Source of the DNA: Callorhinchus milii | Taxonomy: Eukaryota | Assembly (NCBI RefSeq): GCF_018977255.1 | Contig: NW_024705102.1 | Location: 1-64,000 of the forward strand | Direction of reading: 5' to 3' | Length of the DNA stretch: 64,000 bases | Shown: piece after piece, positions 1 to 64,000 of the stretch | Numbering within the stretch: the first letter of the stretch is position 1 | How the letters are laid out: each line of letters starts with the position of its first letter | Notes under the pieces: generated by a model | Told to the model about the DNA's origin: nothing | Database searches by the model: none | What the model saw: the letters and a program-made list of their open reading frames with translations, nothing else | Position numbers and translations under genes: made by a program

Positions 1-230
1 GCAGGACACAACCTCCATCTTGTCACCCTCCACTGTGGGTCAGACACGGACACAGTGACACAGACCAGCTCAGGGGTTAGAGCCTCGCGACGAAACGCAT
101 AGCCCCTGTAGCTCACTGTTTAGATCCCTCGACTCACAAGCCACATCCCCTCTAGCTCAGGGGATAGACCAGTCCCCACACACCTCTACGCACACAGACA
201 CACACACAAACAGAGACATACACAGACACC
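1..230 (+). repeat. Inverted copy of the 44-bp SINE-head-derived minisatellite plus CA-rich tract
   Basis: cagctcaggggttagagcctcgc and cccctgtagctca are reverse complements of the 6620-7025 unit; followed by (CA)-rich sequence up to the gap. Confidence 0.7.
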
Positions 231-532
231 NNNNNNNNNNNNNNNNNNNNNNNNNNNNNNNNNNNNNNNNNNNNNNNNNNNNNNNNNNNNNNNNNNNNNN
301 NNNNNNNNNNNNNNNNNNNNNNNNNNNNNNNNNNNNNNNNNNNNNNNNNNNNNNNNNNNNNNNNNNNNNNNNNNNNNNNNNNNNNNNNNNNNNNNNNNNN
401 NNNNNNNNNNNNNNNNNNNNNNNNNNNNNNNNNNNNNNNNNNNNNNNNNNNNNNNNNNNNNNNNNNNNNNNNNNNNNNNNNNNNNNNNNNNNNNNNNNNN
501 NNNNNNNNNNNNNNNNNNNNNNNNNNNNNNNN
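231..532. other. Assembly gap (N run)
   Basis: Run of N. Confidence 1.
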
Positions 533-684
533 GCAGTCAGGAGTACCGTCCTTGTAAGTCGATTGGGGGATCATTTTTCCGGCAGTAATCCGAGAATTAT
601 ACAGCAAAGGAGGAGGCCATTCGGCCAATAATGTATATGCTGGACCTTTGATAGCTTCCAAATCAAGCCCACTAACGCCCACAA

Positions 685-925
685 ACTCCCCCCATAGCCC
701 TGATCAGCCCCACACTTCCGCTCTCTCACCAAAGGCCTGATGAACCCCAGTCCCCGAATCTCTCCCCACAGAACTGATCAACCCCACTCCCTCCGCTCTC
801 TCCCCAAAGGCCTGGTAAACCCCACACCCCCGCTCTCTCACTATAGCCCTGATCAACCCCATTCCCCGGGTCTTTCCCCATAGCCCAGATCAATCCCCAC
901 TCCCCCCGCTCTCTCCCCATAAGCC
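685..925 (+). repeat. ~37-bp minisatellite (cctgatcaaccccactcccccgctctctccccatagc)
   Basis: About 6 tandem degenerate copies; the same unit recurs at 2485-2820 and 4255-4590. Confidence 0.85.
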
Positions 926-929
926 TGGT

Positions 930-1301
930 TAAACCTGATCAAGATTCTTAAGGGGCGAGATAAAGTAGACACAGAGCGACTGTTTCCCCTGGTAGGAGAA
1001 TCTATAACCAGGGGTCACAGTCTTAATATTAAGGGTCAGCCTCTTAGAACAGAAACATTTCGTCACTCAGAGGGTAGTGAACTTATGGAATTCACTACCC
1101 CAGAAGGCTGTAGATGTTCAGTCCTTGAACATTTTCAAGGCTGAGACTGATAGATTCTTGAAAAATAGAAGGATTAGGGTATATGGGGATAGGGCAGGTA
1201 ATTAGAGATTGGTCTGAAGATCAGCCATGATCTTATTGAATGGCGGAGCAGCAACGAAGGGCCGAAAGGCCTACTCCTGCTCCTGATTCTTAGGTTCTTA
1301 T
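930..1301 (+). mobile_element. CR1 LINE 3' end
   Basis: ORF2 C-terminal remnant (KILKG..DKVD..RLFPLVGES.TRGHSL; FVTQRVVNLWNSLPQKAV), 3'UTR gggccgaaaggcctactcctgctcct and terminal ttcttaggttcttat repeat. Confidence 0.9.
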
Positions 1302-4300
1302 AACCCCACTCCCTGCACTCTCCCCACAGCCCAGAAAATTTCCCAACTAATTATCTGCTTCACTCTTGGAAGTTTATATGGAATCGCCTCACACAAGCCA
1401 TTCAGGCATCGCATTCCAGATCCCACCAATGGCAGTAATAATCACTCCCAAATAATCATTTTAAAAAATCATAATGTGTTCACTGGACCCCCGGCTGTTT
1501 GCAGGGACGTCGCTGAGCGCAATCGGCTGCCGCGTTTCGCCCCCAAATCACACAGTCACTACACTGTAGAATCAGACACACAGTGACTGCACTGTACCGT
1601 CAAGCACACATTCACTACGCTGTACAGTGTTTCATGTGAAGCGCTTTGAGACATTTTAAACCCCAGGATTATTGTTATTTGTGCTTTATTTTTTCACATT
1701 AATTATTTCTAATCATTTATTAATTATGAATCACAAATCACCAACCCGAGGTGCAGAATGATCTGAGTCTTCTCTGTCTCTCTTTGTCGGTGCCTCCTTG
1801 TCTCTGCCACACAATATTTTACCCTCTCTCGATCTCTCTATCTCTCTCCCTCTCTCGCTGTGTCTGTGTTGAAATACTCTCTGCCGACGTGTCCTGGTAA
1901 TGTCGCCCCGTTTCGCACTTTCACAATTGTGTGGTTTATGTCAAAACCACGGCCTGAACCCTCAAAACCGCCACCCCCCCCCCCCTCACAACTCCGCACA
2001 ACAGCCGAGCATGAGCATGTGTGTCTCACAATATCTTGTGTTTGTGTGAGTGTGTGTGTCAAAATATCTGTTTATGTGTGTGTGTGGGTGTGCGTGTCTC
2101 ACAATATCTGTGTATGTGAGTGTATGTGTCTCACAGCATCTGTGTGTGCGTGTCTTACTCTATCTGTGTGCGCGTGTGTGTGAGTGCGTGTTCTCACAAT
2201 ATCTGTGTGTGTGTGTATGTGTGCCTTACAAAATCTGTGTGAGTGTGTGTCTGTGTGTCCCACAATATCTCTTTGTGAGTGAGAGTCTGTGTGTCTCACA
2301 ACATCTGTCAGTTTGTGTCAGCTTACGTTTGAGCGTGTTTTAGCGTGTCTGAGCATGTGTGTGAGTGTGTGAGCATATGAGCGTGTGTGTGATTGTGGCT
2401 GAGTGTGGGAGCGTGTCTGAGCGTGTGTGTGAGTGTGTTTGAGTGTGTGTATAGTGTGTGATGGCTCTTTGATATACCTTCCATACCAACCCCACTCCCC
2501 GCTCTCTCCCCATAGCCCTGATCGACCGTACTCCCCACGCTCTCTCACCACAGCCCTCATAAACCACACGCCCCCGCTCTCCACACATAGTCCTGATTAA
2601 CCACACACCCCCGCTCTCTCCCCACAGCCCTGATCAACGCCAATTCGCAGCTCTCTCCCCACAGCCCTGATCAACCCCACTCCCCCCGCTCTCTCCCCAT
2701 AACCCTGATCAACATCACTCCCCCAGCTCTCTCCCCTTAACCCTGATTACCCCCACTTACACCGCTCTCTGCCCATAGCCCTGATGAACCCCACTCCCAC
2801 CGCTTTCTCCTCACAGCCCTGCCAACTCCCCAACTAATTATCTGCTTCTCTCTTGGAATTTGATATGGAAACGCCTCCCAACAGCCATTCGGGAATCAAA
2901 TTCCAGATCCCACCAATGGCAGTAATAATCCCTCCCAAACAATCATTTTAAAATGTCATAATGTGTTCACTCGACCCCCGGCTGTTTGTGGGGACGTCGC
3001 TGAGCGCAATCGGCTGCCGCGTTTCGCCCCCAAATCACACAGTCACTACACTGTAGAGTCAGACACACAGTCATTGCACTGTACCGTCAAACACACATTC
3101 ACTACGCTGTACAGTGTTTCCTGTGAAGCGCTTTGAGACATTTCACACCCCAGAATTATTGTTATTTCTGCTTTATTCTTTCTTATTAATTATTTCTAAT
3201 CATTTATTAATTATGACTCACCAATCACCAACCCGAGGGTGCAGAATGATCTGAAGTCTTCTCTGCCTCTCTGTGTCGGTGCCTCTGTGTCTCTGTCACA
3301 CAATATTTTACCCTCTCTCGATCTCTCTCTCATCTCTATCTCTCTCTGTCTCTCTCTCTCTCTCTCTCGCTGTGTCTGTGTTGAAATCCTCTCTGCTGAT
3401 GTGTCCTGGTAATGTCTCCCCGTTTGGCACTTTCATAATTGTGTGATTTATGCCCAAAACCACGGCGTGACCCCCCCCCCACCCGCCCTACCACCACCCC
3501 CCACAACCCCTCACAAGAGCCGCGCATGAGCATGTGTTTCTCACAATATCTTGTGTTTGTGTGTGTGTGTGTGTCAAAATATCTGTTTGTGTGTGTGTGG
3601 GTGTGCGTGTCTCACATATTCTGTGCGTGTGAGTGTCCGTGTCTTACAGCATCTGTGTGTGCGTGTCTCACTCTATCTCTGTGCGCGTGTGTGTGAGTGC
3701 GTGTTCTCACAATATCTGTGTGTGTGTGTATGTGTGTTACCATATCCGTGTGAATGTGTGTCTGTGTTTCTCACCATAACTTTTCGTGAGTGAGAGTCTG
3801 TGTGTCTCACAACATCTGTGAGTGTGTGTCAGCGTATGTTTGAGCGTGTTTCAGCGTGTCTGAGCTTGTGTGAGAGTCTGTGAGCATGTGAGCGTGTGTG
3901 TGAGTGTGCGTGAGGGTGTTTGAGCATGTGTGTGATTGTGGCTGAGTGTGTGAGCGTGTCTGAGCGTGTGCTTGAATATGTGTAAATGTGTGTGTGAGCG
4001 AGTCTGTTTGAGCGTGTGTGTGAGTGTGCTTGAGTGTGTGTAAGCGAGTCTGAGCGTGTGTGTGTGAGTGTGTTGGTGAATGTTTGTGAGCGTGTGTGTG
4101 TATGTGCGTGTGTGCTGAATGTGTGTGAGCCTGTGTCGAGTCAGTTTGTGTGTGTCTGTTTCTGAGCTACAGGGACTGTGACTTGCGAGACGGGGTGTCT
4201 AACCCCCGAGCTGCACCATAGAGTTTGTGCTGGCTCTTTGATATACCTTCCATACCAACCCCACTCCCCGCTCTCTCCGAATAGCCCCGATCAACCGCAC

Positions 4301-5237
4301 TCCCCACGCTCTCTCGCCATAGAACTCATAAAACACACACCCCTCCCGCTCTCCCCACATAGTCCTGATGAACCCCACTTCCCCTCTCTCTCCGAATAGA
4401 CCTGATAAACCCCACTTCCCCTCTCTCCCAACAGACCTGATCAACCCCACTCCCAGCGCTCTCCCCATAGGCCTGATCAACCCCACTCCCTCGCTCTCTC
4501 CCCATAGTCCTGATCAACCCCACTGCCACTGCTCTCTTCCCAAAGCCCTGATCAACCCCACACCCCCGCTTTCTCCCCACAGCCCTGCAAACTCCCCAAA
4601 TAATTATCTGCTTCTCACTTGGAATTTGATATGGAATCGCCTCCCACCAGCCATTCGGGAATCGCATTCCAGATCCCACCAATGGATGTAATAATCCCTC
4701 CCAAATAATAAGTTTAAAAAATCATAATGTGGTCACTCGACACCCTGCCTTTTCTGTGGGGACGTCGCTGGCCGGAAATCGCTGCCAAAACACATAGTCA
4801 CTACGCTGTGCCGTCAGACAAATAGTCAATACACCGTACCGTCAAACGCTCAGTCACTACACTGTGCAGTGTGTCCTGTGACGCGCTTTGAGACGTCTCA
4901 AACCCCAGGATTAATGTTATTTGTGCTTTATTCTTTATTATTAATTATTTGTAATAAATTATTAATTATGACTCACCAATCACCAACCCGATGGGCAGAA
5001 TGATCTGAAGTCTATTCTGTCGCTCTGTGTCGATGCCTCAGTGTCTCTGTTACACAGTATTATACCCTCTCTCTCTCTCTCTCTCGCTGTGTGTGTGTTG
5101 AAATCCTCTCTGCGGGTGTGTTCTGTTAATGCCTCCCCGTTTGGCACTTTCACAATTGTGTGGTTTATGTCCCAAACCCCGGACTGACCCCATAATCACT
5201 CACAACAGCCGCGCGGCATGGTGTGCGTCTCATAGTA

Positions 5238-5270
<33 letters not shown>

Positions 5271-6620
5271 AGTGTGTGCGTGAGTCACAATATCAGTGAG
5301 TGTGTGTGAGCGTGCGTGTGTGTTTTTATGAGTGTTTGAGCATATGTGTTAGGTTGTGTGTGTGTCTCAGAGTGTGTGTGAGTGTCTGCGTGTGTTAGTG
5401 TGAGCGTCTCTGAGCATGTGTGTGAGTGTGTGAGAGTGTGTGTCTCACAATATCTCTGCGCGCGTGTGTGTGTGTGAGTTTCTCACAATATCTGTCAGTG
5501 TGTGTCTGTGTGTCTCACAATATCTGTGTGCGTGAGTGTGTTTGTGTCTCGCGACATCTGTGAGTGTGTGTGAGCGTGTGTGTAAGCGTGTGCGATCGAG
5601 TACTTGAGCGTGGGTGTGAGCGTGTGTGAGTGTGCCTGAGTGTTTGAGCGTGTGCGTTAGTGTGTGTGAGAGTGTGAGCATGTGTGTGAGTGTCTGTGAG
5701 TGCGTAGGTGAGCCTGTCTGACCTGTGTCAGTGTGTGTGTGTGTTGAGTGTGTGTGAGTGTGTGTGTCTGAGCTACAGTGACTGCGCCTTGCGAGGTGAG
5801 GGATCTAACCATTGAGCTGCAAGGGCTGAGGCTTGCGAGGGGATTCTTTATTCTTATTTGCTATTTGTAATGAATTATTAATTATGACTCACCAGTCACC
5901 AACCCGATGGGCAGAATGATCTGATTCTTGTCCGTCTCTGTGTGTCGGTGCCTCCGTGTCTCTCTCACACAGTATTATACTTTCTCTTTCTATCTCTCTC
6001 TCTCTCTCTCTCTCTCGCTTTGTCTGCGTTGAAATCCTCTCTGCTGATGTGTCCTGTTAATGTGACCCCGTTTGGCACATTCACAATTGTATGGTTTGTG
6101 CCCCAAATCCCGGCCGCCCCCTCAACCCCTCACAACGGCCGCAGGTAACGTTGTGTGTCTCAAAATATCTGTTGTGTGTTTGCGTATGTCAAAATATCTG
6201 TGCTTGTGAGTGTGTGCCTCACAATATCTGTGAGTGTGTATGAGTGTGCGTGCGCGTGGGTGTGAGTGTGTGAGCGCTTGTTTGAGCATGTGTGAGTGTG
6301 TGAGCATGTGTGTGTGAGTGTATGTGAGTGTGTGTGAGTGTGTGAGCATGTGTGTGAGTGGGTGCGAGTGTATGTGAGTGTGTGAGCGTGTGTTTGAGCA
6401 ATTGTGTGAGTGTTTGTTTGTGAGCATGCATGTGAGTGTGTGTGAGTGATTGTGAGCGTGTGGGTGAGTGTGTGTGAGCACTTCTAAGAAGGTACTTCAG
6501 TGTGTGAGCTTCTGTGATCGAACGTGTGAGTGTCTGTGAGTTTGTGTGCGAGCGTGTGCATGAGTCTGTGAGTGTGGGTGTTCGTGTGAGTGTGTGTGTG
6601 AATGTGTGCGAGTATGTGTG
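1302..6620 (+). repeat. Tandem ~1.5-kb composite repeat, about 4 units (37-bp minisatellite, inverted CR1 3' piece, SINE tail, unique core, TG-rich tract)
   Basis: Core attatgactcaccaatcaccaacccga...gcagaatgatctga...tttcacaattgtgtggttt recurs at ~1725, ~3210, ~4965 and ~5880; cattccagatcccaccaatgg recurs at ~1412, ~2900 and ~4665. Confidence 0.9.
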
Positions 6621-7025
6621 TCTGTGCTACAGGGGCTGTGTTTGCGATCGAGTGGTCTAACCCCTGAGCTGAAGGGACATAAGATAGCGTGGAGAGGGGT
6701 CTAATCCCTGAGCTACAGGTGTTGTGGCTTGCTAGGCGAGTAATCCATCCCCAGAGCTACAGGGTCTGTTGCTTGCGAGGCGAGGGGACTAACCCCTGAG
6801 CTACAGGGACTGTGGCTTGCGAGACGTGGGTTCTAATCCCTGAGCTACATGTTCTGTAGCTTGCGAGGCGAGTGGTCTAACCCCTGAGCTACAGGGGCTG
6901 TGGCTTGCGATGCGAGCGGTTTAACCCCTGAGCTACAGGGGCTGTGGGGTGCGAGGCGAGGGGTCTAACCCCTGAGCTACAGGAGCTGTGGCTTACGAGG
7001 CGAGGGGACGAACCCCTGAGCTGAA
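6620..7025 (-). repeat. 44-bp minisatellite derived from the tRNA-like SINE head
   Basis: About 9 copies of gcgaggcgaggggtctaacccctgagctacaggggctgtggctt; its reverse complement matches the SINE head cctgtagctcagtggttagagcactcgctttgcaagc. Confidence 0.85.
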
Positions 7026-7027
7026 AG

Positions 7028-7420
7028 ACTCTTTTTCTTGGAAGCAACCTTTCTCTCACGCACTCTTTCTCTCACGCACTCTTTGTCTCTCACGTACTAT
7101 TTCTCACTCTAACACGCTCCTTCTCTCTCTGACGCACTCTTTGTCTCTCTAACGTACTCTTTCTCTCTTACATACTCTTTTTCTCTATCTCGTACTGTTT
7201 CTGTCTCACGCACTCTTTCTCTCCCTCACGCACTCTTTCTCTCTCACGTACTCTTTCTTTCTATCTCGCACTGTTTCTGTCTCACGCACTCTTTCTCTAC
7301 CTCACGCACTCTTTCTCTCTCATGCGCTCCTTCTCTCTCTCACGCACTCTTTCTCTCTCACGCGCTCTTTCTCTCTCACGCGCTCTTTCTCTCTCTCACG
7401 CGCTCTTTCTCTCTTTCATG
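7028..7420 (+). repeat. ~20-bp CT-rich minisatellite (ctctcacgcactctttct)
   Basis: Direct inspection. Confidence 0.9.
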
Positions 7421-7449
7421 CACTACTGCCTTTCCCTTAGCGCTGCTAC

Positions 7450-8030
7450 TTTGCGAGACTATATTGGGATAATTGAAATCCCCCATTATCACAACGCTGT
7501 TCGCCTTACATCTATCTGCGATCCGGTTGCAGATCTGCTACTCTATCTCCTTCCCGCTGTCTGGCGGTCTATAGTAAACCCCTATCCGTGTTGCCACTCC
7601 TTTCTTATTTCTTATCTCTAACCGGATAGATTCTGTTGTCGGGCCCTCCAGAGCCTCGTTCATTTCAACAGCTATAATTGTGTCCTTAACTAATATTGCT
7701 ACCCCTCCGCATTCTCTTTCTTCTCTATCCTTCCTGAACACACTATATCCTGGAATATTTAACTCCCATTCCTGCCCTGGCTTGAGCCGTGTCTCGATCA
7801 CTGCCACCACATCGTAAGACCCAACGGCCAGTTGAACCTGCAGCTCATCAACCTTATTTCCGAAGCCACGTTCAGAATTACTAATACTACCAGTTTAAAG
7901 GAATCAGCAGCAGCAGCAGGAGGTTTTCGACGTCCTTCTCTTGAGCCCGAGCAGCTTAATAATATACTCTCGAACTTATGGTGTCCCTCCGAACTCTGCT
8001 TCCGGACTGACTATCTCCCTCTAACATACC
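7450..8030 (-). mobile_element. CR1 LINE fragment, ORF2 AP-endonuclease N-terminus
   Basis: ORF 7538-7810: VAVIETRL..WELNIPGYSVFRKDR...GGVAILVK...IGVYYRPP, typical of CR1 endonuclease. Confidence 0.9.
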
Positions 8031-8649
8031 CTTTTTATACATTTTGGGGTGATTCTTCACAATTTCTGCACGTCTCTCCTGATTTTTGTTCTGATCGGAC
8101 AAAATAACAGATGTTTTACGAATATGTGTCCTCCTTTACATTACCTCCATTAAGTCCTGTTTGTGCAGGATACCCATAAGTTCGGCTTCAACCTTGATGT
8201 ATCATCTCATCTATAATCTTCCAGCTTGCTTTTTGCTTCCTATCTCATTAATTCATAGTGATTTGTCCAGTTATGATGAAGATCCTCTTGACGATTATAT
8301 GTATCCTGGAGCAACATAACCTCGATTGCTTACGTTTCCCCTACTTTTGCCTACATATTGAGCACACATCTGTCGGCTACCCAAACTTGTGTTTCCATAA
8401 TTGCTTCTTCCAAGATTCTGTCTGACTATTATCCTGATTCATTGCTGACAATCTCTACCATGCACCATCCGAGTTGGTTGTATTCGTACATCCTTCAATA
8501 CCCTTCTAATTCTACACAATCAACAATTGAATATGAATTTACATAGAAAAGATAAAACTGTTTTATAGTAACCCTAATATTTACTTTATATTGATAGCAT
8601 TTCCATACATTTCATATGGATACCGGCTACTTCCAATACTAAAGTGAAT

Positions 8650-8990
8650 AATGGAGTGGATATCGTGGAGGAGGATGGCGTGGTCTACATTGTTGAAAAC
8701 GTCAACGAGATCCAGGAAGAGGATGAGGCAGAGGGAGTCCTTGTTGAAGATAGATAGGAGGTCGTTTGTGACTTTGACAAGCGCTGGACTATGGGCAGGG
8801 GAAAAAACAAATGGCTGGACCTCGATGAGGGAATGGGCGGTGAGGTGTTACTCAAATTGTCCTGCAACATTGAGTTCCAGGACTGCGGCAAGGACAGGTA
8901 GGTTGGAAAGGGTGTGGAACACCGTTGGGAAAGTGAAGGGACCGGACCTATGATAAAACTCAGTCTTAGCTGTGTCCAGGTAATGGGCAT
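8650..8990 (-). mobile_element. L2 LINE reverse transcriptase fragment
   Basis: Minus strand reads [41 protein letters not shown], homologous to the RT of the L2 at ~61480-61610. Confidence 0.85.
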
Positions 8991-9334
8991 ATGAACACAC
9001 AGAGAAGGTCAGTGATAGCTGAAGGCATAAAGTGTGTGGAAATGTGCTGACAGGTTCATATATCAATATTAAGAACGTCTTGTCACAAAAAAATGTAAAT
9101 TTAATACCCGTCAGGAAAATATCAACTGAGAAAAATAAACTTCAAATGAAACATTATCTCATTCGCTGAGTTTCAAACCAATGGTCTCACTTCAATGACG
9201 GAACAGAGACAACTTCTTGAATATCATAGTCAGTTCCTTGCATATGTACAATGACTTCATCATGTTATTCAGAATTTGTAGATAGTCCTGATACTATACA
9301 ATTTGCCTTTATAGAGCATCAAATTGTTAGGACT

Positions 9335-9570
9335 TCACAAACACCTTAACTTTCATGAGCAAACAATGGCGCAGGGCGGGGATTGCGGTGTAGATGACCA
9401 CGAGGTGAAGAAGAGGAGGGAGGGAGACGGGGTCAGATTGGTTGAAATACCTCACGATGAGGGGGGGGGGAACAGGGAGGATATGAATCTGCCGGCGTTT
9501 GTTAAGCGAGGGGTGTGGGAGGTTTAGAGTGGCTGAAGGGGATCGCGGAATTAGGGCATGATAAGGCTGG
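9335..9570 (-). mobile_element. Degraded L2 fragment
   Basis: C-rich minus strand resembling L2 ORF2 in the region preceding the RT core. Confidence 0.5.
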
Positions 9571-10024
9571 GAGGGAATATTATTGTGAGATTTTGAATTT
9601 AGTGATGTGATTACATGGTGCTGCATATTGTAAGAACAACCACGTTGAATCCCGTTTAAAGAACCTCCATTGTACGTGGGATTTCACTCCACTTCAGTGA
9701 CGTTTCCCACAATTTTGATATAATTAAATATCACGCGTTGTTTCTGATAACATTTGATCATATGATGCCAGGCTCCCATTTCACATTGGTCACACCGACT
9801 AACAGCTCTGGTCCAAAATCTCTGATTGTCCTGAGACGTCTTTCCGATGGAGAGGGCGATATACAAGTGAAATTTGTTGTTGTTGGATACAAAGCAACGA
9901 GAAAGCCTTGTTGTTCGATAAAATTTATGAAATTAATGCCACACTCACATATGTTTGATCTGGGGGAAAACCGAATCCCGTCTTGAATTACTTACCGATT
10001 ACCCCCTCCCCTCTTCCACCAGAC

Positions 10025-11050
10025 GCAGCCACTGCAAGCCAGCTAGCAACTGATAAATAAGAGCCACAGCTACTAAACAACAGTCACAGCCACTGAACAC
10101 CAGCTAGCAACTCCTGAACACCAGCCACAGCTACTAAACTCCAGCCATAGCCAATAAACACCAGCTCGCTACTACTGAACACCAGCCACAACCACTAAAC
10201 TCCGGCCACAGACAATAAACACGAGCTCGCAACTACTACATAACAGCCACAGCCATTAAACGCCAGGCACAGCCAACAAACACCAGCTAGCAACAAATAA
10301 ATATCATCCACAGCCACTAAACTACAGCCACATAGCACCAGTTGGCATCTACAGCCACTGATCACCAGCCACAGCAACGAAACTCTCGCCACAGCTACTA
10401 AATAGCAGCTCGTAACTTTTAAATACCAGCCACCGCTACCAAACTCCAGTCACAGCCAATAAACACCAGCTGACAACTACTGAATACAAGCCACAGCTAC
10501 TAAACTCCAGCCACAGCCAGCAAACACCAGCTAGCAACTGCGAAATAACAGCCACAGCCACTAAACTCCAGCCACAGCCAATAAACACGAGCTAACAACT
10601 ATTGAATGCAAGCCACAGCTACTAAACTCCAGCCACAGCCAGCAAACACCAGCCAGCACATGCGAAATAACAGCCACAGCTACTAAACTCCAGCCACAGC
10701 CAAAAACACAGCCAGCATAACACACAGCTTAGCAACTGCAGAACACCAGCCACAGCCATTAATCACCAGCAGCTACCTAATTGCAGCCACAGCCAAAAGG
10801 CACCAGCCAGCAACTACTGAATGCCAGACACATCCATTAATCTCCAGCCACAGCCAACAAACAACAGCAAGCAACTACTGAACACCAGCTACAGCCACTA
10901 AACTCCAGCCACAGCTACTACACACCAGCTAGTAACTGCTAAACACCATCCACAGCTAACAAACATTAGCTAGGGGCCACTGAACAGAAGTCACAGACCT
11001 GCACAGCAGCTTCAGCCACTAAACACAGTCACTGATCACAAGCAAGCTGT
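10025..11050 (+). repeat. Degenerate ~19-bp minisatellite (ccagccacagctactaaact / acaccagctagcaact)
   Basis: Dozens of tandem ccagccacagc-containing units. Confidence 0.9.
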
Positions 11051-11770
11051 CACTAAGTAAACACATGCGCACACACGCAACCACACGACACATGAATACG
11101 CACACAGACAGGCACGTACACACATCGACAACCAGAAGCATTGAAACATAGGTAGGCACACACACGAATGCACACACAGACACACATATACACACTCATA
11201 AAAAGGTAAATGCAGAGACAGATACACACAGATAGGATACACTGACAAATACCCAAACACACACACGCAAACAGACACACAGAAGCATACACACAGTCAA
11301 ACACGTATACGCACATACACATAGACACACAAACACACACGCAACCAGACGTACGCTTTCGGATATACACAGACACTCAAATGACACACCTACAGAGACT
11401 AACCACCAGTCACTGCCAACAAACACCATTTAAGAAACGAAGAACAAGCTGGCAAACACTAAACTCCAGCTCTGGACAAATGAACACCAGCCTATACACT
11501 CAACACCAATCACAGCCAAGAAACACCTGCAGCAGCCACTGGACACAGCCATTGAACACGTCTAGCAGTCACTGAACACACATATGCACACAGACATCCT
11601 CAGACACACACACACAGCACACGCAGACAAGACACACACGAACAGCAACACAAAGATAGACACAGACACACGGAACCATACAAACGCATGCAGATACAAA
11701 TCGCAGGAAACTGTCGGTGTTTATCTGTGGGTGGCTGTCTGTGTGTCTGTCTATATGTGTGTTTCTGTGC
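11050..11770 (+). repeat. CA-rich low-complexity tract
   Basis: (CA)n/(CAGA)n degenerate microsatellite. Confidence 0.85.
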
Positions 11771-11877
11771 ATGACGGAGTATCTGTCAGATATCAAGTCC
11801 TGAATGAGATCTAACTTTCTACAGCTGAACATAAGCAATACAAAGACACCACACACACTGACAGCATCACCATCCAA

Positions 11878-12420
11878 GGATCACAATAATCGCTGGTAAG
11901 TTACTGAAGAATGATAATTACTGATCAGGCTCCACATTATTTCTGGAACAATCTCACGCTGAAAAGGTAACCAAATTGGACTTTGAGAGCTCTGCATGTA
12001 CATGTACAACTTACACACTTTCTTTCTGCGGGGAGACACAGTGACAGAATCAGTCACAATTGTGGAACAGCCAAATCTTGGGGACCAGATTATTGTTGTT
12101 GTATTACTGGAGTTTAACTAATAAAAACTGGACAGAGTTTGTCCATTGAGAGCCTTGACTGTTATGATGCATCTTGTGTGTTGAGCTGGGATTACACTTG
12201 TTGGAGCTTTGGCTTTGCAGTAAATGCCTCAACTGGGAAGTGTCGTTGATCTTAATTGAGGTGCTGCTGATGAGTGAGGTCTGTACTGCAGACCCACGAG
12301 TCTCATGGACCGAACAAGATGATTTGAACACCAGCACAGAGTGTTGACTTGATACCTAAAAACTGTTTTCAAACATGTCCTCTTGTAGCCAGTTCAGCTT
12401 CGAGGACAGTTCTTACCTTT
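11878..12420 (-). pseudogene. Relic GPCR paralogue: duplicate of the GPCR-1 intron 3' part plus the first ~25 nt of exon 2
   Basis: ggatcacaataatcgctggtaagttactgaagaatgataattactgatcag... aligns colinearly with 13516-14050. Confidence 0.8.
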
Positions 12421-12637
12421 CAACAATCATAAAAAGACTACAGCTCTCCTAGATTGTGGGACACTGTTGTGCGCAATTGACTTCTGCGTTTAGCCCATAA
12501 AATGCGCATTTAATGATCTTAGCAATATATGTGATAAGGCGCTATGTCGAATGCAAGGATTATTATTATCTACGGCTGTGAGTGGCTCAGGGAGCCACTG
12601 ATGAAGCAGTGATGGTTCCCGGACACAGCTATATATT

Positions 12638-13539
12638 TCATGATTGAATCAGTTTCACCATTGGATTGAAAACATACGCCAACATTTTCCTCAACTCTTG
12701 TCTGAATTTTGTCTGTGTCACAGCATAAATACACGTGTTGGTGGCGCTGCTTAAAAGCTGAAACATGATTGCGGAGTGATACAGGACATAGACTGGGTCA
12801 TTATAAACTGTGTAAGAAGATTCAACTACTTGCCCATATATCACATATACAACATATGTCATCCAAAGTAAGACGAAACTGCCCGATATAGTGAACAGCA
12901 AAATAATGCACTTTTTCCTGTTCTCTATCTCTGAGTTATTGTTATTCACATTCTGCTTGCGGCTGAGAAGACGTCTGCGGATTCTGTTGGCCACAATAAT
13001 GTGTCTGATGGTTAGAACATTGAAGAGCAAAATAAGCAAATATGGAATAAATGGGATTAGAATGACATCTATCCAATTAAATGCTGTCCAAAGAGATGTA
13101 GTGTAGAAGGTTGCTTTTAGTTTACAGAACCATTGAACATTATTTATTATGACAAAAGCTTCATACGCAAAGTACCAGGGTATGTCGCTCAGACAGCTCA
13201 TTACCCACACAGTCCCTATAACTAAGTTTGCCGTTCTCTCGGTGCAATAATGTCGTTTCAGTTTCTCACAGGAAATAGTCACGAAGCGTTCAAAAGTGAA
13301 AGCGACTGTTAACCAGACAGAGCTGTCAGCAGCAGCAGAAATCAGAAAGGTCCCGAAAGCACATACAGGCGTCAAATCCAGAAATCCCACAGGAAAATAC
13401 AGAAAATTAATCCGAGTTAACACCACATCACTGATAACCACCAGCAGATCCGCCATTGCCATGGCAATCAGGTAACGAGTGACACAGGAGGAGAGGCCAC
13501 ATTTTCCCCGGGACAGGATCACAATCGCTAGTAAGTTAC
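12638..13539 (-). CDS. GPCR-1 exon 2: GPR139/GPR142-like class A GPCR (TM1-TM7), intact; spliced protein 334 aa
   Basis: Acceptor ttctgcag|; reads GNLLAIVILSRGKCGLS..YLIAMAMADLLV..AFTFERFVTISC..WFC..SFVLLWMTY..SSATNTCIYAVTQTKFRQEL; 103+902 nt = 335 codons including stop. Confidence 0.93.
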
Positions 13540-14424
13540 CTGCAGAATGATAATCACTGATCAGACACCACATTATTTCTCGCCCTTAAACATGCTGAAA
13601 TTCATCTAAACTGTATTGAGAATGCTGCATGTACACGTACCGTAGAATAAACACTGTCTTGCTGCAAGACAAACAGCTCAGTATCAGTCACACATTGCTT
13701 ATCAAAAGCTTGGAGACACCAGAGTATTGTTGCTGTATTACTTGAGTTGAATCAATTTAAACAGGCCATAGCTTTTCCCATGCGAGCCTTGACTGCTGTG
13801 ATATCTATTGCTGGTCCAATTGGGACTTTATTTGTGGCTTTCGCTCAGCTGTAAATGGCCCGAGTGGGAAATATCCCTGACCCTCCTTAATTCGCTGCTG
13901 ATGATTACGTTCTGTATTACTGCAAAGCCACGTGGCTCAGGAATATGACAGGGTTTGAACACTGCCGCAAAGGGTTGACTTGATTGCGACAACCTGTTGA
14001 TAAACATGTCCTCTTGGAGCCAATTCAGCTTCAAGGAACGTGTTTACCTTCCCCAAAGCAGAAATAGCAAACTGATCATTTGACATCCAACAAGTTTAAG
14101 CTTCAGCGCTCAATAGAAAGGTGGCAATCACTGGAAATACATCAAAGCTTTACCCACATCTTGCTACGCTCATCTGAAACACACGCATTTAAACATTCTG
14201 CTACCAGTTGGAAGTGCGGAGCTTCAGCATCAGTTGCTTATCTTGACAGTTGGAAATTAAAGGGCTAAGAGTGAAGTTAAATAACTAGCCATTCCCTAAA
14301 CATCATGTCTATTAGTTAAATTGCTGACACATTACTGGGTTTACAACTTTGTAGTGGAATCGATCAGGCAGAAATATTGGAGGTAAACTATGCAATGTTT
14401 ATTAACACATTAATTGTGCGAATC

Positions 14425-14580
14425 GTGTCAACGTGGCTCAGTTATGTGCACTCCTGACTCTCATTCTGAGATAGTGGGATGAAGTCCAGGCAAGACTTCC
14501 AACACACAGTCCAGGCTGACACTCCAATACAGTGAGCACTGCATTGTCAGGAGATCTGCTCTTCAGACAGTAAGTTGAGT
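14425..14580 (+). mobile_element. Old DeuSINE-type SINE 5' part in the GPCR-1 intron
   Basis: gtggctcagt.. tRNA-like head followed by ccaggctgacactccaatacagt...ctgcattgtcaggag, resembling the start of the Deu domain. Confidence 0.55.
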
Positions 14581-14746
14581 TCCAGTTGTGCTCGGTAATA
14601 TTTTACTGAATATGGAACGCACCTCTGAATCAAGTTGCAGTCAAACTGAATATGATGAATCAGATTTGTTAAATTGTCATATTTGTATTAAAATAAGTGA
14701 GCAGTAAAATCCGAGTCAAAGAACAACAACCTATCTGATGACTTAC

Positions 14747-14849
14747 CAAGCCCACCAACGATTGCAAGAATCGGGTAGAAAATGTACATAATCTGGAAAA
14801 TGATTTCTTTCTGATACACCTTTTCTGAGAAGCTGTGATATTTGTTCAT
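14747..14849 (-). CDS. GPCR-1 exon 1 (N-terminus and start of TM1)
   Basis: ATG MNKYHSFSEKVYQKEIIFQIMYIFYPILAIVGGL G|gtaagt; phase-1 donor joins exon 2 in frame. Confidence 0.9.
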
Positions 14850-14898
14850 TATAACGGAACTGATGTGGACAGGCACTAATGCATTGACTGAAGCGTCA

Positions 14899-14919
14899 TT
14901 TATACAATGGGGAAAGCCC
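14899..14919 (-). promoter_or_regulatory. GPCR-1 core promoter: kB-like GGGCTTTCCCC followed by TATAAA
   Basis: Minus strand cactgggctttccccattgtataaat, ~50 nt upstream of the ATG. Confidence 0.6.
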
Positions 14920-15049
14920 AGTGAGCCGAAAAGACCTGTTGAGCTTCACATCACTCACAGTCAATGGAACAAACACATTACGATATTCGCCAAAAATAGA
15001 TATTCCCATGTGAACACGTAATAACTCTCTTGGAAAATCTAATTAGATT

Positions 15050-15640
15050 TACACAGTAGGTACAGCATGGAAGGAGCCATTCGGCCCAACAATTTCTCTT
15101 GAATTTCTAATTCTTTCATCGCCTATGTGATATCTCATGTATCTCGTGTCCACATTTCATCCTAACAACCATGAAAATACATATATTTTTAGCCAATTCT
15201 GAAGACATGCCCATGTCTTACACTGCCCACAGTTTTTAAATTATACTTTCATGAGGTAGTTTGTCAAATGCCGTTTGAAAGTAAAAACACGTTCCATCAA
15301 ACGGCTTCTCACAGTCAGATAAGGCTGCCAACTACTCAGAATACATAAGACTCATCAGACCAGATCCAGCCTTTCTGAACCAATTTTTACAGTCCTTTAT
15401 CAGATTAATTAACAGATAATTTTCCACTTGCTGTCCAATGATTGGCTCTATACTTGTACTAATTTCCGAATTCAGACTAATGGTTCTACAGTTGTCAGAT
15501 TGAGCCATGTCACTTTTCTTAGATATGATTGTGTCACAACATAAGTAAGTATAGATGAAAAAAAGACTAGGGTCCATCCAGTTTTGCATTCCACTTTCCT
15601 TTCGATTGCATACACGTTTGTCAAAATCTACCATGTACCA
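15050..15640 (-). mobile_element. Degraded CR1 fragments
   Basis: CR1 terminal motif ggagccattcggccc at ~15073; RT-like ..NCRTISL.S..IIGQQVENYL..LIKD..FRKAGS.L in ORF 15332-15634. Confidence 0.6.
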
Positions 15641-15867
15641 TATACCATAATGTTATTTACCAAAAAGAAAACTCTGTAATCTGCGTTTAAAGAAATTAAC
15701 ATTTCTTGCGTCAAACTTCTCCCGAGAGAACACGTTCAACAGATTACGAATTTGCTCAAAGAAATAGTGCTTCCGAAGTTCGTTCTGAATCTATGGAAGT
15801 AGACCATTTGCTGCAACTGCTCTGATGGAAGGTTTGGAAACCAGATTAACTCCCTTACAATCAAAAC

Positions 15868-16025
15868 GCAGCATCTGCGGAGAAAGGAATGTGAGTCAAC
15901 GTATCGGGGACATGTGCTGAAACGTTCTGGTGAAGGGTCGTGGTCCCGAAACATTGGCTCACGTTCCTTTCTGCATAGATGGTGCCTCAACTCTTGAGTG
16001 TTCCCAGCGACTTCGGTTTTTCTTT
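15868..16025 (+). mobile_element. Penelope-like element terminal-repeat relic: palindrome with degenerate hammerhead core
   Basis: 41-bp imperfect inverted repeat (15868-15908 / 15945-15985); CTGGTGA at 15927 and GAAAC at 15948. Confidence 0.6.
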
Positions 16026-16499
16026 ATGTCTCCGTCATACTGTCTCTCAGTGTTGCACAAATATCCTGCCATATCTGCCTACGTACATTGGCGTACAGAT
16101 CAGTTGACCCGAAGATTTGTTGGTTTTATGATCCTTGAAGCTATCCAGAATCTGTTGCTGATTTTCTGAAATTCAATCAATGATTGCTGGACGTTGGAAT
16201 TGCAGTCACAGTAGAGATTCCTAACTGATGTCTGTGGTAATATTTCATCAAGCTCCACCAAGACTGGCAAGAAGAAGAGCTACAATAATTGATATTTTTT
16301 TTTAATGTTGCTCTTCAGAAGGCGATGTCGGAGCGCTATTAATCTACGACATCACATGTGAACGTTTTCATCGTCAACAAAGTGAAACACGGATGAGTCT
16401 GATCTGCATCATTCGTATAATCGCCCAAGTAATACAACTGCCCAAGTCATGTTAAATTTCCTATTACATCCACTTAAAAGCATCTGCACTAATTGACCT

Positions 16500-17765
16500 A
16501 CCAATCGCACAACTCATAATGCCACTACCGCACTTGCAACCACCCACTTGCCACTATCTCACTTGCGCCTATCACTCTTGTCATTACCACACTTGCCGCC
16601 ACCACACTTTCCACTACCTCACTTGCCACTATCACACTTACCACTATAAGACTTGCCACTACCACAATTGCCAGTACCTCACTTCCCACTACCATCCTTG
16701 ACGCTAAAGAGTCCTGCACCTAAATGGTTAGATCACTCGATTTGTATGCGAGACACCTGGTTTCAATTCCAGGCAGGGCGAAATCAAGGGGAAGTTTAAC
16801 TATTCCACACGACTAATAATAATCCCTCCAAAATAAAACAATAACAGATTGGTCATTTTCAATCCACGACAGTTTGTTGGACACTCATTGTTGTATGCAA
16901 TTGGCTGCCGCTTTTCGCCCACAAAGATAGACAATTCACTTTTCAGCATATTCTGTGAAGCGCTTTGAGACTTTTAGATGATGTGAAACGTGCTATATGA
17001 AATGCCAATATTATTAACATTGTTGTTATTACCACACTTGCCACTACCTCACTTGGCAATACCTCACTTGCCACTAACTCACTTAGCACTGCCTCACTTG
17101 AGGTACCTGTTACTACCGCACTTGCCACTATGACTCTTACCACTATCAAACTTGCCACTACCACTATTGCCTCTACCGCACTGGCAATTAATAATTTGCT
17201 ACTACCACACTCGCCACTACCAAACCTGCCACTAACTCGCTTGCCACTACCGCACTTGCCACATTCACAAATGCCACTACTGCACTTGCCTCTACTGCAT
17301 TGGCCAATGTCAATTTTGCCACTGCCAATCTTGCTAGAAGCTCACTTTCCATCAACACACGTGCCTCTACTGCACTTGACACTACCACACTTGCCACATC
17401 CACATTGGCTGCTGCTGCACTTGCTATGAACAAACTTACCACGGCCCCGCATTTTGCACGAAAACAATGTTGACTGCCACACTTGCCAACACCGCACTTG
17501 CTTATTACCACAATGGCCTCTACCGCACTTGCCTGCTGCACATGCCACTAGCAAACTAGCCCGAATCCTGACCAAACTACTGAATTTGTCACTATTGCAA
17601 TTGCCATAACCAAACTTGCCACAACCACAATTGCAAATGCTACTCTTGCGACGACCAAACTTGCCAGTGCCACCTTGCCACGAGCACATTTGCCACTACC
17701 GCACTTACGACAACTGCACTTTCCAACAGGCAAATGCCACTACCGCACTTGCCACTGCCACTATA
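16500..17765 (+). repeat. 15-bp minisatellite (ccactaccgcacttg)n interrupted by a SINE
   Basis: Many tandem cacttgccactac units at 16520-16700 and 17030-17765. Confidence 0.9.
16708..17025 (+). mobile_element. Degenerate tRNA-derived SINE
   Basis: Aligns head to tail with the 22051-22396 copy (caattccaggcagggcgaaa; aattggctgccgc; gtgaagcgctttgagac). Confidence 0.85.
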
Positions 17766-18662
17766 TTCAGCTTTTGGAAGAAAGATTTGCAAAGGTCGCA
17801 AAGCAGGCATTTGTTGCAGGCGAGTCTGGATGTAATAAATTCGTGGATGAGGCAGCGCTGGATCCTCGATACTGTTATTTCTGTACAAACTATTTTTTTC
17901 TGCACAATATTTTGTTTTCAGGTTTTGGCAAATAATTGAAACACGAATCAAAGACCGGTTAATCAGACAGAAATTGTGAATGCGGGAGAAAACCCAACAA
18001 TTGCGGTCGACTCACAGAAATAATGGACATTAATAAATTTGGATGACAGCGCCATGCGGCAGACGCAGAAATAGAGATACAGACAGTTAGAGAATGAGGC
18101 ATATACAGGGCCACAGGTAGAGACAGGTACACAGGGAGACTCAGAGAAAGGTACACTCAGACGTACAAACATACTCACCAATGCATAAACAGAAACAGAA
18201 GCAAAGAGAGACAAATTCGGGGACAAACAGAGAGATAAAGACGACAGCAAGAGGGAGAGAGAGAATTTCAGCCGTTTCCCAAATTGGATCTTCATCCCAT
18301 AGGCATCTGACTCGGAGTCGACAGTGTTGCCCCTGCGCCAACCTGAACATTTGGTGCATTGTATTTCAAACGCCAATTTATATCACAATGTATGGAGTGA
18401 GGGAGTTCGCTTTGGAATTGTCCAGTTCGCCCACAAAATATACAATCAATTCAGTACATTATATTCTATGAAGGGGTTCTGAGACGCCTGAAAGCTGCAG
18501 TAAGTTGCTACATGACATGCTAGTATTACTGTTGCGGGATTTTGTTCCCTGCTGAAAGCATTTTCTGAAAAGTTGATTATTATACAGCAGTACCTCAGCA
18601 AACAAAAATGGGTTCCAAAAACATTGATACTTGGCGTCCTCAACACAATTCTCTCCAGAATT

Positions 18663-18767
18663 AAAAACAAAAACAGAGTAAGCTGGGAAATTTCAACAGG
18701 TAAGGCAGCATCTATGGAGAATGGAAAGTGAGTCAAGGTTTCGGGTCCAAAAATCTTTGTCAGAACT
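18663..18767 (-). mobile_element. Second Penelope-like terminal-repeat relic with degenerate hammerhead core
   Basis: Minus strand ctgacaaag..ggacccgaaaccttgactcactttccattctccatagatgctgcc matches 15927-16020. Confidence 0.6.
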
Positions 18768-18899
18768 GCGTCAAAAGCAAATGAATGCACAAGGACAGAG
18801 AGAAGTTGTCAATACAATTGTCATTGGGTACACAACCTTCAATAGAATAGAAAGACGTTTCTGTTTTCTTTGCACACGATCCGGATTCAGCCAAAGCCA

Positions 18900-20592
18900 G
18901 AATATCGGAGGAGAGGGCAGAGAAATTGGATTCAACAAGAATAAACCGAGACTAGATACTAAAAACTTTTATTGTGCTCAAAGTCGGTAAGTCATCTTGT
19001 CCGGACCGGATGCATTCTTGGTTATTGAGGGAAGCAATGTTGGAAATAATGTTGGCTCCGCCAACAATTTTTCAATCCCTCATGGACACTGCGTTTGTGC
19101 CAGATTTGCAAAAATTACTCCCCTGTAGAGAAATGGGCAAAAGCATAAACCTGGGAGCTATAGGACAGTCAGCCTGACGAAAGTAGTGTGGAGATATCCG
19201 GAGACTGTAATCCGCGACAAAAAACAATTTCTTCGAAAAATATGGGTTAATGAAGTATAACCCACACGGATTTCTTGAATGTAAATCACAATTAACAAAC
19301 CTGATCGAATTGTTTCAATGAAGTAACGGAGATTGTGGAACAAGGTTATGCAGTTGGCGAAGTTTTGATGGATTCTCAAAAGGCGCTTCACAACGTGCCA
19401 TATAAGAGCTTGTCGGCAAAATAGAGGTCAATGGTATTAAAGGGACAGTGAGAGTATGGATACTGATTTGTTTGGGAGACAAACCGAAGCGAGTTGTCGT
19501 GACGGTTGCTTTTCTGACTGAAGGGAATTGTGCAGTTGTTTCCCCAGGGGTCAGCATTAGGACCGCTACTGTTCTGGATCTAAATAAATGACTTGGGCTT
19601 GGGCACAGGGAGTAGAACTTCAAAGCTCAACGATGATATTAAGCTCGGGAAAGTAGTAGAGCGTGAGGAGTATGTTAGTAGAATACAAGGCGACACAGAC
19701 AGACTGGAAAAACGCGTAGACACATGGCTGATGAAGTTTAATGTGAAGAAATGCGAAATGATGCATTTTTGGAGCAAGAATGAAAAGAGGCAATAAAAGC
19801 TAGATCATAGAAGCTTAAAGTGTGAACGAACATAGATACCCGGTGTTTCGTATAGGTAAATCGTTTAAGTCAGCAGTACAGGCTGATGAAGCTGGTAAGA
19901 AGGATATCGGAAACTAGACTTTATAAATGGCGACATAGGGTACAAAATTTAATAAGGTGAGATGAATCTTTATAAAACCCTGGACCCTGACATCAGCGAG
20001 CGTACTTTGTTCAGTTTTGGGCACGACATTTCCGAAGGATGTCAAGGCATTGGATAAGAAGCAAAGGAAATTTACCAGGACGGATCCAGGAATGAGGGAA
20101 TTGAGTTATCAGGAGAGGCTGGAGAATCTAAGATTATTCGCCTGGAGCAGAGCTAGATAAGAGGAGACTAAGTACAATTTTTCAATATTATGAAGGGATT
20201 GGAGAGGGTGAACAAAGAGAGAATATTTCTAACGGGGGTTTGGGAGTGTGTGGAGCTCGAGTGTTTGTGTGGCGGTGGATTGGGGGGCGTGTGTCGGTAA
20301 TCCAAGGACATCGATTTAAAATTATGGTTCAAATAAACAGAAGGCGGTGAAGAGAAATGGTTTCACACAGCGAGTTTTTCGGATCCGGAAAGCATTGCCT
20401 GAAGTGATGGTGGAAACTGATTGGATAACTACTTTGAAGGGATAGGTAGAGAACTTTTAGGGAGGACAGTTTCCTGGGCAATGGAATGGGTGGGGTGGTG
20501 GGAATTGTTTGGATAGCTCGTTTCAAACAGCTGACACAGACAAAATAGGCCGAAAGGCCTCCTTCCGTGGAGTATAATTCTATGATTCTATG
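18900..20592 (+). mobile_element. 5'-truncated, degraded CR1 LINE (RT to 3' end)
   Basis: PDRMHSWLLRE; ..PQGSALGPLLF.I.INDL; DDIKLG..V....IQGD.DRL..WLMKFNVKKCEMMHF; terminal ggccgaaaggcctcct..attctatgattctatga. Confidence 0.9.
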
Positions 20593-22050
20593 AGTCAATG
20601 AATTTTCATAGAAGCCATTCACCTACAACATATGCTGCTAAAATATTATCAAATCTCGTTTCTTCCATTAAGTCATTGCACAAACCGAGATTCAGAATTT
20701 ACCCTCAAGAAAAATATATGGAACTATCAGGGTGAGGCAAAATTTGACGAAGGAAGAAGGTTCGAAGATTCTCAGTCCATGTTTATATTGCTTATATTTA
20801 ACAAGTTATACAAGATTGGCTTTACAAACGTGCATGACATTGCAGTTCATGCCGGTAGTGTAGACAATGCTGACCATGATCACAGTTCGGTTAATAAAAA
20901 TAACAACAACTTGCAATTATATTGCACACCTTATGCACGGTAGCACCACAGAGTGATTAATGATGTCGAGCCTGGGGGAGGGGGAAAGTGACTCTAGGCA
21001 TTGTCGAAGAGGACGCTCTTCAGACTCGACCTGAAAATAGAGAAGAAAGGTGGCGGGAGAGAGGAAGAATGCTCTTGAATTTCGGAGACGAGTGGCTGAA
21101 ATTGCAGCCATCAGCGATAGGTACCAGAGCGCCATCGAAGAGATTCATGAGCATATGAGTTCTGCAGTCAAAGATCTAATACTGAGCCAATTCTCCTTCC
21201 CAATCTGAATGCTGGTAAATAATTCGGATGTTTCAGCATCATGTTTCTGCCAATGAGGGAATGGTCAAAACTTCGATCCTTCCCCAGTTTGTTCCGTTAC
21301 CTGATGATATGTTGCCCAAAGGTTGGTCTAAACCTTTGCTCACCAGAAGCTCACTCTTGGTCAGTTGCTTTTCAAATATAATAATAGACAAATGCCCACT
21401 ATCCGCTGCAACGTGTGCAGAGTGCTTTTGGGACTTTGTTCTTAAACTGGAATGGTCACCACCGCAACGAGGTGGATCAATTCTCAGATATACTAAACTA
21501 TCAGTTTTATTTGTAGCACCCAAAATAGCAGTGTTGCATCATTCTGTAGTAAAGGCGGCAGCAAAAACCAACATTAGAGATGTTGGAGTATTTAGCAAGG
21601 CCCAGCTGGGGCTTAAACCCAGTATCTCTTTGGTCTTAACTGCACTCTATATATTTATACCGGATTCTTGGTTATTCCAAAGTAAAGTCCAGTCACATAT
21701 GGCATACAATCTTCAGCATTTAACATCCCTGAGAACCTGGTAGCTCCTATAAACGTGAATTGACTAAAAAGGTTAAAGTTCATAGACCTTATGGATGGGA
21801 ATTGTTTACCAGGTATGTTTAGGCTGGCAGATCCCTGAAAAAGATTCCAAACCAACATGTTGTCCTCCACTTGTTCTTATCAGAAGGCCGTTTCTGGTAA
21901 ACTATGAAATAATTGTTAAACAAGCTGTATGCACCTCGATATTCACATCAAGAATAACTGGTATCAAATAAACCAGCAAACGTGACATCTCACAATAATA
22001 TAATAACATAAGAACCTAAGAAATGCTAAGAGAAAGACGGAAGGAGATTT

Positions 22051-22358
22051 GTGGAGTCCTGTAGCTCAGTGGTTAGAGCACTCGCTTTGCAAGCGAGAGA
22101 CCTGAGTTCAATTCCAGGCAGGGCGAAACCTTGGGCAAGTTTCCTTACTCCACACGCCTAATAATAATCCCTTCAAAAAACAAAACAATAATAAAAAAAA
22201 ATGGTCATTTTCAATCTACGACTGTTTGTGGGACATTGCTGTGCGCAATTGGCTGCCGCGTTCGCCCACAAATATAAAGTCAATTCACTTTACAGTGTGT
22301 TCTGTGAAGCGCTTTGGGACGTCCTCCCGACGTGAAAAGCGCTATATCAAATGCAAGG

Positions 22359-22396
<38 letters not shown>
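22051..22396 (+). mobile_element. Young full-length tRNA(Ala)-derived SINE with DeuSINE/AmnSINE-type body and L2-type tail
   Basis: A box tagctcagtgg, TGC anticodon-like loop, B box gagttcaattcc; ctgtttgtgggacattgctgtgcgcaattggctgccgcg; tail aagcgctttgggacgtcctcccgacgtgaaaagcgctatatcaaatgcaagg(att)n. Confidence 0.92.
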
Positions 22397-22529
22397 CCAT
22401 CTTGTTCATGTTACACTTTCCTGGCGGTCACACGTACATTTGACAATAACGGCCTGTGTAATATATCCCGTAATACTATTGCCTGAAACAAAACTGTCTC
22501 ATCTGTGTTTGATGGGATCATAATGTTCA

Positions 22530-22900
22530 ACGTCATCTGTCTCCTGACGCCCTGCCAAACCGCCCGTTCACTCCTCTGAGCCGACTCTGGCTGCTCCACC
22601 TTCCCCGACCAACCCGCCCCACCATCACGAGAGACCTTCAGCCACTCTGCCCCCAGCCTCTGTATCTCCATCACCCCAGTCACTGCGCCTCGCCCCTCCT
22701 TAGCCTCCTTCAAGTCCCGCCTCAAGACCCTTCACCTTGACCATGCCATCGGCCGTCCCTCGTTACCTTCTTCCCTTTAGCGCATCCCCAAGCCCACCCC
22801 CTCCCAACTCCGACAAAACTAGTGGCTGAACACTATTGCGCTTTGGACGTCTTCCGACGTGAAATGCAATTGTAATCGTGCTGTTGTTCTTGATGCTGTT
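22530..22900 (+). mobile_element. L2 3' fragment
   Basis: Homologous to 62460-62820, ending in gcgctttggacgtcttccgacgtgaaa and ttg repeats. Confidence 0.75.
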
Positions 22901-23906
22901 GTCCCAATAGGGAGTCGGATCCACAGGTTTGCTGTTCGCTCACTGAGTTAGTGTTTCAGTAGATTGATTCTGAATTCACCCCACTTCATTCGCAGGACGT
23001 GTCGTCTATTTACATCATTCTGTACTATTTGTAATAGGGTGGCATGATTTAAATTGTTTAGCTACTTTTGAACCGTAAAGTCAATCATATCGCCACTCAA
23101 TATTCTCGTTTCCAGTGGGAAGATTCCAAATCACTGTCAAATCAAAGATGCAAATAGATAGAGCTGTTTTTTTCCAACAAACCAGATGTTATACTAATCG
23201 AAAAAGTGATTGTACATGTAACATTATTTATAAGATAAGCAACTTGAACAGATCAGGAAAAATGGGATCTATCAATTAACCGCAGACTTATATAGCAATG
23301 TAATAGAAACATATTTCCTATAAGATTGAGGATAATAGACCACATCTATGGGAATAGCTCAACCTCAGTGTTTAGTCTGGACAAGCATCGTATCCAAATA
23401 TTTGAAACTGGACTGTGAAACTGAAATGATTGGGTTGTTCACGCTGGAAACTGGAATTGTTAATAGACTGTGGAAATCGATAGCGTGTAATAATCGTTGC
23501 TTGGCATCAAACAGCACCGATGTCTTGTTCATCCGGTTCTGGCCTCCTCCTTGTCCCCCGCTCCACACCCTATGGCTGTGCCTTGAGACACTATGCCCCG
23601 AGGCTCTGGAACTGCCTTCCTCACTCCCTTCTTTTCGATCCCTCCTTTAACTTCTTCAGGTCTCTGGTGAAGACCTTTCATTTCGAGCGCGCCTTTGGTC
23701 ACTCTCACGCACCAACGCCTCCCTTCCCACCCCGTAAAATGCATAGGGTCATTGCCAACTTTTTTCTTTTTTCTCACACAGCCCCTATTACGAACTCACA
23801 AAAACATGTACTATTCCCTCTTGATATTCTTTAGCAGCTGTCTTTAATTATTTGTTGATTCGACTACAATCATTATCAGCGATAACACCACCTGTCACGT
23901 TCACTG

Positions 23907-23929
23907 GGGAAATTCCTCTGCTATATAAA
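23907..23929 (+). promoter_or_regulatory. GPCR-2 core promoter: canonical NF-kB site GGGAAATTCC plus TATATAAA
   Basis: cactGGGGAAATTCCtctgcTATATAAAt, ~85-105 nt upstream of ATG 24012. Confidence 0.7.
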
Positions 23930-24011
23930 TACTTCTTTGAAAGTGTCATCCAACAATTGAAGACAAAGCGTTTGTGATCAACACAAAAACTCTGTATCGT
24001 TCTCAACAAAA

Positions 24012-24093
24012 ATGAACGTAGTTATATTGGCTGATATACTTAATCAGATAGAAACGATATGTTACCCAATCATTGCCGGTATTGGCATTCCAG
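24012..24093 (+). CDS. GPCR-2 exon 1
   Basis: MNVVILADILNQIETICYPIIAGIGIP G|gtaagt; 82 nt, phase 1. Confidence 0.9.
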
Positions 24094-25590
24094 GTAAGTT
24101 TTTGTGTTTAATCAATGAATTCCTGAACTTTGGTCATTCACCCGCATTTTACGATTCTTGTCCTCATGATTCCACAATCACTTCTCTTCAGTGCATAAGA
24201 CTCATTAGGGAGCATCACAATTTTTAGTCATCTGTTTTATGTGATTGATTAGCTAGTAATTTTCTGACATCAGTTTAAAAGAAATGATCGCATTAACGAG
24301 CATTAGCCGCTAAATGGGTATAATTAATATGATCGCTAATCTGATGGTTAAGTAATATAGTGAGTGAATTAATTGCAGTGAATAGTGAGGAAGATGGCAA
24401 GGGACTCAGGGAAGATACATCATTAACACATTGATAGTCAAAGTCTTTTAGGAAATTCTTTCATTTCCCTGCCTACTTTTATTGTTTCTTACCTCTTTTT
24501 GCATTGATATAATTAACCACTCAATCCATGGCATCTAATCTCCCCTCAGCACAGGTAGGGAGGTGACAGGGCGTGAACGCACTTGTGGACTGCTGAGAGG
24601 ATCTTGAAATCAATCCTTTCTTTGATAGAAAACCAGTGAAGCCTGACGAGGGCAGGTGTAATGGCAGTATGGAATTCAGTGTGTGTCAGTATACAGGCTG
24701 CAGATTCCTCGTTCGAATCGAAGCCGAATTTACCTTCGGAAAAAAAGTTGTTTAAAATATTTGAAGAAATTACTGAATCGACAATTATTTGTGATTGCAA
24801 TCCAAGCGATATTTGAACCAATCTTGGATATTGAGCAATCTAAACAAACGGTGACTAAATTTAAAATAATATACCAACTTCATTTCTCCATCACGGGCAG
24901 TGATCAATCGCTTCCTATTACAATCCATGCATTTGATACTGCGCCTTATCATGTTATTGAGACACCAAAAATTGCATCACAGTATTATTTGTGAAGTTTG
25001 CCATGGGGAATTATTGTTATTCTTGTGCTTTGCCTGCTGACATCATCAATTGTCTCACCACTCCCAATTGCCAAATTAATCGAAATTTCTGCCTTATACA
25101 ACTCAATAGCCTGTGGAGATATGCTCACCTCAGTTTTAAAATGTTACCCCTGAAACTCACCTTGAAACTTCACCTTAAACACCTACGGCTAAGCGTTCTT
25201 CTTCCAGTGATAATGCTATTTTGTAATAAATATTTCTGGCAACCCGATATGTTAAGCTGTCGTATGCTGGTTACACAAGCCTCAGTTTAACGGGCAGTAA
25301 GCAGGAACTCTTTAGTTATTTGATGGCGGATTGCATTTCCGATCGGAATAATCCCTAAAAACGAATTCATTCAATCCAGGACTGTATTTCGGTCACTCCT
25401 TTGCCGCGTTTTGCCTACAACACATAAAGTCAATCAATTCACAGTATATTCTGTAAAGCAATTTAAGACGTCTCCACAACACGAAAAGGTGTTGCATGAA
25501 TTGGAAAGATTATTCGAGGTATGATTATCGAAACGATGGCATTATTTTCATTAAATGAATCTGATGTTGTTTATGATTTATTTCTTGTAG

Positions 25591-26486
25591 TTAACTTGGT
25601 GACGATTGTGATCCTGTCCCGAGGAAAGTGCGGTCTCTCCACATGTATCACTCGCTACCTGGTGGCCATGGCAGTGGCAGACCTGCTGGTGGTGATCACT
25701 GATGTGATGTGGAAGCGCATTCCAGAAACCTATATGATGCAATTTATTTTCCTGAACATGACTCCTATCTGCTGCATCCGTGAGGTGCTTTTCCATGCAA
25801 CCACCACCTGTTCTGTTTGGCTCACAATCGCTTTCACCTTTGATCGATTTGTAGCAATTTGTCATCAGAAACTGAAAACCAAATACTGCACCGAGAAAAC
25901 AGCGACTGTGGTCATTGTGTCGATCTCTGTGTTCAGCTGTGTGATCAACATACCCTGGTACCTCGAACTTGAACCGCTATTTATAATTAACAACACGCCT
26001 TGGTTTTGTGTTGTGAAAGGAAGTTTTTATTTTCATGGTATGGACCGCTTTTCGTTGTTTCACTGCATTTTACGCCATTTATCCCATTTGTTCTCATTTT
26101 GCTGCTCAATGTTCTGACCATCAGATATATCTTAGTGACCAATGCTGCACGGAGAAGGCTCCGAGGCCACAGCAACGGGGAAAATCAGAAAGATCCAGAG
26201 ATGCAGAATCGTAGGAGATCCATCATTTTGCTGTTTACAGTAACGGGGAGTTTTATATGCTTATGGGTGACGTATGTGATAAGTTATTTTATACCAAGTT
26301 CAATTTACGTATTTTAATTTAACTGGTGATGCAGGTAAATTCCTAAAAGTCGGCAATATGCTTCGACTTTTCAGCTGCTCTACAAACACATGTATTTATG
26401 CTTTGACACAATCCAAATTCAGAAAACAGCTGAAGAATATGGTGAATTACCCATTGTATCAAATATTGATTCTGATCAGATCATAA
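25591..26486 (+). CDS. GPCR-2 exon 2: GPR139-like GPCR, frameshifted as assembled (pseudogene or sequencing errors)
   Basis: Acceptor ttcttgtag|; VNLVTIVILSRGKCGLS..AFTFDRFVAIC..; four 1-nt losses at ~26030-26075 and a 2-nt loss at ~26290 relative to GPCR-3; ends ..CSTNTCIYALTQSKFRKQLKNMVNYPLYQILILIRS TAA. Confidence 0.85.
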
Positions 26487-27289
26487 GAATTTGCTGGCGA
26501 GAGAGGATCAAGATCCATTTAGTTCGCCTTCCGCCTGCCTTCGACAAACTTGACATGTCGTCTCCCAAACTACATACGATATCTGTATTTTTATGTGTGT
26601 TTGTGTGTGTGCGTGTTTGTGTGTGTGCGTATCCTGTATCATAAGATATTATTTTCTTGCAGTAATCTGTCTAATTTTTTCTTGGAACAAACTTTTTCTG
26701 CTTTCGGTGTCTCCCTCAGAAACCTGCTCCATAAGTTTACTCCACGATCACTGAAGTAATTTTTTCCGCACAATTGTTCCGAAATTGCCCCCTTCAGCTC
26801 TTAGTTTTATGAAATGTTAAAGGCTCCGGAAATTCTCTCAAACAAACATCGTAGAGGAGTTTCTCTATGGCTTCTCCGGTGACTGATCAGAAAGATTGGC
26901 ACATGGTAGAAAATGTAGTGGTAGACCAGTATCTGAAACCACTGCTATTAACCGAGCAATCGCAATCCCTAAATCCACGACGGCTGTCCTGGAAAAGCCA
27001 ACGGGACATCTTGCCAGACAGAATTTCCAATAGCTCCCTTGCCGGTTTAAATGTTTAGTATTTAGCTGCTATACTCTTTAGTTATTCAGCAGACACTAAG
27101 TTTACCAATAGTTATAGTAACTGTGATAATAATCTTTGCATTTGATATAGATCTTCACAAAATATACTGTTACGTAAATTGTCCGCTTGAGGGCGAAACA
27201 AAACAGGCAGTTGCGCACAACAGTATCTCATTGAATATGACCAATTTATTATTGTTTTCTTTTGGAAGAATTATTGTCAGGCTCGTGGT

Positions 27290-27665
27290 ATCAGGAAACT
27301 TGTCCAAGGTTTAAACATGCCTGGAATTGTATCCAGGTGTCTCGCTTTCAAGCCGAGTGCTCTGACCACTGAGCACAAGGACTCCTGTGGTACCCAGCAG
27401 CTCCATGGGTAGACCACTCACCTCACAAAAGAGAAATCTGTGTAGGATTCCGGCATGGCGAAACCTTAGGAAAGTTTCCTTACTCCACAAACACGGCCCA
27501 TTATAATCGGTGAAGAATATAAATCATGGATTTTTCACTTCAATCCGCGACTATTTGTGTGATACCGCTGGGCGCCGTTGGCAGCCGCGTTTCGCCCATA
27601 AATACAGAGTCACTTAACTTGATAGTTTGTACTGTAAATCGCTTTGCGATATCTGGAACAAGTGA
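27290..27665. mobile_element. Two degenerate SINEs joined head-to-head
   Basis: Minus-strand head at 27300-27386 (gcctggaattg..ccactgagcacaaggactcc) abuts a plus-strand head/body at 27387-27665. Confidence 0.65.
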
Positions 27666-28444
27666 TAAGAAGCTGATTTTTTGTTACAAGAATTATTATT
27701 TATGTCATTAATTGCTTTTTCTGGAAACGTTAAGCCTTTTTCGCAAGACATGGGGCAACATTGCACGGGAATTGTGAGTTTAATAATCAGAGTAAAAATG
27801 GATATCATCGGAGTGGATTTTCAAGAGCTTCCCTCGAATCGATATACAATGTTGGCTCATGACCCGACTGTAGATCGCCACAGAGAGCTGACGCTTTAAG
27901 GACATCTGATTGCGAAACACATCACCTTGGTGCCTATTCATCTCCAAGGTCACCCCGGCTTATCTCAACCCAAGGACATTACACAATGTTTGTCATTTGT
28001 AATCTGACAAGCGCGGTTTTCAGCCTCACTTGATGGAGATTAGGTACAAGGAAATTCTTACGCGATTCACGGTGCAAAATACATCTGAACATCAAAGCTA
28101 TGAGACACAATTTGTACCCATTGAAACTGCACAGGACTTTAACACTTCATTAAATGACTCTTTGTTTAATACGCTATTCAATAAATACAATTTACTTAAA
28201 GTGAACTATTCATTAAAGGTCTGTTTGTTTCATGAGCTCTTCAATAACACAACAACTAATATCAAATTGAACTGCTCAGTAAAGGGCACTTGTTTAATGT
28301 GCCGTTAAAAAAATACGATATATATCAAATTAAAATCTTCATTTAAGATCGCTTTGTTTAATGTGACATTCGATGCCTACAGTTCATACCAAAACTATTG
28401 CTCATTAAAGGCCTCTTTGTTTAAAGTGCAGTTGATTTCAACAA

Positions 28445-29125
28445 AAAATAACAAAATTACATTTCCGAACTCTTTTCACGTCGGGAGGACGTCCCAATGC
28501 GCTGAAAAGTCAGGACTCGTGGCCCGAGTATGGGGAGGGGTGGTGTATGCGTGAGGGAAGGCAGATAGTTGGGAGTGAGACCAAAGGCGCTGTCGAAGCG
28601 AATGGTCTTGAAGCTGACCTTGAAGGAGGAAAGGGAGGAAGAGTTGCAAAGCGACCGTCGGATGGAGTTCCAGAGTGAGGGGTCGAAGAGGTTGAAAGCC
28701 CGGCCACCGATGGTAAGGCGGATCGTGCGGGTGACCTGCAGTAGGACGGGGCTGGTTGAGCGGGCTGTTTATTAGGGAATCAGCAGGTTAGTGAGGTAAG
28801 AGGGCGCATTGCCATGGATGCACTTCAAGTTCAGGACGAGGATCTTGATCCAGATACTCTGGGGGAAGGGGAGACAGTGGAGTCGGGCGGCTGCGGGATT
28901 GATGGTGTCGCGTAGCCTGGTGCGAGAGAGTACAGGAGCTGCAGAGTTTTGGATGATGTGCAGCTTGTGAAGGGAAGAGTTGGGAAGGCCGATGAGGGGG
29001 CAGTTCCCGTCGTGAGGCAGCGGCGGAGTCTGTCCAAGTTGCGGAGTTGGTGGCAGGCATTGCCTCTCATGGCGTGGATGTGGAGGAGAAAGTATAGTAC
29101 AGGATCAAACAAGTTACACAGGTTC
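28445..29125 (-). mobile_element. L2 3' fragment
   Basis: Reverse-complement tail ttttcacgtcgggaggacgtcccaatgcgctg; minus-strand ORF2 end RNLCNLFDPVL.FLLHIH..HQLRNL.RLRR. Confidence 0.85.
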
Positions 29126-29281
29126 CTGACTGAGAGAGAGTGCGAGCGAGAGAGTGCGCGTGCAAAAGAGTGTGCGTGCAAGAGAGAACATTCGCCCCAT
29201 AGAGTGTTCGTATGAGATAGTGTGCACAAGAGAGAGTACACGTGAGTGCGTGTGAGCTTTGGAGTTCGTAAGCTGAAAAGA

Positions 29282-29606
29282 GTGGAGTCCTGTAGCTCAG
29301 TGGTTAGAGCACTCGCTTTGCAAGCGAGAGACCTGAGTTCAATTCCAGGCAGGGCGAAACCTTGGGCAAGTTTCCTTACTCCACACGCCTAATAATAATC
29401 CCTCCAAAAAAACAAAAAACAAAATAAAATTGTCATTTTCAATCTACGACTGTTTGGGGACATTGCTGTGCGCAATTGGCTGCCGCGTTGCCACAAATAT
29501 ACAGTCAATTCACTTTACAGTGTGTTCTGTGAAGCGCTTTGGACGTCTCCCGACGTGAAAAGCGCTATATCAAATGCAAGGATTATAATTATTATTATTA
29601 TTATTA
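29282..29606 (+). mobile_element. Young full-length tRNA(Ala)-derived SINE
   Basis: Nearly identical to 22051-22396, with (att)n tail; inserted in a GA/GT-rich microsatellite. Confidence 0.92.
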
Positions 29607-29759
29607 AAGAGAAATTGTGCGAGAGAGTGCGCGTGCCAGCGAGTGTGCGAGCGAGGGAAAGTTTGAGTGAAAGAGTGCCCGCAAGCGATTGCGCACGAGA
29701 GGGAGCTCATCGAAGAGAGAGACTGCGCGAGAGTGCGCAAGCAAGAGTGTGTGCATACG

Positions 29760-31935
29760 GCCACTGCCATCACCCATGGACTTGACATTTCGACCTCAGC
29801 ATAGTGAACAATATCATCTCCGACCATTTCTTCATCTCCTTCTCCTCTCACATCACTCTCTCCTTGACCAATCCCTCAATCATCCTCCACCGACCTTGGA
29901 GAAGGCTAAACCTGAAAGCCCCCAAAAAGCTCTATCATCAGCAAATTTCCTATCCTTCTGGCCTTCCGTGCAGCTGCTCCATTATGGCCTCTCCTCCACA
30001 TTCAAATCCCTCGTCCCCTTAAAATACAGGACCATCTCCAAGCCCACCCAGTCCTCCCCCGCGCCGGTACAACAACCATCTTCGCCGCCAATAAACCAAA
30101 CCCGTCTGCTCGAGCGCAGATGACGGACTACTGGCCTGGCAGCTCACCACCAACTGTGACTCGAGCATCTCCACAGCTTCCGACGTTTTTTGACGCACGC
30201 AAAAACGGCCTTCTACTCCAATATCATCTTGAAGGATAAACACTTCCCAAAATCCTTTTTTTCCACTACTCGCTTCCTCCTTCGTTCCCCCCTCAGGCCT
30301 CCTCAATCTTCATATCCAAAGCCAAGTGCGAGGAGGACATGGACTTAGTTTCATCTAAAATACTTAACACCGGCCAGGCAGCCTCATGCCCCTGCACCTT
30401 GTCTCCCACCACCACTCGCTCTATTTCCCCCTTACCCTCCTCATCATCTGCTCCTATCTCAACCCACTTGCTGTTCTACTTCCTCGCCAGCTCTACGTCC
30501 TCCTTCTCACCCACCATGACATCCATGAATCCCAGAACCTGCTGCATCGACCCCCTGCCCACCAACTTACTGGTCACACAGCTGCCCTTCATCTGCCCAT
30601 TACTGGTTGACAATATCAACCAGTCCCTCTCCTCCGGATTAGTCGCTCCCTCCCTCAAAACTGCTGTCATCACCACCCTCCTGAAAAAACGCTCCCTAGA
30701 TCCCTCAAACCCCAGACACTGCCTCCCCATTTCTAAACTGGTCTTCCTCCCAGAAGTTCAAGACCGCGCTGTTGCAAACCAAATCTGCTCTAACCTCTCC
30801 TCCTACTCCCTCTTCGAACCCCTCCAGTCCGGTTTCCGACCACAGTACAGAGACTGCGCTTGTGAAAGTCACAAACGACATCCTCTCTATCTGTGACCAT
30901 GGCTCGCACTGCCTCCTTGACCTCCGGGACCTCACCGCCCCGTTCGGCACAGGCGATCACGCCAGCCACCTCCTCGAACTTTCCTCCATCATCCAACTCA
31001 ATGGGACCGCACTCGTCTGGTTCGAGTCTTACCTCACAAACCGCCAGCACTACTTCTGCACAAACGGCTTCTCCTCCAGCTGTCACACTTCTTCTTTCTG
31101 ATCTACATGCAGATTTTCTTTAGCTGAAGGTTGACAAGAAGGAAGCCATACTCTTTGATTCTCTTCAACGTCTAAAATCTCACGGCGCTCACATCCTCCA
31201 CCCGCCCGACATGCCGCTTGTACTCTGCGAAACGGTACGCAACCTACGCGTCATGGTAGACCTCCAAATATCCTTCCTCCACCAAATCCGGTTCCTCACC
31301 AGCACCGCTTTCTTCCACCTGCGACGTATCGCCCGTCTCCGCCAATGCAACTGCCCAAAAGCCCCTGAAACCCTAGTCACTGCCTTTGGCACCTCTCGGC
31401 TGGACTACTCTGACGCCCTCCTCGGCGTTCTCCCCTCTTCTTCATCCATAATATCCAAATCATTCAAAACTCTGCAGACCGCATTCTTCCCCGAACCATA
31501 TTCCGCTCCACGATCACCCCAGTACTGGCCGGACTGCACTGGCTGCCTATGCCTGAGAGGATCGACGTCAAGATCCTCACCTTTGAATTCAAATGCCTCC
31601 ACTCATCTGCACCCCCCGACATCTGTTAACTCCTCTCTCCTCAAGACAGTACCCCTTCCCTTTGTTCATCCGGTTCTGGACTCCTCCTCGTCCCTCGGGT
31701 CCTCCGCCTCACCCGCTGCGGCCGCTCGTTCAGCCAATACGCCCCGCGCCTCCGGAAATACCTTCCTCACTCCCTTCGCCTCGCTCCTTCTCTTCCTATT
31801 TTCAGGTCTCGGCTGAAGAACATTCTTTTCGACCGTGCCGTTTGGTCACCTTTCTCCCCCACCCACTGGCTCGGCCCCCGGGACCATTCTGAGACGCGCT
31901 GAAAAAATGCAAGTTGTTGTTGTTGCTGTTGTTGT
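29760..31935 (+). mobile_element. 5'-truncated degraded L2 LINE
   Basis: ISDHFFISF; TCCIDPLPT..LKTAVIT.LLKKRSLD..PISKL.FL; [19 protein letters not shown]; VRNLRV..FFHLRRIARLR..SRLDYS; (ttg)n end. Confidence 0.92.
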
Positions 31936-33299
31936 TATAATTATCAATATATATATATTGTAAATAATACGTATTATAATAATTAAATCATATAATTGAT
32001 CATATTTGTATCATATATGAAATGGTAAAATAATGCCCATGTCTGTCTCTGCTTCGTGAAGGAACTCAATCACCGATTGACATAGCGACATCATTTATAG
32101 CTCATCGGGAATGGCTTGTACATGGGAGTGACATGGGATATGCTTTTTCAGTTGTCTTCTATCGTTCATGAATTATTTTCAGATTGCATTTTTCGCTCTT
32201 TTTACAACTGCTCAGAGTCAAACTGGTGCTGTGGCATCGTGCGCCCGAATGCATATATGTGTATCGAAGCTGCGGGAACAACATGAAAAATGCAGATAAG
32301 CTAAGCCCCAACAACAACAACACAATTTTTAAAGCACCGAATCCTCCCACCGAGTCCTACCAAAAGGAGTCGTCCCTCAGTCGTCCTCCCATATGAGTGT
32401 AAATCAAGATGAAATGTGTGTCTGTCTGTCTGTCTGTGTGCCATTCAACCATTCATACCAAATCCTTTGACTGCAAGCGTAGCTACAACTTGTACAGCTG
32501 ATAATAATAAAAATACTCTTACCATATTAAATAAATGTCCAAAACAATATATAATGGAATTATGTAATTATTTTAAAATAATATAGTCAAATACATTATA
32601 CAATATAATAAAATGTATTAAATGAATTGATGTGCTCAAATTAAATATTTTTTTAAAATTTATAATGTATTGTATTATGTAAATAATATCTTATTTGATA
32701 CCTGTTTGATATAAAATATCTGAATCGTTATAAATAATATAGAATCATTATTTTTTTCTAAGATACAGTGCGAGTGAGGCGGTAAGAGAGACATTAATTT
32801 TCCATTAATTTGAAAATTGTAATAATAATTATAGTACTGTAACTATTTTCCTTGCGTTTGGTATAGCGTTTTTCACGCTTCCTAGACGTCTAACAGCGTT
32901 TCGCAGATTAAACTGTAAAGCAAATTGACACAGCAGTGTCCCACAAACTGTCATGGATTGAAGTGACCAATTTTGCATCACACCGAAATCAACCTTAACA
33001 ATGAGCCTGTTTCTAGAATTACAATTATGATGTCTTTATAATAATAATCATAATATGAAATAGAATATTATATAATTCCGTAATGATCTAATAATATTAC
33101 GAAAGGAGCCTAATGGTACTAGCTATATGAATGGAAACACTGTACATTTCGACACACATACGTATAAGTCGGACGACAGTAATTGCTGATAACCCGTGTG
33201 TCTGACACAACGCGATACACCCTCCCCCCACCTCAACCTCCACCCCAGTCCACCCTTACCCACCCCCCCCCACCACACACACACCGACAAACAGAGAGA

Positions 33300-33490
33300 G
33301 ACCCACCGTGACAGAGAGAGAGAGAGAGAGACAGAGAGAGAGACAGAGTAAGAAACAAAGAAAGACAGGGAGAGAGAGAGAGATCGAGAGAGAGAAAGAG
33401 AGCTACAGAGGGAGACTCGGAGAGAGACAAGGAGAGTTACAAAGATACAAAGATAAACATTGGAAAGAGAGAGCGCGAGAGAGAGCTCAG
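33300..33490 (+). repeat. GA-rich microsatellite
   Basis: (GA)n degenerate. Confidence 0.8.
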
Positions 33491-34039
33491 CACTGACTAA
33501 AACTGCTCACACCAGGAAATGAGAAGATTCTCCGGGTTGTGGTCTCAACACGTCTGGTAACCAATGGGAGACGAAAAATACGAAATTTTCACAATATTTT
33601 CCTGTAACGTTCCTGTTGCACAATTGGCTTCTGTGTTTTCCCTCCAGCATTTATCTGCTGACAAAACATGTGAATGAGCAGAAAACAGGAGGTAATTTTG
33701 CAACAGGAAAGTGAAGAAACTTCACCATGAATTTTTCTTTTGTGGACTCGCATTGGTCAGTGAATCTGTTCAGTTCAAAGCACTGAGATAGTCGTGTCAT
33801 TTCGTGATGTGAGCGATATTGAAAAGGGGTCAGTTCTGCCTTTGTCTAACCCTGTCTCCCTGTCTGTTAGTCTATCTCCCTGACTCCGTTTCTCTGTGTC
33901 TCTCAGTCTCTCGGTCACTCTCTCTCTCTCTCCCTCTCAGTATCTCTCTGGCTTGTGGAGTATATCCACTGTCTTAGTGGCTGAGTGGTGAGGGAATCAC
34001 ACGGAGCAGGAATAGCCTGGGTCAGGCAGTGGAGCGGAG

Positions 34040-34133
34040 ATGGAAAGAGGGCATTCCCTGTCCCGAGCTGGGCTCAGTCTCACCTTCATATCATTCTGCT
34101 GGATGTTCCTGCAGCTCTGTGTCCTCACTTCAG
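34040..34133 (+). pseudogene. IgSF receptor gene, signal-peptide exon
   Basis: ATG MERGHSLSRAGLSLTFISFCWMFLQLCVLTS G|gtac; 94 nt, phase 1, compatible with the V exon acceptor. Confidence 0.7.
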
Positions 34134-34244
34134 GTACGCATCCACACTCCTGATCTCTCCTCTCTCTGCCTTTCACCCCAGGGTATACCTTGTGCTGTGT
34201 GTTATCACAATCTGCCAATTTGTGCTATTCTATATAAATATAAT

Positions 34245-34530
34245 AATACTCATTGCATTTGATATGGCGCTTTTCACGTCTTCTAGACGACTCAAACCGC
34301 TTCCCAGACGAGAATGTAGAGTGTATTTTCTGTATATTTGTGGGCGAAGTTTGGCAGCGAATTGCGAAGAGCAGTGTCCCACAAACAGTTGTGAATGTAA
34401 ATGATCAATTTATTATTGTTGCTTTTTTACTTGACCGATTATTATCAGGCGTGTGGAATGCGGAAAGTTACCCAAGGTTTCACCCTGCTGGGAAACGAAC
34501 CCAGTTCTCTCTATGTACCTGGATATATAT
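34245..34530 (-). mobile_element. Degenerate SINE
   Basis: ttgcatttgatatggcgcttttcacgtc is the reverse complement of the SINE tail; body cagtgtcccacaaacag. Confidence 0.75.
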
Positions 34531-35862
34531 CAGTTGATCACAGACAGTCTCGCCTCCGAGGCAGAAGTTTGCCGTTAACAGCCACACTCGAGAACACCCC
34601 ACCACCCACAAACACACACAAACACGTCGGTGGGGCTTTGAACTCCCAATCCAGGTTGACCATCCAGCGCAGCGCTGGGGCAAGAGATGGAGCGAGTAAA
34701 TGCAGCATTATCAGAGACGTCAAACCTCACTCACTGAGAGAGAGATAGAGATGTTGAGAGAGAGGGAGAAAGAAAGAGAGCTTCCTGTTCTAGTGAGCCT
34801 TCAGTCACCCTCCCTACACTCCCTGCCCTCCAACCTCCTGATCCCAAACCCCAGCATGTGACCTGTTCATGACGTAGATTGAAGATTTCTCATGGCGCAG
34901 CCAGTAAAAGAGATAGGAATTTCTCTCTCTCTCTCTCTCTCCTTCTCTCTATCCCTCACGCTCTCTCACTCTTTCTCTCTCGGTGTCCTGGCCGAACGAT
35001 AAAATGGCCAGTTCACTTCACGGCTGTTTGGAGGGAGGTGCTGCGTGCCATTAGCTGCCGACTAGGCCCGCAATGCACAGTCACTAAAATTCACAATGTA
35101 TCTTATGAAGCGCTTAGTGTTGTTAAAGGCTCTGTGTGAAAGCTAACTCTTGCTATGATGATTTCAGTCTCCTTTGTACTTCCTTATTTGGCTTTGAGTG
35201 AGGAGAGGAGAGATGGTCTCTCATCATCAAGCTGCTGATCAGACCAACCATGGCACTTCCCCTTACACAGGACATGAGAGGCCGGACTTCTGTCTCCACC
35301 AAACAGTCACCAGCCACAACCACAAACTGCACTTACACTGTGACTTTCACGTCGGGAGGACGTCCCAAAGTGTTAAACGCTCTGGGACGTTTCACTGAGT
35401 GAATGGAGCTATATAAATGCAAAATGTTGCTGTTGTTCAACAATGAGGGGTTTGTACACGAGCTGGGGTTTGGGTTCAGGAGGGTTGGAGGGCAGGGAAG
35501 GCAGGAGGGTGATCGAAGGCAACTCTGTGTATCTCCTTCAACTCTGTATCTCTGTCTTTCTCTGTCCATCTCAATCTGTGTGTCTCTCCCATATTTTTAT
35601 CCTTCACTCTTTCCCTCGCTCTCTCGTACATTTTAACTCTCCGATTTTTCTTCCTCACTTTTTCCTTCACCGACACCACTCTTCGCCTGTCAAAATGTTT
35701 CATCCGCCACCTCTCCCTCTGTCCCTTTCTCTCTCTCTCCCTCTCATTACCTGCATCTCCCGCTTTGGTCTCCCTCATTCTTTCCCTAACTTTCGATTCT
35801 CTCCTTCCTCTCACACTCCTTCCCTCTCTGCGATGTGCTGCTTACCACGACCTACACAATAT

Positions 35863-36210
35863 GTGGAATCCTGTAGCTCATCGTTTGGAGCTCGCGCCTC
35901 ACATACGACAGCTCTGGCTTTAAGTCCTGGTCGGGCGAATTGTTAAGCAAGTGTCCTTTCTCCATACACCAATGTTTACCTTGCAGTTAATAGGGACACA
36001 CTTGTTAGTTGATAAACGGATCACTTTTCCAGGAGTAAAACTTTTCCCGGGGTGAACTGTTCATTCAATCCATTGCTGTTTGTGGGACACTGCTGTTCGA
36101 AAATGGCTCCTAAAATATAAAGTCAAGTCACAGTATATTCTGTGAAGCGCTTTTAGCCACCATGAGAACGTGATAAGACGCTGTAACTATTGCACATATT
36201 ATTATTATAC
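35863..36210 (+). mobile_element. Older SINE with longer central region
   Basis: Head gtggaatcctgtagctca; body attgctgtttgtgggacactgctg; tail gtgaagcgctttta. Confidence 0.8.
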
Positions 36211-36313
36211 GCAGTATGATGTGCTCATGATCAGAAGTGCATGACTTGCGCCGTTTGCTGTTGATTGGGTAAGGAATGCTTCTCAGTCTGTTTCGCTTTT
36301 ATCTCCTATCCAG

Positions 36314-36673
36314 GCTCCGTGGGAAGTGGGAAGAGAGAGAGTTATGTGGTGTCTAACGGCACCAGAACTGTCTTACTGCCCTGCTCTCCTGGGGCTAGGA
36401 CAGGATTCACACACGCTACATGGGATTGGATCACAACCTCAGGGAGAGAAGGATACAGATTGTGTGTGATAACCGAAGACAGATTTGTGTGTAACTCCTC
36501 GCATCACAAGGAGATATCAGTGGCCGATTCCAACGCTTTCTAGTCAGGGAATCTCTCTCTGTTTCTAACACCTACAATGAATCTTGATGGGGAGTATCAG
36601 TGTATTCTTTATAAACAAGAGAAGGAATGTCAAACTGTACACAAATCCATCGTCCATCTGATAGTGTTTCACG
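36314..36673 (+). pseudogene. IgSF V-set domain exon (CD4/LAG-3/G6F-like), premature TAG at 36541
   Basis: 360-nt phase 1-1 exon (cctatccag| ... |gtgagt): TVLLPC..ATWDW..DSNAF*SGNLSLFLTPTMNLDGEYQC..IVHLIVFH; B-strand Cys, C-strand Trp and D-G-x-Y-x-C present. Confidence 0.88.
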
Positions 36674-36699
36674 GTGAGTTACTGCATAGACATGACTGA

Positions 36700-37130
36700 T
36701 CTCTCGACATGTGTATCTCTCTCTGTCTCAGTCATTCTCTCTCACACCCTCTCGTTCTCTGTTCCTCAATCAGCCTCTCCATCTTCATTCCTTCCTTCCT
36801 TCCTTCCTTCCTTCCTTTCTTTCTTTCCTCCTTTTTTTCTTTCTTTCTTTCTTTCTTTCTTTCATTTACTTGATCATTCTTTCATTCATGTATTATTTTT
36901 TTTACCTAGCTCTCTCTTTCTGCTTCTCTGTCGCCCTCTCTTGCAGTCTGTTTCTCTTTCTTTCGGTCTCTCCTCTCTTCTTACTCTCTGTCCTTCATTA
37001 TTTTTCACTGCCTCTCTCTCTCTGTCTCTGTGTCTCTCTCTTTCAGTCCTTCTCTTGCTTTCACTCAATCTATCTTTCAGAGTTACCTTGTCTTCCTGTC
37101 TCTCTGTCCATTTCCTTCTCTCTGTCACTT
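36700..37130 (+). repeat. CT/CTTT pyrimidine-rich microsatellite in intron
   Basis: (CTTC)n(CTTT)n. Confidence 0.85.
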
Positions 37131-37283
37131 TCAAGCTCCGGAAAGGACACATACAGTGCAGTGAGTTGGACAGACCAGTGACAGACACAGACAATCATCA
37201 GACGTTGACTCTTCCTGCTGTAAGTCATGTTGGAATATGTTTTAGTTAATGGTATTGACTACGTGTCTCCTGTCTCTCCGCAG

Positions 37284-37591
37284 TGTCCGTGTCTTCTGAT
37301 AGCTCTCTGACCCGGGGTGGCCGGCTGGCTCTGACCTGCAACATCTCTCACCCTGGTTATTTTAACACCAAACACACAATACATATTGACGGCTCCATCA
37401 CAACAGGGAGAATTGAGGTACAGTGAGTACATGATGGGAACGTGATTATCATTGACACTCGTCACTCTGTGGATCTCAGAAGATTAAACATCAGCAAACT
37501 TGAACACATATATTCTGGATCCTATCGTTATACTTTCAAGATAAAGGTTTCACTCCGTCCTACCAACAAATTAACGTGACTGTCCTATCAG
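37284..37591 (+). pseudogene. IgSF C2-type domain exon, disabled
   Basis: ctccgcag| VSVSSDSSLTRGGRLALTCNISHP..EVQ*VHDG..LNISKLEHIYSGSYRY ..QQINVTVLS |gtgagt; Trp->TGA at 37424, F-strand Cys->Tyr, 308 nt (frameshift). Confidence 0.82.
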
Positions 37592-37719
37592 GTGAGTGTG
37601 AGTGCTCCCAGTGATCGCTCTACACTCTCTTCCTTTCGCTCTCTCGCATTCTCTATGTGTTGGTATCCATCTCTCTTACACTCCTTCTCTGTCACTCCGT
37701 CTTTCTCTGTCTGTATCTG

Positions 37720-37830
37720 TGTGTCTCTGCCGCAGTAATGTGTTAAAAATGATAAAGAAATTCGATAAAAGACAAAGATTTCACCACGACTTTCCAGCAA
37801 ATTAACGTGATTGTTCTATCGGGTCAGTGT
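37720..37830 (+). pseudogene. Internally deleted duplicate of the C2 exon
   Basis: Acceptor-like gtctctgccgcag, then ttccagcaaattaacgtgattgttctatcgggtcagtgtga matching 37560-37600. Confidence 0.65.
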
Positions 37831-37847
37831 GATCTCAGTGATCACTC

Positions 37848-37902
<55 letters not shown>

Positions 37903-38079
37903 TCCATCTCTATCTATCTCTCTTCTCTCCCGCTCTGTCGGTTTCTGCATCTCTGTCAATCTCATTCATTGTCTCTCCCTCTTTTCTTCTACTGTCAGTT
38001 TTTGTGTCGCTCTCTCTTGAAATCTCGGGTATTTTAAAATAACGGTTGAATTTGAGAGGGAAGCTGCACAGAAATTAGA

Positions 38080-38320
38080 CCATCTGTTGGGTTTTCACAC
38101 AAAAAGAGATGTGTGACTCCGGAAGTCTCCCTTTCTCTCTCTGAACGCTGTGCATTATGATTGGATCCATTCACATTGTCCAGACTGAGGTTTGAAATTT
38201 CAGCGTCTCAAGGATTATGGGGCCGAGGCGGGTAAAGGGATTTTAGGTACAGATCAGCCATAATGTAATATAATATTGGAACAGGCTCGAGTGGATAATT
38301 GGTCTCCAACTGTTCATATC
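38080..38320 (+). mobile_element. CR1 3' end fragment
   Basis: aaggattatggggccgaggcgggtaaa..gatcagccat..ggaacaggctcga, as in 1170-1290. Confidence 0.7.
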
Positions 38321-38369
38321 TGCCGGTCGGTTGGTCGTTCGTTCGGTCATTCGTTCGTTCGGCCGTCCG

Positions 38370-38514
38370 NNNNNNNNNNNNNNNNNNNNNNNNNNNNNNN
38401 NNNNNNNNNNNNNNNNNNNNNNNNNNNNNNNNNNNNNNNNNNNNNNNNNNNNNNNNNNNNNNNNNNNNNNNNNNNNNNNNNNNNNNNNNNNNNNNNNNNN
38501 NNNNNNNNNNNNNN
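38370..38514. other. Assembly gap (N run)
   Basis: Run of N. Confidence 1.
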
Positions 38515-39815
38515 CTGTATGTTCGCTGTTTTGGAGGAAGATGCCATGATCAAGGATTGGACAACTTTTCAATTTTAGAATGGGGATAAGCACAGACCCA
38601 GAACTTAAACAGTTGAAAATAATAATTAATAACATGTAAAGATCTGATTTTACCAAATCGTATCTCCACAAGCTGCAGACCTCACAAAACTCTGCAGCTT
38701 ATTTTCTCTCCCGCACCAGATTCCAACAACTTTGCCTTGCTTAACTAGCGCCCCATCCTGCAGTGGCTGAATAGTTTCATTCCCTTGATATGTTCCTTTC
38801 TGCTGATCCATGTAACCATAAATCAATCCATCGATCTATCTCGGGCAAGAGGAAGATTGATCGATAATTCGGGGACTCATCAGATAGATTCAGGTTACAA
38901 AGGGTGATGGATAGAGACATCGAGATTTATGGAACTGACTGATGTGTGGGGGAGATGGATAAAATATTGGGGTGTCCGGGGATGGATTCAGTCATAACAG
39001 CGAGACTGGTAGCGAATCGGGCAGTCACGGATATATTGATATGTTCAAAGGAGATGGACAGACACCTCGGGGCGGCAGGATGTACTGAAACGCGAGCGGC
39101 ATATAAGAGCAGAAGAACATAAGAATTAGGAGCAGGAGTAGGCCATACGTCCCCTCGAACCTGCCCTTCCATTCGATAAAATCATGACTGATCTTCTGAC
39201 CTAACTCAAGATAGAGGCTTGTGGAATCAGGGCATGGATGAGTTGGATTAGGGCCAAGGGTAGAGTTGTGTGTACTCAGGAAGAGGATTGAGGTGTGAAT
39301 TGAGATAGATTGACACCAAGGGGCACCAGGGCATGGACTGAGGTGCGATAGGAAGATAAATAGAGAATTGCTGAGTCCGAGGAAGAACTGAGGTGTGAGA
39401 CAGCGATGGATACAGATTTGGAATCGTCAGGGGTTGGATTTTGGTGTGAGAAGTAGATGGATTGGGACATTGGGGTGTCAGGGTTTGCATTAAGGATTGA
39501 GAGGGAGATGGACTGAGACGTGGGGGTGTCAGGGGATGGATTAAGTTGTGAGCGCGAGATGAATACAGACTTTGGGCAGTCAGTGGATGTATCAAGTTGT
39601 GACAAGGAGAATGATAGCGATTTGGGGGGAGTCAGGATGGGATAAAGATATGCGAATGAGAAGGATAAAGACTTGCGGGATTCAGGTGATGGAATTATGT
39701 GTGAAAGGCGGCAGATTGAGATTGAGTTGTCAGTGGAGAGTATGAAGGTTCAGCATTATTTTAGAGGAAAGTGCCGTGACCAACAATAGGACTACTTGTC
39801 AGTTTTATTTTACAG

Positions 39816-39863
39816 ATATCAAAACCACTCCCCCAACTACAAAGAGCATGCGAACCGCAGGAG
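39816..39863 (+). pseudogene. Candidate IgSF mini-exon 1 (Thr/Pro-rich, stalk-like)
   Basis: ttttattttacag| DIKTTPPTTKSMRTAG |gtaagt; 48 nt, phase 1-1. Confidence 0.65.
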
Positions 39864-40625
39864 GTAAGTTGTTAATAAAAGTAATAATTATTCATCTGTA
39901 ACGTTCTGATTTCCCAACTTTTGCCACCACAAGTTGCAGATCATCCTGAAATCTGCAGCATGTATCCCTTCCAACACCATTCTCCACCAACCTACCCAGG
40001 CTCCACTGGCCCACAATCCTACAGAGGTAAAAGTTCAAAATCTTTATTATCGCCTTCAACGACCTCCACGGCCTTGCTGTTCCCTAACTCTGTGACCCAA
40101 CTCCATATCCACCTGACTGTACACTCCGCTAAGCTGTCTGAGCCCTGCTCCATGCTCCACGCCCTGACTGACGTACCATCGAAGGGCAGATATACAGCCT
40201 CTCCAACTCCACCCTCTGGAACGAAATCCCATAATCCCTTCGCCTTGCTCTCAACCTTCCTTCTTCGAAGGCACATTTCAAGCCCATAGTCTTCAACGAC
40301 GCTTTCAGCCACCCTCCAACTCTCCGAAGCCTTCACATTCTATTACGCCAATACCCTCTTTTCCATCCATCACCAGGCCGTGTCCCAAAATGTGCCTGCT
40401 CAGGGTCTTGGGACGTCCTCATAGATGATTGGAGACATTGGGGTGTCAGTGTATGATTAGTGTGCGAGAGAGAGATGGCTATAACCTTGGGGGTTTCAAT
40501 TGATGGAATGAAGTGTGAGAGGTTGATATTGAGTTGGCAGTGGAGAGCATGGAGGTTGAACGTTACATTAGAGGAACGTGCCATGACCTACAATAAGACC
40601 ACTTGCAATTTTTTTGACATCACAG

Positions 40626-40667
40626 CCTTTCTCAAAACTCCAAAGGGGATGATCGCAGGCGCAAGAG
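40626..40667 (+). pseudogene. Candidate IgSF mini-exon 2
   Basis: cacag| AFLKTPKGMIAGAR |gtaagc; 42 nt; flanks homologous to mini-exon 1. Confidence 0.5.
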
Positions 40668-41145
40668 GTAAGCTATCAGCAGTAACAATAGCCAATAATC
40701 TGAAAATATCTGATTTCCCCACTTTTACCTCCAACAGCTACAAATCATCCAGATCTGTGCAGCTCGTGTGCTCTCCCACAGCAGCTCCATCACACTCACC
40801 CGGCTCCACTGGCTCCCCATCCTGCAAGATGACATTTCAAAATCCTTGTCCTCTGCTTCATGGTCCTCCACGACTTTGCTCCTCCCTCTCTCTGTACCCA
40901 GCTGTCCACTCCCTCCGCTCAGCAAACTATGCCCTTCTCCATATTCCCCGTCCGGCCTGACCACCAACGGCGGGCAGACCTTCAAGCTCTCCATAACCAG
41001 CGTCTGTAACTCCATCCCATATTCACTTTGCCTTGCTCCCACCTTTGCATATTTGAAGGCACATTTAAAGATACTCATCTTCGACCGCGCCTTCAGCCCT
41101 CCTCCAGTCCTCCCTGACTTACACACGCCCTTACTTTTTTTTCAG

Positions 41146-41190
41146 ATATTACAACCATAGCTAAAAAGGCGATGAGCACGGACACAGAAG
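41146..41190 (+). pseudogene. Candidate IgSF mini-exon 3
   Basis: ctttttttttcag| DITTIAKKAMSTDTE |gtaagt; 45 nt, phase 1-1. Confidence 0.65.
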
Positions 41191-42719
41191 GTAAGTTTTT
41201 TAGTATAAGGATAATTAACTCTGTAAAGATCTGATTTTCCAACATCTACATCCAAAAGCTGCAGATAATCCCCACAATCGCGCCTTCAAACACCCTTCAA
41301 CCTTCCCTGCCCTCCACACACCCTTAACCCAATATCCCCAACCCACCATCTCGTACCCACATCCCTTAATGTTCCAAGCCTTGGAACACTCTCGCAACTT
41401 GAAAGTCGTGATGGTAATGTCGTCTTGCATTCTAAAATTTTGCTTCAATAATGTCTTCGCTCTGATCGCTCACAGGCCAGACTAATATGATTTTGAACGG
41501 CATCAGAATCGCGGTGGTGATCCTAATGACGTTTGCCCTCATCCTCGTGATCTATGATGCACTCACGAGATGCGGGGAAAAGCCAGGTGTGGGGACACGC
41601 GTGAAGGAACACGAGTGAGGGGACACGTGTGTGGAGAAACGCGGGTCTTGTTGCCGTGAGCAAAATAGCAACCCGCGGAATATATGACCTGATATTTAAT
41701 CTTATCTGGACAGACAGAGACTCAGAGAAGGACATTGAGGCGTCACAGATTGTTTCAGGATCTTGCTTGCGACACAGATTGAGAGATAGGAGTGTGTTCA
41801 GCTGCTGGTCTCTCCCCATTAAACACACCATCAGAGCCAGGGGAAGGAGACCGTTTATTGTCAGACTGGGAGGAGCTGTTGGGCAGTACGTTTGGAATAA
41901 CGGGACGGATTGAGGTTCGAGATGGATACAGCAACATGTGGGAGTCAGCCGATGCATTGATGTGTGAGACGTTCACGGATAGGATTTTGGTGGAGTCAGG
42001 TGATCGATTGATGTATCAAAAATAGATGGATAGAGACTCGGGGAGTAAGAGAGATGTATCGAGGTGTCACAGGGGTCGGATAGAGATTTGTGGGAGTTAT
42101 GGTATAGATTCAGGCGTGAGTAGTCCACAGCAAGAGACATAGGAGAGCCAAAGCATGGATTGACATGAATGAGACTTGGGTATGTCACGGAATAGAGTTT
42201 GGTGTGAAAGAGAGATGGATCGAGACACGGAGAGCAGGTTTGGATTAAGGTGTCAGGTACAAATAAATAGAGAATTGAAAGCCACCTTGACACAGTGATT
42301 ATTATCTCTCCATATTACTGAAAGGACAGAAGTGCGTTACACGCTCTAACCCTCTTTCCTCTTCTCTACAACTCCACAGCGGACCCTAGAGCCATAAAGA
42401 ACTCAATACCTCTGGATACCTTGAGGAGATCTTCATCGATAGCCTTTAATGATAGAGACCAGGGTGTCTGAGTTACCCGGTAACTTTTCATTCCACCCAC
42501 AAAGTGTATTCCCGTCACAATACGTAAAGTTCTGTGTAACCACATTACTGGCTTAGCTTTTCGCAACACAAACCTCTTGCGTGTCGCACATTCCGGAATA
42601 CAGTGGAAGATGCTTAAGATGCTTAGGTTCCTCCCATTGCTGTGACCATTGGAGGGGACTAATTCACATCGCTGGAGCCACTTGTGAACGGATGGCGATC
42701 CACCCAATCACAGGCATAT

Positions 42720-42920
42720 TATAATAATCATTGCATTTGTCAAAGCGCCTAATCACATCTTCCAGATGTCTCGAAGCGCTTCACAGGACACAATTTAATG
42801 TGCAGTAACTGTATTTTTGTGCGCGACTGTATATTTTGTTCAGCCAACTGGACACTGTGATGTTCCCACACAAAGTCGTGGATTCACTGATCACATTATT
42901 GTTTTCTTTGGGGGATTATT
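42720..42920 (-). mobile_element. Degenerate SINE tail
   Basis: ttgcatttgtcaaagcgcc..gaagcgcttcacag..ttcccacacaaagtcgtggattc. Confidence 0.65.
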
Positions 42921-43059
42921 AACTGTACTAACAGAAAAGTGCGGTTGGACTTTTGTGTGGATTCCGCTACAAACAGCCCTCTTCACAACAAATCCTCTAA
43001 AAAATATATAGTTTTGGCCCGAGAAGCTCTCGCCGCTTACTCAACGTCATCCTTATCTC

Positions 43060-43440
43060 TCTGTGTGTGTGTGTGTGAGTGTATTCCTGTGTGTGCGTAA
43101 ATATGATTGCCTCTACCTGTGTTTTTCTAAGTGTCAGTGTTTGCTTGAGTCCATGTGTTTGTGAGTGTCTGTGTGAGTCTCTCTCTGAGTGGTTGTGAGT
43201 TTCTGTGTGGGTCTGTCTCTGTGTGCTTGTGAGGGACTGTGTAAGTCTCTCTCTCTCTCTCTGTATCTTTCTGAGTGTCTCTCTCTATCTGTTTGTGAAT
43301 GTCTGTGTGTCCTTGTCTCTGTGTGTTTGTGAATGCTCGTGTGTGTCTCTCTCTCTGTGTTTGTGCGTATCTGTTTTTGTCTCTCTTTATGTCTTGTGAT
43401 TTTCAAGAAACACACAGAAAAGTACTCTATCACACACACA
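43060..43440 (+). repeat. TG/TC-rich microsatellite
   Basis: Direct inspection. Confidence 0.85.
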
Positions 43441-45344
43441 GACATGGGAGTTGCGTAATTAACCTGAATAAACTTTGCTCAGCTGTTTGTCTAATTGATG
43501 CATAAGGTTTCAACCACTCACAAAATAAGAGATATGTTACCACGAGTGGAGGGCACTGCAGAAGTTTAATTTGTGTTTGTTTCTAAGATATCTGAAAACG
43601 ATCCATATATGTTTATCACGAATTAGAATAAGCGACTGTCTGTAAATCAAGGCTCAATCTCTCCCTGGAGGCCCGCAATCTTCTTAATTAATACTGGAGA
43701 TTATACGGCACAAATTTGCGAGAAGAAAAGTTTTGGGTCCCCAGAGTGCGAGCTCATGTGCAGCTCAGCTTGAGTTTTACAACACAAAAGTGAACGCTTG
43801 CCACAGATAAAAATAATGCATTGAATTCCAAAATTATTTCATTGTATTATAATGGCCGTTTGTGGGACATTGCTGAGCAACTGTTCTGCCATATTTGCTC
43901 ACACAGAAACAACGACTTCATGTTGAGGGTTTCAGATATTCTTTTGAAATTGTAAGTCAGATCACCTCCAACTGTTAGGCAACACTCAATCAGAGATATT
44001 AATAATTACAACAATAATAATAACAATAACAATATCAATAATAATAATCCTTGCATTTGATACAGCATTTTTCACTTCACCCAGACGTTTAAAATCCCTT
44101 CAGAGAATTGACTGTGAAGTAAATTGACTGTATTTTCGTACATTCATTAATTTCACTGACATATTTCTTGTACATCTCCATTGCATCCATTCCAATACAT
44201 TATTATCTTTCCTAATGCGAGGAAATCTGAACACAGTGCTGTCGCTGCAATCTAACTAATGACACACACCAACATGCCATTACCAGCTAAATTTCGTATT
44301 CTGTGGTTCCCCCTGTATAAGCCACAACACTGTCAGCTTTCCACAGATATTTCGACACCAATAATGGAAAGGATATCGTGGCTGCCACCTTCAGATTGTT
44401 GTAATGGGTTAATGTTAAAGTGTGTTTTAAGAATATAATCTATAAGTGCAAAGGCTGCAAAGCTAAGTAACTGCAAATCAGAACCCAAAGCGATGCGGCA
44501 AGATAAGTTTGGGAAGTACAAGGAGACAGAAAGTAGATACTGTGCTGCACAAGCTTGTAGAACATAACCATATAGTGATCTGCTTTTCTTAAAAAAGACA
44601 GTTTTGTGGACTACATAAGCCATCTTTAAAGAAAGAGATGTCAGATACATCTCCAGAACGGTAATGGAGCCGTGCGAGAGATGACCATTTCTGCAACAGA
44701 AATTCGGTAGTACCATTTCCTGTCTTGTGTATTATTGTTTCATTTATTTGTGTATTACCTGCTGTTTTGACCTGAATAAAGTGACTTAACTAATCAAATT
44801 GGTAAACTGGAACCGGATCATTCTAAAGTTGTTGGACAGAGTTGCAAATGTTTGTAAAAAATTACTCAGATGAAACCAGCTCTCATGGGCCTTTGCTCAT
44901 CGATCTTCCCGTTTTACTAATATATTGAAGTATTGCTGTTTCTATACGTTGACAAAATCTTTAGAATTCGCCTTAATATTGTCAGATAGAATTCTTCGTG
45001 TTCCGCGTGATGTCTCAACTAAAACTGAACTCCACGACATAGTGATCCAAATAAAGTAGATTGTTTCAATGTTAACGACATTTTCTTCCACTCTTTGTAG
45101 CTTTCAAAAGTGACATGAAACTATTTTTTATGTAGGCGAATCACAACTTGTATTCGCAGAGATACATGCATTCTATTTGCGCAGCAAACTATACAACACA
45201 TATAGAATGAAACAATCGGATTTTAAAAAAATAATTGTGAGTTAGTCAACGTGGAAACTTTATGAATGAAACTTCCCATCTGAAGGCCAGTTGAAGCGTT
45301 CGGATCAGCGCGGATGGCTTTTGATAATGGATTTCATCATAGGG

Positions 45345-47400
45345 AGAATCATAGAATCATAGAAGTATATAACGCCGAAAGAGGCCATTCGGATAATCGA
45401 GTCTTTGCCGACTCTCTGAAAAGAGCTTTCTAAATCAACTCCAATCACTCGCACAATCCCCACAGCCCTGCAAATTTGCCCTCTCCAAATAATTATCTAC
45501 TTCTATCTTAAAATTCGTTGTTGGATCGGAATCCAATACACTTTCAGGCAATGCATTTCAGATCCAAACAACTTGCACAACCGTTTGAAAAAATTGTTTT
45601 CGCTTCCCATCAATTTCTTTCAGCGATTGTTTTAAATTGTGTCCTTGGGTTACCGACCCACACGTCGCCTGAAGTAGCTTCTTCTTGTTTACTCTATCGA
45701 ATCCCGTCATAATTCTTTCTACGTCTATTAAGTCTCATCTTAAGCTTCTTGGCTGAAAGAAGAATAATGCTTCTATTGCCTCTCCTGATAAAAGAAGTCC
45801 ACAGTTCCAGGTACCATTACAGATCAGTCTGCTTTTCACCCCGTGCAATGCCTTGACATGCTTCCTAAAGTTTGGTGCCGAGAACCGGAGACTGTACTCT
45901 AGGTGTGGCTTAACCAGTCTTTTATTCATAAATTCCTGACTTTTGTATTCTAAGCCCCTAATGAACAAGCCTGGTATCGCGTGTGCTTTTAATGATAACA
46001 GGTTTTTACGTGCACTGCCACCTTCAATCATTTGCTTGTATGAATCCTTAGCTCTCTATGCTCTTCCACTCCCTTTCATCTATCTTATATTGCCTGTCAA
46101 ATCCAAGGATTATTATTATTATTATGTGTCCTCCGAAAATGCATCAATTCGCATTTCTCCAAGTTAAACTTTATCTTCCACCTGTCTGCCCATCTTATCA
46201 GTCTGCCTATGTTCGTGTGTTGTCTGCTGCAACACACGTAGAGTTTATTCCATTTCGGAGCAAAGTAAGATCTGCAAACTTGGAAATCATACATCCTATA
46301 CTTAATTCCAGGTTATATATATAGATTCTAAACAGCAGTGGTCCCAATACTGACCCCTGGTGGTCAGCAATGCGCATTTACCTCCAGTCAGTAAATCAAC
46401 CTTTAACAAACTCCGTCTGGTTTGTCGCTCCGAGCCAGTTCTGTAACAACTGTGCCACTGTCACATTAATATCAAGAGCTTCTTTTGGCACTTTATCAAG
46501 GGGTGTTTGAAAATCCATATAAACGACATAAACTGCACTACCTTGGTACAACCTCTCCGGCAATTCACGAAAAATTTCTAGCAGTTCTGTAAGACACGAT
46601 TTAACTTTAGCAAATCTGTTTTTGCTGCCCTTCATTGAACCATATTATTCTGAGTGAAAACATATTTTGACACGATTACATTCTCTTGAAGCTTCCCCGC
46701 TATTAAATTTGACTAATGGCTAAGAGTTCCCCGGGTATTCCTACTGCTCTTTTTTTGTGCAATAGAATAACATTTACAATACACCATTCATCTGGCAGAA
46801 TCACGGTGTCTAAGGAAGCTTGAAAGATTGTGGCCAGATCAAAAATCTATCAAGTTTGTGACGCTGGTTTTCCGTTGAGTAAGTCTGTGTTGATTGTCCT
46901 CAGTTAACCCTTATTTTTGTAACTGAAAATTTACTTTTTCCAGTATTATTGCAACACTCCAGTCCCTTCCCCGGTATCCAAGGAGTATTTACATTTTGTA
47001 ACCAGAGCCGTCGTTATTTGAACCCGCACTGCATTCAGTAAACTATGTTGCATCCTGTCCTGACTGGGTGACATATCTTACTTGAGAACCAACGAAGTTT
47101 TTTTTTAACTCCACTCGGTTTATCCTTATCTAATCCAATTTCTGCAATCCCTCCTCCGATACTATAGCATTTCGTGCATTTTCTTCTTTTGCGAAGAAAG
47201 AGGCAAATTACTCATTCAGTATGTTAGCCATTCCCTCTGCCTCCACAAGAACGTATCTTTTTTGTCGGTAATTGGCACACATTAGATTTCACTAACTTAC
47301 TATTTTTAGTATGCTTAAAAAATACCCTGTGCTTCCATTAAATCTTATTCGCTAATTTAGGTTGTTTCATAAACTAAATAAAGAAAGTAGTACGAGGTTA
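45345..47400 (-). mobile_element. Degraded CR1 LINE (RT to 3' end)
   Basis: Terminal atcatagaatcataga; ORFs LVKPHLEYS..FSAP, WADRWKIKFNLEKCELMHF, KSCLTELLEIF..AVYVVYMDFQTPLDKVP. Confidence 0.88.
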
Positions 47401-48810
47401 AATGCATTATAGGGAAAAATTGAAGGGATATCATTGGCAACAGTGAAATTTACATCAATATGTTAAGAGAAAGAGAGAAGCAAAGGGAATTCTGGGACAG
47501 TTAAAGTCACATGTGGAAGTGCTTTCGCGAACAATATGCTAATGGCAGGCGAATTGAATAAATACATTTCTTCTTTTGTCAGAGTACAGAAAGAGCACAA
47601 AATACCAGCAGAACAAACGAAACCGAAAATAACCCAAACCGAAGCAGGATATAATGAATTAAAAATATGGTTTTTTGTACAAATGATGGAATTAAAGAAA
47701 AACAAGTCTGCGCGACCCAATAGGTTCCACCCCATTGTATGGAAGGAAGTAATGGAGGTTATTGCTAATGCATTATTCATGATTGTCCAAAGATCTCTTT
47801 ATTCAGCACTGTGCCCTTGGATTCGAGACTGCAAATTTCATTCCATTACTTAAGAAGGTAGAGAGGGAGAAAGCATGTAATTGCAGGTTTCCCTGCTGAA
47901 ATTCAGTGATGTAGAATTTACTGAAATTCTTCATACAGGAATAGTGCGAGTGAGCGTTTGCAAAATATGAACTGATCAAAGACAGTCAGCATGGATTTGT
48001 GAAGGTAGGTGTTGTTTGACCCATCTGATTGATTTGTTGTAAAGAGGCAACTAACATTTTGGTTAAGTGAAGGTCTGCGGATGTAGTCTACATGGGCTTC
48101 CAGAAGCTGATCATATTCCTTGCAAGAGGTTAACAGCAAAAATAATATTGCATGGAATTGGAGGTAAACTTCCGATGTGGTAGGGTAATTGGTTGCGAGG
48201 TAACTAAAAGATGTTTGTGGAGAAAGAACCTTCTCTAGTTAGGAGGACGGGTCAAAAATAATATAATAATAATGCTTGCATTTGGTATACCGCAAAGCAC
48301 TTCTTCTAGACTTTTGAAAGCGCTTTGCAGAATATATCTTAAAGTGAATTGACAATCGGTGTTATTCAGGTGTCTGTACTGAGGACTCCGCTTTTGATCG
48401 TACATAAGTGACTTGCACGAAGGAATAGAGAAACATATACCCAAATCTGCAGGTGACACAATGATAGGAGGGTCAGTATTGTTCTAGAATGAAAGCAGGA
48501 AGAATGAAATGGAATTACAAAGATTAAGTGAGCCTATAGGTTTGTGGCAGATGGAAGAGCCAATGAATTTGGGTGCCCACCTACACAATTAAATAAATAC
48601 AATTTCAAAGTTACAAAAAGTATGAAGTTGACAAGTGGGATGTTGGCCTCTATGTCATGGAGGCTGGAACACACAGGAGAGCAAATGACGCCTCAAATAT
48701 AGAGAGCATTGGTCTGTTCTCATCAGAAGACTACATGTAATTTTTCGGCATCACACATCAGGAAGGATATCGTGTTTCTGGAGTGCGTATATCGCAGATT
48801 TAGCAAAATG
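47400..48810 (+). mobile_element. Degraded CR1 LINE ORF2 fragment
   Basis: MAGELNKYISSF..KSARPNRFHPIVWKEV..IANALFMI; cagcatggatttgtgaaggtagg; PQSTS..LLIVYISDL.EGI. Confidence 0.82.
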
Positions 48811-49019
48811 ATGGTTAGTTGGTTAATTGGACTGGAGTTGGTAACCAGCGATGGTCCGCAAAATGCGGAACAGGCTGTAGGGGCAGAATGGCATACTCGT
48901 GTTTCCATGTTTCCCTCTGTCTCCTCAATCATTCTTGTCACCCACTCGAGTTTGCATTTGTCAGCTCCCGACTGGACTTGTAAAATACCCTGTTTGCCGG
49001 TCTCCCCAGCTCCACCATG

Positions 49020-49505
49020 CACAGGATCAAACTCATCCAAAACTACGCTGCCCGCATACTAATTCTTAAACCGATCTGACCAGTTTTAACGAAGCTCGAA
49101 TGCTCCCCATCATCGAACTGGTCCAGGTATGATTCTCACACTCGTATTCAAATCCCTTCATGCCCTCGTTCCTCCATATTTTTCTGACATGTTTAGCCCC
49201 CAAAGCAAAACCCGCTGCCTCTGTTCGACTGCTTACAATCTTCTCCATGTGCCGCTTGATCCTTGTTATCCATTGGAGTCCACCGGTTCAACCACTAAGA
49301 CCTAAAGCTCGGGAACTCTTTTCCTTAGCCCTTTCCCTTTACACCTTGCCTTCCGTCATCTGGACCCTCTGAATATGTCCCTGTTCGACAGTACCTGGAG
49401 TAACCTCCCGCATCCCCTGGCTTGCAGTTGTGCTCCACCAATGTCCAGCGCTCTGAAATGCTGCCCTCAGTGCGGGGCGCTGTATAATTGCAAGATATTT
49501 TTCTT
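49020..49505 (+). mobile_element. Degraded L2 3' fragment
   Basis: atccaaaactacgctgcccgcatact; tail cagcgctctgaaatgctgccctcagtgcggggcgctgtataattgcaag. Confidence 0.65.
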
Positions 49506-50604
49506 GTCTACTCCACAACGACATGAGAGCACTAACGTTGTGATTGTGAGCTTCCCCAGCCCTGCTCTACACCACCGGCCTAACACCAAGAACTCTATCA
49601 AACTCCATATCAGAGTTGGTTTGACTCACCTTGTCTTACCTCACTCAAGTCTGTCTCAGGACCTGTCTCTTTGCGGCGCTAGGGATGAATATTTACTTTG
49701 TATCCTCGCTGAATTTTAATTCCCAGCTTGGTTTAGTCATTATTGCTGACCGTGTTGCCTTGACTTCACAAATCGAAAGGCGCTAGATTAATCTAAATTG
49801 ATATAGAATTTGNAAAAAATTATTTGACGAATTGTGGAAGATAACTGCCAGAATATTGTATTATACAATATAAATTAACATTGTTATCATGGCTTTTGTT
49901 TTCTGAAGACGTCTTAAAACGTCCAGTTTGCTGCCAGGTAACCGATGTGTCTTGCTGAGGCTTAACTGNAAAAATTTAAATGTCATACTTGCCCAGTTTT
50001 ATAACAGTTCGGTAACAATATTCTCGCTTGAATTGTGGTTGAGAAAAGGCGATGAAAGTTCTGACCTCACCTCGTATCAGCCATTGTGTATCGGTGTGGG
50101 TTTTTTCTGTGTGTCTGTTTGTCTGTGAGTTTGTATATACAATTTCGTTTAACAATATTCTGCACAACTCAAATTCAACTGAGTTTCTCCTGTTGTCCCT
50201 GGCTGACAAACCCGTCAAATAAAATTGGACGCTCATTGCACAGCAAATTACTGGCACATTGATCTACACTGCACAGAATCCCGACACTTTACAACATCGT
50301 TGTCCAAATATTGGCCCATAGGCGGCATCCATCCCTTTGGGTGATTGATACGGCGAGTCACCAATTCTATCGTTCCACCTTTCGCGTCCTCCATGATGAA
50401 AATCCTCTTATGGCAGTGACTGGAGTTGGCCTTTAGGAGTATGCATCGTGGCGAATGAAAATCATACCGATCATTGCTGCATTGTTTCAGGAAGGCAAAC
50501 ATTTCTCTGATCAATCACATCCTAAGCCGCTGACCGCGCCTCCAGCTACAGAGAGTGATTGCCGTGCAGATGATAACACGCAACAACAACAACATCAAGA
50601 TCAC

Positions 50605-51260
50605 GTTTTCGAGCGATATGTCAGCTTTCTTTATGAAAGGATTAGATTATAAGAGTGGCGATCCATCCTGCAACTCTATAGGGCCCGCGTGAGACCAGTC
50701 CAGGCATACTGTGCAGTTGTGGTTTCCTTCTTTAAGGAAGGATATACTGGCCTTGGAGAGTGTGCAGCGTAGATTTATTAGGGTTAGTTAACAGGGATGA
50801 AGGGAATGAGTTACGAGGATACGCTGACCATTTGGCCTATATTCTCTACAATATAGAAGAATTTGAGGGGATCTTATCGAAACCTATAAGATCATCAAGG
50901 GGCATGATGGAGTGGAAAGTGGGAGATTGTTTACCCTGTTTGGAAGAACTAATACCATTGGACCAAATTTAAATTCATAGCGCAGCCCATTCGCACTGAG
51001 TTGAAGAAAAACTTCTTCACTCAAAGGGAGGTGAATGTTCCGAACTCACTACCCAAAGGGCTGTTTACGCTCAGTCCTTGAACATATTCAAGACTGAGAT
51101 GATAGAAGTCTTATTGCAAATGGGATTAAGTGGTATGGGGTTAAGGCCGGGTTAGGTTATTAGCTGGAGATAGATTTGAAGATGTGCCGTGATTGAATGT
51201 TGTGGAAGGCTCGAAGTGCCAAATGGCCTACTCCAGGTACGAAGCGTCATGTTATGTTAT
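50605..51260 (+). mobile_element. CR1 3' fragment
   Basis: gcatactgtgcagttgtggtttcct..aaggatatactggccttggagagtgtgcagcgtagattt; ttcttcactcaaaggg; terminal aatggcctactcc. Confidence 0.85.
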
Positions 51261-52590
51261 TTTGCTTGTTTCACAACTTTCACGTCGGGTGGACGTCACC
51301 AGGCGCTGATATATCAAACTCGAGATTTGCTGCTCTCTCGGAAGTTGCACTTCCACACAGACTGCTTGAATTACCACTCTTCTGAAGAAAAAGATAATGA
51401 AAGATGAAGCAGGAGTGTTTTTTTCTTCAAATTAGGTAATGATTTATTAATTGGCTTGTTAAGTCAGTGAGTAAATAAAGACTGACGGTACGGAATATAT
51501 ATATTTCAACTACAAGTACAAGCGTTTTGAAGAGAATAATTCCAGAGTTTATTTGACACATAATTTGCCACTACACGAGAATCCACTGTGAGTTACTGAA
51601 AATTAACAACCGAAGAGATCACTTGAGTTTCCTCTTTCTTAAAATTTACCGAAGACCGATACATGGTTGATATCTGATATTTTAGAAGCAACTTCTAGCC
51701 TCTCCTAACTCAATGTGCCAACATAAACGACCGCGCTTTACTCCTTCCCACTGCTCCACATCTCACTCTCTCTCTCTCTCTACGTTTCTACATGTACATG
51801 TGGCTTTGGCCGTCAATTCAACTTCGATGATCAATTCTTATTCATATAATCCTTTGATATGTTGATGCTCGCTTCGTTAGGCTCGTGATTATTTTGGTAT
51901 TTAACACAATTTTCTGGATAAAAAGCAATAATTAATATTTGTTTCTTGACCTACTTGAGTGAACTGAGTTGAAAAGGAATCTGGATTTTCTCTTACGGAA
52001 CACAATGGAAGCATTTAAGGTCATACAGCCTCATGTGTTTGTTAATTTGCATTTCTTTCACAGAACATAATGTGAAACACTTTCAGATGGCTCAACGATG
52101 CGGTAATCCTCTACATCAATAGTAAGGAATACTAGTATTCACATAACCATGGAATTATAGAATCGAACAGCACAAAAAGAGGCCATGCGGCCATTGAGTC
52201 TGTTAGGCTTCTATGAAAAGAATAATGTTATTTCATTTCCAATCTCCAGCCCTTTCCCCATAACCCAGCAAATACAACCTCCTAAAATACCCATCCTCCG
52301 GGTTTTCCAGAAAATTTTCTTCAGACATCGTCGAGTAAGCTTACGGAACAGGTTTCTAGGGAGAAAACGAAAGCATAGAATGTTTACTTCATGAAAAAAA
52401 TGGATAGATTTCTGCTGGAAAATAATATCTTATGATACGCTACACATACGGAAAACGCACACACTAAATCACGCGCGCACCGACATACACACAATATACA
52501 GCATATAGTTTGGGACACAACATGTCAGGCTTCACGCAAGAAAATGGATGGCGAACTCGATGGATATTGGTCTTTGTAGGCAGCAAATTC

Positions 52591-53491
52591 TTATTTTCTG
52601 AACAGAATGCGTATTTGATAAAACGGGTATATCACCATATTCATCAGCTGTTTTCTGAATTTGGTTTGTGTCAAAGCATAAACACATGTGTTTGTAGAGC
52701 AGCTGAAGAGTCGAAGCATATTTCCAAACTGTAGTGCAATCCATGAGTTACCAGACGATTTAAAAGTCACAAATTCAATTTCGTTCTGAATATAAGCTAT
52801 CACATATGTCACCCATAAGCATATAAAACTCCCCGTTACGGTAAACAGCAAATTAATCGACCTTCTCCGATTCTGCATCTCTGGATCTTTCTGGTTTTCC
52901 CCATTGCTGTGGCCTCGGAGCCTTTTCCGTGCAGCATTGGTCACTAAGATATATCTGATGGTCAGAATATTGAGCAGTAAAATGAGAATAAATGGTATAA
53001 ATGGAGTTAAAATGCAGTGAAACAACGAAAAAGCGGTCCATAACCATGAAAAATAAAAACTTCCTTTCACAACACAAAACCAAGGCGTGTTGTTAATTAT
53101 AAATAGCGGTTCAAGTTCGAGGTACCAGGGTATGTTGATCACACAGCTGAACACACAGGTCGACACAATGACCACAGTCGCTGTTTTTTCGGTGCAGTAT
53201 TTGGTTTTCAGTTTCGGATGACAAATTGCTACAAATCGATCAAAGGTGAAAGCGATTGTGAGCCAAACAGAACAGGTAGTGGTTGCATGGAACAGCACAT
53301 CACGGATGCTACAGATAGGAGTCAGGTTCAGGAAAATAAAATGCCACGAATAGATCTCTGCAAAGCCTTCCATATCACATCAGTGATCACCACCAGCAGG
53401 TCTGCCACTGCCATGGCCACCAGGTATCGAGTGACACATGTGGAGAGACCGCACTTTCCTCGGGACAGGATCACAATCGTCACCAAGTTAA
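52591..53491 (-). CDS. GPCR-3 exon 2: GPR139-like GPCR, one 1-nt frameshift at ~53366 as assembled
   Basis: Acceptor ccttgtag|; ORF 53328-53579 supplies VNLVTIVILSRGKCGLS..DVIWK and ORF 52591-53373 supplies the rest (AFTFDRFVAIC..CSTNTCVYALTQTKFRKQL); restoring 1 nt gives 327 aa. Confidence 0.88.
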
Positions 53492-55344
53492 CTACAAGGA
53501 ATAAATCATGAATAAACTCAGATTCAATTACGAAATTAAGGCCCCAGTTTCTATAATCAATGCTTCGAATGGAGTTCAAAGTTACAAATAATTATCCTTC
53601 CAAACATGCAGTTACTCTTGCTTTACAGAGACGTTTTCAAGTGCTTCGCAGAACATGCTGTAAATTTAATTGCTTTTGTGTGCTGCGGTAAAAAGCGTCA
53701 CAGTACTGTCGGAAATGTCGTGGATGAATGAACTTATTTACGGGATTATTCCACTCGAAATTCAGTACGACAATCAAAAAACTACAGAGTTTCTACTTAA
53801 TCTTTTGCGAACAGAGGTGAGTATCTAGTATACACCGGTTTCTAATACCGGTTTGCGAGAAATAATTTACAAAATTGCATTAATACTGGACGACTTTGAT
53901 TTTCATTAAGTGATTTTCAGGTGCAACATTTAAAAACTTAGGTAACACCTCTCCAGCAACTCGTGAGCATTACAAAACAGACAGTTCTCTTAATTTGGCG
54001 TTCGAGACATAATTGAAGATGGTAGCTGGCAAAGCATGAAGCGCAAAATATAAAAATATAAATATGAAATAAGACAATTTCTTTGATATCTGTTGTTTTT
54101 ACTGCTTTGAGCAATTTGCATGCCAAGTTTTCCAACAATTCCAGAAGGTTCACTTCAAAAATAATACTGTGATGCAGTTTTCCATGTCTCATTAATGTGG
54201 CAATGCGCAGTACCAGAAGCGTAAATTATAATAAGCAGCGATTCATCACTGATAGTGATGGGGAAATCCAGTTGGTATGTTATTTAAAATTTAGTCACCG
54301 CTTGTTCAGATTGTTAAATATCCAAGATAGTTTCGAAAGTAGTTTGGATTGCCGAATAAAACTAGTTGATCGATTCAATAATTCGCTGAAATACTTCCAA
54401 CTTAACTTTTCAAATGAAAAATTGAGTTTCGATTCCAACTAGTAATCTGCAGCCTGTATATTGCCCAACGCTCAATTCCATACTCCCATTCCACCTGTCC
54501 TTGTGAGGCTACACTGGTTGTCTATCAAAAAATGGATCGATTTCACGATCCTCTCACTTGTCTTACAAGTACATTCACCAACGGCGCCTCCCTACCTGAG
54601 GTGAGCAGACAGGGAATGCAATCGATTGGGTGGTGAACTAAATCAAAGGACAAAGTGGGAATAAGGAAAAAAAAAGGCAGGGTAAGGAAATAATGACATT
54701 AATGACTTTGACTGTGAAGGTGTCAGTGTTGTGAAAGAGAAAACTGACTGATTGACCGGAGGTATTTTTTCAACGAATGTTTAGTGAGCAACGACGGCAG
54801 ATGGGAGGCCAATCGATTCCGCCTATTAGCGACGAAGGTAGGTTAGAAGTTAAAGAGATGGAAGGGGCAAGGGAGGCTGCCAGTACATTCCATGTTTCAC
54901 GACACCAAGGCTTGATTTCACATTTTGCTGGACTGCACAATAACTCAATTCACTGTAGACCACCTGGACCTCTTCGGCTGGTGTCTGTTCCAGAATTGGC
55001 TCTCCGAGTCCATGCTCCCATGCTAACCCGGCTCGCCTGGCTCCCCGTTCTCAAGCGGATCGAGTTTAACATCCCCGGACTAAACTTCAAATCCCACCAT
55101 GGGGAATCTTTTCAAACCTTTCTATTCCAAATGCACCGTCCTCACAGCGGGCTCCAATCTGCAGCAGCTCCTATACTCCAATCTGCCTAACAATTCGTGT
55201 TCGAGATTTAAGATTATTTTCCTCCTCTCTGGAACTTAGTGCCAGAGTCTCCAAGATTGACCAGCTGCTGCCGTTTATTTACGACACAGAGTTGTTGGGA
55301 CCCTGAATAAACTCTCCTCCATATAAGAAGTTATATTGACATAC

Positions 55345-55426
55345 CTGGAACGCCAATAGCTGCAACAATAGCGTAGTATATCGGTTCTATCTGAATAATT
55401 AAATCATTCAATTCAACCACATACAT
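55345..55426 (-). CDS. GPCR-3 exon 1
   Basis: MYVVELNDLIIQIEPIYYAIVAAIGVP G|gtatgt; 82 nt, phase 1, same length as GPCR-2 exon 1. Confidence 0.9.
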
Positions 55427-55516
55427 TTTTGTTCAGTACGATACGGATTGTTTGCCTTCACCACAATTGCACAAACGCTCAGTCTTCAATTGTTGAATGT
55501 CGGTGTCAAAGAAGCA

Positions 55517-55539
55517 TTAATATAGCAGAGGAATTTCCC
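55517..55539 (-). promoter_or_regulatory. GPCR-3 core promoter: NF-kB site GGGAAATTCC plus TATA-like TATATTAA
   Basis: Minus strand actGGGGAAATTCCtctgcTATATTAAt. Confidence 0.7.
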
Positions 55540-55851
55540 CAGTTGATTAATTTGGTGGTGTGATCGCTGAAAAGGATCATTGTCGAATGAACAAATAATT
55601 GAAGACAGCTGCTGAGGAATATCAAGAGGGAATTGTACATGTTTTTACAAGTTGTAACATAGGCTGTATGAAAAATAAGATGTTGTCATTGACACGATGC
55701 ACTAAACGCTCCATAGATATGTTTTTAAGTAGATTTTAATGATGATTCAGCCATAAGAAAAACACTGCCAAAATCTCATATGAATTTCGTCTGCTTTTCT
55801 TATTATGTTAGAACTTCTTCAAATGGCTACTATTTACAAGCGGTTGATATT

Positions 55852-56235
55852 TTCTGGAGTCTTGTAGACGTGTAGTTAGAGCACTAAACGCACAAGCGAA
55901 TTGACCTGGGTTAGCCTCCTGGGTAGGGCAAAACATTGGGTAAATGTATTATCTTGAAATGCCTCTATTCTGCAAGCAGTAAGTGGGATTCTGGATATAT
56001 ACTTCGCGTATTCCTTTTCTTGGAGAAAACAAACACGTCAACATCAGTAAATAATATAACAATAAATTGTACTGTGAACGCAGTACTGTTTGTGGGACAC
56101 TGATGTGGTCAATTGGCTTCCAGTTTCGGTGAAAAAGTGTACAGTCGATTCATTTTGCAGTACGTCCTGTAAAGCAAATTGAGATGACCTCCTGATGTGA
56201 AAGACGGCATAACAACAAGAAATTATTATCCTTTG
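55852..56235 (+). mobile_element. Degenerate SINE, absent from arm A
   Basis: Head tggagtcttgtagacgtgtagttagagcac; body ctgtttgtgggacactgatg; tail cctcctgatgtgaaag. Confidence 0.75.
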
Positions 56236-57944
56236 TTGTTGTCTCGAAGACCTGATCAGGTGCTATAACACCCGCTGGGATTATTATCATTGTCTTTCGA
56301 TTTCGGAATAGTCTTAATAACAGATCCAGTTTCCAGCGTGAACTGGGCCAATCACTTTTCAGTTTCACATTATTTTGGTTCGGATCCTTTGTTCAGGGAT
56401 CTGCTCTTGTCGACGCTATTAAGCAATTCGCACACATCAGTTCTATGACCTTCAACACTGCAGGAAATATATTAGTTTTATCTAATCATAAAATAATAAT
56501 GAACAATGATACATGATTCTGCATTTAATTAATATATATGTATTTTTGCTGATCCGGTCTAGTTGCTTATTTTATAAATAATGATAAATGTAGAGTATAT
56601 TTTACGTTATCATAATGTCTGTTTTGTTGCAGTCACCAGTTCTGTCTATTTGCACCTCTGAGTCTCACGTAATTGGGATCGATCACGCTGGAAAAGAGAA
56701 TATTCCGAGGCGATATGATTGATTTTACGATTCATAAGTCGCTAAACCACGTAAATTATGCCATACTATTTCACACAGTCAAGAATAGTAAAATCAACCG
56801 ACAAGTCGGCAAACAAAACCAAACTGGTGATTAAAAAATGACCATTCACGTGGATGTGAAATTTAAAAATATTGAGGTGAAACAACGGCTCCATGGATTG
56901 GGTTTCAAAGTGTCAGTCCCATTAACAGTAGATCCTGGGTTTATCCTTGCTAAATACCCGAACATCGTCAATGTTGGTTTTTGCTGCTGTGATATCACAG
57001 TATCATGTAACACTGCAATTTAATTTGTCACGAAAATAACTGAAGGTCTAACATATCTGAGAATATTTTCCATCACGTTGCGGTGGTGATCCTTTTTGTT
57101 CAAGAATAACGCCCCCAATGCATTCTGCAAAAGTGACAGCCGACAGTGGGCATTTGTCTATTATTATATCTGACAAGCAACTGTCCGGCAGTGAACATCT
57201 GGTGAGCAAAGATTGAGATCAATCTTTGAGAAACATATCATCAGGTGCAGGCACAAACAGGAGAAGAATCTAAGTTTTGACTGTTCTATCATCGATAGAA
57301 ATATTATGCTGACAAATTCGTATTATTTATCAGCATTCAAGTTGGGAATGAGAATTGGCTCAGTATTAGATCTATAACTGCAGAAATCATGGGCTCATGA
57401 CCCTCTTCGCTGTCGCTCTGATATCTAACACTGGAGGCTGCACTTTCAGCCGCTAGGCCCCAAAATTAATTCTTCCTCCATCACGCCGCCATATCCCTTC
57501 CATCATTGTATTCATGTCGCCACTGAGGAGCTTCCACTTCCACCATGCCAAGAGTCATCTTCGCCCTACCCCAGGATCGGCATCATCAAGCACTCTGGGG
57601 CGCTACCGTGCAAAAGGAGTGCCATATAAATGCAAGTTGTTGTTGTTATTGTCACTAACCTAACTGTGATCATGCTCAGCATTGTCCTCACCATGGGTAT
57701 GAACTCTCAACCGCTGTACGTCTGTAAGCCAATCGTCTATAACTTGTTCAAATATAAACAATATAATCATGAACTCAGAATCTACGAAAACAGTTTCTTC
57801 AGCAAATGTTGCCTGACCCTGATTGTTCCACCTAATTTTCTTGAGAGCAAGTCCTGAATCTGCAATTTTTAATGACGTGCAGGAAGAAACGAGATTTGAT
57901 ATATTTTTGCTGCATATGTTGTAGGTGAAAGGCTTTTATGGAAT

Positions 57945-59188
57945 CTCATAGAATCAAAGAATTATGCTCCACTGAAGGACGCCATTCGGCCCACTGTGTC
58001 TGTGTCAGCTCTTTGAAAAGTTATAACGAAACAATTCTCACAACCAAACTCTCTCCATAGCACTGCAAACTTGTTCTCTCCAATAAGTTATCGACACACA
58101 CCACACCACCCAACGACCCCCACATATCCACACCCACCCAGTAGAATTATTCTCAATTTGAGCACCCTATTCAATCTCCTCATTGTACTGAAACATTATT
58201 TTAAGCCTCCTCTTATCTACCTCTGCTCCAAGAGAATATTCATAATTTCTCAAGCCTCTCCTGATAACTCAATCGCTCATTCCTGGATTCATTCTGGAGA
58301 ATCTCCTTTGCTTCCTATCCAATGCCTTGACAATCTTCCTATCGGTGGTGCCCAGAACTGAACACATTACTCTAGCTGAGGTCTGAGACCAGTATTTTAT
58401 AAATATTCATCTTGCTTATTGAATGTTGTCCCTATTTATAAAGTATAGTATCCCGTATGCTTTTTACCAGCGTTATCAGCCTGTCCTGCTACTTTAAAAG
58501 ATTTCTTATATGAAACCCAGATATCTCTGTCCTTCACCCCTTTCTGATTCCACGTTCCAGTTTATATGTCGCTTTTCATTCTTGGTCCAAAATGCATCGT
58601 TTCGCATTTCTCCATATTAAACTTCATCTGCCATGTGTCTGCCATTTTACCATTCTGTATGTGTCGTCTTATCGTCTACTGATAAGCTCCTCATAGTCTG
58701 CTAGAACTCCGAGCTCAATATCATCGTTGTGCTTGTAAATTGTACTCCCTATATCCAAGTCCAAATCATTTATATAAATCAAAAACAATAGTGGTCCCAA
58801 TGCTGACGCTTGGGGGAACCAATTGCCCACTTCCCTCCACTCAGAAAAACAATCATCACGTCGACAATCTTCTGTTGGTCTCCCAAACAGATCTGTATCT
58901 AAACTGTCACCGTCCGTCTAATACCACAGACCTCTATTTTGTCTACCAATCTCTTATGTGGCACGTTGTGATGCGCCTTTTGAGAATCCATCTAAACTTC
59001 ATCAACTGCATAAAGTTCATCCACAACGGCCGTTAATTCATCAAAATATTCTATCAGGTTTGGTAGATATGGTTTGCATTCCACAAATTCGTTTCGGCTA
59101 TCCTTTACTCACCCATATTTTTCCAAGTGAAATTGCATTTTGTCCCGGATTATAGTTTCTAGAAATGTCTCATGACTGACAACAGACC
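57945..59188 (-). mobile_element. Degraded CR1 (duplicate of the 18900-20592 insertion)
   Basis: Reverse complement of 19160-20590, e.g. MARCDAPFENPSKL vs MARCEAPFENPSKL in antisense frames. Confidence 0.88.
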
Positions 59189-59189
59189 T

Positions 59190-62100
59190 TGAGTCGGGGA
59201 GCGGCGGCAGGACAGCGCGGGGAGGAGCCTGGGCCTACTGACCCAGGTACTTAAACGCGACGCCGGAGCGAGTTTAGCCCCGGGGGGGTGGGGGGGGGGG
59301 GGGGGGGGTAGGGGCGTTGTGGGGGCGGAGCGGGGGATCTGCGACGTCATAGATTAGTTTTTCAGGTGAGTGCGCGCGCAAAAAAAAAAAAAAAAATCCC
59401 ACTGCGCCCCCCCCAGGGCTCGCTCCCGGTCCCCGCGTGCGCACTATGGCTGCCGCTTTGACCCAAGTCCCCTCAACCCCTCCCTCCCTCCCCCCTCCTT
59501 TCTCCCCCCAAACCCTCCCCCCTCTGCATCTCTCCCGCTCTCTCCTCCTCTCTCTCCGTCCCTCTCGTCTTCTATCCCCACTTGACCCTCCCACAACCTC
59601 CCTCTGCTCCAGCCTGGGAATCCTCCGTCGGGCTCACCGCGGCACTCGGCGTTGGCTGTCCAGCAGCAGCCACACCGACTGCCCCATTCCCCACCACACT
59701 CGACACCCACCCCGGACACAGACCCGGGGAGCCAACCTCTCCTCCCTCATCCCCATCCCCCCACCCCTGCCTCACAACCTGGACCCCCTCCCCTCCCACA
59801 CACCCTTCTGTCAACCGCTCCCTCCACATCGGACTGCAAAATGTCCGCTCCCTCTGCAACAAGGCCCTGGTCATCAACGATCTCATCCTTGATGAGAACG
59901 TTGATATCATGGCCTAACGGAAACCTGGCTCACCCCAGGCGACACCTTCCCCCTCACGGAGGCCACGCCACCCGGCTACACCTCCCACCACTTCCCCCGC
60001 CCCAACCGCCGTGGCGGTGGTGTTGCCCTTATCTCAAGGACACCACTTATCCCTATCCCTACTTATCCCTATCCCTATCCCCCTACTCCACTGCCTCTTT
60101 CCCCTCCTTTGAGCACCTCACCCTCTCCCACCCCTCATTCCTCTCCCTTAAAATCCTCCTCCTCTACCGGCCCCCTAAAACCTCTCCCACCTTCATCTCT
60201 GACATTTCAACACTCCTCACATCTCTTTGCCTCTCCTCTGATCGCCTCATCATCCTGGGCGACTTTAACCTACAATTCACACCCTCCTTCTCCATCTCCA
60301 CAGACTTCTCTTCCCTGCTCTCTTCACTCAACCTCTCCTTACACATAAACTCCCCCACTCACAGTCACGGCCACCCACTCGATTTGGTGATCACCCGGGG
60401 CCTCAGTGTCTCGGATGTCACTATTACCGACAAGGCCATCTCTGACCACTGCTTCATCTCCTTCTCCTCCTCCACCCCCCTCCCCACCTCCACCAGACCC
60501 ACCACCATCTTCTACCGCCCTTCGAAGAAGTTACCCGCACAATTCCTAACCGAAGCCTTGGAGTCCTCTGAACTCCTCTCCCTCTGGCCTTCAACCCTCA
60601 CTGACCCCTCTTCTCCTCTCTCCCTCCTCCACAATACGCTCTACTGCACACTCGATAATCTTGCCCCCATCACTTCCCGCAGTGTCTCCTACTCCCGCTC
60701 CCCCTGGTACACCACCCACCTCCGCTTACTGAAAAGCCACGTGCGGGCTGCTGAACGCACCTGTGTCAAATCTGGCCTAACGGTCCACCGACAAATCTGG
60801 CTGGACCTCCTCAAAATTTACCGCTCCACTCTAGCCTCGGCCAAGTCGTCCTTCTGCTCCAGGATAATCCTGGAGGCGAAGAACAACCCCAGGCTACTGT
60901 TTTCCACCACAACCCGACTCCTCCGTCCCCCCCGCCACCCCGCGCAGGTCATCTCGTCCAACCTTCACTGCGAGGAGATGCTGGCTTTCCTTGAATCCAA
61001 CATCAAGGGAATCCGCTCCGCGGTCACTTCCCCTCCAACTTCCACCCACCCCCCACCCCTTCCCTCCCACACTCCGACTCCTACCCATCCTCCCCTACAC
61101 ACCTTCGTACCCGTTTCCCTACCCTCTGTCACTGAACTCATCCTATCCCTAAAACCAACCACCTGCCCCCTTGACCTCATCCCCACTCCACTACTTGTCT
61201 CCCAGCTCCAATTTCTTGCCCCACATATCACTGACATCATCAAGCTGTCCCTCTCCTCTGGCTCTGTCCCCATTCCATTAAAAACTGCCATCATCACGCC
61301 CACCCAGAAAAAACCCTCCCTTGATGCGTCGCAGCTATCAAGCTACCGGCCCATCTCCAAACTCCCCTTTCTCTCCAAGGTCTTGGAAAGAGTTGTGGCC
61401 TCCCAACTGCTCTCTTTCCTTTCCGCCCATTCTCTTTTCGAACCCCTTCCGTCAGGTTTCCGTGCTGCCCATAGCACAGAAACTGCCCTGGTCAAGGTCA
61501 CCAGTGATATCCTGACCATCTGTGACCAGGGCTCCCTCTGGCTCCTCGTCCTCCTCGACCTATCGGCAGCATTCGATACAGTCGACCACGCTATCCTACT
61601 CCACCGCTTGTCCTCCCACCTCAACCTTCAAGGCACTGTCCTTGAATGGTTTAGCTCTTACCTTTCCCACCGTCTTCACTTCGTCTCAACGAATGGCTTC
61701 TCCTCCACCCCCCGTACTGTCTCATGTGGTGTCCCTCAGGGCTCTGTCCACGGTCCCCTCCTCTTCACCCTCTATATGCTCCCCCTTGGTGACATCATCC
61801 GCAAACATGGGGTTAACTTCCACATGTATGCGGATGACACCCAACTCTACCTTTCCTCCTCTACTCTCAACTCCACGACCACCGATGTCCTGACAGCTGT
61901 CTGTCCGACATCGAGTCCTGGACGAGAGAAAACTTTCTTCAGCTCAACGTGCGAAAAACCGAGGCCCTCCTGATTGGCTCACGTCAGCGCCTCCGCACCT
62001 CAGGCGCTGACACCATCAGCATCCAAGGCTGCACTCTCCACCTCTCAAAGCCAGTCAGGAACCTCGGCGTTTTGTTCGACCCTGAGCTGTCCTTTCTCCC

Positions 62101-62822
62101 GCACATCCGCACCACAACTGGCACCGCCTTCCATCACCTCCGGAATATCGCCAGACTACGGCATTACCTCACCCCTCACGCTGCTGAAACCCTGGTTCAC
62201 GCCTTTGTCACCTCAAGGCTGGACTATGGGAACTCTCTACTCGCGGCCTTCCCGCCACCTCCCTCCACAAGCTGCAGGTCATCCAGAACTCTGCAGTTCG
62301 TGTACTGTCCCGCACCAGGCTTCGGGACCACATCACTCCATCCCTCGCTCGCCTCCACTGGCTCCCCATCCCCCAGAGGATTGATGTCAAGATCCTCATC
62401 CTCAACTACAAGGCCATTCACGGCCTTGCTCCCTCCTACCTCTCCGACCTACTATCCCCCTACCTACCTGCCCGTATCCTCCGTTCCTCTGGCTCCGGTC
62501 TGCTCCACGTCCCCCGCCCCAACCGCCCCACCATCGGTGGTCGGGCCTTCAGCCTCTCAGCCCCCAGGCTCTGGAACTCCATACCCCATTGCCTTCGCCT
62601 TGCTTCTTCCCTTTCCTCCTTAAAGGCCGGTCTCAAAACCTTTCTCTTTGACCGTGCTTTCAGCTCCCCTCTCGACTCTCTTCCCCCTCCTCGCTCCCTC
62701 TCTTCCCTCTCCTCACCCTGACCATTTCCCCCCTGCTCGGGTCATGACCCAACTGTGCAGCGCCTTGGGACGTCCTCCTGACGTGAAAGGCGATTTATAA
62801 ATGGAATCTTGTTGTTGTTGTA
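59190..62822 (+). mobile_element. Near full-length young L2 (LINE2) retrotransposon with APE endonuclease and RT
   Basis: [46 protein letters not shown] (APE); [59 protein letters not shown] (RT); SRLDYGNS, LHWLP; 3' tail with (ttg)n; a few 1-nt frameshifts. Confidence 0.96.
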
Positions 62823-63500
62823 GATTCCTTTTCAACTAGTTCACTCATGAAGGTCAAAAAACCACAGTTAAATATTATTTTTTATCCAGAAAATTGTGTT
62901 ATAGCCCAAAATACTCACGAGCCCAAAGTAGCGAGCATAAACATATCAAAGGATTATATGAAGAAGAATTGATCATGGAAGTTGAATTGACGGCCAAACC
63001 CACATGTACTTAAGCATGTTAGAAACCTAACGAGAGAGAGAGAAGAGAGAGATGTGGAGCAGTGGGGAAGGAGTTATAGCGGGGTCGTTTATATCGAGAT
63101 ATTGGTTGAGGAAAGGATCGACATTGCTTCTAAAATATCAGAAATCAATCATGTATCGGTCTTTGGTAAATTATAAAAGGAAAGTCAAGTGACCTCTTAG
63201 GTTGATAATTATTAGTGACTCACAGCGGCTTCAGCGTTGTGACAGCTTATGTGTAAAATGAATGTGTCTCTTCAAAATGCTTGTAATTTTAGTTGAAGTG
63301 TATGTATTTCCAATACTCTCTGCACTTAGTTACTTACTCACTGAACCAATGAATCATCACCTAATTTAGAAAAAATCTCCTGCGTCATCTTTCGTTATCT
63401 TGTTCTTCAAAAGATTGGTAATTCATATAGAATCTGTGTGAAATGTAACTACAGTGAGAGCAGCAAAGGTCGAGTTTGATACTGATATCAGCGCCTTTTA
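62822..63500 (+). repeat. Inverted copy of the GPCR-3 3' flank (51300-51985)
   Basis: e.g. atatcaaaggattatatgaa..gaattgatc..gaagttgaattgacggccaaa is the reverse complement of 51805-51860; NYQSFEEQDNER vs NYHSSEEKDNER in spurious ORFs. Confidence 0.88.
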
Positions 63501-63519
63501 CACACGGGGAAAAACATGT

Positions 63520-64000
63520 TCCACCATGGTCTTGTTGGGTTCGCTGCCCCAGCCCGAGCCTATGGGCTAATGCCATCCGACTGACCGCTCGTTCCCGTTC
63601 TCCGCGTGCGCACTATGGCTGCCGCTTTGACCCAAGACACCTCACCCCTTCCCTCCCTCCCCCCTCCCCACAAATCCTCATCCCCTCTGCATCTCTCCAA
63701 CTCTGTCCTCCTCTCTCTACGTCCCTCTCGCCTTCTATTCCATATTGACCCTCCCACAACCTCCCTCTGTTCCAACCTGGGAATCCTCCGCCGGCCGGGC
63801 TCACCGTGGCACTCGGCGTTGGCTGTCCAGCAGCAGCCACACCGACTGCCCCATTCCACACCACACTCGCCAGCCACCCCGGACACAGATCCAGGGAGCC
63901 AACAATTCCTTCCTTATCCCCATTTCTCCCACCCCTGCCTCACAACCTGGACCCCCCTCCCTCCCCACACAGCCTTCTGTCAACTGCTCCCTCCACATCA
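63520..64000 (+). mobile_element. 5' part of a second L2 copy, continuing beyond the window
   Basis: ccgcgtgcgcactatggctgccgctttgacccaag and the following ~400 nt match 59430-59830. Confidence 0.92.

Follow-up and report, generated by a model that had tools for sequence, protein, structure and literature searches.

A 64-kb stretch of the Callorhinchus milii genome, referred to here as the window, contains three members of a single receptor family, GPCR-1, GPCR-2 and GPCR-3, each of which is recognized by Pfam 7tm_1 and has a phase-1 intron separating a short initial coding exon from a long second one (Table 1). Relative to an intact paralogue, exon 2 of GPCR-2 has six single-base deletions, near positions 26032, 26039, 26049, 26072, 26288 and 26290, and exon 2 of GPCR-3 has one, near 53366, by comparison with an intact copy that is 98.6% identical (L058). 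The first four GPCR-2 deletions are also present on a second contig, and the GPCR-2 frameshifts may reflect either a pseudogene or an error of the assembly. Long portions of the window are 95-99.7% identical to other contigs (1302-26135 to G000:C205, which holds two identical copies of GPCR-1 exon 2, and 52535-59008 to C784), and these stretches are either recent segmental duplications or haplotigs. The window also carries a LINE-type element on the forward strand (59586-62721), with a 795-aa frame encoding endonuclease and reverse-transcriptase domains (Pfam RVT_1, E 8e-28) that carries on in shifted frames. Fragments of similar, LINE-like appearance lie near 30240-31816 and 40457-41160, and two frames at 30-31 kb have no Pfam match.

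Table 1. Coding exons and promoter features of the three receptor genes in the window, with the GPR139/GPR142-type gene of the same genome.
Feature	Position	Strand	Remarks
GPCR-1 exon 1, coding part	14747..14849	-	
GPCR-1 exon 2	12638..13539	-	intact; 334 aa protein after splicing; Pfam 7tm_1
GPCR-1 TATA box	14898..14904	-	55 nt before ATG
GPCR-1 proximal element	14909..14926	-	without exact kB site; weak O/E match (3 mismatches)
GPCR-1 distal module	14950..14975	-	71 nt before TATA; strong copy, 28 bits
GPCR-2 distal forkhead-like + TAAT module	23849..23874	+	73 nt before TATA; decayed, 11 bits
GPCR-2 proximal element	23900..23916	+	O/E-like 10-mer at 23901-23910 (one mismatch) overlaps kB word
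GPCR-2 exact kB 10-mer	23907..23916	+	3' part of the family's proximal element; very probably one clade's derived state
GPCR-2 TATA box	23922..23929	+	90 nt before ATG
GPCR-2 exon 1, coding part	24012..24093	+	phase-1 GT donor at 24094
GPCR-2 exon 2	25591..26486	+	frameshifted in this assembly
GPCR-3 exon 1, coding part	55345..55426	-	
GPCR-3 exon 2	52591..53491	-	frameshifted in this assembly
GPCR-3 TATA-like box (TATATTAA)	55517..55524	-	98 nt before ATG
GPCR-3 proximal element	55530..55553	-	TTAAT, decayed O/E left half, exact kB 10-mer at 55539-55530
GPCR-3 distal module	55572..55597	-	73 nt before TATA; decayed, 10 bits
GPR139/GPR142-type gene (L171)	G000:C20:3925408		E 7e-88 to human GPR139

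The three genes belong to a family of two-exon class A receptors present in hundreds of copies in this genome. Two genome searches, each returning between 1056 and 1170 first-look candidates, resolved at least 230 distinct loci, some of which may be haplotigs, and a third search yielded more, in agreement with the expanded orphan GPCR family proposed in the earlier, sequence-only reading of this DNA. Among 1189 database relatives the best 120 are all from cartilaginous fishes wherever a species is given, and most carry the label 'probable GPR139'. Over the columns used for the tree, two proteins labelled Callorhinchus are identical to two loci of this genome. That reading had likewise called the receptors GPR139-like, an identity that does not survive comparison: GPCR-1 matches human GPR139 with an E value of 1e-7, and GPR52 scores better, as against 7e-88 for the gene on C20, to which GPCR-1 is only about 25% identical. 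The family shares with GPR139/GPR142 the class A 7TM fold, the two-exon layout and the database name, but differs in comprising hundreds of copies where GPR139/GPR142 is a conserved single gene (PMC7318219). We therefore rejected orthology to GPR139/GPR142 on the combined evidence of E values, identity and copy number, and regard 'GPR139-like' as an automatic database label that is misleading for this family. A Pfam Srw search recovered mostly unrelated peptide receptors together with the GPR139/142 gene, and searches of the open-access literature found no study of this receptor family. Clades were defined from a quick IQ-TREE phylogeny with weak deep branches that served solely for this purpose. 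Throughout clades K1, K2 and C (for example L083, L079 and L078) the exon 1 donor is GC, not GT.

The feature that drew attention to the locus is the word GGGAAATTCC, which we take to be identical to the IFN-beta PRDII kB element. As had been noted from the sequence alone, it stands 5 nt before the TATA box in both GPCR-2 and GPCR-3, separated from it by a TCTGC spacer that is followed by TATATAAA in GPCR-2 and by the weaker box of GPCR-3. These two words are the sole matches to the kB consensus, GGGRNWYYCC, in the window, where a dinucleotide model predicts 0.14. The further claim that all three promoters carry the site holds for GPCR-2 and GPCR-3 and fails for GPCR-1, whose promoter reads cactGGGCTTTCCCC-attg-TATAAA at 14923-14899 and whose word GGGCTTTCCCC, 4 nt before TATAAA, departs from the consensus by one mismatch, at G1; its nearest paralogues show GGAGTTTCTC, GGTGTTTCTC or AGAATTTCTC in the same place. 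Nor do GPCR-2 and GPCR-3 represent independent conservation. Both are members of one young clade and their promoters are identical at 187 of 231 nt (81%), so the two exact kB sites amount to a single inherited event; the chance that a given 10-mer is common to both by descent alone is p ~0.12.

Promoters were compared across the family as paralogues drawn from one genome. In 100 genome stretches, exon 1 was located for 91 of 102 genes, the remaining 11 being dropped for want of a confident exon 1. The first promoter set comprised 90 sequences in 20 clades, with GPCR-3 added and with L107 and L126 left out on account of a truncated or N-bearing promoter. The addition of 17 promoters gave an extended set of 107 in 28 groups, with groups weighted equally; seven of 24 later exon 1 matches were left out, six because they came from clades already sampled and one (L160) that was without both modules under the automatic anchor. 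TATA anchors were assigned automatically and 13 were corrected by hand, and the kB and O/E tests used consensus strings as opposed to matrices.

De novo expectation maximization on the 90 promoters, weighted by clade, identified two motifs that score far above seven control sets. The proximal motif, TAAT..TCYCA.TGGAG..TTYCC, is positioned at approximately -29 from TATA with a log-likelihood of 125, compared with 39-53 in controls, while the distal block, TGTTTGTTCA..CTGTRA.TAAT, combines a forkhead-like word with TAAT at approximately -72 and reaches 144, compared with 45-55. The matrices were trained on these same promoters, which inflates the in-sample scores; the later-added groups (L147-L152 and L156-L158) score with the motif matrices too. 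Above 10 bits the distal module is present in 62 of 107 promoters and 17.9 of 28 groups, at a median of -72, and in none of the intron controls, and its pattern has 90 matches genome-wide, by eye mostly on contigs carrying family genes, against three for the reversed control. The distal block lies 71-73 nt before TATA in GPCR-1, GPCR-2 and GPCR-3 alike, an alignment at module level that runs contrary to the earlier view that the rest of the GPCR-1 promoter could not be aligned to the other two. Identity at four-fold sites between clades averages 0.44 (45 pairs), which makes retention of the module at fixed distances hard to attribute to descent alone and implies selection. On the strength of these sequence comparisons the promoter element is almost certainly under purifying selection, with the TATA box presumably serving as the core promoter. 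In clades C, J and K the proximal element is nearly lost. Its consensus pattern gave 84 matches genome-wide against 24 for the control, mostly scattered on large contigs, and was discarded as support since, of four matches examined, L198 and L199 proved to be family promoters and L200 and L201 did not.

The proximal element can be read in two ways, as a kB-like site or as an O/E (EBF) site, and the two readings overlap on its purine core with one consensus mismatch each, at a key position. In 9.7 of 28 groups a word no more than 40 nt from TATA matches the O/E consensus published in Table 1 of PMC3247239 with at most one mismatch, compared with 1.3 when the 5' side is shuffled. The kB-like word beside TATA, at the same tolerance, occurs in 11.8 of 28 groups, compared with 3.4 when the core is held fixed and the 3' side shuffled. 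None of 150 shuffles was as high in either test, and both halves of the element are thus conserved. Exact O/E matches (2 of 107 promoters) are rarer than exact kB matches (15 of 107). At the column where kB requires G, 63% of groups have A and 19% have G; as the sequences stand, this A fits the end of the O/E site and breaks the kB site. Rel dimers need G2 and C9 of the kB site, and it is on these positions that variation falls, with 4.9 of 9.6 group weights of the one-mismatch kB matches broken at G2 and 2.3 at C9, such that the GGG and CC contact bases are not conserved across family promoters.

The flanks of the proximal element bear on the same choice. TAAT words are enriched in two windows before TATA (11.3 and 8.3 of 20 clades, against a background of 3.6 with a maximum of 7.1), and TAAT followed by a pyrimidine/purine run is most frequent with a spacer of 3 nt (6.8 of 28 groups, against an intron mean of 0.6). 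This arrangement resembles the Lhx2/Ebf composite of mouse Greek Islands (Monahan et al. 2017, PMC5608512), where the Sfaktiria probe of supplementary file 7 has 3 nt between TAAT and the Ebf site and the Ebf half tolerates pyrimidine/purine runs. It differs in that the chimaera copies lie in proximal promoters and not in enhancers, TAAT is found in some groups only, and the spacing peak is broad, with 5.0, 6.8 and 5.7 of 28 groups at 2, 3 and 4 nt. The exact TAAT/Ebf composite occurs in 2.4 of 28 groups, L145, L146, L108 and L112 being among the matches, and the loose composite is enriched in a narrow window only, since in 250-nt windows it is not (7.3 of 20 clades against 5.5-6.5). Given the breadth of the spacer peak and the scarcity of exact O/E matches, the O/E reading is a resemblance and not an assignment. 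A second likeness is to mouse odorant-receptor promoters (Young et al. 2011, PMC3247239), where a large, clustered set of GPCR genes also shows O/E-like and TAAT words enriched just before TATA. In the chimaera, O/E is degenerate, the distance to TATA is fixed, the receptors are not odorant receptors, and the promoters carry an extra forkhead-like block, the word 'forkhead' occurring 0 times in the text of PMC3247239. Among other consensus words, IRF and ETS were found in none of 20 clades, and RUNX, C/EBP and octamer words were near background family-wide.

How far does the perfect kB site extend? Within 40 nt of TATA, the exact 10-mer is held by promoters from three of 28 groups, namely all 13 sampled members of the GPCR-2/3 clade together with L044 and L117. 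Genome-wide, exact GGGAAATTCC-N5-TATA is not enriched (25 matches against 30 for the reversed control), 14 of the 25 being copies of the GPCR-2/3 clade with an identical spacer, and the loose kB-to-TATA pattern is equally frequent in genome and control (314 each). Enrichment of kB next to TATA across paralogues, a check proposed in the sequence-only reading, is seen for the one-mismatch word and not for the exact site. The closest promoters outside the clade, those of the broken genes L145 and L146, read TAATTCTC.GGAG.AATTCC and contain the exact composite without a kB site; L156 and L198, from other groups, have the GGAG state as well, from which GGAG appears ancestral and GGGG derived. Judged from this pattern, the exact kB site is very probably derived and limited to the GPCR-2/3 clade. 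The likeness to the canonical PRDII element is thus confined to the exact 10-mer of GPCR-2 and GPCR-3, and the family as a whole differs from it in its rarity of exact sites, its ancestral A at the required G and its lack of IRF words in the 20 clades. A canonical NF-kB-driven repertoire across the whole family, the central proposal of the earlier reading, is not supported, because the exact site is clade-limited and derived and A occupies the required G in most groups.

We tentatively propose, at slightly less than even confidence, that an old element about 29 nt before TATA, of which the word makes up the 3' part, is probably bound by an EBF (O/E) dimer together with a homeodomain protein and would drive expression in chemosensory neurons, and that the perfect NF-kB match is recent and belongs to one clade. 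If the module is the cell-type promoter of the family, the distal block would be occupied by one forkhead-type and one homeodomain protein, EBF with its homeodomain partner would bind the proximal element next to TBP, the module would drive the family genes in chemosensory neurons, and recent substitutions in one clade would have produced the perfect kB match. The factors named here are putative, motif resemblance being what points to them, and EBF with a homeodomain protein as readers of the element is a claim we consider evenly balanced. Olfactory-neuron expression is possible though rather doubtful, and is suggested by the promoter grammar and by the birth-and-death evolution of this large and clustered set of GPCR genes. 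Counting against the EBF reading is the kB-like 3' half, conserved beyond chance, which EBF leaves unaccounted for. The rarity of exact O/E matches, the broad spacer peak, the decayed O/E left half of the GPCR-2/3 clade, the broken state of the L145 and L146 genes and the V2R promoters described below weigh against it as well.

That half gives weight to a different proposal, a leukocyte receptor repertoire, in which immune cells would express the family, the proximal element would serve EBF1 or be a Rel site of low affinity, and sites for forkhead and C/EBP proteins would contribute. Both EBF and forkhead factors have roles in B cells, which together with the unexplained half makes this a real rival, albeit an unlikely one. 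It can draw on the one-mismatch kB word, which exceeds partial shuffles, on the exact sites in three groups and on C/EBP-like words noticed when certain clades were inspected visually, but it must contend with matches that mostly break G2 or C9, a variable gap from the purine core to YYCC, the missing IRF and ETS words, RUNX and C/EBP frequencies near background, and an enrichment of TAAT that a lymphoid reading does not need. We judge it improbable that the kB and O/E resemblances are incidental and that the element instead serves another factor, such as a zinc-finger protein, or forms a feature of the core promoter. The key-position mismatch of each consensus to the family consensus would fit this idea, as would an element of approximately 18-24 nt, longer than a kB or O/E site, and its near absence from clades C, J and K; the pyrimidine-purine palindrome with adjacent TAAT, in contrast, fits a known grammar.

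A regulator switch restricted to the GPCR-2/3 clade, in which an EBF-like site became a perfect kB site through two substitutions that rendered this clade, and not the rest, NF-kB inducible, is compatible with the proposed EBF and homeodomain promoter but would itself be surprising. The outside sisters have TCTC..GGAG, in contrast to GGGGAAATTCC with a decayed left half in the clade (three O/E mismatches in most members). In addition, a 24-nt block spanning kB word, spacer and TATA shows no variation among the clade sequences (13 of 13; P 0.00035 by column shuffling, with 62% of columns invariant), and the distal module is weakened to 10-16 bits from about 30 elsewhere. However, the invariant block includes the spacer and TATA, so the kB word itself need not be what is constrained; gene conversion may have occurred, haplotigs may account for some copies (their flanks are 98-99.7% identical), and a single origin is a single event. 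An invariant block accompanied by decay of the left half and the distal block is accordingly the picture expected of an NF-kB switch and also of gene conversion or core-promoter constraint.

Cartilaginous fishes have been described as poor in olfactory receptors (PMC10116579; PMC8455134). If this family of hundreds of orphan receptors, with its deeply conserved promoter grammar, is olfactory, it would change the olfactory-receptor count of these fishes; if it is not, it would constitute an undescribed immune receptor repertoire. An overlooked olfactory family in cartilaginous fishes, taken alone, is conceivable but doubtful. The fuller scenario seems very unlikely; it would combine an overlooked chemoreceptor family under an ancient forkhead, homeodomain and EBF promoter with an EBF site overlapping a near-kB site, such that one or two substitutions could flip a clade from sensory-neuron to NF-kB control, the GPCR-2/3 clade being such a flip.

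Promoters of V2R genes from the same genome (15 promoters from 20 stretches) contain the distal module in none of 15 cases and the proximal module in one, with O/E at one mismatch in four of 15 against one of 15 in each control. In the V2R clusters on G000:C11 (L174-L193), several TATA boxes lie 40-60 nt before the ATG with TAAT beside O/E-like words, and the loose composite is found in nine of 15 promoters against 6, 3 and 0 in controls.

Several individual loci merit description. At L157 (G000:C11:11034368-11034539) the full promoter module occurs twice in tandem, 105 nt apart, ahead of a first exon that is broken, and the following 8 kb contain no exon 2. L156 (G000:C7:28233307-28241275) is an intact family gene whose promoter is nearest to the family consensus. 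Contigs from four sequencing runs match GPCR-2 at 80% likeness; in three runs guessed to be RNA, from unlabelled tissues, one contig fits L156 exon 2 at six of six diagnostic letters and fits an unspliced intron end better than a spliced one (17 differences versus 22), so that it carries no information on the GPCR-2 promoter. For GPCR-3 no RNA run was listed, an outcome to which we attach no weight. In the clade J promoters (L053, L054, L056 and L091), the O/E left half is replaced, some 30 nt ahead of TATA, by the word TGATGCAA, which resembles a C/EBP-ATF amino-acid response element. Clade K promoters display C/EBP-like words adjoining CTCAGGGAGA at approximately -85.

Follow-up and report, generated by a model that had tools for sequence, protein, structure and literature searches.

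Does the immunoglobulin receptor-like gene in this 64,000-nt stretch of DNA (the window) belong with CD4 and LAG-3, and is it still a working gene? The initial annotation had read it as a chain of signal-peptide, V, C2 and short Thr/Pro-rich exons from a dead CD4/LAG-3/G6F-like receptor. The chain is borne out by canonical splice sites that flank the exons, with donors matching at 7 to 9 of 9 positions, but the limit set at 41190 was too early, as a transmembrane (TM) exon lies beyond it. The parts of the gene are as follows.

34040..34133, + strand: signal-peptide exon; phase-1 donor (7/9); 12/29 identities with the leader region of C. milii P0002
36314..36673, + strand: V-set Ig exon; premature TAG at 36541; 75 of 119 residues identical to C. 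milii P0002
37284..37591, + strand: C2-type Ig exon; TGA at 37424 replaces a conserved Trp; 1-nt shortfall near 37543-37545
37737..37822, + strand: degenerate duplicate of the C2 exon 3' end; its spacing across the frameshift site matches that of the main exon
38560..38605, + strand: dead fourth stalk mini-exon, limits approximate; 5' part deleted and donor GT lost (four-unit alignment, blastn)
39816..39863, + strand: Thr/Pro-rich stalk mini-exon, phase 1-1; donor 8/9
40626..40667, + strand: stalk mini-exon, phase 1-1, acceptor apparently moved in frame; donor 7/9
41146..41190, + strand: Thr-rich stalk mini-exon, phase 1-1; donor 9/9
41476..41586, + strand: TM exon; helix with NxxR at its N-terminal end and Asp at its C-terminal end
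42380..42473, + strand: possible last coding exon, unsupported; acceptor only; short tail without a Tyr motif

An uncharacterised C. milii protein with the same junctions aligns to the signal-peptide, V and C2 exons (V 63%, C2 74%), and the V/C2 junction is identical in C. milii XP_007882626.1. Family profiles score 112 bits (V) and 80 bits (C2) at these exons and at most 3.2 bits elsewhere in the six-frame window, so the match is far beyond chance; the 64,000 nt hold one V and one C2 exon. The V exon carries the B/F Cys pair, the C-strand Trp and an additional C'-C'' Cys pair. The C2 exon is identical to P0002 at 64/86 and 12/14 residues on the two sides of a frame break, and its 3'-end duplicate shares 78% DNA identity with 37538-37654 over 117 nt. 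The mini-exons at 39816, 40626 and 41146 are tandem duplicates of a single unit, with a fourth copy near 38.55-38.60 kb. Short stalk exons thus exist as annotated, but only 39816 is clearly Thr/Pro-rich. Five candidates of 90 to 140 nt with strong sites were found in the window, and 41476-41586 alone has a true TM helix (mean hydropathy 2.65 over 19 aa). The last exon is uncertain: 42380..42473 has no homologue match, and read-through of the TM donor would instead add some 19 residues beyond the helix. The neighbours in the window are 7TM GPCR genes.

The window gene is real and dead, a pseudogene with two stops and a frameshift. Both stops of the initial annotation are present; in the C. milii homologue, Q aligns with the TAG at 36541 and W with the TGA at 37424. 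The lesions had been described as substitutions throughout, but the C2 exon is 308 nt long, not a multiple of 3, with one base absent near the A-run at 37543-37545, and the frame change is also visible in tblastn. It follows that the lesions are not exclusively substitutions, and that the C2 end quoted earlier, 'SGSY..QQINVTVL', crosses the break and covers two frames. The Cys-to-Tyr change once counted as a lesion is a family trait, since in alignment A3 Pristis alone, of 13 homologues with a C2 domain, retains that F-strand Cys, and the other 12 have Tyr or Leu in its place. Judging from the alignment, translation may ancestrally have started elsewhere than at the ATG at 34040, as the in-frame Met of C. 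milii aligns with ATA at 34088-34090.

The intact homologues that the initial annotation had thought might exist were found in 14 clusters from 8 chondrichthyan species, annotated as 'uncharacterized' or in similarly generic terms. What had not been foreseen is the main result, a chondrichthyan-wide family of paired receptors. The best family matches of the V exon are in C. milii (63% and 57%), followed by shark and ray proteins at 35-39%, and the window gene groups with C. milii at 100/100 in the tree. A V-C2 ectodomain is common to the family and comes with one of three arrangements for signalling: a YxN+ITAM tail, a tail with twin ITIM-like motifs or, in holocephalans, a polar TM residue. 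ITAM, ITIM and CxC had been named as motifs to look for in paralogues; Cx(C/H) is absent from the homologue tails. Among the 8 ITAM-type V-C2 records, YxN occurs in 7, and the spacing YxxL-x7-YxxL/V also in 7, the eighth having YxxM. Of the 5 twin-Tyr records, 4 contain a strict ITIM, and the ITAM-type tails fit the ITIM pattern too. In Heptranchias, P0052 has an ectodomain identical at 137 of 150 positions to that of the ITIM-type P0049, yet carries an ITAM tail, an apparent tail swap in one species of the kind expected of paired receptors. Literature searches turned up no description of the family, and this G6F-like-related group of apparently activating and inhibitory members is apparently undescribed.

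The likeness to CD4 and LAG-3 is greatest in structure. Foldseek, a check suggested at the outset, ranked LAG-3 D1-D2 first with each of the two homologue models (E 1.5e-14 and 1.8e-13). For CD4 D1-D2, VIA gave Z 15.6 with 179 aligned at rmsd 2.7, and Z 14.5 with 180 aligned at rmsd 2.6; nectin-1 D1 tied at 15.2 and 14.9, respectively. In the two PDB profile searches, contactin-4 scored highest over the whole sequence and LAG-3 over single stretches. The AlphaFold models of the two homologues contain one continuous strand over the V/C2 junction (126-140 and 184-201), a feature reported as rare and as typical of CD4/LAG-3 (PMC10768021, section 3.6); this G-A strand and the fold match belong to the homologue models rather than to the window copy. 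The WxC motif defined for C2 strand F (PMC10768021) is absent, as both the window and every C2-bearing homologue have Tyr where the motif has Trp, and the Cys is retained in 1 of 13. Neither Cx(C/H) nor (F/Y)xxL(D/E) occurs in either possible window tail or in the homologue tails, and none of the 20 V-exon hits looked up among 36 is named CD4 or LAG-3. The homologues have two Ig domains, against V-C2-V-C2 in CD4 and LAG-3 and two or three domains in CD4-2. With two domains, no WxC and no CxH/FxxL tail, the family is not CD4 or LAG-3. The initial annotation had likewise taken the gene for a relative, not an orthologue, but its argument from the unsplit V exon does not hold, because shark CD4 and LAG-3 also lack the D1 intron (PMC10768021, section 3.2). 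It had also called the status of CD4 in cartilaginous fish debated; this is largely settled (PMC10768021), the present gene bears no direct relation to it, and our finding leaves shark CD4 status unchanged.

The closest named relative in sequence is the G6F-like protein of ray-finned fish, and the assignment to a CD4/LAG-3/G6F-like relationship stands. With the window V exon as query, phmmer gives 36 hits, one of them Polypterus g6f-like (E 2.9e-4). With profile A2, two G6F-like proteins, comparators chosen by similarity to the query, reach best-domain scores of 59.8 and 49.4 bits, the next of 15 fish comparators 43.1 and mouse LAG-3 (8dgg) 30.7; hhalign gives 98.4% for the link. In an Atlas query with a Heterodontus member, g6f-like clusters came second and fifth by features and took rows 1-2 by structure. 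The segment between strands E and F is 19 residues long in 17/17 chondrichthyan and 4/4 G6F-like V domains; it has 20 residues in 28/29 other printed segments and, counted by eye, in 10/10 shark CD4/LAG-3 D1 domains. The phylogeny recovers a clade of the family, G6F-like and single-V genes, but its support of 94/93 lies under the starred threshold and carries long-branch warnings, in trees built without CD4/LAG-3.

We consider it likely that the window holds a recently inactivated holocephalan member of a chondrichthyan multigene family of type I V-C2 Ig receptors, a family within the CD4/LAG-3/G6F clan and nearest to G6F-like. Against this stands the reading that the gene is functional, its lesions being assembly errors or a null allele of one haplotype, or that it yields a short secreted product. 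The frameshift does sit in an A-run of an assembly that contains N gaps, the splice sites are intact, and the terminal branch of the window gene (0.24) is barely above that of intact C. milii (0.18). We nevertheless judge this highly improbable, since three independent lesions are spread across two exons, the start codon may be lost, a stalk exon is dead, the degenerate C2 duplicate shares the spacing at the frameshift, and the first stop comes ahead of the V-domain E and F strands. No more credible is a holocephalan CD4 or LAG-3 that has been truncated or has degenerated, in the manner of two-domain teleost CD4-2, and that works as an MHC class II co-receptor. It would account for the fold searches and for the LAG-3 stretches in the profile searches, and CD4-2 does occur as V-C2 plus hinge, but two-domain CD4-2 is found only in ray-finned fish, and sharks have bona fide, separate CD4 and LAG-3, with a CD4 fragment known in holocephalans (PMC10768021). 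Domain count, WxC, tail motifs and E-F length together largely refute orthology with CD4 or LAG-3.

An independent chondrichthyan paired-receptor family of DICP-, MDIR- or CD2/SLAM-like kind, with a merely generic V-C2 likeness to G6F-like and LAG-3, is a more serious contender, albeit an unlikely one. Identities to G6F-like are only about 23%, the tree support is modest as noted, the Atlas query with another member's ectodomain returned generic V-set clusters only, and YxN+ITAM tails and NxxR TMs recur across unrelated families (PMC4536121). Moreover, members in two species, catshark LOC119974549 and sawfish LOC127587250, are absent from the MHC-chromosome gene lists of those species (PMC10751288 supplement). 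Weighing on the other side are three partly independent G6F-like signals, namely the profile scores, Atlas and the common E-F deletion. No match list with names contains DICP, MDIR or CD300, and DICP D2 domains retain the F-strand Cys that the family C2 usually lacks.

How might the intact protein have worked? NxxR with an acidic C-terminal residue marks TMs that associate with FcR-gamma (PMC6557307, PMC2413239), the acidic residue being described as a feature in PMC6557307. In C. milii P0002 the motif is NxxH, with His in place of Arg, and the acidic residue is Glu, where the window has Asp. NxxR with the acidic end arises in 0.16% of whole-exon shuffles, and NxxR in 6.6% when the 10 residues before the helix are shuffled. 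Shuffle tests against the C. milii TM (15/1000) and that of Heterodontus P0051 (9/1000) place the window TM no closer to C. milii. The window shows no signalling tail motif of its own, with tail profiles at 2.6 bits or less. The intact protein would have displayed its V and C2 domains as a rigid rod like CD4 D1D2, on a short Thr-rich stalk subject to alternative splicing, and the NxxR arginine would have recruited an ITAM adaptor of FcR-gamma or CD3-zeta type, which would make the receptor an activating one. Among shark paralogues, those with twin ITIM-like tails would be its inhibitory counterparts, and those with YxN+ITAM tails would activate directly, like teleost G6F-like. The most probable setting is blood cells (thrombocytes or leukocytes), with birth-and-death evolution driven by pathogens or matrix, which would be expected to leave dead activating copies.

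Zebrafish G6F-like activates thrombocytes on collagen. If the G6F-like link holds, family members are candidates for the collagen-activated thrombocyte receptor of sharks and chimaeras, and could show what the two-domain V-C2 ancestor of CD4/LAG-3 in jawed vertebrates was like. They would also inform the age of the NxxR TM/ITAM-adaptor module, as a 2014 screen did not find FcR-gamma in shark genomes (PMC4016189). A bolder version, which we regard as rather unlikely, is that cartilaginous fish have in this family their thrombocyte receptor system of G6F/G6b type, that it retains the single V-C2 unit whose duplication gave rise to four-domain CD4, LAG-3 and G6F-like, and that holocephalans swapped the ITAM tail for an NxxR TM and so for GPVI-style FcR-gamma signalling; the NxxR/adaptor module would then date to the base of the jawed vertebrates. 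The pseudogene exposes a family almost wholly unnamed in public annotation, and the few paired activating/inhibitory families known in cartilaginous fish gain one more, in which tails have apparently been swapped.

Compared with CD4 and LAG-3, the family has the V-C2 rod, the continuous G-A strand and, on the homologue models, the best solved-structure matches, but it lacks D3-D4 and differs in its shorter E-F segment and TM type as well as in WxC and tail. DICP of bony fish and MDIR of skate likewise comprise Ig receptors in clusters, with pseudogenes alongside inhibitory forms and activating ones that have a charged TM. DICP has canonical B/F Cys in D1 and D2 plus DICP-specific Cys, whereas the window gene and 12/13 homologues lack the F-strand Cys of domain 2; MDIR is described as CD300/TREM/pIgR-like. 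Activating receptors with an NxxR TM include LILRA, GPVI, NKp46, Fc-alpha-R and OSCAR as well as Xenopus XFL, SLAM-like and ILR, in cited work that covers mammals, birds and amphibians only. The window gene has in common with them NxxR at the TM start, an acidic residue at the end and a short motif-free tail, but it joins these to a V-C2 G6F-like ectodomain in place of LRC/FCRL C2 domains, and neither the window gene nor C. milii has the LRC-type DYT motif before the TM.

The nearest comparison remains G6F-like (g6fl) of ray-finned fish, which, like the family, has an E-F segment of 19 residues and, two positions ahead of the site of the C2 F-strand Cys, Tyr instead of Trp. Its YxN+ITAM tail layout (PMC3528668) is that of the shark ITAM-type members, though the dead window copy has no such tail. 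The family has two Ig domains where teleost G6F-like has four, and mammalian G6F also has fewer (PMC3528668). Mammalian G6F (LY6G6F) is encoded in the MHC, in contrast to the catshark and sawfish members, which do not appear in the MHC-chromosome gene lists. The C. milii homologue model is without the stalk exons of the window gene, and the family, unlike G6F-like, is a multigene one with ITIM-like and NxxR/NxxH forms.

The Ig receptor copy in the window is a pseudogene, and its exon chain can be followed from the signal peptide to the transmembrane (TM) segment.

34040-34133, forward strand, signal-peptide exon, placed by splice-site inspection
36314-36673, forward strand, V exon, family V profile 112 bits
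37284-37591, forward strand, C2 exon, family C2 profile 80 bits
39816-39863, forward strand, phase-1 mini-exon, placed by splice sites
40626-40667, forward strand, phase-1 mini-exon, placed by splice sites
41146-41190, forward strand, phase-1 mini-exon, placed by splice sites
41476-41586, forward strand, TM exon, outside the range of the initial annotation

The initial annotation described this chain within 34040-41190; the exons were found there, and the chain runs past that range to the TM exon. Donors match 7 to 9 of the 9 consensus positions, and the internal acceptors have a pyrimidine content of 65-88%. Elsewhere in the six-frame window, the V and C2 profiles built from homologues reach at most 3.2 bits, compared with 112 and 80 bits at the exons. 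Both strands of the window hold ten strong-site, stop-free, phase-symmetric candidates of 36-60 nt, three of which are the mini-exons; these are tandem copies of a single exon-intron unit, with a fourth, donorless copy at about 38.55-38.60 kb, and are therefore not independent. The C. milii model, which contains no stalk exons, has exactly the same V/C2 junction and C2 end. No second V or C2 paralogue, ITAM exon, or ITIM exon was found within the window, and no homologue backs the possible last exon at 42380. Searched alone, the window signal-peptide, V, C2, and TM peptides matched no Pfam family, the exons gave a best PDB E-value of 0.09 (a chance lipase match), and the TM exon had no PDB match. 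A word-index search for longer proteins with the exons alone returned 45 candidates, none significant, a lower bound since the same index also missed the C. milii homologue P0002.

Inactivation is seen at several sites. The two stops of the initial annotation are present, a TAG at 36541 in place of the Gln found in C. milii and a TGA at 37424 in place of the C-strand Trp of homologues, while a frameshift in C2 had been overlooked: the 308-nt exon is one base short near 37543-37545, where the frame of the C. milii match shifts. The 3' end of the C2 exon has a degenerate duplicate at about 37737-37822 with the same spacing as the main exon at this site, making a single sequencing error less likely. 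The start codon may be lost too, because an in-frame Met of C. milii aligns with ATA at 34088-34090. The Cys-to-Tyr change, previously counted as damage, does not qualify, as the C2 F-strand Cys is absent from 12 of the 13 C2-bearing homologues in the homologue alignment. The window branch (0.24) barely exceeds that of intact C. milii (0.18), which is consistent with recent inactivation.

The pseudogene sits in the spacer between the arms of an inverted segmental duplication (19.2-26.8 kb versus 59.2-52.3 kb, in pieces, 75-79% identity). Three rhodopsin-family 7TM GPCR genes are also present, presumably similar to the GPR139/142-like genes that expanded in cartilaginous fish.

13585-12644, reverse strand, GPCR gene with an open 314-aa reading frame
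25593-26450, forward strand, frameshifted GPCR gene, one of a duplicate pair
53513-52597, reverse strand, frameshifted GPCR gene, one of a duplicate pair

Copies of about 330 nt at 22051-22383 and 29282-29606 are 95% identical with a tRNA-Ala-like head, and older copies lie near 16.7, 27.3, and 34.2 kb; this element is probably a young tRNA-derived SINE. Degenerate LINE copies occur at about 59.4-63.5 kb (endonuclease domain 59905-60345) and 30.5-31.9 kb, with short fragments of this element in the stalk introns. One stalk intron contains a 51-nt tandem repeat (39426-39610, 3.6 copies, 73% identity), and similar purine-rich sequence recurs near 41.9-42.3 kb.

Intact paralogues had been suspected, and relatives are indeed found elsewhere. 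A phmmer search of 1.84 billion representatives with the V exon gave 36 matches; names were looked up for 20, and the remaining 16 were left out of use. The best single-domain matches are C. milii XP_007882626.1 (P0002; 63%) and A0A4W3GJ61 (57%), followed at 35-39% by proteins of Pristiophorus, Heptranchias, Heterodontus, Mustelus, and Pristis. Two profile searches brought in Scyliorhinus canicula, S. torazame, and further Heptranchias and Heterodontus genes, for a total of 14 V-C2 clusters in 8 species. The top-scoring V-exon match, P0001, and similar long teleost proteins were rejected as relatives because tandem V repeats inflate their summed scores; their best single domains reach 11-27 bits. 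Family members are named 'uncharacterized' throughout, bar one 'JAM-C-like' and one 'Ig-like domain-containing', and some shark members have optional short Thr/Pro/Ser-rich stalks. Gene clusters are suggested by several Heterodontus records on a single 44-Mb contig and by three Heptranchias clusters on another of 15.7 Mb. The window clusters with C. milii at 100/100 support. Intron sequence at 39529-39594 and 35217-35260 matches the N-termini of two C. milii gene models; these N-termini are spurious, the models having wrong first exons, and the C. milii gene may have a tandem paralogue upstream. Together, the grouping and the intron matches make a holocephalan source for the window most likely. 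We found no description of the family in the literature, and subscription papers, supplements, or Ohashi 2010 could hold one; in the accessible text of the papers searched, the six accessions of the case do not appear, and the three shark papers checked for G6F mention it in reference lists only. This chondrichthyan V-C2 paired-receptor family is apparently undescribed.

By motif readings on predicted proteins, in which ITAM tails fit the ITIM pattern as well, there are three signaling designs. The first is a YxN + YxxL-x7-YxxL/V tail, with strict ITAM spacing and YxN each in 7 of 8 records; five ITAM-type records form a single lineage conserved across sharks (100/100 on V domains, 93/98 on V+C2). 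The second has two tyrosines about 26 residues apart, and four of the five records contain a strict ITIM. In the third, holocephalan TMs carry NxxR (window) or NxxH (C. milii), a far-end acidic residue, and a short Tyr-free tail. Heptranchias P0052 has an ITAM tail, though 137 of its 150 ectodomain residues are identical to ITIM-type P0049, a tail swap that is the pattern expected of paired receptors. A single-V gene whose locus number adjoins that of the V-C2 ITAM gene is represented by P0073 (catshark LOC119974550), P0074 (Mustelus LOC144508212), and P0075 (S. torazame), and may be a G6b-like or second G6F-like lineage. The TM and ITAM tail of the two genes are 85% and 91% identical within species and 63-64% between species, suggesting concerted evolution of the signaling exons.

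How the holocephalan receptor would have signaled may be read from its TM segment. The V-C2 ectodomain would form a rigid rod on a variable Thr-rich stalk, and the receptor would be of the activating type. Receptors with NxxR have been shown to associate with FcR-gamma in the accessible parts of two reports (PMC2413239, PMC6557307), and by this analogy it is somewhat probable that the TM Arg couples the receptor to an ITAM adaptor. The adaptor may be CD3-zeta or a still-unannotated FcR-gamma, since a 2014 screen, as far as its accessible text goes, found no FcR-gamma in sharks (PMC4016189). Shuffling the ten residues that precede the helix produces NxxR alone in 6.6% of cases, and shuffling the entire exon produces the whole TM pattern in 0.16%. 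The DYT motif is missing before the window TM, which is not measurably closer to the C. milii TM than to one shark TM. As for cell type and ligand, the accessible text on zebrafish G6F-like describes a thrombocyte/collagen link (PMC3528668), which by analogy makes thrombocytes and collagen a lead. Alternatively, the family may serve pathogen-driven leukocyte recognition.

Fold and sequence point to different parts of the CD4/LAG-3/G6F clan. All structure and Atlas results come from intact Heterodontus, Heptranchias, and C. milii homologues, the window's own sequence being left out. AlphaFold models of the Heterodontus and C. milii members (mean pLDDT 73.7 and 73.3; ectodomain blocks 68-95) both link V and C2 by one continuous strand. 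LAG-3 D1-D2 is the top Foldseek match of both models (E 1.5e-14 and 1.8e-13, respectively); the highest target-normalized TM scores go to CD4 D1-D2 (up to 0.79 and 0.78). In a second comparison, VIA, CD4 D1-D2 reached a Z-score of 15.6 with 179 aligned residues at rmsd 2.7 for one model, and of 14.5 with 180 aligned residues at rmsd 2.6 for the other; nectin-1, a single-domain match, tied with it. In PDB profile searches, the best single stretches are LAG-3 and the best summed score is contactin-4. No G6F, G6F-like, DICP, or MDIR label occurs in the fold-search listings, so these searches cannot rank those families.

By sequence, G6F-like proteins appear closer to the family than CD4/LAG-3. 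The V exon's own phmmer matches include the g6f-like protein of Polypterus and a comparable one of Albula. Against the family profile, the best domains of the two G6F-like proteins, comparators chosen by the query, score 59.8 and 49.4 bits, ahead of the next-best of 15 comparators (43.1) and of mouse LAG-3 8dgg (30.7); one of the two, P0024, is annotated 'hypothetical' and owes its G6F-like label to 32% identity with the Polypterus protein over all domains. Hhalign of the family with these two gave 98.4%. An Atlas query with an ITAM-type member placed g6f-like at ranks 2 and 5, with LY6G6F and G6b-B lower; a second, ectodomain-only query was uninformative. The E-F segment, a length character defined in this analysis, is 19 residues in 17/17 chondrichthyan and 4/4 G6F-like V domains, and 20 in 28 of the 29 other segments listed (up to four from each protein, with no match in one protein) and, counted by eye in the accessible supplement of PMC10768021, in 10/10 shark CD4/LAG-3 D1 domains. 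Albula P0036 was rejected as G6F-like on its 20-residue segment and low scores. Among the trees, all built without CD4, LAG-3, mammalian G6F/G6b, DICP, and SLAM, the V-domain tree joins the family, G6F-like, and single-V neighbors with an unstarred support of 94/93 and raises long-branch warnings. Against the G6F-like placement, the window V is only about 23% identical to G6F-like. Polypterus g6f-like alone has weak generic PDB matches only.

The earlier claim of a relative rather than an orthologue of CD4/LAG-3 holds, because there are two domains, no WxC, and no CxH or FxxL tail. Its argument from the unsplit V exon fails, since shark CD4 and LAG-3 also lack the D1 intron (PMC10768021, accessible part of section 3.2). 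The initial observation is partly confirmed, with corrections, and its interpretation is partly supported. The locus is a pseudogene of a chondrichthyan V-C2 family in the CD4/LAG-3/G6F clan, nearest to G6F-like.

Most family members have no canonical disulphide in domain 2 of the homologue alignment: the B-strand Cys is gone in five ITAM-lineage or Pristis members and the F-strand Cys nearly everywhere. Several shark members have a G-strand Cys instead, reminiscent of a B-G bond reported in tetrapod LAG-3. Mammalian G6F, to go by the title of Ohashi 2010, is reportedly MHC-encoded. In contrast, the MHC-chromosome gene lists in the accessible part of PMC10751288 include neither the catshark nor the sawfish member, which speaks against the G6F-like reading. 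With CD4 and LAG-3, the two modeled members share the continuous V-C2 strand, described as rare and CD4/LAG-3-typical in the accessible part of PMC10768021 (section 3.6).
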